Source: Selaginella moellendorffii (lineage: Eukaryota > Plantae > Lycopodiophyta). From it: a stretch of 64,000 bases of DNA. The position numbers and the translations under genes were made by a program. The stretch covers positions 248,001-312,000 of the forward strand of contig NW_003314271.1 in the NCBI RefSeq assembly GCF_000143415.4, given 5' to 3'. The notes below the pieces were generated by a model, which saw only the letters and a program-made list of their open reading frames with translations, was not told the origin of the DNA and did not search any database. Of this stretch, positions 1-64,000 are shown piece after piece (position 1 is the first letter of the stretch; each line of letters begins with the position of its first letter).

Positions 1-86
1 TGGAGGTTGTGAATGAGACTCCTCCAAGTGGTCGGAGGTGTGGTTAAGTGACTAAAGTAGAATGGAAAATTTAGTCGCTTACAATT

Positions 87-98
87 TGGTATCGGAGC
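87..98 (+). promoter_or_regulatory. Primer-binding site (tRNA-iMet-like)
   Basis: TGGTATCGGAGC, 3 nt after the LTR-terminal CA; one mismatch to the canonical TGGTATCAGAGC. Confidence 0.85.
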
Positions 99-3000
99 TG
101 TTCCTTAGTCCGACTTTTATTGGTGCTCAAGTATATCACCACTAGTGTTGGCATCGGAAGGTCCGAGGAATGGGCCTATCCTTGAGGAGTAGCAAGTCGG
201 GAAGACATGGCTCTCCATTACAGTTCATGTGTGAACTTGTAGACGAGGTGGTGGATAGAAAAGGGCTAATAATGGAACGACTTTGGGATCTTGGGAACAG
301 TGCAAGGTTTTCCTCATTAAGTTGAGGATGTGATCCGGATGAGCATTTGTCTCAGCAAATTGGCTAAGGTTGTTGTGGTAAACAACTAAAGTTGGGATCA
401 CGGGAAAGATAGAGACTCCAAAACAATAAAGGAGTCACAAGATTATCCTCATATAGTTGAGGTTGGTGCTCATGAATGTGAGACCAGAGGTAATGACCGT
501 GGGAGGTCAAATACGGAAGAGGACTCAAGTCCTTGAAATGGTAGCCGGGGCTACCTTTAATAAATGCTGGAACAACCCAAGGAGTTGGGGGGTGTACTTA
601 GAGATGAGTGGTATTCTCATCGCATGGACAAGTAGTCCTAAGGGGCAAAAGTTGCCTCCAGAGAACAAAATCAAGTGTCGGAGTAACACTTGTGAAAATA
701 GTCCTTTTGAGTAGGACAGGAATGCAAGAAGTGTATTCCAGTGAGCTAGTGCCTCACAAGTAGGACCTTACGGGTCTGTGGATTAACCAAGTCCAAAACT
801 GCTGGATGACTCAAGTAGAGTCAACGGATGGTCCTAAAAGGACTGATGGAAGCATTTGGACTGTGGTGTGTTGTACCCCACAAAGGATGGGGGGGGGATC
901 ATAGGATCCAAGGATGAGGACAGAGGGTATCTCATCGATGGCAAAATGTGCCATGCTAAAGTTATGGGAAAGGTGTTCCCAGAAGAAAACAACTTTGACA
1001 TAAAGTTGTGTGTGACCTTTATGGTGCAGTGCTAACAGATGGTTGGCATGAGAAAGAGCGGTGTTGGTCTTGGCAAAGACTTAGACACGAAGGGGAAATG
1101 TCATAGAGGTAGGCTCGTGGAGCCGATGGTGTGGAGACACCAAATGTGCCAAGGTGTGATACCTTGAGGCTATGTTGGTGGGTTCATGAGAACCCCTTGC
1201 CAAAGGAATCCCAATGGAAATGGGAACAGCATAGCCTAAGCTGCAGAGCATGCAGTTGGAGTGTGGTGACCCAGATAATGATGGAGGTGTGAAAGCACCA
1301 AGCAATGAGTTGTAGGACTTGACAACTATGAGGCAACTAAGCAAGAGGTGCAAAATAACTGGCTAAACGGGTAGAGGGTAGCTACCCAAGACTTCTAGCA
1401 TAGGGAAGTCAGATATACCCTTACGGGGGATAAGTTGCTTATGTTGCGATATAGTAAGTCAATGTCATAAAAGGAAATACTCATTGTCAAGAAAGCCATC
1501 ATTGGGACACCCGAACACTCTAGAACACCAGAAGGTGGTGTTTAATGTTGCGAGGGCAATGGATAAAGCCCAAGGGACTAAGTCCTTAGCGAATGATGGA
1601 TAGAAGGTGCTATCCAAATGTCCAAGGTTGCGAAGACAGGAGAGGACTGTCTACCCAAGTTGGACAAAGCCAAAAATGGAATTTTGGCAAGGCTAGTGAT
1701 GGGCATGTAAAGGCCCATAAGCAACAATGTAATCCCAGTGTGTGGGATTATAAGGTGAGCATACCCGGATTGAGGAACCACTCCCTGGGCTATTGGGTAG
1801 GTTCATCCCTAAGAATACTTGCTAAGGCATGATAGAAAGTGCAAAGCTATCCTCCTGGTCTGGAGGAGAATGACCAAAGGAAAGGTGTGAAGCCAAAAAA
1901 GCAAGAAGTAAGGGGATAGAACCGAACCGTAGGAATCAAAGGGCATAACCAAGGTTGGTTATGCCAGCTGGGAGTGGAGAATCAAGTGGGGGCTCGAGGG
2001 TGTTGCCGCTAGCAATCGTGATGCCATGGAGAGTCTAAAATATGGAATTGTCCATGTTAGACTATGTGACAATTGGAGGGCTTGCAAAAAGGGAGGCCTT
2101 AGCAAGCTGAGGGACAGAGTTCCTTCAAGGTTCCCAAAGACGATTCTAGGTAGCTTAGTACCTAGAAAGGCCAAGTGTAAATGGTTCATGGAACGCGCGA
2201 AATCAGAGTGGCGCAGCAAAAGCGTGGTCTTGAAGCTTGCCATGAGGCAAGGCTATCAAGGTTAGGGAAGTAGTTCCCGAGTGTTCAAAGAGAGGGCTTT
2301 GAACGAAAGTTGATGGTCAAGGACTTTCACGCTTATGCAGGAACCATGTTACAGTGGTCGGAGGACTTGCCAAGCGAGATTGGCACGTCGGGGGAACAAA
2401 TACCCTAGTTGAAGGTGATAACTTCAAAAAGGGGGGGCCATGGGGCCGAGTATGGAGGAGTCCATGCATGATCACAGACATGTCAAGTGAGAGGACTTGG
2501 CAGTGTGGAGGAACTAGGTTCCTAAACTGTGATCTGTAGCGCGCTTTAAAAATAAGTTGGTGCACCGGCGTGGGGAGTCACGCCAGGCATCTTGTGTGAT
2601 GCCGTCCGTAGATGCATATACGGAGGTTGGGTTCGAGTCCCGACCCTCTAGTGCTTGGGTTCGAGTCCCAAATCACTAGGGCGTGGTGATGGTTTGGAAT
2701 ATGAGGACACTCATATTTCGGTGGTCATGGACTCTCAGTGGGGAGACTGGTTTGGGCACACTGCCAAGCGAGGGATGCCTCGGAGTCGTGATGCACGGTT
2801 AGATTGCTTAGTGTGAAAGCTCAGCATATCTAACTTGAACACTTTGGTGCAAGTGGCACCAAGGTCGTGGTGAGTGAGATGGGGACACCTAATCTCAGTT
2901 GCTATGAACCCTTGGCCATAAGGGCTAGCTTGGGTGCACCGCCAAGTGTGGGGGATGCCCCCGGGGTTATAGTCAACAACTTGGAGGTCTAGAAGACCAA

Positions 3001-4181
3001 GTACCTCTTGGCAACTCTGTTAAGGTGCCAAGGTGAAATCACTAGGTGATCTTATGGCCAGATAAGGACAAGGTCCTTGGTTGGCTAAGGAATGAAGTTC
3101 CTGGTTCAAAATGTTGAAATTGAACTGTTTAAGGTGGTGTGGCTTGGTCATGATGACCAAGTGGGAAGAGCACCTAAGGGAAATAAAGTATGTCCGTGCA
3201 ATGGCATAGTGAGTCCGAGGAAAGTAGTCTCTATAAAAGACCCATGGGAGGGTCACGAAGTTGGGCCGTGGATAGAGCCCATAACAGAAGATGCTAAAGA
3301 GACGTACTAGGGGTGAACATCCTCCGGACTTGGCAAAGAAGAGTCTTTGCTATGGAACCGAAATAATACCTCAAGGAGGGAGGTAGAGATTCGATGTTGC
3401 TTGGTGCAACAATCAACGGATAGGAGCAAAAGATGAGTGGCCAAGATAGGGCTGTGGAATCCCTTGGAAGGAATCCAAGTGACAAAGTTAGGCGAGGAAC
3501 ACTAATGTGTTGGACGCTAACAAGTTGCGGGAAAGGAAGTGTGTTTCCAAAGAGGGATTCCGAAATGCTCCGATTTGGCGAAAGTGGAAGCTCCAAGGGA
3601 GGGAGCGGTAAGGTAGCCAAATGATAGGGCCATGAACAGCCCTAGCACAAAGTATGATAACTGGAACTTTGGCACGAAATAGAAGAGAGGATGATGGTGC
3701 CCTCAAGTAGAGAACTTCCTAGGATGGGAAGTGGAGTTGCACAAAAGGTGCAAGGCAAGGTGTCGGAGACACCTAGGAAATTGACTCCAAGAAGTCAAAA
3801 TTCAAAGTTCCAAAGTGCAAAGGTTATATCGATGGAAATTGAGACTACTCGAGAAGGAGTAGTGGGATTGACTTAGAGAAGGATCTCTAAGAGGTTTAGC
3901 GAGAACTAAACCAATAAAAGGAGAGAACCATTATATGTGGTCCAATCAGTCTCTGAGTTGAAGAGACTACCCTCCTTAGAGGATATGCAAAAAGGCATGG
4001 TGAGCCTTCAATGTCCAAACATTGACGAATGTGGAGAAGGCATGGTGAGCCTTCAATGTCACACCATTGACAAATATTGGCTACGCGCCAAGGATGGAAA
4101 TGGTAACACATGCGGGTGTTACTTTATAAAATGGTTCACCGTTCGATGAGGACATCGAACTTCGTCTATGGGTGGTGGAGT

Positions 4182-5961
4182 TGTGAGACACAAAATCCCT
4201 AGGCCCCAAAGTGGAGCCGGAAGGGCGCCACATGGTAGTGGCCGAAGCGAGAGCCAAACGAGCGTAACACGTTTGGACCAAAAGCTCCGACTTGAAAAGT
4301 CAAGAGCGGGAGTGGAACTCCCAAAGAAGTGCTCGAGGAACGAGCACGAAGCAAGCAAAAGGCGAGGCTCCAAAAAGGGACCCAAAAGGGCCAACACATG
4401 ACACGTGGGAGTGTCCGAGATGGACCCGAGTTGGAGTCCGAAGTGGAGTCCGAGATGGACCCGAGTTGGAGTCCGAAGTGGAGTCCGAGATGGACCCGAG
4501 ATGGAGTCTGAGAAGGAGTCCGAAGTGGAGTCCGAGATGGACCCGAGATGGAGTCCGAGATGGAGTCCGAGATGGAGTCCGAGGTGGACCCGAGATGGAC
4601 CCGAAATGGAGTCCGAGATGGAGTCCGAGATGGACCCGAGATGGAGTCCGAGATGGAGTCCGAGGTGGACCCGAGAGGGACCCGAAATGGAGTCCGAGAT
4701 GGAGTCCGAGATGGACCCGAGATGGAGTCCGAAATGGAGTCCGAGATGGACCCGAGATGGACCCGAGATGGAGTCCGAGATGGAGTCCGAGATGGAGTCC
4801 GAAGTCGAGACCGAGACCGGGACCGAGACCGAGACCGAGACCGAGATCGGGACCGAGACCGAGACCGAGGCCGAGGCCGAGACCGAGCCCGAGCCCGAGT
4901 CCGAGTCCGAGTCCGAGTCCGAGTCCGAGTCTGAGTCCGAGTCCAAGTCCGAGTCCGGAGCCTGAGAGGGTGAAAGCCCAAAGCGTTCGTCTCCCAGACC
5001 CTGGGGGGTTTGGTGAGCTCCAAAAGTATAGTAGGGGGAGGACTGCAGTGGAGCCAGTTTGGCCAGGAAAGGCCAGTTTGGCCCAGGAAGGCCGGACCCA
5101 GGGTTGGGTGAGGAGCTGCCCACTGGGAAGTCCAAGACTAGAGTGAACACAGACCGACAAGTGGGGTAACTTGGTGAAGTGTTCAAGAGCCGGCTCTAGT
5201 TCCCCCGGGAGATCGACTGGCCGATGCTCTCAGTCCAAGTGTGGGTGGCACTACCTACTTGGATACCTATCGTGGCTCAACGGAACCTCGCTCTAAGCCC
5301 ATGGCTAGAGCACCTAAAGACAAAAGGCGAGGAGAGTACCCAGGTGGCTTGCGTAAGGCCACGGTGTTCCGAAATGTTGTCCCAAAGGCCCAGACTGTGG
5401 AGAGTAAGAGGCGCAGTCCTCTGGGGTAGTGACCAAGGACACAGTCGTGGGGTGAGGAAGTCCCAGAGGACCGTGGGACTTAATGGTCGGGCCTGTGGGT
5501 CTCGATCCAGTGGCAGTGTTGGCAAACACGGCCAGGGGCAGAAAAGGACTTAGTGGGGACTGACAGAGGGATATTGGGGAAGGCTATTCCCCTTGTTGGT
5601 GGGCATCCTAAGGATGCTAAGGAGTGGATCTGAGATGACCACTCACGGATGGTTTGCCTAGTCTTGGAGAGCCAAGACTGTGATGCAAGTGGTAGTGGAC
5701 TACCAGTGTGGCAAAGGTGATTGGGCATGGCCTTAGCGTAACGGGCTGCTATGTCGGTGGTGCCTTTGAGTGTCGGTCATGGGATCGGACACGTGGAGCA
5801 CTTGGACCAAGTGCAAATGTTGAGTGGCATGGATGCCATTCTCGGGGCTAGCAAGTCCCAAGTCCTGGATTGGACTTATGGAGGTTGTGAATGAGACTCC
5901 TCCAAGTGGTCGGAGGTGTGGTTAAGTGACTAAAGTAGAATGGAAAATTTAGTCGCTTACA
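4182..5961 (+). repeat. 3' LTR (about 1.78 kb), TG...CA
   Basis: Starts TGTGAG after the PPT and ends CTTACA. The end matches window bases 1-83. The start matches the inverted copy ending at 7314. Confidence 0.85.
4408..4960 (+). repeat. Minisatellite in the LTR: 12/11-bp units GAGATGGAGTCC/GAGATGGACCC, then hexamers GAGACC/GAGGCC/GAGCCC/GAGTCC
   Basis: Directly visible tandem units. They explain the stop-free low-complexity ORFs in several frames. Confidence 0.97.
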
Positions 5962-6670
5962 ATAGGCTTCTTCAAGCTTTTGGTTCTTTAAGTTTCATGC
6001 TCATTGTTCCATTTGTTATAAGTTGTTAGGGGAAGGCATTTTAGCTCATTAGCTTCGATGTTGAAGTTGTCTTTTGCATCTCGCAATCATTGATGATGAT
6101 TGACTATCATCTCAGATAGTTGATTATCCTTGTCAAAAGGTTTTGCTTGATTGTTGTTGATATAAAATGATTTACTATTCTTTGGGATGGTGGATTTCCT
6201 CTTTGACGATGATTTTATATCTCATTATTAATAGGATGATTGATGATCTTTCATGATGGTTAGTTATTCTCTTTGATAGCTTATAGTTTTTCGCAATACC
6301 ACATGTTGTTTGTGGTTTGCTCTGGATTGATCTCTTGGGTTTGAGACATCAGTAGGATGTTGCTGACACTTGCTTAGGCAACTTGAGTTCCTTGGTGTTG
6401 TTGACTGGGATCTATTTAGATTGGCTAGTGTGATAGTTGGCATGAATGAGTGTTTGTTGGTTTGCCACATTCATTCTATTCTGTTGATTATTGCTTGAGT
6501 TAGTTTCGATAGATTAGAATGTTATTTCTTTCAGGTGATACATTCATGAGCATTGTGCTTGCCAGTCAATGATACTTTATGTTCTTTAAGTTATCTTTGG
6601 TAAGTTATTTGGCATACTATCTACCATCTTTAGTAGTTAAGTTTCATCATTGAGTTTCCTTGATGATATA

Positions 6671-7314
6671 CTCGGACTCCATCTCGGGTCCATCTCGGAC
6701 TCCATCTCAGGTCCATCTCAGACTCCATCTCGAACTCCATCTCGGGTCCATCTCGGGTCCATCTCGAACTCCATCTCAGACTCCATCTCGGGTCCATCTT
6801 GAGTCTAACTCAGACTCCATCTCGAGTCTAACTCAGACTCCATCTCGAGTCCATCTCAAGTCCATCTCGAGTCCATCTCACACTCCATCTCGAACTCCAT
6901 CTCAGACTCCATCTCGGACTCCATCTTAGACTCCATCTCGGGTCCATCTCGGACTCCATTTTAGACTCCATCTCGTACTCCATCTCGGACTCCATCTCGA
7001 ATCCATCTTAGACTCCATCATGGACTCCATCTTGGGTCCATCTTGGGTTCATTTTGGACTCCATCTCGGGTCCATCTCGGATTCTGCCATGTGTCATGTG
7101 TTGGTCCTCTTGTGTCCCTTTTCTAAAGACTCACTTATTGCTTGCTCCGTGCTTGTTCCTTAAGCACTTCGTTGAGAGTTCCACTCCCACTCTCGATCTT
7201 TCAAGTTGGAGTTTTTAGTCCAAACGTGTTACGCTCGTTTAGCTTTCACTTCGGCCACTACCACGTGGCACCCTTTCGGCTCCACTTTGAGGCCTAGGGA
7301 TTTTGTGTCTCACA
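6671..7314 (-). mobile_element. Older, partial inverted copy of the same LTR family (5' part including the minisatellite)
   Basis: Reverse complement of about 4182-4800. Ends ...GATTTTGTGTCTCACA at 7314. The GGACTCCATCTC repeats carry many C>T changes. Confidence 0.9.
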
Positions 7315-8214
7315 AGAAGTAGATCAAATCAAAGTTCTAGCAAACATGGCTGCTTTTGCAATTTTTTAGTCAAACAATTTTATAAATGGCCGGATTATGT
7401 GCAGATCACATATTATTATAAAGAGCATTGTGATAAGAATGAGATTCCTTATCATGGTCAATTTGATCTGACTAGAGGAAAGTCATTATTTCCTCAGAAG
7501 CTTTCAATAGATATTTGACATTGGGTGATTTATATGGTTCAGTAGAATTTCATATCAAATTAGATTTATAATGAGCATGTACAGATTGTGGGAAGGAACA
7601 AGTCAGCTGGTGAACCTCCTTGTCGAGATGATTTTCTAACTATGCAGAATATTAACAATTTGCATAGGAAGTATTTGCTTTTAACTTATTGACTACATGA
7701 GAATGATGCACAATGTGTATGTATTTAAAAGAACACAAATCCCAAGAAAATATTTTTCTATTAGGAAGGTGATCAAGGTAAAGATTGTTTTACCATAAAG
7801 ATTCAAACAATTTAGCAATTGCAAAACATGGTGGACTTTATAAATAATAATTTATTGAGTTTTGATGCAACTTTTGAAACTAATGTTTACAAGATAAATT
7901 TTAAAATTTCAACAACACGTTAATAGTTATAATACATCCTCGAAGCAGGCAAAACCTTTGGTAGAAAGAATTACAAGTAAAAGAAAAAAATTTAGTAGTC
8001 TAGAAGCAATTTCTTTTACTAGGTAGAGGAAGACAAAAAAGAAAAATTCTTTAAACAAAAAACTTAATCTTAGCAAAGAATAAATTTAAAAAAACTCTTT
8101 ATATACTTACATTGCATATGAATAAATTTGTGAGAAGATTTCATAGCAAAAGTGGATCACCACTTCTACTATTGATCATAGTCATCTATGACACTCATTA
8201 GCCATATAAAGCAT

Positions 8215-8500
8215 GTAGAAAGGCATCCACACATATGCTAATTGAAATTTGGCCAAGTGTTGGGGCTGTGGCCACTTGGAAACAATTAGGGTGCATGCTA
8301 GGCTTGGGCAGACATGCAGCGGGTGGGTGGGAGTGTGGGCAATAGCTGTAGGCAGGAGTGTGCAGCTGTGACAGACGGGAGAGGGAGTGCACTGATGGCC
8401 TAATGCCATCATCATCAACAAACAAAAAGAAGGCCTGATGCCACATCACTGCCAGGTAAGCAGAGAGAGAGAGAGAGTGAATGAGGATGGTGTTTAAAGG
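8215..8500. repeat. About 280-bp interspersed repeat, inverted copy at about 23707-23950
   Basis: Present in the copy-1 flank and absent at the matching site in copy 2 (about 25346). Its reverse complement matches 23707-23950. Confidence 0.75.
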
Positions 8501-8622
8501 GAGGCGTGAAGAGTGCTTTTATTTTAGTAGTTATGGTAAACTCCTATTTTGAACACAATGCACTTTCTAAACTTAAAAAGCTTAAAATCTCCATGATAAT
8601 TAACTTTCATTTCAAAATCAAA

Positions 8623-9787
8623 TTAAATCCTCCGAGTGTCCAAGAGCCACTGGCGATTAAGTCCCCCAGCTTGCAAAGCAGTCATATAATCCTTATAAAC
8701 CATAGGCTTAAACAGTGGAGAGCCCTCCACCAATTTGCTTGCTGGGTGCACCAAACTCTCCCAATTTGGCCCCATTGCCACTGGAATGGACATTCGATCT
8801 TCACTGCTATTAACCACAGCCCTGTGCTGGGCACTCTTATACTTGTCATTGCTCAAAATCTGCAAGAGAATAAAAAGAAAACATTAACTTTGACCAGTCA
8901 GTCAATGCTAGTAAAGAAAGAGTGAACGCTGACCTGGATCTGGTCGCCCAGATTGACCACGAACGAATAAGGTATGGGCTTCACGGAGTACCACTCGTGA
9001 CCGTGCATCACCTGGAGACCCTCGACGTGATCTTGGAGCAGCAGCGTGATCGATCCGGGGTCCGAGTGTGGGCCGATTCCCAGCACCATATCGGGCTCGG
9101 GGCAAGCAGGATAGAAGTTGAGAGCCATCACTTGTGAGCAGCCATTGAATGCCTTGTCGATGTATCCTTTGGAAGATTCAAGCTCTCGGAGATGATCTCC
9201 AGGAGGAACTTTGCAAGGTTGCGAACACGAGTGGAGTAATCGGCAGTAACTTTCCTATAAGATGATCATATACCAGCGATGTTAAGAAAGGACGGCGAGA
9301 AGGTATTTATACCTGTAAGATGCTGGCTTTTCAGGCCAGAGTTCTTGCATCTCGGCCAGTGGGAGGCAGCTATGGCGGAGGTAATCTCTCCAGCTAAAGA
9401 CCTTGTCTTGTGTGACATTGAAGCTGGTTCCATACCTCATTCGGGATTCGGTGTCTGTGGAGAAGTAGCGCATTTTCTCCTCGTTTGGGAGAGCGTGGAA
9501 TTCGCGAGCCACCGATTGCATTTCATCCACCAAAGAATGGGGAACACCGTGATTGATCACCTGTATGGCGAAGATCACACAATTCTCGATCAATTCTAGA
9601 CCCAGTGATGCAACAAAGAGATTTTGGGACATCCAACACCCAGCAAGAACAATAGCACACCTGGAAGAAGCCCCATTTCATGCAAGCTTCACGGATTTGC
9701 GGGACAAGCGCTGCTCGAGCCTCGCTCGAATTCAAGGCGGCGCCAAGATCCAAGACTGGGAAGCTTTCCTCGCGATGAACGGCATTT
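8623..9787 (-). pseudogene. 2-oxoglutarate/Fe(II) dioxygenase (DMR6-like) copy disrupted in exon 1 by a retroelement
   Basis: Exons near-identical to 25415-26688 (HSD, QHR, RMS motifs). Identity stops at GAACGGCATTT|TGTTAGG (9787/9788), and the first about 35 codons are missing. Confidence 0.9.
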
Positions 9788-10175
9788 TGTTAGGATCCTA
9801 TCCCTTACACCCTAAGCCAACTGGCTAAAGGGGTGATCACTTGATTGCAGGGCCCTTTCCTTATCCTATTATCCTGACCTGGTGCCTAACAATCCTCCCC
9901 CTCGTCAGGGAATGATCGTCCGCGATCATACTTAGGCCACCATCCGGTCACCATGGTCCTTCTCTTAGGGTCTACCAAACCTTGGTTCTCCCTCTAGATC
10001 CACCATGTTGAATATTCCTTCAGAATATTCCTGCCCCACTCGTCAGCCACGAGAATCGAACTGGGCTCTGATACCATTGTTAGGATCCTATCCCTTACAC
10101 CCTAACATGCCTTAATATACCCTTGAGCCTCCTTTTGACCGACGTTGACCACGTAGTCAAAGCTGGCGCCTAACA
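9788..10175 (-). mobile_element. TRIM (terminal-repeat retrotransposon in miniature): LTRs 9788-9891 and 10078-10175, PBS 10065-10076, PPT about 9892-9902
   Basis: Two about 100-bp units bounded by TGTTAGG...CCTAACA. GCTCTGATACCA is the reverse complement of the tRNA-iMet PBS. ATCCTCCCCCT is the reverse complement of a PPT. The interior is 186 bp and non-coding. Confidence 0.88.
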
Positions 10176-10248
10176 ATTCTTCCCCCCCAACAAAGTCCTT
10201 GTCCCAAGGACGAGTTGTACCGGTGATCACCCTTTCTGGGGATCCTGC

Positions 10249-13101
10249 TCAAGCTCCTGGTCCATTTTCCACAGCCGTATACATCAAGGAGGCATTGGGC
10301 CCGTCACTCCGAGATAGTACACCTTTCAACTGGCTGACATAAAATACCGGATGAATTTTCACCCCAGCTGGCAGCCGCACCCGATAAGCCGCTTTACCAA
10401 TGCGCTCCAGCACTTCATATGGACCAGCATAGCGATGGGAGAGTTTATCACTCTTCCCTATCCGTAAAGGCACCAAGGTGTTCCGCCGCTCACTTGACGG
10501 AAAGATCACTCGCACGAAGACGAGATCACCCACCTTATATTCCCGGAATTGGCGATGCTCATTAGCAAACTTCTCCGCTCTATCCTGAGCTGCTTGCAAA
10601 TTCCGTTTGCATACCACCAGAATCTCATCAAGTTCTGTGGCCAGATCAGTTGCCTCGGAATCAAGCTTTTCTTGAACATCCTTACTCAAATGCAATCCCA
10701 ACTCCACCGCTGTTCGAGGATGCCTTCCAAACATCGCAAAGTAAGGACTTAGCTTGGTTCCACTGTGTTGGCTATTGTTGTAAGCAAATTGCACCAACGG
10801 AAGATATAGATCCCACTGTCCTTGCCTTTGACCAATGCTACAACGTAGCATATCCTCCACCACCTGATTCACACGCTCAGTTTGCCCATCCGTCTGAGGA
10901 TGATCTCCACTCGAGAGTTTCAAAGTCACTTGCATAGCCTTTGCAAAACTTTTCCAAAATCCACTGGTGAACTTTGAATCTCGATCACTAATGATGTCCT
11001 CCGGCAAACCAAAATCAGGAAAAACCTTCTCCAAGTAAACCGCAGCCAAGTCTGAGGCAGTGACAGTCTTCCGAAGAGCCAACAACCGCACATACTTCGT
11101 CAACCGATCTACTATGACCCATACTTGCTCCTTTTGCCTCTGTGTTCGTGGCAAACAAGTGATGAAGTCCATAGAGATACTACACCAACGGCTCTGAGGA
11201 ATAGGTAAAGGTTGCAAAAGTCCCCCCGGCTTCTCCCGTGGCACCTTAACCCGCTGACAAAGCTCGCATGATTTACAATACTTGAGGATATCAGCCTTCA
11301 TATTCCTCCAATAAAAGTTGCGCTTAATCAACTCATACGTCTTCTTCCCCCCAAAATGACCGGCCTCTGGACGATCATGATAGTGGAATAAAACTTGAGT
11401 AATTAACGCATCCACCCGTGGCAAATAGACACGGCCATTGTAGTAGAGAATCCCATCCACCAATGAGAAAGGAGCTTCCATCTGGTCTCGCAAAGAGGCC
11501 ACCTCAGCATCCTGAGCCTGAGCATGCTCAACCAACTGCCCAAACTCGCTGACCACCTTACTCAAATGATGACAAAATCGTGTTCGTAACATCGTCACAC
11601 GACGAACACGAGATAAAGCATCCGCCACCACATTTGATTTTCCCGGACGATGCTCAATAGGAAACTCCCCAAACTCCATGAGTTTGACCATCCAACGAGC
11701 TTGCCTAGTGTTCAACTCCTTCTGTGTGAAAAGATACACAAGTGGTTTGTGATCTGTCAACACCACGAACACTGCACCATAAAGATAGTGCCGCCACATC
11801 CGCAAAGCATGAACAATAGAGAGTAACTCTTGCTCATATGTGGAATAGCGTTGCTCCGCGGAATTCAAAGTTCGACTCTCATATGCAATAGGCTGTCCCT
11901 CTTGCATGAGAACTCCTCCCAGTGCATAACCACTCGCATCGCATGTCACCTCGTAAGGTTTCGATGGATCAGCAATGCGAAGCACTGGAGCCTCGATCAA
12001 CAATCGTTTCAGCGCCACAAAACTCTCCTCTTGTGGCGTCTTCCACTCGAATGGCACATTCTTGCGTAACAACCGCGTCAATGGAATAGCCACCTCTGCA
12101 AACTTATGCTGGAAACGTCGGTAGTAACTAGCCATACCAAGAAAACTGCGCAACTCGGCCACTGTAGTCGGTGTAGGCCAATTTTCCACCACAGCCACCT
12201 TCCTTGGATCCGTCTTGACACCCTTAGATGTCACAATATGGCCTAGATATTCCACCTCCGACTTTGCAAATTCACATTTGCTCTTCTTCGCATAAAGTTT
12301 GTTGTCTCGAAGTAACAAAAGAACCTTGCGCAAATGCACCCTATGCTCCTCCATATTCTTGCTAAAAACAAGAATATCGTCCAAGAAAATCTCCACAAAC
12401 TCATGAAGATAACGCCCAAATACCTCCGTCATCAACCGAGTAAATGTGGCCGGTGCATTCGTCAAACCAAACGGCATAACGGTAAACTCAAAATGTCCGA
12501 AGCTTGTGTTGAATGCCGTCTTGGAGATAGATGCATCATCCATTGCAATCTGATGATATCCACTCCTCAGATCAATCTTGGTAAACACTCGTGCTTCACC
12601 AAGCTTGTCTAGGATATCATCCACACGTGGCATCGGCATCTTGTCCTTCACTGTCTTCTTGTTTAAAGCACGGTAGTCAATACACATCCGCATTGAACCG
12701 TCCTTCTTCTTCACAAGCAAGACCGGAGCACCAAACGGAGACTTACTTGGTTGAATAAATCCAAACTCAAGTAACTCCTTGACTTGTCGCTGAACTTCTT
12801 GCTCCTCCGCATAACTTAACCGAAATGGACGCCGGTAAATTGGCCGCGTCCCCGGCTCCAATGTAATCCCATGCTCCACACCTCGTAATGGAGGCAATCC
12901 ATGAGGAAGTTCAGATGGAAAAACATCAGAAAACTCGTCGAGTACATCCCGTACTGCTGCTTCTCCCCCACACGTGCCTTGGTCGCCCAAGTCACGAACA
13001 AACAGCAAGTAACTCGAAAGTGCTTTTCCATTACGACAAGCCCGCTTCAAAGATGTAGCAGAGAGCATAACAACTGGTGGTTGACGCCCTCGCCAAACCA
13101 C
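10249..13101 (-). CDS. Gypsy pol: reverse transcriptase, RNase H, integrase
   Basis: 950-aa ORF with RMCIDYRALN, KIDLRSGYHQ, MPFGLTNAP, FLDDIL, CDAS, TDHKPL, ADALSR, HHCC, SMDF, SDRD, GQTER and a GPY motif. Confidence 0.97.
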   Translation of the reverse strand: MVWRGRQPPVVMLSATSLKRACRNGKALSSYLLFVRDLGDQGTCGGEAAVRDVLDEFSDVFPSELPHGLPPLRGVEHGITLEPGTRPIYRRPFRLSYAEEQEVQRQVKELLEFGFIQPSKSPFGAPVLLVKKKDGSMRMCIDYRALNKKTVKDKMPMPRVDDILDKLGEARVFTKIDLRSGYHQIAMDDASISKTAFNTSFGHFEFTVMPFGLTNAPATFTRLMTEVFGRYLHEFVEIFLDDILVFSKNMEEHRVHLRKVLLLLRDNKLYAKKSKCEFAKSEVEYLGHIVTSKGVKTDPRKVAVVENWPTPTTVAELRSFLGMASYYRRFQHKFAEVAIPLTRLLRKNVPFEWKTPQEESFVALKRLLIEAPVLRIADPSKPYEVTCDASGYALGGVLMQEGQPIAYESRTLNSAEQRYSTYEQELLSIVHALRMWRHYLYGAVFVVLTDHKPLVYLFTQKELNTRQARWMVKLMEFGEFPIEHRPGKSNVVADALSRVRRVTMLRTRFCHHLSKVVSEFGQLVEHAQAQDAEVASLRDQMEAPFSLVDGILYYNGRVYLPRVDALITQVLFHYHDRPEAGHFGGKKTYELIKRNFYWRNMKADILKYCKSCELCQRVKVPREKPGGLLQPLPIPQSRWCSISMDFITCLPRTQRQKEQVWVIVDRLTKYVRLLALRKTVTASDLAAVYLEKVFPDFGLPEDIISDRDSKFTSGFWKSFAKAMQVTLKLSSGDHPQTDGQTERVNQVVEDMLRCSIGQRQGQWDLYLPLVQFAYNNSQHSGTKLSPYFAMFGRHPRTAVELGLHLSKDVQEKLDSEATDLATELDEILVVCKRNLQAAQDRAEKFANEHRQFREYKVGDLVFVRVIFPSSERRNTLVPLRIGKSDKLSHRYAGPYEVLERIGKAAYRVRLPAGVKIHPVFYVSQLKGVLSRSDGPNASLMYTAVENGPGA

Positions 13102-14300
13102 ACATCTTTAACTCCACCATACTCCAGCGAGATACGCTTAATGCTCCACTTTATCTCTGGATCCACCTTCACCAACCATGGCATCCCAAGAATGAGATCC
13201 ACACGATGGATATCCGCGAGATAAAAAGTCTCCACAAGTGTGGTTTTGCCAACCAACACTTCCAGCCCCTCGACACAAGCATCGAAATGCTGAGCAGAGG
13301 TAGCTGCACCTTCCACTGTGTATGGAAGAACTCCACGTGTGTTCAGGCGATGCTCCTCAACAAACTTTGCCGAAACAAAGTTGTCATCGCTCCCACTATC
13401 CAGTAAAATCCGCACTGGATCGCCACGGAACACGCCCTCCAGCATTAAAGCTGATTCACGCGTATCCTCAAGCTCCATCTTGTTCCACACACAGTTGAGC
13501 TGACGAGCAACGATCGAAAGTCGCTTCCTCCGACCGGAATGGTCGGTCTCCTCCTCCTCACGCTGCAAAGTTTGCAACTTTTTAGTATCGGACTTACCGT
13601 GAGAAAAAGATTGGCCATTCTTCTTGTCCTGCTGCTTGTTCTTTAACTGCGGACAATCAGCCTTGTAGTGTCCAAGTTCGCCGCAATGATGACAACCCTG
13701 TCTATAATTCTTCACAAAGAACTTCTGCTTCTTGGACCCCTTTGCATCTGAAGTAGTCACCACTGACTTCAACTTGTGATGCTTGTTCCCATCCTTGTGT
13801 CCACGGCGATCATCACGACGATTCTCGACAGAAGGACTCCGCGAACGCTTGCGAGACTTGTGCTTGTCATTCAATCCTGGTCCATCTTCCACAGCCGTAT
13901 ACATCAAGCCGTATACTTCATATGGACCAGCATATCGATGGGAGAGTTTATCACTCTTCCCTATCCGTAAAGGCACCAAGGTGTTCCGCCGCTCACTTGA
14001 CGGAAAGATCACTCGCACGAAGACGAGATCACCCACCTTATATTCCCGGAATTGGCGATGCTCATTAGCAAACTTCTCCGCTCTATCCTGAGCTGCTTGC
14101 AAATTCCGTTTGCATACCACCAGAATCTCATCAAGTTCTGTGGCCAGATCAGTTGCCTCAGAATCAAGCTTTTCTTGAACGTCCTTACTCAAATGCAATC
14201 CCAACTCCACCGCTGTTCGAGGATGCCTTCCAAACATCGCAAAGTAAGGACTTAGCTTGGTTCCACTGTGTTGGCTATTGTTGTAAGCAAATTGCACCAA
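13047..14300 (-). CDS. Chimeric ORF: integrase C-terminus fused to gag CCHC knuckle and aspartic protease
   Basis: The N-part repeats the integrase tail of the pol ORF. It is followed by CHHCGELGHYKADC, LLDSGS and DLILGMPWL. It is frameshifted relative to pol near 13100. Confidence 0.85.
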   Translation of the reverse strand: MVQFAYNNSQHSGTKLSPYFAMFGRHPRTAVELGLHLSKDVQEKLDSEATDLATELDEILVVCKRNLQAAQDRAEKFANEHRQFREYKVGDLVFVRVIFPSSERRNTLVPLRIGKSDKLSHRYAGPYEVYGLMYTAVEDGPGLNDKHKSRKRSRSPSVENRRDDRRGHKDGNKHHKLKSVVTTSDAKGSKKQKFFVKNYRQGCHHCGELGHYKADCPQLKNKQQDKKNGQSFSHGKSDTKKLQTLQREEEETDHSGRRKRLSIVARQLNCVWNKMELEDTRESALMLEGVFRGDPVRILLDSGSDDNFVSAKFVEEHRLNTRGVLPYTVEGAATSAQHFDACVEGLEVLVGKTTLVETFYLADIHRVDLILGMPWLVKVDPEIKWSIKRISLEYGGVKDVWFGEGVNHQLLCSLLHL

Positions 14301-14490
14301 CGGAAGATATAGATCCCACTATCCTTGCCTTTGACCAATGCTACAACGTAGCATATCCTCCACCACCTGATTCACACGCTCAGTTTGCCCATCCGTCTGA
14401 GGATGATCTCCACTCGAGAGTTTCAAAGTCACTTGCATAGCCTTTGCAAAACTTTTCCAAAATCCACTGGTGAACTTGAATTTCGATCAC

Positions 14491-14640
14491 NNNNNNNNNN
14501 NNNNNNNNNNNNNNNNNNNNNNNNNNNNNNNNNNNNNNNNNNNNNNNNNNNNNNNNNNNNNNNNNNNNNNNNNNNNNNNNNNNNNNNNNNNNNNNNNNNN
14601 NNNNNNNNNNNNNNNNNNNNNNNNNNNNNNNNNNNNNNNN
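14491..14640. other. Assembly gap
   Basis: Run of N. Confidence 1.
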
Positions 14641-15700
14641 TCTGTGTTCGTGGCAAACAAGTGATGAAGTCCATAGAGATACTACACCAACGGCTCTGAG
14701 GAATAGGTAAAGGTTGCAAAAGTCCCCCCGGCTTCTCCCGTGGCACCTTAACCCGCTGACAAAGCTCGCATGATTTACAATACTTGAGGATATCAGCCTT
14801 CATATTCCTCCAGTAAAAGTTGCGCTTAATCAACTCATACGTCTTCTTCCCCCCAAAATGACCGGCCTCTGGACGATCATGATAGTGGAATAAAACTTGA
14901 GTAATTAACGCATCCACCCGTGGCAAATAGACACGGCCATTGTAGTAGAGAATCCCATCCACCAATGAGAAAGGAGCTTCCATCTGGTCTCGCAAAGAGG
15001 CCACCTCAGCATCCTGAGCCTGAGCATGCTCAACCAACTGCCCAAACTCGCTGACCACCTTACTCAAATGATGACAAAATCGTGTTCGTAACATCGTCAC
15101 ATGACGAACACGAGATAAAGCATCCGCCACCACATTTGATTTTCCCGGACGATGCTCAATAGGAAACTCCCCAAACTCCATGAGTTTGACCATCCAACGA
15201 GCTTGCCTAGTGTTCAACTCCTTCTGTGTGAAAAGATACACAAGTGGTTTGTGATCTGTCAACACCACGAACACTGCACCATAAAGATAGTGCCGCCACG
15301 TCCGCAAAGCATGAACAATAGAGAGTAACTCTTGCTCATATGTGGAATAGCGTTGCTCCGCGGAATTCAAAGTTCGACTCTCATATGCAATAGGCTGTCC
15401 CTCTTGCATGAGAACTCCTCCCAGTGCATAACCACTCGCATCGCATGTCACCTCGTAAGGTTTCGATGGATCAGCAATGCGAAGCACTGGAGCCTCGATC
15501 AACAATCGTTTCAGCGCCACAAAACTCTCCTCTTGTGGCGTCTTCCACTCGAATGGCACATTCTTGCGTAACAACCGCGTCAATGGAATAGCCACCTCTG
15601 CAAACTTATGCTGGAAACGTCGGTAGTAACTAGCCATACCAAGAAAACTGCGCAACTCGGCCACTGTAGTCGGTGTAGGCCAATTTTCCACCACAGCCAC

Positions 15701-15800
15701 NNNNNNNNNNNNNNNNNNNNNNNNNNNNNNNNNNNNNNNNNNNNNNNNNNNNNNNNNNNNNNNNNNNNNNNNNNNNNNNNNNNNNNNNNNNNNNNNNNNN
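15701..15800. other. Assembly gap
   Basis: Run of N. Confidence 1.
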
Positions 15801-15836
15801 AAAAAAGGAATCGCCAAAGTAACCTCCCCACGACGG

Positions 15837-16385
15837 CAGGTGACAGACCTGGAGATGATATACTCAGAGTACAATTTGCTGAGGCAGTAGTTAACAGCAT
15901 CAATATACGATTTTTGGACAGGAAAACGTAAGTTTTTCTAGTCTGAAAGAAGTAAGGGTGTGTGAAAAGTTGAACTGAGCCGACTGTTGGGAAAACAAGG
16001 CTGAAACATTGCTTTGTCAGCTTATGACGAAAAAAGGACAGGTGAATGAATTCCAAAATCTTTTTTGTTTCTAGCTTTAGACCCTGTATGATAAATTAAC
16101 AGGTATACAGCTTGCAACAAGGTAGACGAGATGCCGAAATGGTCTTTACAATGGGAGTTATGGAAGATGTCAATATAGTGCTACAGGCTGCTAGAGGTAT
16201 CATTTCTATTGTTGTATATGTTATTGAAGAGGTATTGTTTTCCGATACTGGATGGTAGACTTGACAATGAATGTAGTGGAACATGTATCTGGAAGATTTT
16301 CCGCATGAGGGTTGTCAAGAAATGGGTATGTCATCACAAATTATAAGACTGAATTGATTTTCTAAATGCCACCATCTGTGCAAGA
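15837..16385 (+). pseudogene. Degenerate internal fragment of OEP80/Toc75-V, introns retained
   Basis: Aligns to about 27926-28495 with small deletions, frameshifts and transition changes. Confidence 0.9.
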
Positions 16386-17009
16386 GCACTTGTTATCCAA
16401 ACAAAGTATATACCTCTTAGATGATAGATATGATGTTAGGGAGACATATAGATACATACTTTGGGAAGGCAAGAGTATATAAGATATGTGGAGAAGGACA
16501 TGCTAACAACTACAATAATACTCCCAAAAACAAATATGTCTAATGTACAAAACTATAGTATGGGGAGAAGCAATTGCTAAGATGAGAAATGGAATAGATT
16601 GTTAGTTCAATAGGTATATTGACTCAAAGGACACTCTTAATATGTCCATGTAGATTATGTTGGTTAAACCAAGGGTTACCATTTTTCATTGAGGACCACT
16701 TGCTTAAAACTGGTAGCTGTCTAAGTATGGGCTTGAATGGTAGGCCATGTGCTCCATTTGGAAAAAAAAGGATGGTGAAATAGAAAAAAAGAAAAAAGAA
16801 AAAGAAAGAAGCAAAATCTAGCATTTGTTATGGAAATAAGGTGAAGCAAGTATTCATGAACGGATATAGACACCACTAAATGGATTGTTTCAAATGACAC
16901 ATCTAAGATAATCATTAGGATCCAAGCAACTCCCCCCTTGAGAGAGTTTTTTGTTGGTTTTATGTTTAACAAAACAATACTCAAGGTGTTTTCTTGGTAA
17001 ATAAAAAGC

Positions 17010-18160
17010 CCTATTTAATGAAGTTGGACTAGAGTTAAACTCAATAGGGACTTCTTTCTTTGATAATTCTTCCAAGCCTATTCTCTTGATTGTGGTTTCA
17101 CTAAATAGTAGGTAAGGATAGTGGAATCTTATTAATCCATATCAAACTAGAGTCAAACTCAATAAGGTCTTCTTTCTTTACTGATTCTTTTAAGTCTGTT
17201 CCCTTGGTTGTGGTTTCGCTAGATAATAGGTAAGGATAGTGGAATCTTATTAATCCATTCATATGCATCACTAACTAGATGATGAAGCATTTGGCTACTT
17301 TAAGAGAGTTATAGTTACTCTTGCCAATTACTTAGGCTTGGTTGAATTTTGTCACTTTGATATTTAGAGCATTGGGCAAAATCATATTGCATCCACAAGG
17401 ACTATCACAATGTTGGATTCCTTTTATTCATTCAAGTTCTAAGTCAGTTGTCAAAGAATTATAAGCTCTTGAATTTAGATTTCCTGAGAAGTCATCTAAC
17501 CTAATACTACTCAAACCTCAAATATCCCAAGACCTTTAATTAATTGAAAAAAGGGGTGCATTGTTATTTATAGGCCCTTTCCCTCTATATTTGACCTTTT
17601 ATAAAAACAATTTAAGTCATTCCCTTTGATTACTTACAATATATCCCTTTCTCATATTAATTGATAGTTAACCAACTCCACACAATCAACATGGACACAT
17701 TAAGGGTGTCTTTTGAGTTAATAAACCTATTGAAAGGGAATATACAATAGGTTCCATCTCTTAGGATCAATCAATTTGTTCATATAGAACTTTTTTCCAT
17801 TTCAATCTTTGAAGTTCTCATTTAAATATTTAATAATACCACCAATATCTACATCAAAGGTTGTTTCACTTGGGCTTGTGCCCAAAGTTGCACTATGAAC
17901 CCCATGCCCTCCTATTTAAGGGTAGGGTTTAGGATCTCACAATCACTATGATGGTTTGGTATAAGCCACACACTTAAGTGCTATCTATCTTTGAGGCTAC
18001 TTGATTTAGTAAGTGAGTTATTATACACTCTTTAATGGATTTTGAATTCTATGACCACCATCTTGCTATCTTACTCAATAAATTAGGATTTGGGTCAGTG
18101 CACACTTTGGCACTATAGCTTAGCTTTTGGTTCATCCCATATTATCAGTTTTGCTTGCTT
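17010..18160 (-). pseudogene. Degenerate 26S (LSU) rDNA, central portion
   Basis: Matches reverse-complement plant LSU segments, e.g. GACTAGAGTCAAGCTCAACAGGGTC, GTGGTTTCGCT, CATTTGGCTACCTTAAGAGAG, AAGTTCTCATTTGAATATT, GGTTCATCCCGCATC, with pervasive C>T/G>A changes. There is an internal duplication of about 120 bp at 17025-17260. Confidence 0.9.
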
Positions 18161-19413
18161 GAATGCTTGGAATTTATTAGGTTGGACCCTAATCTTTTAG
18201 AGTCTATCATATTTGGTTGGAGGTATGAATCTCAAGTTAAACATGACTTCTATAAGCCAAAGGAAGTACTTTACAATTGGGATACCTTTAAGCACCAAAC
18301 TTGGCAATGCAAATGATGGCTATAAGTGAGCTACTTGGATGAAATCGGCCATGTGCATATTAGTATTAGCCTAAAAGTCTTAATCACATCACCTTTAAGC
18401 CACTATAGATCACAAAAATCATCACTAAAATATATGATGCTTGGAATTGCATTATTAGTATCATCTTGAAAATGTACATCTAGAACTTCCAAGCAATGAG
18501 ATGGTTGTTAAATAGCACTTTAGTCATCTAGTTTGATTGGCACTCCACTTTTGCCAACTAACTCCAATAGTAGATGTGATGACCACCTCCAAGACACAAT
18601 GCTAGCTTGAATCGATATATCAACATCTATTCATCAGTAGCACTGACAAAGTAGCTAATATGTCTACATTCTTTTGTAAAGTATTAGTTTAGGGAGAAAC
18701 ACTAATATAGATGAGTATTGAGGATTTATCTCTTATAGTATTTGACAATAATGTCTTGGAAAGTCTCAAGACAATTATGAAGCAATTGCTTTTCTATAGA
18801 AAATCCTACCTCAACAACTAGACCTCCTGTATCTAATAGGAATTTATAAGGTGCATAAAAATAATGTGCTAGCTCACAAAGACAGATAAGTGTGTATTTT
18901 CAGAAATCACTATATGCATAATGGCTATCCTTAAAGGGATATAGAATACACTACAAAATGTGGTAGATGATTTTTATGCAAAAGCTAAGTGTTTTGGAGG
19001 AAAAACAAATGCATGTTAGATTTGGATCCATGCAAGAATTTGCTATCAACATCTTTGACAAAATGATAATAATTTATATAAGTGATATAATCAAATGATA
19101 TGAGGTAATACCTTTGGAGGGAGACTAAGGCCTCACTACAACCATGATACATCTCATCAATCTAGCTTTCACAACCACTTCCAAAAGGATCTATTTTTGA
19201 TCTAGAGAAGACAATAACATTGAGGTCGAATGGAAACCTTTATGCTATTCATCAATTAAGGCTACCATAATTGAGCAAAATAACTTCATCATCCAGTATA
19301 TATATGTCTATTTATGTAACAAAATTTGGAAACAATTTGGAGACTCTATGTGTTTTTTGTTGAGAATACTTAGCTTGGCATAAGAAACTCATATATTGGA
19401 TTGCACTTGCTAG

Positions 19414-20256
19414 TGTTAGGAACCCCCGCAATATTGAGTTTAGTCCCTCAATACTCACTAAGTGATAATTTACCATGTCTACCAAACACTCTTGCTATCG
19501 TGCCCCTTGTGTTAGTTTCGTTCTGATTCTATTAGCTATTTATGGAAAAGTGTCTAAATCTATTAATTTGGCATACCTACAGTATGTAGAAATTATTTTG
19601 AACATGATGTTGTTATTCCCATGTTCAAATTCACAATCTAACATTATTCCATATCTAATAAGTTTCAAGCTTGTTCAAGAGATTAACTTCTAGTATTAAG
19701 GGTGAAAGCCGTGGGGTGGTCTAAATATATAATAGGGATAGTGGGTAGATTGGGCATGGCCAACCAATTTGAGGCATAATTTAGTTCCCATTTGTATGCC
19801 TGTCCTTATTCTATATCCGCTTGGGTCTAAACCCAAGTTCTATACCATGCTAATTGATGAAATACCCATAAATCCCAATGTTAATCCACTAATATGCTAA
19901 AATAGTACCAAACTTCGTTTGGCTCTGTTTTGCATGCTAGTTTTGGCATTAAGAAGTTGAATGCTCTAGAATTGTTCCAAGCCACTCTATGCTTCTGTCC
20001 CTTCACTCCTTAGGTTGAATGCTTATGGGTTTCTTTATACTGTGATTCCTTTGCTCCTTGGTTACAAGCTTGGGAGTTTGGCTCCATTCCTTCATTCAGT
20101 GGTCCAAGGCTTTAAAACTCAAGTTTTGCTCTACTGTCCTTAGACACATTGACATGTGGCATGTGACACATGGCATATGGACGGTTTATCTTCTACTTCG
20201 TGGTTATCCTATGGTAAATCACCATAGAGTAAAGGGTGAAAACCACATACGTTACA
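19414..20256 (-). mobile_element. Old LTR (about 0.85 kb) within an insertion that splits the 26S relic
   Basis: TGT...ACA termini. Diverged inverted copy at 22063-22962, with similarity extending about 60 bp past one end (probable internal leader). Confidence 0.7.
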
Positions 20257-20584
20257 AACAATTAGACTAGACAACAAGATTCATGATGTGATAGAAAGCA
20301 ATCAGGTTGAGCACCTCTTTTAGAGTTCAGTGTTTAGAAAGTCCCTTCTGATGTATGGCTTGGACATGTACTTGAGTACATTGGCTAACAAGCATTAGCA
20401 ATACAAGTTTTGTTTTTTTTACTAATCCTTGTCTTCCACGATACAAGTACCCCCTAGACACCCAAACTGTATGAGGTGATATGGGAAAAGTGGAGTTGTT
20501 ATGCATTCATGATTGGTATTAGGTTATTGGATAGATGATCCTACACCCTAGATAAATGTAACTAAAAATAGTATAGTCAATCTA

Positions 20585-21586
20585 CTTAACCAAGAATGGC
20601 CTGCTCAGAGCTTGCATTCATAGATCCAACTACTTACTTCTTTAAAGTTTGAGAATAAGTACCTTTAATACCTCTAACCATTCACTTTTCCCAATAAAAC
20701 TTAAAAAAAACTTCAACTATCTTGAGGGAAACTTTAGAGGGTACTAGTGTTCAATTAGTCATTTGCTCTTACACCCAAGTCTGATGAATGATTTGCATTT
20801 GATTATCATTATTGTTATGAGTCTCCACTAGAGTTTCTTTGGCTTCACCTTGGTTAGGCATAGTTCACCATCTTTTGGGTCCTAACAGGTATGTTAGCAT
20901 TCAAACTCTTCTCAAAAGATCAAAGTTGGTCTATGGTGCACCTTAAAATTAATTTTTTATGGGTTTAACATTCGTAAACTCATATACATGTTAGACTCTT
21001 TGGTCTATATTTCAAAATGGGTTAAATGGAATGCCCAAGTTCTAGCATCTAGCAATATATTAGAACACTCTACCATTTTTAGAGGCACTAGTAACATTGA
21101 TAAGGATCCTAACGCCCACAAGCCATTATTCCCTCTTATGCTAGACAACCCTTGCATTGCTTGGCAAATTAACTTTCATTGTTCCACACACAATTAAAGG
21201 GTGCATAAGACATTCATTTGCTTCTCCCTAGCAATTTCAAGCACTTTTTGACTCTCTTTTCAATGTCTTTTTCATCTTTCCCTTGTAATACTTGTGCACT
21301 ATCAGTCTCTCACTAGTATTTAGCCAAGTAGTATTTACTACCTATTTAAAATTGCATTCCCAAACAGCCTAACTCATCGAAAGCAACTCTCACCCTTTAT
21401 AACATCCCATCCTAAGGACTTAAATTCAATCTATTACTAAGAACCCTTTTCCAAACTATAATTTAAGGTGTAGAAACACCTTAATTTCCAAATAGAGCTC
21501 TATTTATTTCACTTATTGCTATTAGGGAAATCTTTGTTAGTTCCTTATGATATGTTTAAACTAAGTGGGTAGTCTTACTTGACCTA
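20585..21586 (-). pseudogene. Degenerate 26S (LSU) rDNA, 5' portion
   Basis: Matches reverse-complement LSU: TTTAAAGTTTGAGAATA, CTATCCTGAGGGAAACTTCG, GGCATAGTTCACCATCTTT, CAATTTCAAGCACT, GCATTCCCAAACA and the ITS4-like TGATATGCTTAAACTCAGCGGGT, all AT-drifted. Confidence 0.92.
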
Positions 21587-21739
21587 AATTTGTGCACATG
21601 AGAGATTTACCACTAGAGGGGGTGCATGCCATCAATGCCACATAAATGATTTAGAACCACACCATCCACATGCAATCAAATTAGCTAGAACCCAAGTCTA
21701 CAAATGGTCATATTTGCCCCTTCATAGAGTGTATATAGG

Positions 21740-21878
21740 GTAGTAGACATTCCCTCAAAATAAACATCCGACACAAGTTGCATTTAAAACTTTAATGATT
21801 TATGAAATTCTATAATTCACATCATGTATCACATTTTATTGCATTCTTCATTATTGTAAAAGCCTTGCTAAGAGTGAT
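21740..21878 (-). pseudogene. Degenerate 5.8S rDNA (ITS2 remnant at about 21587-21740)
   Basis: Aligns to reverse-complement 5.8S (TTGCGTTCAAAGACTCGATG, ATTCTGCAATTCAC, GTTCTTCATCGATGC, TTGCCGAGAGT) in the correct position relative to 26S. Confidence 0.85.
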
Positions 21879-22062
21879 ATTTTGTTTTTTTAGCCTGATA
21901 AAAAACAATTAACTTAATAACAACAATATAGCCTCTAAGCATGCCATATCCCTAACCAATGGTTGACAAAATGGAAGGAGACACATATGCACAAGTGCAT
22001 ATAGCTAAATTGAGTGTTTTAGTTAGTTATGGCTCTAGTCATGGCCTTTTGGGGAACAATAT

Positions 22063-22962
22063 TGTAAGGCACGTGGTTTTCATCCTTTATCCTATGGTGA
22101 TTTACCATAAGATAGCCATGAAGTGGAATTTAAACCCTCCATATGCCACGTGTCTAAAAGATAATGGAGTGGAATCCAAGTTCAAAGGCCTTGGGCCACT
22201 GAATGAAGGAACGGTGTGAAACTCCCAAGTATAGAGCCAAGGAGTATTAGCACTGGAACACAAAATGATTCCCAAATATACAGCCCAAGGAGTGAAAGAA
22301 CAGGAGCATGGAGCAATTTGGATTAGTCCTAGAGTATTCAATATCCTAATGCCAAGACTAGCATATAAAACGAAGCCAAACGAAGTCTTGCACTATTTTA
22401 GCATACCGGTGGCCTAACACAAGGATATGGGTACTTCACCAACTAGCATGGAATGGAACTTGGGCTTAGATCCAAACCAGATGCAAAACAAAGATAGACA
22501 CGCAAGCAGGAGCTAAATTATACCTCATGTTAGTTAGCTATGCCCAACTTACTCACTATCCCTACTATATATTTAGAACCCCCCACAGCCCCCCTACTAT
22601 ATATGAACCCCCCACAGCCCCCCCCCCCCCCCCCCCCCCTTGAGGAACACACACTTTGGGCTTTCACCCCAAACCTCCCTTAGTACCAAGAATTGGTCTC
22701 TAGGACAAACTTGAAATTTATTAAATATGGAATGTCCCTAGATTGCAAATTTGGACACAGGATGAACACCATTGTGTTCAGGACAATCTCTACATTTCAT
22801 AGATATGCCAAATGAACAAATCTAAACACTTTCCATAAATAGCATTTGGGACTGAAATGAAACTAACACAAAAAGCATGATAGCGAGGGTGTTTAGCAAA
22901 CAAGGTAAGCTATCATCCAGCAATATTGAGGGACTAATCTTAATATGTGAGGGTTTTTGTCA
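22063..22962 (+). mobile_element. Old LTR (about 0.9 kb), same family as 19414-20256
   Basis: TGTAAGGC...TGTCA. Reverse complement of 19414-20256. Contains a duplicated CTACTATATAT...GAACCCCCCACAGCCC unit and a poly-C run. Confidence 0.7.
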
Positions 22963-25414
22963 CTAGCCAATGCAAGACATAACGAGACGGGAACTCCTTA
23001 CTAGGCTAAGTATGTTTAGCTAATAACACGTAGGAATTCCATCTTTATGCTCATTCGGTTTAAGTACACTTGAAATGCCCAGTTAACTCCACTAGCACAA
23101 GAGGGACTGATAAATGGTCTAGCAATACTGATCTCCTACCATCATGATAGTAAAGAAAGAATATTTAAAAAGACAGTTGACAAGTAACTTTCGATACCTG
23201 AAATCACATTCGTGACAAATATAATGTTTTGGAATTTCTTCTGATAGAGATGCTTTCTAAGAATTTAGGTTAAAGGTTGGGAAGAGTAGTCTTCCAATTG
23301 CATTGGAGGCAATCTCTATTAAAGAAGCATTGGCTCCTAGAAGCTTGGTAGAGCTGTTCTTTCTCCTCCTCCCTTTTAAAGGCAATGCTCTCAAATAATA
23401 TTTTGACTATTTTAGTTTCTTTATTAATTAAATCCTAGAATTTCCCTTCTGTTATGAGTAAATAGCATGTTGCATATTATGTATATTAGAACTCCAAATA
23501 AATATGAAGAATTAAATAAGCCCATTCTTCCAACTAAGCTTCCAATTCACAAAACAATGCTATTTCCAATTTATATGAATGACAGATAAAAGAATCCTCA
23601 AATAATCACTAAGAGCTGTGGTAAGGGGAGGTGAGGACTTCCAAGGAGATGAAAAAGCCTCTTTAGCTACAACAAGGAGACCTTCTTGGTGAAGAGTGCT
23701 TTCTATTAAACACCATCCTAATTCACTCTCTCTCTGCTTACCTAGCAATGATGTGGTATGATGCCTTCTTTTTGTTTTTTCTCCAACACACTCCCTCTCC
23801 TATCCGTCACTGCTGCACACTCCCGCCTACGGCTATCGCCCACCCACCCACTCGCCCTCAACTTGCCCGCCTGCACATCTGTCCGCGCCCAACATACACC
23901 CTAATTATTTCCACGTGGCCACAACCCCTACACTTAGCCAAATTTCAATCAGTGCACGGTTAGTTGCCCTATAATTGACCTAAAAACATTTTTGTTTCTT
24001 CTATGATCAAGTATAGTGGCAGCATATCAATTTCCAGAGGTAAGCAATCAATTTAACTTCATATTAATTCAAGAAAATCATACAGAATTCCCCATGGCTT
24101 GATGAGGTGTAAGAATTCCATGAAAAGGATTATTTTTATGTAGATGATTTAGATTGAAATTTGTCTAAATCAAATGAAACTATAGCTCCTATTATATATA
24201 TATATATTACACAAGGATGTGAATAAGTTTCTAAATGGTGAGAAGAGAAGGGGTGATGGAGTAGATTTTTTGCAATTTTCCAACAAAAATCATGATTTTA
24301 GAGATTTAAAATGACCCAAAAACACAATCTTTTTATTATTAATTAGGTATATTTTTAACAAAATATAATTACTAACTTCTTGACACAGGTATTGGTGTGA
24401 ATATGGAAAATAAGATGCTTTTGAAACATCCTCTACAATTGCTAAATCTATACCAAAGTTAGGACCTAGAAGTAGATCAGGTCAAAATTCTAACAAACTG
24501 GGTTGCTTTTGCAATTTTTTGGTCAAACAATTTTACAAATGGCCTGATTATGTGTAGATCACATATTATCATAGAGAGCATTGTGATAAGAATGGGATTC
24601 CTTGTCATGGTCAATTTGATCTGACTAGAGGAAAGTCATTATTTCCTCAGAAGCTTTCAACAGATATTTGACATTGGGTGATTTATATAATCTAGTAGAA
24701 TTTCACATCAAATCAGATTTATAATGAGCATATACAGATTGTGGGAAGGAATAAGTCAGTTGGTGAACCTCCTTGTTGAGATGATTTTTTAATTATGCAA
24801 GATATTAACAATTTGCATAGGAAGTATTTGCTTTCAACTTATCGACTATATGAGAATGATGCATAACGTGTACGTATTTAAAAGAACACAAATCCCCAGA
24901 AAGTATTTTTGTATCAGGAAGGTGATCGAGGTAAAGATTGTTTTACCATAGAGATTCAAACAACTTGGCAATTGCAAAAGATGGTGGACTTTGCAAATAA
25001 TAATTTATTGAGTCTTGATGCAACTTTTGGAACTAAGTATTACAAGATAAAATTTTAGAATTTCAGCAGCACATTGATAGTTATAGTACATCATCGAAGC
25101 AGGCAAAACCTTTAATGAAAGAATTACAGGTAAAAGAAAAGCTTCTAGTAGTCTACAAGCAATTTCTTTTACTAGGTAGAGGAAGACAAGAAAGAAAAGC
25201 TCTTTAAATGAAAAACTTAATCTTAGCAAAGAATAAATTAAAAAAAAACTCTTTATGTACTTGCATTGCATATGTTTAAATTAAGTGGATCACCACTCCT
25301 ACTGTTGATCATGGTCATCCATGACACCCATTGGCCACATAAAGCAGAGTGCTTTTATTTAAGTTTCATTGTGTTCAAAATAGGAGTTTAATTAACTTCC
25401 ATTTCAAAATCAAA

Positions 25415-26688
25415 TTAAATCCTCAAAGTGTCCAAGAGCCACTGGCGATTAAGTCCCCCAGCTTGCAAAGCCGTAATATAATCCTTATAAACCATAGGCT
25501 TAAACACTGGAGAGCCCTCCACCAATTTGGTAACTGGGTGCACCAAACTCTCCCAATTTGGCCCCATTGCCACTGGAATGGACATTCGATCTTCACTGCT
25601 ATTAACCACAGCCCTGTGCTGGGCACTCTTATACTTGTCATTGCTCAAAATCTGCAAGAGAATAAAAAGAAAACATTAACTTTGACCAGTCAGTCAATGC
25701 TAGTAAACGAGAAAGAGTGAACGCTGACCTGGATCTGGTCGCCCAGATTGACCACGAACGAATAAGGTATGGGCTTCACGGAGTACCACTCGTGACCGTG
25801 CATCACCTGGAGACCCTCGACGTGATCTTGGAGCAGCAGCGTGATCGATCCGGGGTCCGAGTGTGGGCCGATTCCCAGCACCAGATCGGGCTCGGGGCAA
25901 GCAGGATAGAAGTTGAGAGCCATGACTTGCGAGCAGCCATTGAATGCCTTGTCGATGTAATCCTTTGGAAGATCCAAGCTCTCGGAGATGAGCTCCAGGA
26001 GGAACTTTGCAAGGTTGCGAACGCGAGTGGAGTAATCGGCAGTAACTTCCCTATAAGATGATCATATACCAGTGATGTTAAGAAAGGATGGCAAGAAGGT
26101 ATTTATACCTGTAAGATGCTGGCTTTTCAGGCCAGAGTTCTTGCATCTCGGCCAGTGGGAGGCAGCTATGGCGGAGGTAATCTCTCCAGCTAAAGACCTT
26201 GTCTTGTGTAACATTGAAGCTGGTTCCATACCTCATTCGGGATTCGGTGTCTGTGGAGAAGTAGCGCATTTTCTCCTCGTTTGGGAGAGCGTGGAATTCG
26301 CGAGCCACCGATTGCATTTCATCCACCAAAGAATGGGGAACACCGTGATTGATCACCTGTATGGCGAAGATCACACAATTCTCGATCAATTCTAGACCCA
26401 ATGATTGGAACAAAGGGATTTTGGGACATCCAACACCCAGCAAGAACAATAGCACACCTGGAAGAAGCCCCATTGCACGCAAGCTTCACGGATTTGCGGG
26501 ACAAGCGCTGCTCGAGCCTCGCTCGAATTCAAGGCGGCGCCAAGATCCAAGACTGGGAAGCTTTCCTCGCGATGAACGGCATTTGGGCGCTCCTCTTTGG
26601 ATCGGATGTAAATGCCGGGCAGCTTGTCCAGGCCCGAATCCACCAGATTCTTCACACCCAAGTGGAGTGGAAGAACTTCGGTGGCCAT
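25415..26688 (-). CDS. 2-oxoglutarate/Fe(II)-dependent dioxygenase, DMR6/DLO-like (DOXC class), 4 exons
   Basis: GVKNL, WGFFQVINHGV, SWRDYL, LNFYPACPEP, HSD...H and RMS motifs, with GT-AG introns at the family-typical positions. Confidence 0.93.
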
Positions 26689-26928
26689 TGTTGAGCTCTT
26701 CGTAAAGATAAGCTTCCTCTGGTTTTATACTAAAACTTTCTTGGCGAATACGAAAAAATGTCTTAGATTTTCTAGATTCTAAAAGAGGTTCGGTCCCGTG
26801 TGGCTGCTAAGAAGGAACTACGAATCTACAAGTTGGCATAGCAAAATGAACTACCGCTCAGCGGTCCAGATGGCATCGCGAATGGACGGATGTGATTGCT
26901 CTATTGGTCTCGAGGATATTCCAGGGCC

Positions 26929-29900
26929 ATGCCACGGGCAAAGGCAATGTCGTCTTCCAGGGCGGAGGCGCCACCGTCGGCGCTCCAGCCCGCGCGGATT
27001 CTCTTCTCCGGAATCAAGGTACCCGATCTCTCGCGCCAGTTCCAGCAGCACAATGCCATCCCGTCGCTGCTCGATCGGATCAATTCGCCGCTGGCAGCTG
27101 CCAGATCCTTGTTCCAGCGCGTTCTTCCTCCTAGGGCAGCCACATCCGGCAGGGAGCCGCTGCTCCAGTCGCTCCAGGCGCGGATTTTAGGGTCGCTACG
27201 GCAGCGCCATGCCGCGCTCTTCTGCTCGGCATCGCTGGGCGCTGGCGATGATCAGCGCAAGGAGAATTCCATGGTGGTGGCGGTCAGGAAGGGTTCTAGG
27301 GGGAAGGAGGAGGAGGAAAGAGTCCTTATCAGCGAGGTTCTTGTCCAAGATAAAGATGGGCAGGAGCTGGAAAACTCGGAGATTTTGGCCACTGCTCGAC
27401 AGGCTCTAAAGTCGTGTAAATCGAATTACGCGCTCACGACGAAAGAGGTCCAAGAGGACGTCCATCGGATCATCGAGACTGGATTTTTCGCGTCTTGCAT
27501 GCCTGTTGCCGAAGATACACGAGATGGAGTCAGGCTGATTTTCAAGGTGCTGACTGCTGATCCTTTTTTTTTTACTTCCGTTTTGCTGCATTCTCACAAT
27601 CTTTTCCACAGGTCGAGGCTAACCAAGAACTTCGTGGCCTTGTTTGCAATGGCGCAAACGTTCTTCCCACGAAGGTTATCGAGGATGCCTTTCGAAACGA
27701 GTATGGTATGCCATTTGTTTCTCTTTTCATCTTTTTTCCGAGTGGGGAAGTAGCATTAAGAATGTGTTGCATTGCTCTTTAAGTTTTGCAGGAAAAGTTG
27801 TGAACATTCAAAGGCTTAACACGGTTCTCGACACTTTGAATGGATGGTACCGAGATAGAGGCTACTTTGCACAGGTAGATTCTTGCGCATTCCTTTTTTT
27901 TGAGATGGTTCTAGTGACAGTACACAGGTGACAGACCTGGAGATAATGCCAGACGGTATTCTCAAAGTACAATTTGCTGAGGCAGTAGTTAACAACATCA
28001 ATATACGATTTTTGGACAGGAAAACGTAAGCTTTTCTAGTCTGAAAGAAGTAAGGGTGTGTGAAAAGTTGAACTTGTAGGGGGGAGCCGACTGTCGGGAA
28101 AACAAGGCCCGAAACATTACTTCGCCAGCTTACGACGAAAAAAGGACAGGTGAATTCCAAAATCTTTTTTGTTTCTAGCATTAGACCCTGTATGATAAAT
28201 TTACAGGTATACAGCTTGCAACAAGGTAGACGAGATGCCGAAACGGTCTTTACAATGGGAATTATGGAAGATGTCAATATCGTGCCACAGGCTGCTGGAG
28301 GTATCATTTCTATTGTTGTATATGTTATTGAAGAGGTATTGTTTTCAGATACTGGGATGGTAGACTTGACAATGAATGTAGTGGAACGTGTACCTGGAGG
28401 ATTTTCCGCAGGAGGAGGGTTGTCAGGAAACGGGTATGTCATCACAACTTGTAAGAACCGAATTGATTTTCTAAATGTTACCATCTGCGCAGCATGACGA
28501 ACGGAGCATTGTCGGGTTTGGTTGGGAGGTAAGACGGCTCGACTTCTATGGAATTTGTTTGTGTTAAAATGTTGGTGGCTGCAGTTTTGCTTATTCCCAT
28601 AGAAATGTGTTTGGACGTAATCAGAAGCTGAACGTATCATTGGAGAGGGGTCAAGTGGACTCGATGTTTCGTATTAACTACACCGATCCTTGGATTGAGG
28701 GGGATGACAAGCGCACGTCAAGAGCAATCAACATCCAGGTAAAGCACGGAAAACTTCAAGGGACTTATCAGCTCACATATAGATATTTGCAGAATTCTCG
28801 GAGTCCAGCCTCTATGACTCATGGCGTTCGAAGAGATGTTAGTTCATCTGGACCTTCGCATGGCGGCGTGACCGTCAGCCGGCTCGTGGCATCAGTTGAT
28901 TACAGCAGACCACTACGACCAAAATGGAGCGGAACCGCTGGTTTGAGCTTTCAGGTGTACGCGTGCCATTTATCTTCAAAGCTACTAACTTGAATCTACA
29001 CAGCGAGCAGGAGCACGGGATGAGCATGGTCAGGCCAAGGCTATTGATGTGTATGGGGGACCACTTACATTCAGGTAGTCGGTGTCTTCACTTGGTTCTT
29101 CTTTTATAGAGAGTTTTATATCTGTAGTGGCAAAGCACATGACGACATGCTCATTGCGAAGCTTGAGCTGGTATACACGGATTCGGGTGATTATGGCTCT
29201 TCTCAGGTACAGCATCGTTGTCTGCTCGTCTTTTTCGTGAACCGCCAACCGTTTCCTTCATGTTCCAGCTTGTTTTAAACACGGAGCAAGGACTGCCAAT
29301 TGCTCCGGATTGGCTTTTCTTCAATCGTGTCAACATCAGGGCCCGCCAGGGCGTGAGGATCGGACAAGTTCGATGCATAACAAGGCAGGCCACATTTGTT
29401 TTTGTTTTTCCAAAGCTGGTTTCGTAATCTCGTGGTTTTTCTAGCTTCTCTGCCGGTAACGTAGCTGGAGATCTCGCCCCTCACGAAGCGTTTCCGATAG
29501 GAGGAACAAACAGCGTCCGTGGTTACGACGAGGGAGCAGTCGGATCCGGGCGTTCTTACGCCGTGGCCAGCGGAGAAATCTCCATTCCTTTGGTAAGAAG
29601 AAGGTTTTGCTCGAACTCAGTTTTTGCTCAAGCGATCTCAAATCTTTGTTTTGCTCTTTTCTCTTTAGTGGGGTCCTTTGGAAGGTGCTGTGTTTGCAGA
29701 CTATGGAACAGATCTAGGATCCGGACACACAGTTCCCGGTAAGTCGATGTGATCTTTCTTTTGAAAGCTTGTATCGATCGAGCTCTTATAAACAGGTGAT
29801 CCTGCGAGTGTTAGAGGAAAGCCAGGCTCTGGATATGGCTATGGAGCGGGCGTTCGTGTCGATTCTCCTCTCGGGCCATTGCGACTAGAGTATGCTCTCA

Positions 29901-29950
29901 ACGATCATAGAGCAAAGCGCTTCCATTTTGGTATCGGTTATAGAAATTAA
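26929..29950 (+). CDS. OEP80: Chloroplast outer envelope Omp85-family protein OEP80/Toc75-V, multi-exon
   Basis: [24 protein letters not shown] segments, [39 protein letters not shown] and C-terminal [10 protein letters not shown]. The start could be 26929 or 26947. Confidence 0.93.
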
Positions 29951-30103
29951 GCTCTGTTATAGACATCGACGTGTTCCATTTAAATCCTTCTTTCTTGGAA
30001 GCTTCTAAAGCGTATATTCCTGGGATATTAGAATATTTAAATTATTGCGAATGTGTGACGACTTCCACACGGCTTAGGGTTTATCAGAGAGAGGTGCGCA
30101 GCT

Positions 30104-32014
30104 ATGGCGGGGAAGCTACTCCATTCCGTGAATCTCATCGATGCGCGCAGTGGCGAATCGATCAAGGCCGCCGATGCGCTGCGCAACAAGGTAACGCTGC
30201 TCGCGATCGCGCCGCACTGGCTGCCGATGCCGCTGCGGCAGACCATGGCGTCGCTGGTCGAGGTCGTGGACGAGCTCCAGCAGCAGGGCAAGGAGATCGC
30301 GCTCGTCTACGTCGCCGTGGATCGCGACGAGGACATGATCGCCAAGCTCAAGGCGCGCGGCAACGACAGGGTTCTCGACGATCGCCCGTCGCAGGAGTGT
30401 TTTGACGATCTCCGGAAGCAGATGTCGCAGGGATGGATGGCTGTTCCTCTGGAGGATTCCGCCACGCGCGAGTCGCTGCTCAAGGATTTGCGGTCTGGAG
30501 CTGGGATTTTCCATCTGGCCGTGATTGGAGAGGATGGAGAGGTCTTAACGCAAGATGGCCTGGACGTGATCTACAAGTGGGGGGCCGAGGGGTTTCCTTT
30601 CAGCGACGAACGAATTCAAGCCCTGGAGAAGGAGGCCGAGGAGAGGAAAGCCAACCAGAGTCTAAAGTCGCTGCTCGTCTCTCCGGATCGAGACTTCGTC
30701 ATTGCAAACGATGGATCGAAGGTTTGTTCTCTAGATTGTTTTCGTTGTTCTTCCATCCTTTCATGTGTTTCTTGTGTTTCTCGGTTTTAAGGTGAAAGTA
30801 GAGAGCTTGGAAGGGAAGATCGTGGCGCTATACTTCTCCGGGCACTGGTGTGGTCCTTGCCGGAGCTTCACTCCCGTGCTGGCCAGGCTTTACAAACAGC
30901 TCAAAGACAAAGGTGAGGAGTTTGAGGTGGTGTTCGTCTCGGCGGACAACGACGAAGACGCTTTCGAGGAGTACCACAAGGAGATGCCATGGCTTGCGAT
31001 TCCCTTCTCGGATTCCAAGACGAGGAAGCAGCTGGATCGCATTTTCGACATAGGTGGGATCCCGTCGCTGGTGGTCCTGGGCAAGGATGGCAAGACTGTC
31101 CACACTGATGCCGTGCAGCTCGTTTCCAAGCATGGTGTCGACGCTTATCCCTTCACTCCAGAGAAGCTGGACGAGATCAAGGCTGAGCAGGAGAAGAGGC
31201 GTGCTCAGCAAACTCTCGACTCGCTCCTGGTATCAAACAGCCGCGACTTTGTTGTCACTCACGATGGCAAAGAGGTAACTTGGAAAGTTTTTCTTCCTGA
31301 CGCTGAAAAGTCTTTGTTTTCCAGGTGAAAATCAGCGAGCTCAAAGGAAAGACTGTTGGACTCTACTTCTCGGCTCACTGGTGCCCGCCTTGCCGCGGAT
31401 TCACGCCGGAGCTCGTCCAAGTCTACAACGAGCTCAAGCAAAAGAACGCCGAGTTTGAGATCATCTTCGTCTCCAGCGACCGTGACGAGGAGGCCTTCAA
31501 GTCCTACTTCGCATCGATGCCGTGGCTGGCTCTCCCCTTCTCGGACCGCGAATCCAAGTCGGAGCTCTCCAGCTACTTCGAGGTGGAAGGCATTCCAACG
31601 CTGGTGATCCTGGGACCCGATGGGAAAACTCTCACCGCGGCTGGACGACGCCTGGTGGGGGCTTACAAAGCAGCGGCGTTTCCTTTCACGGGCTCGCACA
31701 TCGAAGCTCTCACATCCAAGGAGATGGAGGAAGCCAACGCGGTGGCGGCACAGCTCCCGAAAGAGATCACTCACTCGAGCCATCCGGAGCATCCGCTCGC
31801 GCTCGTCGTGAGCGCGTACAAGGGGCCGTATGGCTGTGATGTCTGCGATCAAGATGGTACTGGCTGGGTCTATCACTGCGCCGAGTGCTCGTTTGATATC
31901 CATCCCAAGTGTGCCAAGCCGGAGATTGAGAAGAAGAAAGCGGAAGAACAAGAGGGCGGCGGCGCCAAGAAGGAAGGCTGGGTTTGCGAAGGCGATGTTT
32001 GCAAGAAGAATTAA
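30104..32014 (+). CDS. NRX1: Nucleoredoxin (three thioredoxin-like domains plus C1/DC1 domain), 3 exons
   Basis: LYFSGHWCGPC, LYFSAHWCPPC, MPWLA(I/L)PF, C-terminal CDVC...C..C.FDIHPKC and EGWVCEGDVC. Confidence 0.93.
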
Positions 32015-32814
32015 ACTGAGCCGAATATTCTAAGGGTATAGCGAGTTTGCTCTATAGAGAGAAAAGGTGACGGAGATCTTAAAAGCCCTAAACAAGTATC
32101 GATACGTCCACTTGCTATTGTTCTTGTCAGGAATGACTTGCTTTGGTGACCTATGACATGATTTCGGCGTTTGCTGTGGTGGGTCTACAAGGAGCTCTGT
32201 GCTGTACATGATTTGATGCTTTCGCTCATTTCTCAAGCGATTTTGGTCAATTGTCAGAACACACTTACGCTGAGGTCGGCAGACGGATAATAGAAAGCGA
32301 TGACTACTACATTTCAGGCTCCTTGGAGATCAAAAGGCAGTTTACAGAAGTGACTTATCTTCTCGAAAAAGTTGGACATAAACGTCTGACTGATCTTGCG
32401 GTTCGGACTCGCGACAAAGAGATGAATGATAAGTGCATACCAATAGAGAGATATCGCAAGGAGAATCGGGGCTGCGAATATATTCAAGGCCAGTGCAGCT
32501 GGCAATTGGCAGCATCATTCGAATCTTGAGCCGTGAAGAAAATGCAAAGTATCGGATCGGCTGCATAGCGCAGGACAAGGTCTGGTATTCCAGATAAACC
32601 AGAGCTCTTTGGACACAGCCACTCGTTGGTGGCTTTTGTTATGGAGCCCAAGTATGAGTTAGCCAAGCAATACATGGAATGTTTCGGAGAAACAACAGCA
32701 AGGCTATGGCCGACAAGAAGAAGAGCCAGTATACATTTACACAAAGATATATATCCTTGGAGTCCCAAGGATTTGGCCTAGTTATCTGCAGGACTTTAAG
32801 AGTGGCTTGCGATA

Positions 32815-33320
32815 GAGGAGGCAGCTGGATCGCATTTTCAACATAGGTGGGATCCCGTCGCTGGTGGTTCTGGGCAAGGATGCCGTGCAGCGCTCTGGAA
32901 AAGAAAGACTTTTCAGCGAAAGGAGAAAACTTTCCAAGTTACCTCTTTGCCATCGTGAGTGACAACAAAGTCGCGGCTGTTTGATACCAGGAGCGAGTCG
33001 AGAGTTTGCTGAGCACGCCTCTTCTCCTGCTCAGCCTTGATCTCGTCCAGCTTCTCTGGAGTGAAGGGATCCGCATCGACGCTTGGAAACGGGAGCTCAA
33101 AGGAAGACCGGTTGCCGCAGATTCACGCCGGAGCTCGTTCAAGTCTTCAACAAGCTCAAGCAACATCGATGGTCTCTCCTTCTCGGATCGCGAATCCAAA
33201 TCGGAGCTCTCCAGCTACTTCGACGTGGAAGGCATAACGCTGGTGATCCTGGCACCCGACGGCAAAACTCTCACCGCGACTGGACGACGCTTGGTGGATC
33301 TTACAAAGCAGCGGCGTTTC
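32815..33320. pseudogene. Scrambled nucleoredoxin fragments with an internal inversion
   Basis: 32815-32891 matches about 31022-31118 on +. About 32895-33070 is the reverse complement of 31148-31324. 33092-33320 matches 31337-31683 with deletions. A further piece lies at 33747-33830. Confidence 0.9.
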
Positions 33321-33877
33321 GAACCTAGCTAATTTACAAGTGAGGTTTCAACGCAAATGACGTCATTTTCAAACAAAAGTTTGTAGGCCTCGCGGCGGCA
33401 TAGGAATCTGCTGGCTCATTGATCCAGCTAGCGTCGGCACCATTCTCTTGGGTTGGGTGCAAGCTCCCTTTTGCGAACCCAATCGTGAAAAGAATGTCCT
33501 GTTTCTCCCCAGAGATCTGCCTCCTTCTAATGCCGGCCGAATCTAGATAATCCGTGGCGACAGAAATCTAATCGCACACCTAACATAAAAAATCCCACCA
33601 TATCTCTTCATGTTGCCCTCTACTTGGTAAAAGTGTACCCTACATTCGTTCTCAGTTTTTCCAATCAAGCTATGAAGTGTAACTTGATCTAGCAGGAAGC
33701 AGCCAACGCAGAGGCAGTATAGCTCCGAAACAGGAGCCATCCGGTCGTACAAGGGGCCGTATGGCTGTGAATCAAGATGGCAATACTGGCTGGTCTATGG
33801 TCCAATCAACTGCGCCGAATATTCTAATGGTATGCGCTTTTCTCTTTTATAAGGCATAATTAGGGTTTGTAGAGTCC

Positions 33878-34539
33878 ATGGGTTTGCTAGTGTATTTGCG
33901 AAGGATTTTCCGGAGGGATGGTGCCCAAAAGAAAGAGGTGGAGAAAGGGGAGAATCTTCCGGATCAGAAGCAAAGGCAGCAACGCAAAATTAAAATAAGA
34001 GACAGAAGATTTCTGGTGACGAAGGAGGAGCTGATCGATTACTGGGCGAGTTATGATAAGGTACGTGGATTTGGATCCGTTCGCGAGTGGATTATAGCAC
34101 CATAGGAGTTCCTGTGATCTTCTAACACCGTTGCTTTCAGGATCTACTCCAGGAGAAGATGAAACCGTGGATTTGTAAGCGAGTAACCGAGTTTATGGGG
34201 GCAGAGGAGGCGTCCACTGTCGACTTGATTGTGAACAGTATCTCCGTAGACCCTGAATCTATGCGGGATAAGCTAGCCATCTTGGATGATGCAAAAGAAA
34301 AGCTTGTGCTCAAGATATGGCGGATGCTTATCTTTGAGATCAAAGATGGGGATACCGATCATATGTTGACAGAGTTCCTTGAGAAAGATGGCGATTCTTC
34401 AAGCGATGCAGAACTCTGTAAAACTTTGCAGAGGCAGCGAATCCTAAAGCTAGTAGAGATGATAAAGAAGAAGAGAGCCCGGGACAACAAGGACGATAAA
34501 CAGAGAACTACTGGGAGGAAGAAGAGGAGGATTGAGTGA
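33878..34539 (+). CDS. Small PWI-domain protein (RBM25/SNU71-like C-terminal domain only), intron 34061-34140
   Basis: TKEEL...WASYDK|DLLQEKMKPWICKRVTEFMGAEE...LVLKIWRMLIFE resembles the RBM25 PWI domain. GT-AG intron keeps frame. Confidence 0.75.
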
Positions 34540-34570
34540 TGATTTTGTCTTTGTAAATCCATTTGGGATT

Positions 34571-36085
34571 CTAATGTTTAGATTTGAGCAAGTTGGCCAG
34601 AAGAACACAAGCATAACCAGCCCCGGGATCTTCCTGCTTTGGATCGCGAATCACAGAGCTCGCGGCATCCTTTCCACTGCCGAGATCCTCTACATTTTCG
34701 TGGTGCTTGCAAGCTCCAAGCAAGCAGTTCCACTCCAAGGAATCGGGAGAAAAGGGCATGGTGGTGATGAGCTCCTTTGCTTGGCTCAAGTAGCCCATCC
34801 TCGCCAGCATGTCGACCATGTAGCAGTAGTGCTGCTTCGTGGGGGACATGCCAAAGTCAACGGCCATCGACAAGAGGCAGGACCGCGCGGTGTGGAGCTG
34901 ACCGGCATGATTGCACGCAATCAGGACCCCGACAATGCAGCACTCGTCCGGGGAGTCAACGCTCCTCATCAAGTCAAACAGCTCGAACGCCGACCGCCAT
35001 TGACCGTTGTTGGCGTAGGCGGCGAGAAGCGTGCCCCAGGAGACTGTGCCGGTCAACGGCATGGTCTCGAAAAAGGATTTTGCTCGCGACAGGTTTTTCC
35101 CCTGAGCAAACACATCCAAGATTATTGTCCAGGACATGAGATCCCGGTCGGGCATTGAGTGGAAGAGAGACAGTGCTTGATGGAACAGCCTTTGCTCTGC
35201 TAGGGCCGACAGGATTGCGTTCCAGGACGCGAGATTTAGCTCCGGCATAACGTTGACTAAATTCACTGCTTCTTCCAAATGCCCGTTTTGGGCATATGCA
35301 CAAAGCAGCGCGTTCCAGCTAACAACATCCTTTTGCGGCATGCTATCGAACGTCACCTTTGCTTGCTCTGTTTTGCCATACATCGCGTAGATTCCCACCA
35401 TTGCCGTCCACGATACCGCACTCCTTTGCGGCATAGAGTGGAACATTCGCTCGGCCTCGTCAAGATTCCCTGTTCTGGACAATGCCACCACCATTGCGGT
35501 AAAAGCGACGAAATCTCTCTCCTGGAGCTGCTCGAAAACTCGTCTCGCGCATACGATGTCGCCAATCTCCGCAGAAGCAACCAGCACTGCAGTTCCAGCC
35601 AAGAGATTGAATTCTGGCATTTCGTCCCAGAGATCAATAGCACGCCTCCAATGCCCGTTCTGGGCATATGCAGTTACCATTGCAGTCCAGGCAACCAGAT
35701 CCCGTAGAGGCATCATGTCGAAGATGGCTTCCGTTTCTTCGTTTCCACCGTACGTGGCATACGCGCTGAGCATTGACGTCCAGGCAACCAGGTTCTTGCC
35801 GGGCATAGCGTCGAATATTCGCCTGGCATTGAGAATATACCCGTTATGGGCATATGCCGAAAGCATCAGCACCCACGAGAAGCAGTCCCTGCGGTGCCCG
35901 ATCGCGTCAAACACGCGGCGTGCGGATGCAACGCTGCCGCACCTTCCGTACATTTCAATCGCCTTGTTGAGCAAGAAGATGTCCGGAGGAGAAGGGGCGG
36001 AGAGGAGAGAGTGATGGATGCGATCTGCGGTGGAAAGATCTGTGCATGATTTGAGCAGCGTGATCGTGGTGGCTCTATCAAGCAT
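34571..36085 (-). CDS. PLS-class pentatricopeptide repeat protein with partial E extension, intronless
   Basis: 504-aa ORF with MYGRCGS..ARRVFD, repeated VSW(N/T)A(M/L)..AYAQNG units, ACNHAG, HYCYMVDMLARMG and W..LLGAC. No DYW domain. Confidence 0.95.
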   Translation of the reverse strand: MLDRATTITLLKSCTDLSTADRIHHSLLSAPSPPDIFLLNKAIEMYGRCGSVASARRVFDAIGHRRDCFSWVLMLSAYAHNGYILNARRIFDAMPGKNLVAWTSMLSAYATYGGNEETEAIFDMMPLRDLVAWTAMVTAYAQNGHWRRAIDLWDEMPEFNLLAGTAVLVASAEIGDIVCARRVFEQLQERDFVAFTAMVVALSRTGNLDEAERMFHSMPQRSAVSWTAMVGIYAMYGKTEQAKVTFDSMPQKDVVSWNALLCAYAQNGHLEEAVNLVNVMPELNLASWNAILSALAEQRLFHQALSLFHSMPDRDLMSWTIILDVFAQGKNLSRAKSFFETMPLTGTVSWGTLLAAYANNGQWRSAFELFDLMRSVDSPDECCIVGVLIACNHAGQLHTARSCLLSMAVDFGMSPTKQHYCYMVDMLARMGYLSQAKELITTMPFSPDSLEWNCLLGACKHHENVEDLGSGKDAASSVIRDPKQEDPGAGYACVLLANLLKSKH

Positions 36086-37079
36086 ATAGATTCTTTGCTA
36101 AGGAAACATTCTTGTTGTGAGCGCCGAGGATGTCAAAAGTGGTTTTCAAGGTGTGGGATTTGACGTTTGTGGACGTCGAGACGAGCCTCCGGGAAAAGAC
36201 GCTCCACAAACTACCACGCCTCGTCCAGTGGGGTTTCTTGTGTGGAACAATGATGACCAGCGACGAAGGTTGTACACCTCTTGGTAGCTACTTGACGTTG
36301 ACGGTGCGAGACGTGCAAGCAGCAGCTGCCCATGCCCAATAGGGGTCTGATCCTGTCGCCTAGTAAGATCCTCCTCGGAAGCGCCAGTCTTTCATGAGCG
36401 CTCGGGAGGAGGCTGCCACCGGCAGTCGTACAGAGATGATCGGGAGGTTGACCTTGACATGTAGTCCTTTGATGACAATGCAAATGAAAAAGATTGCTTG
36501 GTTCATTAAAAAAGAACTATAATATATTAGTTTTAATCTTTATTCAAAGTGGTGCAACTTTTGTTTGCAAATTTATCATATTAGAGTTATGAAAGATAAT
36601 TATTTATTGAATATTTGGTGGCTATCACAGAGATATACTTGAGGTGCTAGCAGGCAATCGTGGCAGTGTTGGTTTGGAAAGTGGAGGTAGCAAAGTGGAG
36701 CAAAATAAGCATTCTTTCTAGAACACTCATTTTTTACTGGCTGTGGTTATAGGTTTTTCCTTAAGTCTTAATTTATTAATATAACTTTATTTAATAATTT
36801 GTCGTGGAAAGGTTAAAATAGTATTTTAAAACGATAAGGAGAGTGGCATAACTTGCGTGCTCATTGGCTGAGGCGAGATAAGATGGACCCTAGCACGTGT
36901 TTAGGGTGTGCTTGTGTGTTCCTTCACCCATTTGTAACCACAACTGCCAAAGTGGCTCTGTTAATTGGAAAGATTTTATACAGCCCGGAGAAAGGTGAAT
37001 CAATGGTGGAATATAGCCAGGGAATTGAAAATGACAGGCATGAAACCTGATTGGATGGAGGTGGAGTATGGGCCTTATG

Positions 37080-37645
37080 GCATCCAGAGCTGGAGCAAGC
37101 CTTCAACACTCCCAGAACCATAAGAGAGTTTGGCTCCAGTCCCTGTTCTTCTAAGAGAAAGAACAAGCTCAAGGCGAGTTCTTCCTTGTGGTCCTCTATC
37201 ATCACGAGACAACGCTGTGATATCTCATCCTGTACAAAGCTTTGCGAGCATCCACATGCTCCCACACTTGCAATGCATATCAACCAAGATGTTCCTCAAA
37301 GCCATAGCTTGGAAACCCATCCACTGCTCACGGCTTGAGCATGGAGATCCATTGTCTTCTCTAGAGCCGAAACTTTGATGAGCTTCCCATCGAGCTCCTC
37401 ACCTTCTTCTCAAGCCACCAAGTCTTGAAAGCAGTGACTTAGCTCACATCATCCACTACACAGCTGCCTCCTTCAGCTCTATCCTGTCCACAAACTTGAG
37501 AGCTAAATCTTCCTGCCGTTCTCTACATAGCCCAGCATTAGAGTGTTCCAGAAGAGAAACATAGGACACACCATGGCATCAAAGATCTTGCAAGCTTCTG
37601 CCATGTCTCCACACCTGGAGTACATGTTGATAAAGCTATTTGCCC
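37080..37645 (-). pseudogene. Degenerate PPR gene fragments
   Basis: Minus-strand remnants NSFINMYSRCGDMAEACKIFDAM, WNTLMLGYVENG and GLEPNSLMVLGVLKACSS, with stops and frameshifts. Confidence 0.75.
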
Positions 37646-38449
37646 CTAAGGGACCCTACCTCGCCATGAAGCCTCTTCCCCTCTTGCAAGTCTCTTGAGG
37701 TGCTGCATTCTTTCAATGCGGGGTACCTTGGTTTGATGCCAAACTATGACTTTAAATACCAAGAAACAAAAACAAGCATTGAGAAGAAAAAGCAACAGAC
37801 CAATTGACCTTTTGTGGATAGCAAGCGTGCCCTATGCAGATGAAGTGATGTCATTTTCTAGCTGGATCCTATGACAGCTGGACTCTTCCTTGCCTGGTGA
37901 TTGGTTCAGGCTCTTGATTGGCAAACCGGGTCCTTTGGGCTTCTACAATGGCGGTGGTTGTCAAGAGGCAATGGAAAACATTTGGGTGACAATTTCCCTC
38001 TATTTGGGGGGCTTAGAGCATTCACATGCCAGTCCTCTGCTATGTTTATAGATAGAGATAGGGTGCAATTGCTTTGGAAGGGCTGGAGCTCTTCAGCAAG
38101 TTCTAATCCAAAGTGTTCCACCAAGAGTGATTAGCATTGGTGCATTTTGTAAATTTCAGCAGTGGAAATTTGGATTTGAGACAAACAAAACCATATATGG
38201 TAAGTGCATTACTATTTTGTGATCATAGCTAACTTCTTGGAGCATGATGCAAGAGCTGAGCAATTACCACAGCCACTACAACTTATAAGCACTAAGCTAT
38301 GGTCATAAGGTCTTTCAATTGAGGAGTTGATCAAATAGCAAACACAACTAACCTCAAGAAACCTCAAGAAACCATTAGAAATGACATGAAATTTGAAAAT
38401 CACCCAACATCACTTGGGCAATTACTTAGTAATATAATAAGGTGATAGT

Positions 38450-40125
38450 ATTAAAGCAAGCATTATAGTTTAGATATTCTACCATCTTGGGAAAATTTAT
38501 AAATTGTAAACATGATTAAAAATATACAAGACAAATCTAAATGAATACCAACCATTCTTCTTAGTATATTTTAGTTTATTCTAGCATGATATGCAATACG
38601 ATTAATCTTGTATTTAAATTAAAAAATGCATATAATTACTGGAAAACTGGATTAACAAATAGAAATAAACAAGAATAAAACTACTATTAAGAAAAAAAAC
38701 AGCATTGTTGCATGAAAAATTATTTTCATGAATAGCAAAAATTCTAAACAGAAGAAGAATATTAAGAAAGAAACTTTTTAATAATTTTATTTAGACTAAA
38801 GTTTGTTTATGATGAAGAAATAAATCCAAATCCTGTTTACATATGCTAATACAAGATTGATAAAAATAATTATTTTAAATAAATAATAATTATAAATGAA
38901 TTAATCTTGTATAAGATCCTAACTCTATAATTATGATGTTAAATCTTGTGTGAACTATCTTTATCAATTATTATCTTTCTCAACATATTTTTAAAATATA
39001 TGTTAGTTGCCAAAAATATTATGAATTCCAAGAAGTGATATTTTGTGGTATTGAAACAAGGAAATATCAAAGATTAAAATAAAGTGTAAAGTCTAAATGC
39101 GATTTTTGACTTTTCCATTATATTTTTATTCTCCTTATAAAATTTCTTAGAAAATAGTTTATTTCTTTAATTTGTAATGAAGATAAACTTTGAATTTTAT
39201 TGAATTATTGATGTTAAATATAATTATATTAGTAATAAATACTTTTAAACTCATCGTGGCACCATGGTTGAAAATTAATATTAAATCTTGATCACTAACA
39301 AATTATAAAAATGTTTTAGAGTGTTTCAGATCAAAGTGGAAATTTTTTATTTAAAATGATGATTTGATAGATGTACTGAATATAAAAAATAAAATATAGG
39401 ATGATATGTTTTATAAATTGTAAATATTAATTTTTATTTTTATTAATAGTTTTTATATATAGCACCTCATTTTACTTTTTTCCTAAATATTGATATATAT
39501 AACTATAATTTGAGAAGTTTTTTGTACAGTTACTTGTGTAAAATTATTAAATATTTATTACTTTGTAGTTGATTTAAAGCTACTTAATTTATTTTTCTAA
39601 TTATTATTCAGTTGATCAGTATTTCTTTGTCATCTTTCTTGTTTCCTAAATTTGATATAAGTACCTAATAAAAAACTTATAAGTTTATTAGATGAATAAA
39701 TTAGAGTAATATTATAAATTCAACATAAAATTATAATTAATTTATTTAAAAAATTATAAAACTTTCATTTTTTGTTGTTGTGTTTTAACTTATGTATCAT
39801 TTCATGATAATTATTCATAAATTTTTTTTGGGCTGCTAAATTACTATATAAAATTATATTAAATTTATATTTTATACTAATATTTAACTTTTCATGGCAT
39901 TTGAGAATATAAAAATTTCATGTTGACAATTAAAATTCTTTACTGATTGTTCAGTAGCAATCTATACTTACATAATGCTAGTTATTATTTATATTGAAAA
40001 TAGAATAATAATATAACATATATTTTAACCAATGCAATTTAAAAACTTTATATCGAAAAAATATAATAGTAATAAATACCATTAAACTTTTTAAATTTAG
40101 CTTTATATATGAATAACTGGCTGGG
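38450..40125. other. Extremely AT-rich non-coding tract
   Basis: Visibly AT-dominated, with no credible ORF and an abrupt switch to GC-rich coding sequence at 40166. Confidence 0.8.
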
Positions 40126-40165
40126 GGTTTTATAGTTAGGGTTAGGGCTTTATGGTGGAGCGAGG

Positions 40166-40996
40166 ATGGCAACAGCAGCAGCGGGCGAGTACCACAAGAA
40201 GCGCAAGCGCGGCAAGAACTGGAGCAACCAGGAGGCGATCCTCCTAATCGAGGCCAAGGACGCCACCAGCCGCGAAGGTATGGGCGCCTCGGCCAAGTGG
40301 CAAGCCGTGGCGGATCACCTCGAGAGCCAGGGCGTGCTGCGCGACGTGGAGCAGTGCCGCAGCAAATGGGAGAACATGCTGGGCGACTACCGCTCCATCC
40401 TGGAGCACGAGAGGCGCGGCTCCTCCTCCTACTTCGCGCTCACCAAGGAGCAAAAGAAGGACCTCCGGCTGCCCGCCAAGTTCTCGCAGGATATGTTCCA
40501 GCTGCTCCAGCGCACCGTGACGCGCGGCGAGGCGGACATGGACGCTCTCCCCGTCGTCAATGCCGCGGCTCCTTTCGTCCCCGGGGATAGCTTCTCCAGC
40601 GAGGAGGTGCCGGGGCCGGGAGAGACGCCATCGCTCCTCCAGTTCCGCGAGGTTGGATCATCCGGGACTGGTGCTACTGCTACTGCTACTGCCGATCCCA
40701 ATCCTCCAGCTCCTCATGCTGCTACTCCGAATGCTGCTGCTGCTACTGCGACCACCAAGAGGAAGCTTAGATCGATCGCTGCGGAGCCGGGGAGTGGATC
40801 GTTTGAGCTGGTTGCCAAGGCCATCTCCGAGTCCCAGGAGAAGATCCTGGCGTTTTTGCAAGAGCGGGAGGAGAGGAGGATAGAGATCGAGGAGAGGAAG
40901 CTGTCGAGGATGGACGAGCTGTTTGAGCTGCTCAGCAACATGGCTCACACCTGGAAGACGCTGAGCGAACGGATGCTTGTCAACAGCTCGAGATGA
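40166..40996 (+). CDS. Trihelix (Myb/SANT-like) transcription factor, intronless
   Basis: W(S)..E...L, KW..VA..L...G..R..EQCRSKWENM, SYFAL...KK..RLP..F and a C-terminal coiled coil. Telo-box-like TTAGGGTTAGGG just upstream. Confidence 0.9.
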   Translation: MATAAAGEYHKKRKRGKNWSNQEAILLIEAKDATSREGMGASAKWQAVADHLESQGVLRDVEQCRSKWENMLGDYRSILEHERRGSSSYFALTKEQKKDLRLPAKFSQDMFQLLQRTVTRGEADMDALPVVNAAAPFVPGDSFSSEEVPGPGETPSLLQFREVGSSGTGATATATADPNPPAPHAATPNAAAATATTKRKLRSIAAEPGSGSFELVAKAISESQEKILAFLQEREERRIEIEERKLSRMDELFELLSNMAHTWKTLSERMLVNSSR

Positions 40997-41473
40997 GCGT
41001 CGAGTCTTCTTCTATTTTTTGTTCCCAGTGCCGACACCACTGCAGTAAGTTATGTAGGTCTCTAACATACAGAATTTTGTCTCCTTTGTCCTCTCACAAA
41101 CAGTGTTGTGTCACTCCCCCACAGCAAAGTTTTACGTAAATTTCACACCAAAAAACTTAAGAAATTCATGTGGAAGTTTTTATGGAGAAGAAAATCTGTC
41201 GATCTGATTTATTTACAAAAGCTTTTAAGACTTTCCACCAAACTCACTTCGAAAACTTTCCCAAGAACTTCAAACAAAGAAGTTTTGTGAGAATCAAAGA
41301 TGTGACCTGTGGTTGATTTCTCCTCATAGAAAAGTCTGACGTACAGATAGAATGAGTAGAACTCTTTCTATCAACTTCTCTCAAAACTTGAGAAGCTCAC
41401 GTTTTCGAGAAAAAGGGAAGGAAAATCCGTGGATCTGTGATTGATTGATTGATTTTAAGTGTTGCTGCCTAAG

Positions 41474-44326
41474 CTAGCTAGCATTTTCTTCCCTACGCTG
41501 CATCTCCTCTTCATCCTCGTCCTCATCTTCGTCCTCGTCCTCCTCATCCTCATCCAAACTCTCGCGACGAGCAGCTTGATCCTCCTGACTAATGTTCAGA
41601 TTAAGCCCTGCATGCGGCTGCTGAACCTGAACCTGAGCCTGAGCCTGCACCTGCTGCTGCACCTGCACCTGCACCTGCATCTGCACCTGCTGCTGAATCT
41701 GCAGCTGCTGCTGCTGGTTGCTCAAGTTGAGCGCCTTGAGCGCCGCGCGCTGCTTGTCCGACTTCTCCCTCCTCTTCGGATCCGCGTAGTAGCGCACGAG
41801 CGAGTCCCACTGCTCCTGCGACACGTCGCTGGGCCGGCTCGACCCCTGCTCGATCATCCGCATCACCTTGTGCCGCCGGAAGTTGAGCGCCTTGGCGACC
41901 TGCTTCTTGAGAAACGCGTCGTCCAGGCTGCCGCCAACGTACGTGAACTTGGAGTCCATGTAGTCGCGTATCCGGACCATGCCTTCCTCCGGCTGGAGCG
42001 CTATGTGCGGGATGGACACGTCCAAGAAGAGCAGCGCCGAGTGCCGCAAGATCGAGTTCCACCATGTCCCGGTTGCTCCAGTCGGCTTCCCGTCGATCAG
42101 AGTTACGTTAGTCTTCTCTCCCTCCACCGCCGCCGCCGCCGCCGCCGCCGCCGGCTGCTTGCTTTCTTTCTTCGATGATGGAGGAGTGGCGAGTGCCTCA
42201 CACCGGTTCTCAAAACTTTGTGGAATCGCGGTAGTGAATGCTTCCGGCTGCTGCTGGTGCTGGTGCTTCTTCTGCGAAGACCACACGATCCGAAACTCCT
42301 TGTCACTCTCTTCCCCTTCTTGGAGAGACCCCTCCTCGTCGTTGCCGCCGTCGTCGTTTGTGTCGTCCTCGGTGCTGCTCGAGGATTTGCAGTCTCGATA
42401 AGTTTGCTGCTGCTGCTGCTGTTCTTGCCCATGTCCCTGCTGCTGCTGCTGGAAAAATTGCTGCTGGTACTGTCTAGAGCTACTGGAGAGTGTTAGTTCC
42501 TGCCTAGCGGACGAAGAATCCCACACCGGAGCGGGACTTTGCTGCTGGTGGTGTTGCTGGACTTGTCCGTAAGAAGAGCTTTGCGGTTTCTGGTGATAAA
42601 AACTCGGCTGCTCGCTCGCTGGAGCCTGGAATCTACTGTAAGGAGGCACCGCATCGCTGCTGTAAAACTCGCCACCGCTGCCACCTCGACCATTGTTATT
42701 GCTCGCGGCCCTGTTGTTAAAGTCCGAGGGTGACGAGGAGGAAACTCTGCGAGCTTGACGGGGGAGAGATGCCGTGGAAGAACACGAACCCGAGTCCATG
42801 GCCTGCGAGTCGGACGACGACGACGTCTCAGTGTCCGGCGGCCTCGTCAACCTGTTTACTATCGAGCGAGCCTTGTTCGCTCCTATTCTTTTCACTACCT
42901 CCACGAACAGCGCCTTCAAATCCCGCTCGTAGCTATCCGGGTTGGTCCTCTTGAGTCCCTTGATTATGTCACGTATCCTGTTCTTCCTAGTGCTCGCGCC
43001 GTGGTGGCTTCTATTCGAGGCTCGACCGTTCAGAGCTGGTGTTGCCGCTGGAGCTGGCTGTGGAGGTGGTGGTGCCTTCCGGATCATCGTACCTCTAGCC
43101 TTTTTCTTCCAAGTTTTTCTCGGCGGTGGCGGCTTCTGCTGCTGCTGCTGCTTGCTGTTCCATGCCCTGCTATCCGAGATATCCTCACTCTCGGTACTAG
43201 CATCGTCTGTGATGGTCTTGGACTCGCTACTTCTATCCTGTAAATCAGTTCCCGGTTGCGTTGGCATCAATGCCAGCTGATGGTGAGGCCGCCACTCGAT
43301 CATGTGTGTCTCTGGAACAAGCTCCTGTGAATACCTGAAAAAGCAGAAAAGAAAGAAAGAAAGATTCCAACTTTGTTAGAACTCACGAGAAAAACCAAGG
43401 AGAAGTATACGTACGCTGGCATCCGAAACTTGTCCGTGAGCCCTGTAGCGGTGGCAGCTGGGTGGTGGTGGTGGTGGTGGTGTGGCGGCGGCGGTGGTGG
43501 CGGAGGAGCCAAGTGGGGGTGGTGAGGAGTAAGCATCAGTGAGCTTTCGTACATTCTCGTATTTAAGTTGATGGCGTCGGATGGAAGCCTGAGAGGCTGC
43601 CGCATTGGAAAACCTGACATGTAACCTGATAACCAATGAGACGAGAAAACCAACAAGACAGGCAAACAAGAGAGAAAGGATAAAAAACTCTTGGAGAAAC
43701 AAGAAAAAAAGGACAGGGAGCTCACCACGAAAAAGACAGCCAGCTAAACAAGTCACGCTTTGGAAACAGTCAAGCAAAATGAGGGAAGAAAACGAAGAAA
43801 ATCCAACCCGGGACAAGCAGGACACGGACAAACACACAAAAAAGGAAACGAGAGATTTTTTGTTACCTTGTTGAGGTTCGGGCTGCGAGAATTCCGGAAG
43901 AAACAAGGTCCCGTTTGGAGGTGAAGTTGCGGCGGCGATCTTGGAGGTGGCGTTGGCTTCGTGGTGATGGTGGTGGTGGTGGTGATGGTGATCGAGCTTG
44001 GATCTCTTGCCTTTGGAGTCGACGTCGGTGTCTACCTCGGACTCGCCATCGTTTTGCTGCATCTGCTTTTGCTTGCGCTTGGCTCGAGCCTTTCGGTTGT
44101 GGAACCAGTTGTGGACGTTGGCCTCCGTAACATCACCTTGGCGAGCGAGATCCACGGCGATCTCTTTGATCCGCTGCTTGTTGATACTGTCGCCCTCCTC
44201 CTCGAACAGCCGGACGAGCATCCGGAGCTGCTCCTCGTTCGGTTTCCATCGAACTTTGACGACGGCGGGAGGCAATTCTTGCAAAGCTTGCTGCTGCTGC
44301 TGCTGGTAATGGCTTTCCTCCATCAT
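41474..44326 (-). CDS. WOX (WOX13/ancient-clade-like) homeodomain protein with a long C-terminal extension containing a CACTA TnpA-like domain; predicted exons 44326-43867, 43625-43415, 43334-41474 (843 aa)
   Basis: RWKPNEEQL..L.RLF...KQRIKEI...L...G...EANVHNWFHNRKARAKRKQ, followed by the GESEVDTDVD motif typical of WOX13. GT-AG sites give 460+211+1861 = 2532 nt in one open frame. Confidence 0.8.
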
Positions 44327-45882
44327 CTTGGGATCTGGTCATTGGAAAAACGAGAAGAAAAAAACCGTCTTTTTGAGTGTGCTTTAAACAACTTGCCTTG
44401 CTCAACTCGTTCGCATCCTCAGGCTCCGCATTCTCGGCAGGAAAACTAGGAAGAGAAAACAAACAAGGAAAAATTTAGTCCGGAATGGCAGAGATCCCCA
44501 AAACTCTCCGAAGAACACGAGCAAGAGAAAAAAATTCTCTTTCTTTTCTCCACGGCCCAAGAAAGAGAGAATGATACATGATAATGGCCCAGTCTCCTAT
44601 AGAGGAAGAGAAAAGAAAAGCTGGCCTATATAATAGGATCGAGGGCGTTATCGATGGCACCGGCCCACACAAGTGAAAATCCATCACCACGCACAAATGC
44701 AGGTTAGAAATCTCATCACACTCCCAGCAGCCGGGCAAAAATTCGCGAGCAAATCCACGAATCGCCCACGAAAAGAAAAAGAAGCGAAGAAAACAAACCA
44801 AGAACACACCACCACCACCAAAAAAAATTCATTGTTTTGATTCGAGGGAGAGAAGAGAGGAAGAGAAAAAAAAAACCCCCAAGCAAAGAGGAGAGAAAAA
44901 AAAGGAGACGGTGTGGATGCGTAGCTAACCTGGAAGATTGGCGATCGATCTATCGAATCAGGCGGCGCCGCCGCCGGTGGTGGCGAGCCCCAATCTTTGC
45001 CCCGATCCGCCACGACCCAAGTCACCGAAATTCGATCTCATCTATCCCACGGCCTCGCGATTGCGGCGCGGTGGAGAGGAGCTGGAGCTGTGCGTCGGCC
45101 ATGGCAGCTCTCTGTCGCGCGCGGCACTCTAAGCCGCCATATCCAAGTACTCTACCCGTGCGGGAATTTGGGCACGGCGATTCCAGGCCAGAATCTCCGC
45201 CCATCACGCATTCCGGACCGACGGATGGACGGCATCCACGAGCAGCTTAATGCTAATCATGGTTAGCGGCCTGGGCGCTAATTCCAACGTTGGTAAATTG
45301 GGGCTTTTAACCCCGGGGCAGGTTTAACCGACACCAGCGGTCACTGTCAGGCGTACGAAAGCGTACACCCGCCGGTCAGCGCGCCGTACCACATTGCATT
45401 CATTGTCGCGTATAAACGAGCGCGATTAGCTGCTAATAATCAATCACGCAGGGACTGCGCACGCATTGGCGATTATTTAATCTTTAATTAAACCGCTTCC
45501 ATGCTTAACGTGAAAGACATCCAAGCAAGCGATCTATCTGGGTGGTTGTACAGTATGCGTATGCGATTGGCCAAGTATATTATACATTATATTGTACGAA
45601 AGATGGCGTAGCTTTTCCGGTATTTGCCGCTTGGGCGGCCAGCACTCTTTTCCCGAGTTTGGAATGTGGAATGGGCCCGACATTCATGCAAGAAGCGTTC
45701 CTCATTAAGTACGGACGAGTGTGGGCCATGGCCGAATCTTGTGTGAAGCCGTACAAGGGCAGGAAAGTAAATTAGGGCAGAACTGGTCAAGTTTAGGGCT
45801 CTTGATTGACCCTGACCATGGCGGCGCCGCTGGTGGAATAAGCGGCGCCGCTGGTTCTCTGCAGCTCGCGTCTAGGGCTTTT

Positions 45883-48343
<2,461 letters not shown>

Positions 48344-48462
48344 AAGCAAAGTTTTGTGTCCACTAACGTTATATTTCCCAAAGATCTTCACTTAAAGGTG
48401 AAAGCCTAATGTATAAAGATCCTATTTAGGGTATATTCCAAGGTTTTAGGGTTCTTAGATTC

Positions 48463-50341
48463 ATGAGCATTCTCACTCCGCCTTCTTCCCCCGCGCTCTC
48501 CTCCGCCTCGGACGATTTTGCTCTCCTCCTCGATTCCGAGCTCGCCGCTGAATCTGCCGACGAAGGGTCCGAGCCCGCGGCCAACAGGGAGGAAGCGGAA
48601 GATCTCGATGACGAGAATGAGGAGAGGTAACGATCATTCTCATCTCAATGTCAGCGTGATGGATATTTCTTGCCAGGAGGAAGAGATTGCGGCTGGATTC
48701 CGCGAGCAATTGTGAGTGGAATCTTTGTTTCTTTGTTAGAATGCGGGCGCTTAGCAAAATTTCTGCGTGTGCTGTGTGTTTCAGCGAGCTGTCCTCCACA
48801 TCCCGGATTTATGTGGGGCGTTTGTATACGTTGCGGTGTGCTCAAGCCAAATTCAGAGCCTGGCGGAAGCGCCAACAACGTTGCCTTGAAATACATCCAT
48901 GAGGTAAGAGATTTCGTTGCCAGATCGTTTTTTGGTTCATCCTTCTGGTTTTAGGAGTTTGAGCTTGCTGGAGATGTTCTAGCTCGTGTTCGTGAAGACG
49001 AGCTTCGGCAAGTGTTGGGCAAACGGAAGCTCTTCCTGGTTTTGGATTTGGATCATACTCTACTGAACTCTGCGCGCTGGATGGAAGTTTTTCCAGATGA
49101 GACGGCTTACCTTGAGCACACCTACATGAATGTTCCGGAAGACAAAATACCAGCATTACCCAATGGTGCTCCAGGTATCTTGCTCCATCATTCTTTTTTT
49201 TGCTTGTTTCCAGCTTTTGTTCTTTGTATTTCAGCTGTTGCCGGTGTGATTCAACCTGGAGGGGGAGGACTGCACCGGATTCACGGCATGCAATTGTGGA
49301 CAAAGCTGCGGCCTTTCGCTCATAAGTTTCTAGAAGAAGCAAGCAAACTGTTTGAGATGTATGTGTACACAATGGGCGAGAGGATGTACGCTGTGACAAT
49401 GGCTCATCTCCTTGATCCCACCGGAAAGTTTTTCAAAGGTAGAGTCATCTCGCAACGTGACAGCACCTGTAGACAGACGAAGGACCTGGACATCGTTCTT
49501 GGAGCCGACTCGGCAGTGCTCATCCTTGACGATACAGAAGCGGTACTTATTTCTTAAGTTTCTGTCTTTCGTTTTATTGGGAATGTCTGCTTCCAGGTCT
49601 GGCCGAAACATCGAGCCAATCTCATTGTCATGGAACGATACCATTTCTTCCAGTCAAGCTGCCGGCAATTTGGTTTGGAAAACCCGTCTCTCACGAAGGC
49701 CGAGAGGGACGAAAGCAAAGACGAAGGCGCGCTAGCAAACGTGCTCAAAGTCTTGCAAAGGATCCACAGCGACTTTTTCATGGTTTGTTTTAGCTTTTTC
49801 GAAAGAAATTTTTTTTTTCTGGAAAGCTGCCACTTGCATCACTTTCCTTTCTCTACTGTCGCAGGAAAGCGATGATTCTCGTTACACTTGCGACGTCCGG
49901 GATGTAAGTCATTATCTCTTCGTTCTCTTCGCTGATTCCAACGCTATCCAGATTACCAGCGTCGTCCGGTCGGAGATACTCTCGGGCTGCAAGCTCGTGT
50001 TTAGCCGGATCTTCCCGACCGACTGCCTGGAACCCGAGCTCACTCCACTGTGGAGACTGTGCGTGGATCTGGGGGCCGAGTGTGTTCTAGCGCACGACGA
50101 CTCGGTCACTCACGTAGTAGCGCTGGATCGATTCACGGACAAGGCCAAGTGGGCGAAAGAGCACCGAAAGTTTTTGGTCCATCCGGCGTGGGTGGAAGCA
50201 GCGCACTCGCTGTGGAGAAGACCAAACGAGTTGGAATTCCCAGTGCGCGAAGGCCAAACGCGAGCTCCAGTGTTTACATTTGCAAAGACTGTAAATGTAG
50301 AAGTCGAAAGGAATGGGGAAGAGAAAGACCAAACAAACTAG
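48463..50341 (+). CDS. CPL4: RNA polymerase II CTD phosphatase-like (FCP1 + BRCT), CPL4-like
   Basis: SDDFALLLDSEL, CPPHPG...CIRCG, LVLDLDHTLLNS, TKLRP, YTMGER, ILDD and BRCT VTHVVA...W. Confidence 0.92.
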
Positions 50342-50460
50342 AACGATGAAATAGCTTGTGAGTGATATAGAATATTCGAAGTATGACTGGAATATTCTTT
50401 TATTTTTTGTGTGTCTTTGTGTAGATCTAGGGTTCATCAATCTGCGGTGCTGGGAGAGCT

Positions 50461-53431
<2,971 letters not shown>

Positions 53432-54452
53432 GATAGAACTGGTTTTCTCCACCCGTAAATAACGTCTCGTCGCGCTTGGTAAAAAACCATTCTTTTCTTT
53501 GCGTCCAAGCTCTCCATAGGTGGTTCTCTGCGCAATATTTATATACTACTCCTGGTATTTTTTTTGCTTTGAGCTAAGTTTGTTCCAGTGGCAGTGGCAG
53601 CAGCAAACTCTCACGATCTAGCTACTGTCACTCCAGGCTTTATCAGTTGCTTGGAATCTATACTCTCTTGGGACTCAAGTAAGCGATGCGCCAACCATGA
53701 CAGCATTCATGAATGGGGCCATCCATCCCCATCCATGCATGTGTCATAGCCATGGCATATGCGCCATACGTTCAAGGTATATAATGCTGGAGCCAGCGCA
53801 TGGTCATGGGTCCCATGCCCGCATGATAATGACCATGGCCATAAACGCGACACATGCCACAAAACCAACGGTGTCGGTGGCGTGGCATATTCGCGTGGCA
53901 TCTTTTTCCTTGTACGAAATTTTCTGCCAGAGTGAGTACGGAAGGCCGAGGATCCAGCGTCTCTGTCCAAAGCACACGAGGAACATTAAGAAATTTTCAC
54001 CTATGTGGCGAGGCTAGCGTTGTAAATGTAATTTACGCTATCACGCGGGCTTTACCATGGGTCAAAGCAAATAAGAAAGGAAGATAGCCCTTTACACGGG
54101 ATATATTATTTTAATCTCGCGGTAACTACTGTTCTTGTGTGTGTGGTGGCTCTGTTCTTTCTTCCAGGCGCTAGGTCTAGCGCTTTGGAGGAGTGTGATT
54201 CTAGCAAGACGATGCTGCCGCCGCCGGGATCTGCTGTGGATTGCTCCCGCGCCATCTCCACCTCCCGAAATCTGGGGCTTCGGCGCCGCTGCGCAACGCG
54301 CTCCTGATCTCGTGGAGCCGGGAATCCATCCGATCCGGCTGGGGCGCGCCGGGCATTCCGATCTGATGCGTGCCGCCAGGTGCTAGATAGATTCTCCTCA
54401 TCGCGTCAAGAAGGGGGAGCGAAATTTCAGGATTGCGCGTGGATTAGCGGCA

Positions 54453-56245
54453 ATGTCGGACAGTAGCAGCGGCTCGGCGTCATGTAGCAGTGATTCTATC
54501 TCCGGCGGCAGCACGGATTCCATCTGCCTCGACTTGGGCATGGTTCCATGGGGAGGACAGGTAATATAACGGTTTCTTCGTAGAATGTAGGCTATGGCTT
54601 TCACGAATTGCTAGAATTTGAGGTGGGAGCTAGCTCCTTGTTTTTCCCCTTGTGTGTCTTTTTGGATGATCCTTACAAATTTTCTTCTCTTTGTTTTTCT
54701 TTGGGCAGAGTCATCTAGTATCAACTTCTTACGGCCCAATTTCTGTGATTGTTTGTGGCGACCAGGACAAACCTGGGCTTCTTACGTACCCAGACTTGGC
54801 TCTCGATAGTAAGTGTTTCTTTCTTTGTTCCTCTTTCACTAAAGCAGCTATATCCATTCTTTTTTTTTTCCTTTCTTTTGAGCAGCTGCTTCTTGTTTCG
54901 ATGGATTTTTCTCATGCCCGGAAACGTCGTCTCTGGTGTTTCACAACTTTTGCATTTATCATATTGAGGCTCCGGGTCACGAGGTTCGTACTTTCGTGAG
55001 AGAAGGTGTGAGAGAAGTTAGAAATTTCTTTTAATTCTTCTTCTTTCGGTTGCAGGTCGGTGCTCCTGCGGTGCCATCCAACGCACGCCTTCTTTCGGTG
55101 GATGACTTGGCAGATCAAGTTGCCGAAGTCTGCGACTATTTTGCGTATGTACAGTTCTTCCTTGTGGACTTTTATCTTATTCAGCTGTTCGTGTTGTTTA
55201 TTTCAGGTTGCAAGAGGTGATATGCTTGGGCGTAGCGGCTGGTGCGTATATCCTCTCGTTGTTTGCGGTGAGCAGCTTTTCCTTGTCATCTGGACTTTGA
55301 TTAATCTAGTTTTCGTGCACGCAGATGAAGTACCGGGAGCGTGTGCTTGGCCTTGTTCTGGTCTCACCAATCTGCCGAGCTCCAAGCTGGTCAGAGTGGC
55401 TATACGACAAGGTTGGTTGGATTTGAAATGTCATATCAGTATACTGAAAGATTCCTTGTACCAGGCGGTCATCAATTTGCTCTATTTCATGGGAATGTGT
55501 TCATTCGTTCGGGACAGTCTTTTAGAAAGATATCTTAGTCCAGTAAGGAGATTGCTAGCTTTCCTAGTTCCGATTGGTTGGCTCATCACGTCATGATCTT
55601 GCGTAGGATACTTTAGCGTCCGGAGAGTCGGGAGCCCTTGCAAGATATCAGAAGGTACAGTGCAAATTCTCCCTGTGCTCTAGACAAAGCTTGTCTTGCT
55701 CGCGCAGGTTTTAGATGACAGACAAAGCAGGAACGTCATGCATTTCTGGCAATCGCTCCACAGGTAAAACTGTTCAGCGCAAGCTTTTATTTACAGCGCG
55801 CTCAAAGCTGTGTTTCACTCGGACAGGAGAAAGGACCTGACGGCGGGGCTGATGAATCTCAAGTGCCGGACGCTCGTGTTTGTGGGGGAGCACTCACCGT
55901 TTTACAACGAGGCGGTCTACGTGAACTCTCAAATGCCATCGACGTCCACGGCGCTAGTGGCGGTAAGCATTCAAAGTTCCAAAGGTCTAAACGTGATTCC
56001 ACCACCCGCAGGTCCAAGAGGCTGGCACGCTAGTGACGGAAGAACAGCCACTGTCGATGCTAGTCCCCATGGAGTACTTTTTGAAGAGCTTTGGGTTTGG
56101 CAAGCCGCCGTCGACGAGCCAGAACTCGTCCCCGCCGACGAGCCCGCTCAGCTTGCTGCCTTGCATTTCCCCGGAGCTGCTTTCTCCCGAGAGTCTTGGC
56201 CTCAAGCTCAAGCCCATCAAAACCAAAGCTCCAGTCGATGATTAG
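54453..56245 (+). CDS. NDL: NDR/NDRG-family (N-MYC downregulated-like) alpha/beta-hydrolase-fold protein
   Basis: [48 protein letters not shown] and [20 protein letters not shown]. Confidence 0.93.
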
Positions 56246-56740
56246 ATTCGTGGCTCCTCCTCGCCATCGCCATTTATCCCGGTGTTCATCACTCCGGCCA
56301 TTTCTTCCTCATTCCTCTTTTCTTTTCTTGTACAAGATTGTCTGTGCTCCTCTCCCATTCCTTTTTTTTTTCCTCTCTCTCTCTCTCTTTTTCTTCCTTG
56401 ACGAGAGTTGTTTGTTATTACGCGGCGGCTTATTATTGTTCAGGAATAATTGTGGCACAATTTTTTTGGGGAAGGATTCTTATGATTCCTGTAAAAAATA
56501 AAAACACAGCTCCAAAGTTGTACTGTGCGTACAACGTTTTTACTTCTCCATGGATCTTTTACAAAACAGATGTGTGTAGTTCTTTCAAGGAAAAAAAACA
56601 CAAGATCTTTGGCACAAATTTGTGTACCTGCTGTAGATTTGGCATTGTTTACTTCTCCCTTCCGATGCTATAGAGCAATAAGTTTGCGCCGCCACCTTTA
56701 GTTTCTTGCTCTAGCGCATTCGAGAGTGTGTGAGTGAATT

Positions 56741-59377
56741 TCACCTCAATGGTCGAACCAGCTCGGGTTGTAACACCAGCAGCTCGGACAAAGAGTGGTG
56801 CTGTTGCTTTCCATCCGTGTCATCGCCACTGCAAAACAAACATGGTGCTCGCTCAGTGAGTGACTACGCTCGAAGATCAAAGAGCTCGATAACTTACCAG
56901 GTTCTAGTGTCGAGGTTGAGGAGCCTGTGATTGATCCTCAAGTCGTCCGTAACGTAGCTGGCAACGAGAGCTCCAGCGTCGGGGTGAGGCCAGCTGCGAG
57001 AGCTCGCGAAACGGAGTATAAAGTTGCCCGTCTTTGGGATTCCGTCCACGCCGCGCAAGAGCTCCTCGGCCTCCTTGCGAGACACCATTCCTTCTATCCA
57101 CTTGGGAGTGACGCTCTCCCACGTCTTGCGGACCTGTGGAGTCGCCACCGTCATCGCCACGGGATAAAGCCATTGCCACAACCTGTCGAACTGCTCACGC
57201 GTTGTCGTCGCGCTTCCAGTCCCGCAGTTCTGCTGGATGAATTCGATGTCCTGAAAAAAAGGCCTTGTTTGTGATATAATCTCTTGGATACAATCGTTAC
57301 CTTAGAGGTGAAACGTCTTTTACTCTGGCCAGAGATGTTGTAGAAGCTCTCTTCCACCTTGCTCATCAAACTTGGCCATGGAGCTGAGTAGCCATCGTGA
57401 GAAACCTGCCTCCAAATGTCTTCTCCTTCTCGTAGCAGCTTCTTTGCGATCAAAACTTGATACCTGAGAAGTTAATGAAACATTAGCAACCAGGAAGGAG
57501 ATCAACGAGAATAGAAAACGAATCGCCATCATACCCGTTATGTTGGCACCCGGTATATTGAGAGACTCGGCCGGCGAATTCATGAAGCTCTTCTTCGGTT
57601 TTGCTCACAACGAGTGCTCTCAGAAATGCTGCTCGGCTGTGAATTGTTTCTAAGCAGTACTTGAATACCACGTAGTCCGAGAATGCCTTCTCCCCACAGC
57701 TGCTGTTCATGAAAGCCGGAAAGCTCTTGCGGTTTTCTGGACGTTGCTTCTTGTCCATTGCCTTGTATACACTAGCCGGAGCAGGCCGCGAGCACGTTGC
57801 AGGAGCTGGCGGAGGAGCCATTCTTTGGGATCCAACAAGACCGTCGGCACCTTTGGATATCACTGAGCCTTCTGGCGTTTTGTCTGCCGGCATCGGAAAC
57901 CGTGAAGGTAACTTATCATCTCCAATGCGTGGCGCCTTGCTTGGTTGGAACTTCGGAGCGGCCATGCCGTTGGATTCATTCGCTCGTAATGTTTCAGGTC
58001 GATCCTCTGCCGCTGAAGGTAAGGTGGTGCCATCGACCGGGTAAACGGCTGCGAAGGAACGCTTCCAGGGTGCTGAAGGTGTTCGACTATTTCTGTTTCG
58101 CGAAACGCAGCGGATCGGCCGCGAGAAAACTCTGAGAAATGGAAACTTTGGAATGTTTGGCGACTCGAAGCATACACGAAACAGTCGGTTGTCACATTTC
58201 GAGGAGAGCTGCATGCAAAAGACACAAGCTGAAAACTTTCAAAAATATCCAACCTTTGCAGCATACCTGCGAAATCTTTAGCTTAAAAGAAGCTCTGCCG
58301 TGGACTAGTTTGATAGGCCTCTCAGTAGATGGGAATTCTACTCCATCGAATGTAGTTAAAAGCGGCGCTTCTGCGTCATCTTTTGGCTTTTCAACCAGAT
58401 AGCCCGTGTCCGCATAGACAAGGGACGCGACAAGCTGCAGAAAGTGAAAGAAGTACGTGCCAATCTGATACTAGAAGAGCAAAGTCACCTCTATATCTTT
58501 GTGAATAGCTCGTCCCAAGGCATCCAACAAAACCACATCAAGAGCAAAGTTTCTGCGACATGATGCCTTGCCTCCAACGACGCTCCATACGCCATCTCCT
58601 CCTTCTTCAAGTTCATGGTCCTCGGATCCTCCAGTCGAGCCATCAAGTGACAGCTCCAGAGGTGGATTCTGTGACAAAAGTCGTCGTAAAGGAAAAACTA
58701 AAGCAAAATCAAAGGCAGTACCTTTACGTAGTGATTGGTCACGGATGGTTGCGGAAGGACACAAACATGATGTGCATATGCTTGCACAAAACCGCCACGA
58801 TTTTGTCCGTCTCCACCACTAAGTTTAACAGGTTCTACGGTCTCGTCACATGATGGAAAGCTTATTGCCTTCTCTCCAGTTACGACGCCATCAATGTGTA
58901 GACGTGCAATGTTGTGTCCAATCTACAATCAAAACATGACTTTTAGAAATCCTCCCATCTCATAAAAACTTCATCAGCAGCTACCTCACACCCAACGTGC
59001 ACCCATTTCTCAACTGGACAACTTTGATCAGCAAGTACATCGAGCTCGCTTGATTCGGTTTGGACCAAGGGATGAAGAACCAGCCGTAAATCGTTGTCGA
59101 GTGATAGAAATGGAAGCGATTGGATACTCGAAGTAGACTGCATGCATAGAAACATAGCACAGACACGCTTTAGCTCATGAGAGGAAAACAAGAGGCTTAC
59201 CTGTCGGATGATAACCCCGGGGTGTCTGTTGTTCTTCAAGAGATACATCCACAAACATAGCGTGTAAGTGCCATCCTCGCTGGTGTTCTCTCGAGTTAGA
59301 GTCACTTGCAAATCGTCTAGAGGTAAGTACTCATCGTTGTCAAACACGGCGAACGCTTTGGACAGTTTCACGGCCAT
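56741..59377 (-). CDS. Plant SH2-domain STAT-like protein (SHA/SHB family) with a putative N-terminal LamG/concanavalin-like region; ends approximate
   Basis: WIEGMVSRKEAEELL...GNFILRFASSRSWPHPDAGALVASYV...HRLL, GGKASCRRNFALDV and LSSKCDNRLF. N-terminal YTLCLWMYL...KWVHVG...RLHIDG. Confidence 0.88.
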
Positions 59378-60018
59378 GAGAAGGCGCTACTCCCCGTCTC
59401 GCACGAACTGGCATTTCACGGAAGAGAGCACGAATCAATCAGTGGTCACAAAGCTAGACTAGACGCACAGAAGAGATGGCCTAGACTTGACATCCAAAAC
59501 CCCATTAGACCTCACACCGCATCCATTCCCAGCCGCAATTCGGCGCTGCCAATCTCCAAATGTAGATTGGAGCCTCCGCCGGCTCGATAGCGCGGCGCGC
59601 GCATCCAGCGAGCGTCCAGGCCATCGACCGCAGCGATATTTCGAGCTACAACGGGAGAATCGAGCTTACCTAGTCATCCGGCGACGAAAATATCCAGGAA
59701 ATCCAGATCCGACAGCGGGAATCTGTGCTCCATCCCAGCCGCATCGCGGATCCTATGCCGCCGCGCTTCAATCCCTAGCGCATCGTAGCGGAAGAACAAA
59801 CCTTGAGTAAGACTGTGTGTGTGCGTTGCCAGCAGAGTTCATCCTTCACAGGAAAAAGAGCTCAACCTTCCTCGCCGCCGTACCTATTCTGGTTTTATGA
59901 CCGGTCACTGCCGCCATTCAGCCGGTTGTCAGTTTGCTTCATTTCGTACGAAATAGGGCTCGTGGCCGGTTAGCCTGTCAAAGCACTTACCGGTCAATCC
60001 GTACGCCCACTTAAAATT

Positions 60019-60730
60019 ATCTGTCCACCTCGGTTGCCACGTCGACTAACACGTCACTACACTTGGAGACGTTAGAGAAGTGAAATTAGGGCAGCTAGAA
60101 TGCTCAAGCTCAGAATAAGAGCATCGCGCTGGAGCGTCGCCGACATCGCAATCCTTCTGTAAATCAAAACTTCTCACAGAGGAAGAGAGAAAATCCAAAT
60201 GGAGGTTGGTATCTCTACATTTGACATGAAAGTATTTTTTCTTTGGACAATGATGGAGAGGATCTAGAGCTCTCTAGTGATTAATCCATTTCTCTAACAC
60301 TCACTCATAGTGAATTGCTACAGGACATCCTGTCGCTGAAGAAAAAGCTTTAGATACGTGCTGCCGATGATAATCTTTCTCAGTCTCTCAGGAGTTTCCA
60401 ATAGCTTAGCTCGAAGTATCCTTCAATCCAGAGTGTTAGAACTTATGAATCATAGGTACGACTGTGAAGCAAACGACATTCAGCCTGCCGATCTTAATGA
60501 AGCTGAAGGTACCAAGTTTCACCTTTCAAGTTCTCTTCATAAAACCAGCTTTCGTATTTGCAGGACGCAGTAGTCGAGCTGGTCGGCCAGCAACTCTGAC
60601 ACTGTATGCCGGCCGAGGAAGACTGCGGTCTATCGCCAACGTCATGAAAGCTTCTGGCTGTGATGGATGCTTTCCTTGCCCAAGGTTCGCAAAAGGAACC
60701 AGAAGCGTATCAGGCGAGAGCTAGCGCGTG
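60019..60730 (+). pseudogene. Chimeric relic: copy of GEN1 promoter/5' piece plus DEAD-box helicase (RH57/ROK1-like) C-terminal fragment
   Basis: 60019-60100 resembles 62870-62951, and about 60103-60133 resembles GEN1 63024-63055. GRSSRAGR...LRSIANVMKASGC resembles helicase motif VI of RH57/DDX52. Confidence 0.6.
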
Positions 60731-60879
60731 AATGACTTGCAGGTTTTTCCAGTCTCTAAGCTTCTGCAGAAACGTTCCAGGAGAAAGTTATAAGGGAGAA
60801 CATTGACAAGTCACCTGGTTGTGAGTACCACTGACGCAATGTAGCCTGCACACCAAACATTCTAAGTTAGTCTTTCATT

Positions 60880-62816
60880 GCAGCGTGTTAGCAAACGTAC
60901 CGGACAAATTGGACTGGCCTCGAGGCCTTGCTCAAGCTCCTCAAAAGAGATGAGCATTTTCACAGGTCTTAAATGTGACAAGGTGCTCACAGCTCTTCCA
61001 TCCGAGTATCCAATAAGCTCGCGCTCCAACAAGTGCTCAAAGGCCTACTCCATGTAAAACATTTGGTTAGGAGCGACTGAAAGTTTTCAGGAAATTGAAA
61101 ACCTTGTAAGCAGCCTTTTTCGAATAGGAATCGGAACTCTTATAACCATCTTGATACTCTGCAAGAACAATTTGAGCGAGAATATGGTTTAAGTCAGTGG
61201 CTTTTACCTTTGAAAACAGAGTTGAAGGTATAGGTGTCACGCTCTTTGTTCTCCAGACGCTTCATTGATGTAAGCAGAAAAAGCTCGAGCACAGACAAAT
61301 CTATATGAGTAAACCATTAGATGAAATAAACGAGAGCCATTTCAGCAGCTACCAGCAAGTGCGCAAATTGTCGGTGGATGTTTTGGTGTTGTAGACTTGG
61401 TGTTTTTTAAGTAGTCCAACAGGTTCCGAAAGCTACATAGAAGTTGAAGATCAATGAACTGTAATGAATAGCTTACTCACACTGAGTCAATAATATTTCT
61501 TGGACTAGAATCAAGTGCTGCCAGCTTATTCACGAGCTCTTTCGTGGTCTCCATTTGTAGCCAGGCCTAAGAAACAATGAGGACTTCTAATTTTCACAAG
61601 AAAGAGAGGCTACTACCGAGATTTTTGCGTTGAAAGCGTTGGCATGCTGAGCCAGGTTTGCAGATGAATCGACTGGAATAACTAGTACCGCTTCCAGAAA
61701 CCTGACGACAGAGCGGAAATATGCACTAAAATTTGATGAAAATGAAAGCTTACCTGGTGATCTCTTCACTAGGAGGAGGAAGAAAAAGGATCTTGCGTTG
61801 TGAAAAACGAGATCTTACTCGTTTTTCTAAGAGTTGGTCGGCATCCTAGAGAGGAACAATAAGAGAAAAAGAGTTTCTAAGATATATATATACCAGTCTG
61901 CAGCTGATACCAATTACAGCTGCTTGGGAAGAGGGCGATTGCAACAGATCCAACAAGTTGTACAGAAGGGACTGCTTTGGTTTCTGCAAACAAGAGACAA
62001 GGTAGATGCAAGAACCAGTTTCAGCACAAAAAACCTGCGCAAAAAGATCGAATTCGTCCAGAACAAGAACAAGGGCCTTGTGTGAGAGAGAAAACTGCCT
62101 GGGAGGACACTTAAGCACATAAAAATGGAACCTTGGTCACGTAAAAGAGGCACGTACTCCAGAATGACAGTCAGGAAGCGCAAGTTCTCCTCAAAGGATG
62201 CCTGCGGGGAGAAAGAGCGTGAATAAAGGAAAATAATTCCAAAGAACTCACAGCTTTGGAAAACTCGAGCTCGTGTTCCACGCATAGTTGCTTTGCAATC
62301 TCCTGGCATCAACATCACTCAAAACGTTATTCGTGAAAAGCGAGCGACTTCATACACACCTTTAAGGCACTTCGATCATCGGCATGTAAAAGACCATTCA
62401 GCCTAACCTGAGAACGAAAACAACAGAACAAAAGTTTTAGAGGTGAGATAACAAACAAAAGATCTTCCCTACGATCGAAATTCGATCCGGAAAAGTCTCC
62501 TGGATTTCTCTCAAAACGTGCTCGAGCACCTACATTGGGTGCTAATGTTAAAACCAGAAAGAAACCAATGTAGCTAGAACGGGTACCATGGATTTACCAC
62601 AGCCTCGGGGCCCAAGAAGCAACGCTGAATTGTTGCACGCTTGACAAATCGTGTGCCTGAAAAGATCATACAGTTTCCTGGAGAGGAAAAAAGTTGCGCC
62701 GAGCGACCAAAACTCGAAAATTCGCCCCACCTTCGATTCTCCTCGGCGCTTGCGAACACCGGAGACGCTCGCGGATCGTAGAGCCGGCAACGGAGAATCT
62801 GCATTGCCGCGTCCAT
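60880..62816 (-). CDS. ORC4: Origin recognition complex subunit 4, multi-exon; 3' end approximate
   Basis: CNNSALLLGPRGCGKS, LNGLLHADD, ASFEENL.FL, VLDEFDLFAQ, KQSLLYNLLD, LEKRVRSRFS and AFEHLLERELI. Confidence 0.93.
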
Positions 62817-62959
62817 CGTAAACCCAAGAACCCTAAAAATGAAAATGCTCTTAGCTACGTGGCAGGGGAATCTGTCCACCTCTGTTGCCACGTCGACTGA
62901 CACGTCACAACACTTGGTATAGAGAAGGGGGAAAGTTTAGGGCAGCTAGAAAGGAATCC

Positions 62960-64000
62960 ATGGGCGTTGGGGGAGGATTTTGGGAGCTCGTCAAGCCGCT
63001 GCGCCATAGCTCCGACGATCTGTCAACGCTTCAGGATAAGCGCCTCGCGATCGATCTGTCGCATTGGATCGTCCAGCAGGAGGCCGTGCTCAAAGACAGG
63101 GCGCGCAAGCCTCACTTGCGTCTTTTGTTCTTCCGCGTCGTCACGCTTGTTGCCAAGGCAAGATTGCCGGTTTTTCTGCTCGATTTCTCAAGAAATTTTC
63201 ACTCCAGGTCGGTGCATTGCCTGTTTTCGTGGTGGATGGAGACGCGCCATTGCTGAAGCTGCCTGCGAGGATCGAGCGCTTCAGTCGCTTGTCCGGAATT
63301 CCTGCCGCTCAGCTGAATGGAGGTGATAATCATCGGAATCGGGCTTTCCTCGAGAATGTAGAAGAGTGTGTGGTAAGTTTTCTTACGTCCATGAAGATTT
63401 CCTTCACGAAAGTTTCTCTCTATAGGAACTTCTGGGCTTGCTCAACGTACCGGTGTTACGTGCAACGAGCGAGGCGGAAGCCTTGTGTGCGGAGCTGGAG
63501 CGAAATGGCGTTGTAGACGCTTGTGTGACACCCGACAGTGATGCATTTCTTCACGGTGCGAGCTGTGTGATTCAAACCTTGCAAGCGGACATCAAAGTAA
63601 GGTGGGGATTCTTCTCTAAAGCTGCTGTAATTGTGGGAAGTCTGACAGAAACCTCTTGTGGAGTCGTATCTTGCTTCAGACATCAGACTTGCGTTGCAAC
63701 TCGAACGAGAACATCTTATTGCGTTAGCTCTCCTCGTAGGTTGCGACTACAATTTGCGTGGAATACCTGGTGTTGGCTACAGCAATGCAATGCGCCTAGT
63801 TCAGCATTTTTCTAAAGACGAGATCCTTGACAAGTAAGCCGGTTTTTATCTTTTATTTTTGTTGTCTTATTGCTATCGATCTTAATTTCCTTGCTAATGG
63901 ATCAGTCTTCGAAAATGGGGAAGGCGTGAGTATCCATCACCAGAAGTTATAGGAAAATTAAGTGATTCGGCAAATGGATTCGACAGCAAAGAAGGAGATG
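62960..64000 (+). CDS. GEN1: XPG/FEN-family Holliday junction resolvase GEN1 (runs off the window)
   Basis: MGVGGGFWELVKP, LAIDLSHWIVQ, PHLRLLFFR, PVFVVDG, EAEALCA, DSDAFLHGA and H3TH LLVGCDY...GIPGVG. Confidence 0.95.

Follow-up and report, generated by a model that had tools for sequence, protein, structure and literature searches.

Structure and transcripts of a three-exon WOX gene

The reverse strand of the window (the whole 64-kb stretch of Selaginella moellendorffii DNA analysed here) carries one expressed three-exon WOX gene, which is the ortholog of SkWOX13E from Selaginella kraussiana. Its features, in transcript order, are as follows.

44397..44447, minus strand: 5'UTR exon containing an in-frame stop (contig pieces and the joint 44334/44397)
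44335..44396, minus strand: 5'UTR intron, 62 nt, GC-AG, with ends GCAAGT...CCAG (joint in X1, X2 and X11)
43867..44326, minus strand: coding exon 1 (153 codons + 1 nt), encoding a short N-terminus, the homeodomain and a poly-His tract (Pfam Homeodomain, E 2.5e-11)
44075..44257, minus strand: WOX-type homeodomain, residues 24-84, with His at position 50 (WFHN) (sequence matches to solved structures)
43626..43866, minus strand: intron 1, 241 nt, GT-AG (joint in X1, X2 and X11 contigs)
43415..43625, minus strand: coding exon 2, 211 nt, with a conserved LRLPSD...YESS motif plus Pro/His tracts (motif common to SkWOX13E)
43335..43414, minus strand: intron 2, 80 nt, GT-AG (joint in X1, X2 and X11 contigs)
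41474..43334, minus strand: coding exon 3, 619 codons plus stop (continuous contig cover)
42836..42985, minus strand: helical block KNRIRDIIKGLK...ARSIVNRL (conserved with SkWOX13E only)
41723..42127, minus strand: C-terminal domain (CTD), 135 aa, pI 9.6, probably from a CACTA TnpA-like (ORF2) protein (phmmer, HMM, fold and tree)
41477..41722, minus strand: Gln/Val-rich tract followed by an acidic tail (sequence; the CTD of SkWOX13E stops at the same point)
41350..41473, minus strand: 3'UTR, extending at least this far (X1 record 1, X11 record 5)

Translation starts at the ATG at 44326, and because the 5' exon contains an in-frame stop eight codons upstream, the product is a homeodomain protein without an N-terminal extension. 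Another acceptor, near 44446/44445, points to one or more additional 5' exons upstream of 44500. The first donor (CAAG/gtaac after 43867) is joined to the acceptor ag/GTTAC at 43625, and the second (CCAGC/gtacg after 43415) to tttcag/GTATTC at 43334. The exons of 460, 211 and 1861 nt add up to 844 codons including the TAG (41476-41474), giving a protein of 843 aa, which confirms the stop-free length of about 843 aa in the initial annotation. That annotation had also joined the WOX homeodomain in frame to the long ORF; its splice sites and exon arithmetic hold, the junctions are present in contigs from three studies, and all of the sequence motifs that it quoted are found.

The transcript evidence consists of RNA-type contigs from three studies (X1, X2 and X11; the RNA nature of the runs is presumed), in all of which 43335-43414 (80 nt) and 43626-43866 (241 nt) are skipped exactly, so that the 43415/43334 junction, singled out earlier for checking, is crossed in each study. 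X1 record 3 and X11 record 8 are each one contig that links the 5'UTR, the homeodomain exon, exon 2 and part of exon 3, down to 42680 and 42405, respectively; 42425-41350, which includes the CTD and 3'UTR, is covered by separate contigs. Contig cover is interrupted solely at CAG/GCC repeats. No single contig in X1, X2 or X11 spans the homeodomain and the CTD because the assemblies break at CAG repeats, and we therefore infer the full-length mRNA from overlapping contigs together with the SkWOX13E cDNA. The alternative acceptor at 43613 and the 18-nt micro-exon suggested previously had no visible support among the contigs, which drop rare forms.

An ATG at 43303, 31 nt inside exon 3, opens a 609-aa ORF, and transcript starts cannot be read from contigs; exon 3 might also, or even mainly, be expressed from this internal start, yielding much CTD protein without a homeodomain. 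This is unlikely, given that contigs bridging intron 2 occur in all three studies, that none begins near 43303, and that the SkWOX13E cDNA joins the homeodomain and CTD parts. Such an internal start would be compatible with the main reading, that of a homeodomain-CTD fusion.

Homeodomain and relationship to SkWOX13E

Membership of the WOX family was judged by a homeodomain of 65-66 residues, an RW..P start, a WF.N.KAR helix 3 and WOX domains as nearest relatives, and Pfam together with sequence matches to solved structures assigns the homeodomain to this family. The best solved-structure matches are STENOFOLIA (5.8e-10) and WUSCHEL (1.1e-6), both gapless, and the next homeodomain class in that comparison is DUX4 (1e-3). 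A word-based homologue search with exon 1 among proteins of 84-268 aa returned no match, as too few 5-residue words are in common. Three other homeobox classes were weighed and rejected: PINTOX, on account of N51D and of its domain lying upstream of the homeodomain (PMC2775110); NDX, with HTH_NDX below threshold; and SAWADEE.

SkWOX13E was cloned in 2016 (UniProt A0A0P0LAI8, GenBank KR870330; Ge et al., PMC4742569); its CDS was confirmed by RT-PCR, and expression was detected in all four tissues tested (PMC4742569). Ge et al. placed it in the ancient clade by its homeodomain alone, which is also the only part that they discuss, and a transposon-derived domain goes unmentioned (PMC4742569). The gene was therefore already known through this ortholog. 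The two homeodomains are approximately 95% identical, and the blocks follow the same order in both proteins, from the short N-terminus, WFHN homeodomain, LRLPSD..YESS, DSESKTITDD and KGTMIR to the helical block, EFRIVWSS, an equally truncated CTD and a Q-rich/acidic end. SkWOX13E has 574 aa versus 843 aa here, the surplus consisting of poly-Q, poly-H, poly-P, poly-A and acidic tracts. The initial annotation had pointed to a second helical block between the homeodomain and the CTD. It is indeed present, and SkWOX13E is its sole sharer, with no Pfam match, no Atlas match and no relative among transposon proteins.

The protein resembles AtWOX13 and PpWOX13L of the ancient WOX13 clade in the type (WOX) and length of its homeodomain; it differs from them in lacking a 39-aa motif, in having His for Gln at position 50, and in being three times longer. 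The 39-aa WOX13 MOG motif lies upstream of the homeodomain in the WOX13 orthologous group (Deveaux et al. 2008, PMC2584047), and it is judged absent here and in SkWOX13E because just 21-23 residues precede the homeodomain, leaving no room for it. The ESExE motif of the WOX13 group lies just downstream of the homeodomain (PMC2584047); the sequences TESED (here) and TESEEE (SkWOX13E) lie inside the conserved DSESKTITDD...ESE block, approximately 115-190 residues past the homeodomain. The Gln at position 50 (WFQN) is absent from both Selaginella proteins, which have WFHN, and this conserved departure suggests that base specificity may be altered.

Homology of the C-terminal domain to CACTA transposon proteins

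The CTD was compared by phmmer with 1.84 billion representatives at E 1e-3 or better, which recovered, besides SkWOX13E, 58 distant relatives (best E 1.5e-8), each spanning approximately positions 11-129 of the query, with 25-40% identity across the whole domain. Pfam Transposase_24 is reached by 24 of the 58 (best 1.9e-26), and none of them contains a Pfam homeodomain. In nearly all sufficiently long relatives the Transposase_24 region directly follows the CTD-like part. Three relatives (P0006, P0077 and P0071) lie 2-4 kb from genes for Transposase_21 and DUF4218 (plus DUF4216), and one of these three occurs on 22 contigs. Transposase_21 and DUF4218 make up the CACTA transposase gene set. Exon 3 and SkWOX13E reach 107 and 105 bits, respectively, against an HMM built from 47 non-WOX relatives, which had themselves been chosen as matches to the CTD. 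A word-based homologue search found SkWOX13E only with exon 3, and nothing within its length limits with the CTD alone.

The PF03004 model itself gives 15 bits (E 0.028) at its positions 2-28 of 138, against a gathering threshold of 28.7 bits; the HMMER check proposed earlier thus produced a sub-threshold match. Pfam alone falls short because the CTD aligns with an unmodelled region upstream of PF03004 plus approximately the first 28 positions of the model, the remainder of which is replaced here by the Q-rich tract. The Pfam Transposase_24 model accordingly starts midway through a larger globular domain.

The AlphaFold (AF2) model of the CTD has a pLDDT of 92.7 and is predicted to form a beta-hairpin plus five helices. 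It superposes on Streptophyta clusters that are 71-90% Transposase_24 (TM 0.85 over 133 residues), whereas Foldseek against the PDB returned nothing, so that the proposed structural comparison succeeded for Transposase_24 clusters but not for solved structures. In a wide VIA search, RomX (best Z 5.2) and the FF, BEN, SANT and AraC-type helical domains (Z ~4) stayed at noise level as structural kin. DUF8039 and Peptidase_C48 occur in the structurally matched clusters, yet in none of the 58 relatives at E 0.01, and are regarded as co-resident domains.

The earlier proposal of a Transposase_24/TnpA-like C-terminal module is borne out by the 58 relatives, the profile score and the shared fold. That the likeness reflects chance or composition, as the sub-threshold Pfam match might suggest, is refuted by whole-domain matches of E <=1e-3 in so large a library, by the 107 bits of a profile made from non-WOX relatives and by the structural TM of 0.85, leaving this explanation a negligible probability. 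The CTD is homologous to the globular domain of Transposase_24 proteins encoded beside TnpD-type transposase genes. We apply the label "TnpA-like" on the strength of Pfam, gene position and its use in the literature (PMC8195511, PMC8978399).

The transposon proteins bearing the CTD come from liverworts, mosses and one angiosperm. A recent survey of reference elements reported TnpA-like proteins in flowering plants only (bioRxiv 10.64898/2026.08.24.746577); contrary to that result, bryophytes have them as well. In a CTD tree whose root is arbitrary, the WOX13E pair is flanked on either side by transposon lineages, and its sister relation is weakly supported (86/64). The arbitrary root would allow transfer in the reverse direction, CACTA elements having taken up the CTD as an ancient host domain of which WOX13E carries the original, and host fragments are known to be picked up by CACTA elements (PMC8195511). 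The flanking transposon lineages argue against this, as do the liverwort, moss and angiosperm transposon copies, which invariably run on into the remainder of Transposase_24, whereas the truncated version is that of WOX13E; moreover, the homeodomain fusion occurs in one 50%-identity cluster of the 1.84 billion representatives. We regard this reverse direction as very unlikely.

Domestication of the transposon domain and comparison with known systems

Transfer from a CACTA element into the WOX gene agrees with the state of the locus. Terminal inverted repeats (TIRs) of CACTA type are absent from 40900-44700, where only low-complexity GCC/GGC inverted matches occur; the 64-kb window holds no second copy of the CTD; and no Transposase_21 gene adjoins the locus within the window, the neighbours being ordinary genes. 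None of the hallmarks of an active CACTA element (TIRs, subterminal repeats, an adjacent transposase, many copies) was found at the locus or in the window. Instead, the features of a domesticated gene are present: an ortholog with an intact frame, expression in both species and a constraint-like pattern. The domesticated, immobile state envisaged in the initial annotation is upheld by the lack of TIRs, the single copy and the retention of the CTD in SkWOX13E.

The CTD is 79% identical to that of SkWOX13E, whereas the linkers are unalignable, with identity close to nil, and it has diverged by 0.23 changes per site between the two species versus >2 to any transposon relative. Among the RNA contigs, the variants that fall in the CTD and exon 2 are synonymous, as is one in the helical block; of nine amino-acid changes, eight fall in low-complexity linkers, as do both in-frame indels. 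These branch lengths and variant patterns are consistent with constraint on the CTD. Exon 3 is rich in such fast-evolving linkers, as might be expected if it were a functionless exonised remnant of a decaying transposon, transcribed by read-through. The intact 843-codon frame, the contrast between the conserved CTD and the unalignable linkers, the confident AF2 fold, the synonymous nature of the sole CTD variant seen and expression in both species (PMC4742569 for SkWOX13E) render this highly improbable.

Collectively, the locus very probably encodes a domesticated CACTA TnpA-like domain fused to a WOX homeodomain in the 843-residue product of an expressed gene. Before S. moellendorffii and S. 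kraussiana diverged, a WOX gene of the ancient clade probably captured a fragment of CACTA ORF2 in its 3' part. The CTD retains the beta-hairpin and first five helices of a predicted fold whose later part is covered by Pfam Transposase_24; the Gln-rich tract and acidic tail have taken the place of two final short helices and a disordered end in the transposon protein. The product is envisaged as a nuclear regulator in which the homeodomain would provide sequence-specific binding and selection would maintain the captured CTD as a second module for binding macromolecules. By analogy with TnpA, the CTD may be a DNA-binding module, most likely binding DNA and/or supporting self-association. The Q-rich/acidic tail (41477..41722) may be an activation or coiled-coil region, and in the proposed mechanism would supply activation. 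It is conceivable, though doubtful, that the CTD still reads CACTA subterminal-repeat motifs genome-wide, with WOX13E recruited through two DNA-reading modules, its transposon domain and its H50 homeodomain. If true, dispersed CACTA relics would be wired into a WOX-controlled network, constituting a plant transposon-seeded regulatory circuit centred on a family of stem-cell regulators.

Plant stem cells and regeneration are under the central control of WOX proteins, which are not known to carry more than short motifs outside the homeodomain. Here a lycophyte ancient-clade WOX gene appears to have preserved a folded domain of transposon origin in both Selaginella-type species compared, and its CTD offers a testable handle on the role of the poorly understood TnpA/Transposase_24 fold. 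Compared with CACTA (En/Spm) ORF2/TnpA-like proteins, the CTD has 25-40% identity over 135 residues and the same predicted fold. Those proteins are multi-copy, lie beside Transposase_21/DUF4218 and continue through two helices and the rest of PF03004, whereas the domain described here is truncated, lacks TIRs, occurs once in the window and forms part of a homeodomain fusion.

Host-transposase fusions and domesticated genes include SETMAR and, in plants, FHY3/FAR1, MUSTANG, DAYSLEEPER, ALP1/ALP2 and HDP1/HDP2, and vertebrate host-transposase fusion factors were reportedly described by Cosby et al. in 2021. No precedent for a fusion between a CACTA accessory protein and a WOX homeodomain was found in the literature. 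As in the known domesticated and fusion genes, a host gene carries a transposon module, the hallmarks of mobility are lost and the arrangement is kept between species. Unlike the known fusions, the gene resides in a lycophyte, its partner is a WOX homeodomain and its putative donor is a CACTA accessory TnpA-like protein rather than a catalytic transposase, which would make it a clear plant host-transposon fusion of this origin.

A gene joining a WOX homeodomain to a transposon-derived domain

A single gene in the window encodes a WOX homeodomain together with a folded, conserved domain of transposon descent. Its parts and neighbours are as follows.

44326-41474 (-): WOX13E-like gene, 843 codons (exon 1, 44326-43867; exon 2, 43625-43415; exon 3, 43334-41474)
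42985-42836 (-): helical block, exon 3
42127-41723 (-): C-terminal domain (CTD), 135 residues, exon 3
40166-40996 (+): Myb/SANT-like ORF, intact, 276 aa, single exon, Myb_DNA-bind_4 E 1.7e-11
34571-36085 (-): pentatricopeptide-repeat (PPR) gene, 504 aa, PPR E 1e-63
30104-30790: thioredoxin-like ORF
10249-15874 (-): Ty3/gypsy-type polyprotein ORFs (RVT_1, RNase H, integrase, SH3_Tf2-1)

The ORF track displays two ORFs on the minus strand of 44326-41474, a homeobox ORF and one of 609 aa, and the in-frame splicing between them proposed in the initial annotation is borne out. All four splice sites named there are present, the exons (460 + 211 + 1861 nt) amount to 844 codons with the stop counted, and exon 2 has a single open frame, the one set by the junctions. 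Sampled words of 41350-44500 occur in public sequencing runs at a share of about 0.6-0.77, as expected with introns missing, and contigs from four runs of four studies were placed on the gene region. The RNA label of these runs is a guess, but intron-less contigs in assemblies of small size are typical of transcriptomes. In contigs of three of the four runs (X1, X2, and X11), the GT..AG introns 43335-43414 and 43626-43866 are skipped exactly as predicted, and the 5'UTR likewise loses a GC-AG intron of 62 nt at 44335-44396, so that the 43415/43334 junction, where the initial annotation had suggested seeking transcript support, is crossed in all three; X2 also holds intron-retaining contigs at low depth. 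X1 record 3 and X11 record 8 run from the 5'UTR through exons 1 and 2 into exon 3, as far as 42680 and 42405, respectively, further contigs cover 42425-41350, and contig breaks are confined to CAG/GCC repeats. The start codon is fixed at 44326 because the 5' exon contains an in-frame stop. In addition, the RNA contigs carry 241-278 extra 5' letters with no match to 44448-44500, and therefore at least one additional 5' exon lies upstream; a second 5'UTR acceptor (ttcctag) occurs near 44446/44445, within 44335-44500.

At 41825-43531, contigs of X2, X6, and X11 share 12 substitutions relative to the window, an inserted GAG behind 42219, and the loss of 3 nt (CAG) at 42437, this loss being the sole difference of X1; the shared variants probably represent another haplotype or strains. 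Synonymous variants fall in the CTD (D503), exon 2 (L31), and, once, the helical block (F143). The numbers are small; of the nine amino-acid substitutions, eight lie in linkers, as do the two in-frame indels, and only T130S falls elsewhere, in a helical-block loop.

The gene is flanked by Myb/SANT, PPR, and thioredoxin-like genes, the Myb/SANT ORF being convergent with it (stop codons about 480 nt apart), and the latter two mark the region as ordinary gene space. Inverted repeats within 40900-44700 are low-complexity GCC/GGC matches only, in keeping with the earlier remark that CACTA termini are not visible. A six-frame search with a 47-relative profile likewise found no second copy of the CTD in the window, and both results fit a domesticated state.

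The homeodomain and the ortholog SkWOX13E

By sequence, the homeodomain is WOX-type, though divergent. It matches Pfam Homeodomain (2.5e-11), and its closest solved structures are two WOX domains aligned without gaps, STENOFOLIA (5.8e-10) and WUSCHEL (1.1e-6), with the next homeodomain class at 1e-3. A word-based search with exon 1 among proteins of 84-268 aa gave no match. SkWOX13E of Selaginella kraussiana (574 aa) is the sole close relative among 5.8 billion proteins. Homeodomain position 50 usually sets base specificity and is usually Gln in WOX proteins, but it is His (WFHN, helix 3, 44110-44121) in both the window protein and SkWOX13E. The 39-aa WOX13 motif (defined by Deveaux et al. 2008, PMC2584047) is also absent, with too little room upstream of the homeodomain; two WOX13 group features, this motif and Gln50, are thus missing.

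The two proteins have an identical block order: a homeodomain with about 95% identity, the LRLPSD..YESS motif (exon 2), DSESKTITDD, KGTMIR, and the helical block (36% identity over the containing span), the EFRIVWSS motif, and a CTD with 79% identity, whereas the inter-block regions cannot be aligned. This shared succession indicates that the architecture is older than the split of the two species.

Transposon affinity and fold of the C-terminal domain

The initial annotation had likened the C terminus to TnpA and pointed to PF03004. The Pfam Transposase_24 match itself is sub-threshold (15 bits, first 28 positions only), but phmmer against 1.84 billion representatives retrieved SkWOX13E and 58 further relatives (E 1.5e-8 to 1e-3), almost all covering query positions ~11-129. 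None of the 58 carries a homeodomain, and 24 reach Pfam Transposase_24 (best 1.9e-26). Their CTD-like part lies immediately upstream of that family and overlaps its start (in relative P0002, 95-220 against 195-299), and nearly all relatives of sufficient length continue into it; the named ones are from Riccia, Ceratodon, Sphagnum, and Papaver. A profile from 47 relatives, excluding both WOX13E proteins, scored exon 3 at 107 bits and SkWOX13E at 105 bits, values that are partly circular because relatives were picked by likeness to the query; the single-sequence phmmer E-values are free of this circularity. CACTA TnpD transposases are characterised by Transposase_21 and DUF4218 (with or without DUF4216), and genes with these domains lie 2-4 kb from three relatives of different clusters, for one of them on 22 contigs. 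Transposase_24 marks CACTA ORF2/TnpA (PMC8195511, PMC8978399).

The AlphaFold2 model of the CTD, built on a 48-row alignment, is confident (pLDDT 92.7, pTM 0.80) and comprises a beta-hairpin and five helices. No solved structure resembles this fold. In the ESM Atlas, it matches Streptophyta clusters with a Transposase_24 share of 71-90% among their members, at TM 0.85 and an rmsd of about 2 Å across 133 residues. The phmmer relatives, the neighbouring Transposase_21 genes, and this fold match together uphold the TnpA/Transposase_24-like assignment. The model of the transposon relative P0002:85-323 shares this core, after which come two short helices and then a disordered tail; the comparison indicates that Pfam Transposase_24 starts at helix 4 within a larger globular domain, and that WOX13E has kept the core and lost the last two helices, in whose place both species have Gln/Val-rich sequence and then an acidic tail. 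The larger predicted domain comprises a beta-hairpin and seven helices (P0002:85-323 and relatives at loci L001, L004, and L005), and the ~100 residues upstream of Transposase_24 are conserved from liverworts to poppy without belonging to any Pfam family.

Maximum-likelihood analysis groups the two WOX13E domains in a clade (support 100/99, stem 0.98) with 0.23 changes per site between them, against more than 2 to any transposon relative. Transposon lineages lie on both sides of the pair, the root being arbitrary.

Possible function and relation to known systems

TnpA of En/Spm is a dimerising transcriptional regulator that binds subterminal repeats. With a pI of 9.6 the CTD is basic, and its Lys/Arg residues concentrate on helices 3 and 5. 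By analogy with TnpA, its most likely contribution alongside the homeodomain would be contact with DNA or chromatin, self-association, or both, and the Q-rich and acidic end may confer activation. The TnpA DNA-binding domain is described in a 2026 preprint as two tri-helical HTH motifs. The gene is already known, as SkWOX13E; neither its paper (PMC4742569) nor the literature searched mentions a WOX protein with a domain of transposon origin. In kind, it belongs with the well-known host-transposon fusions and domesticated transposon proteins.
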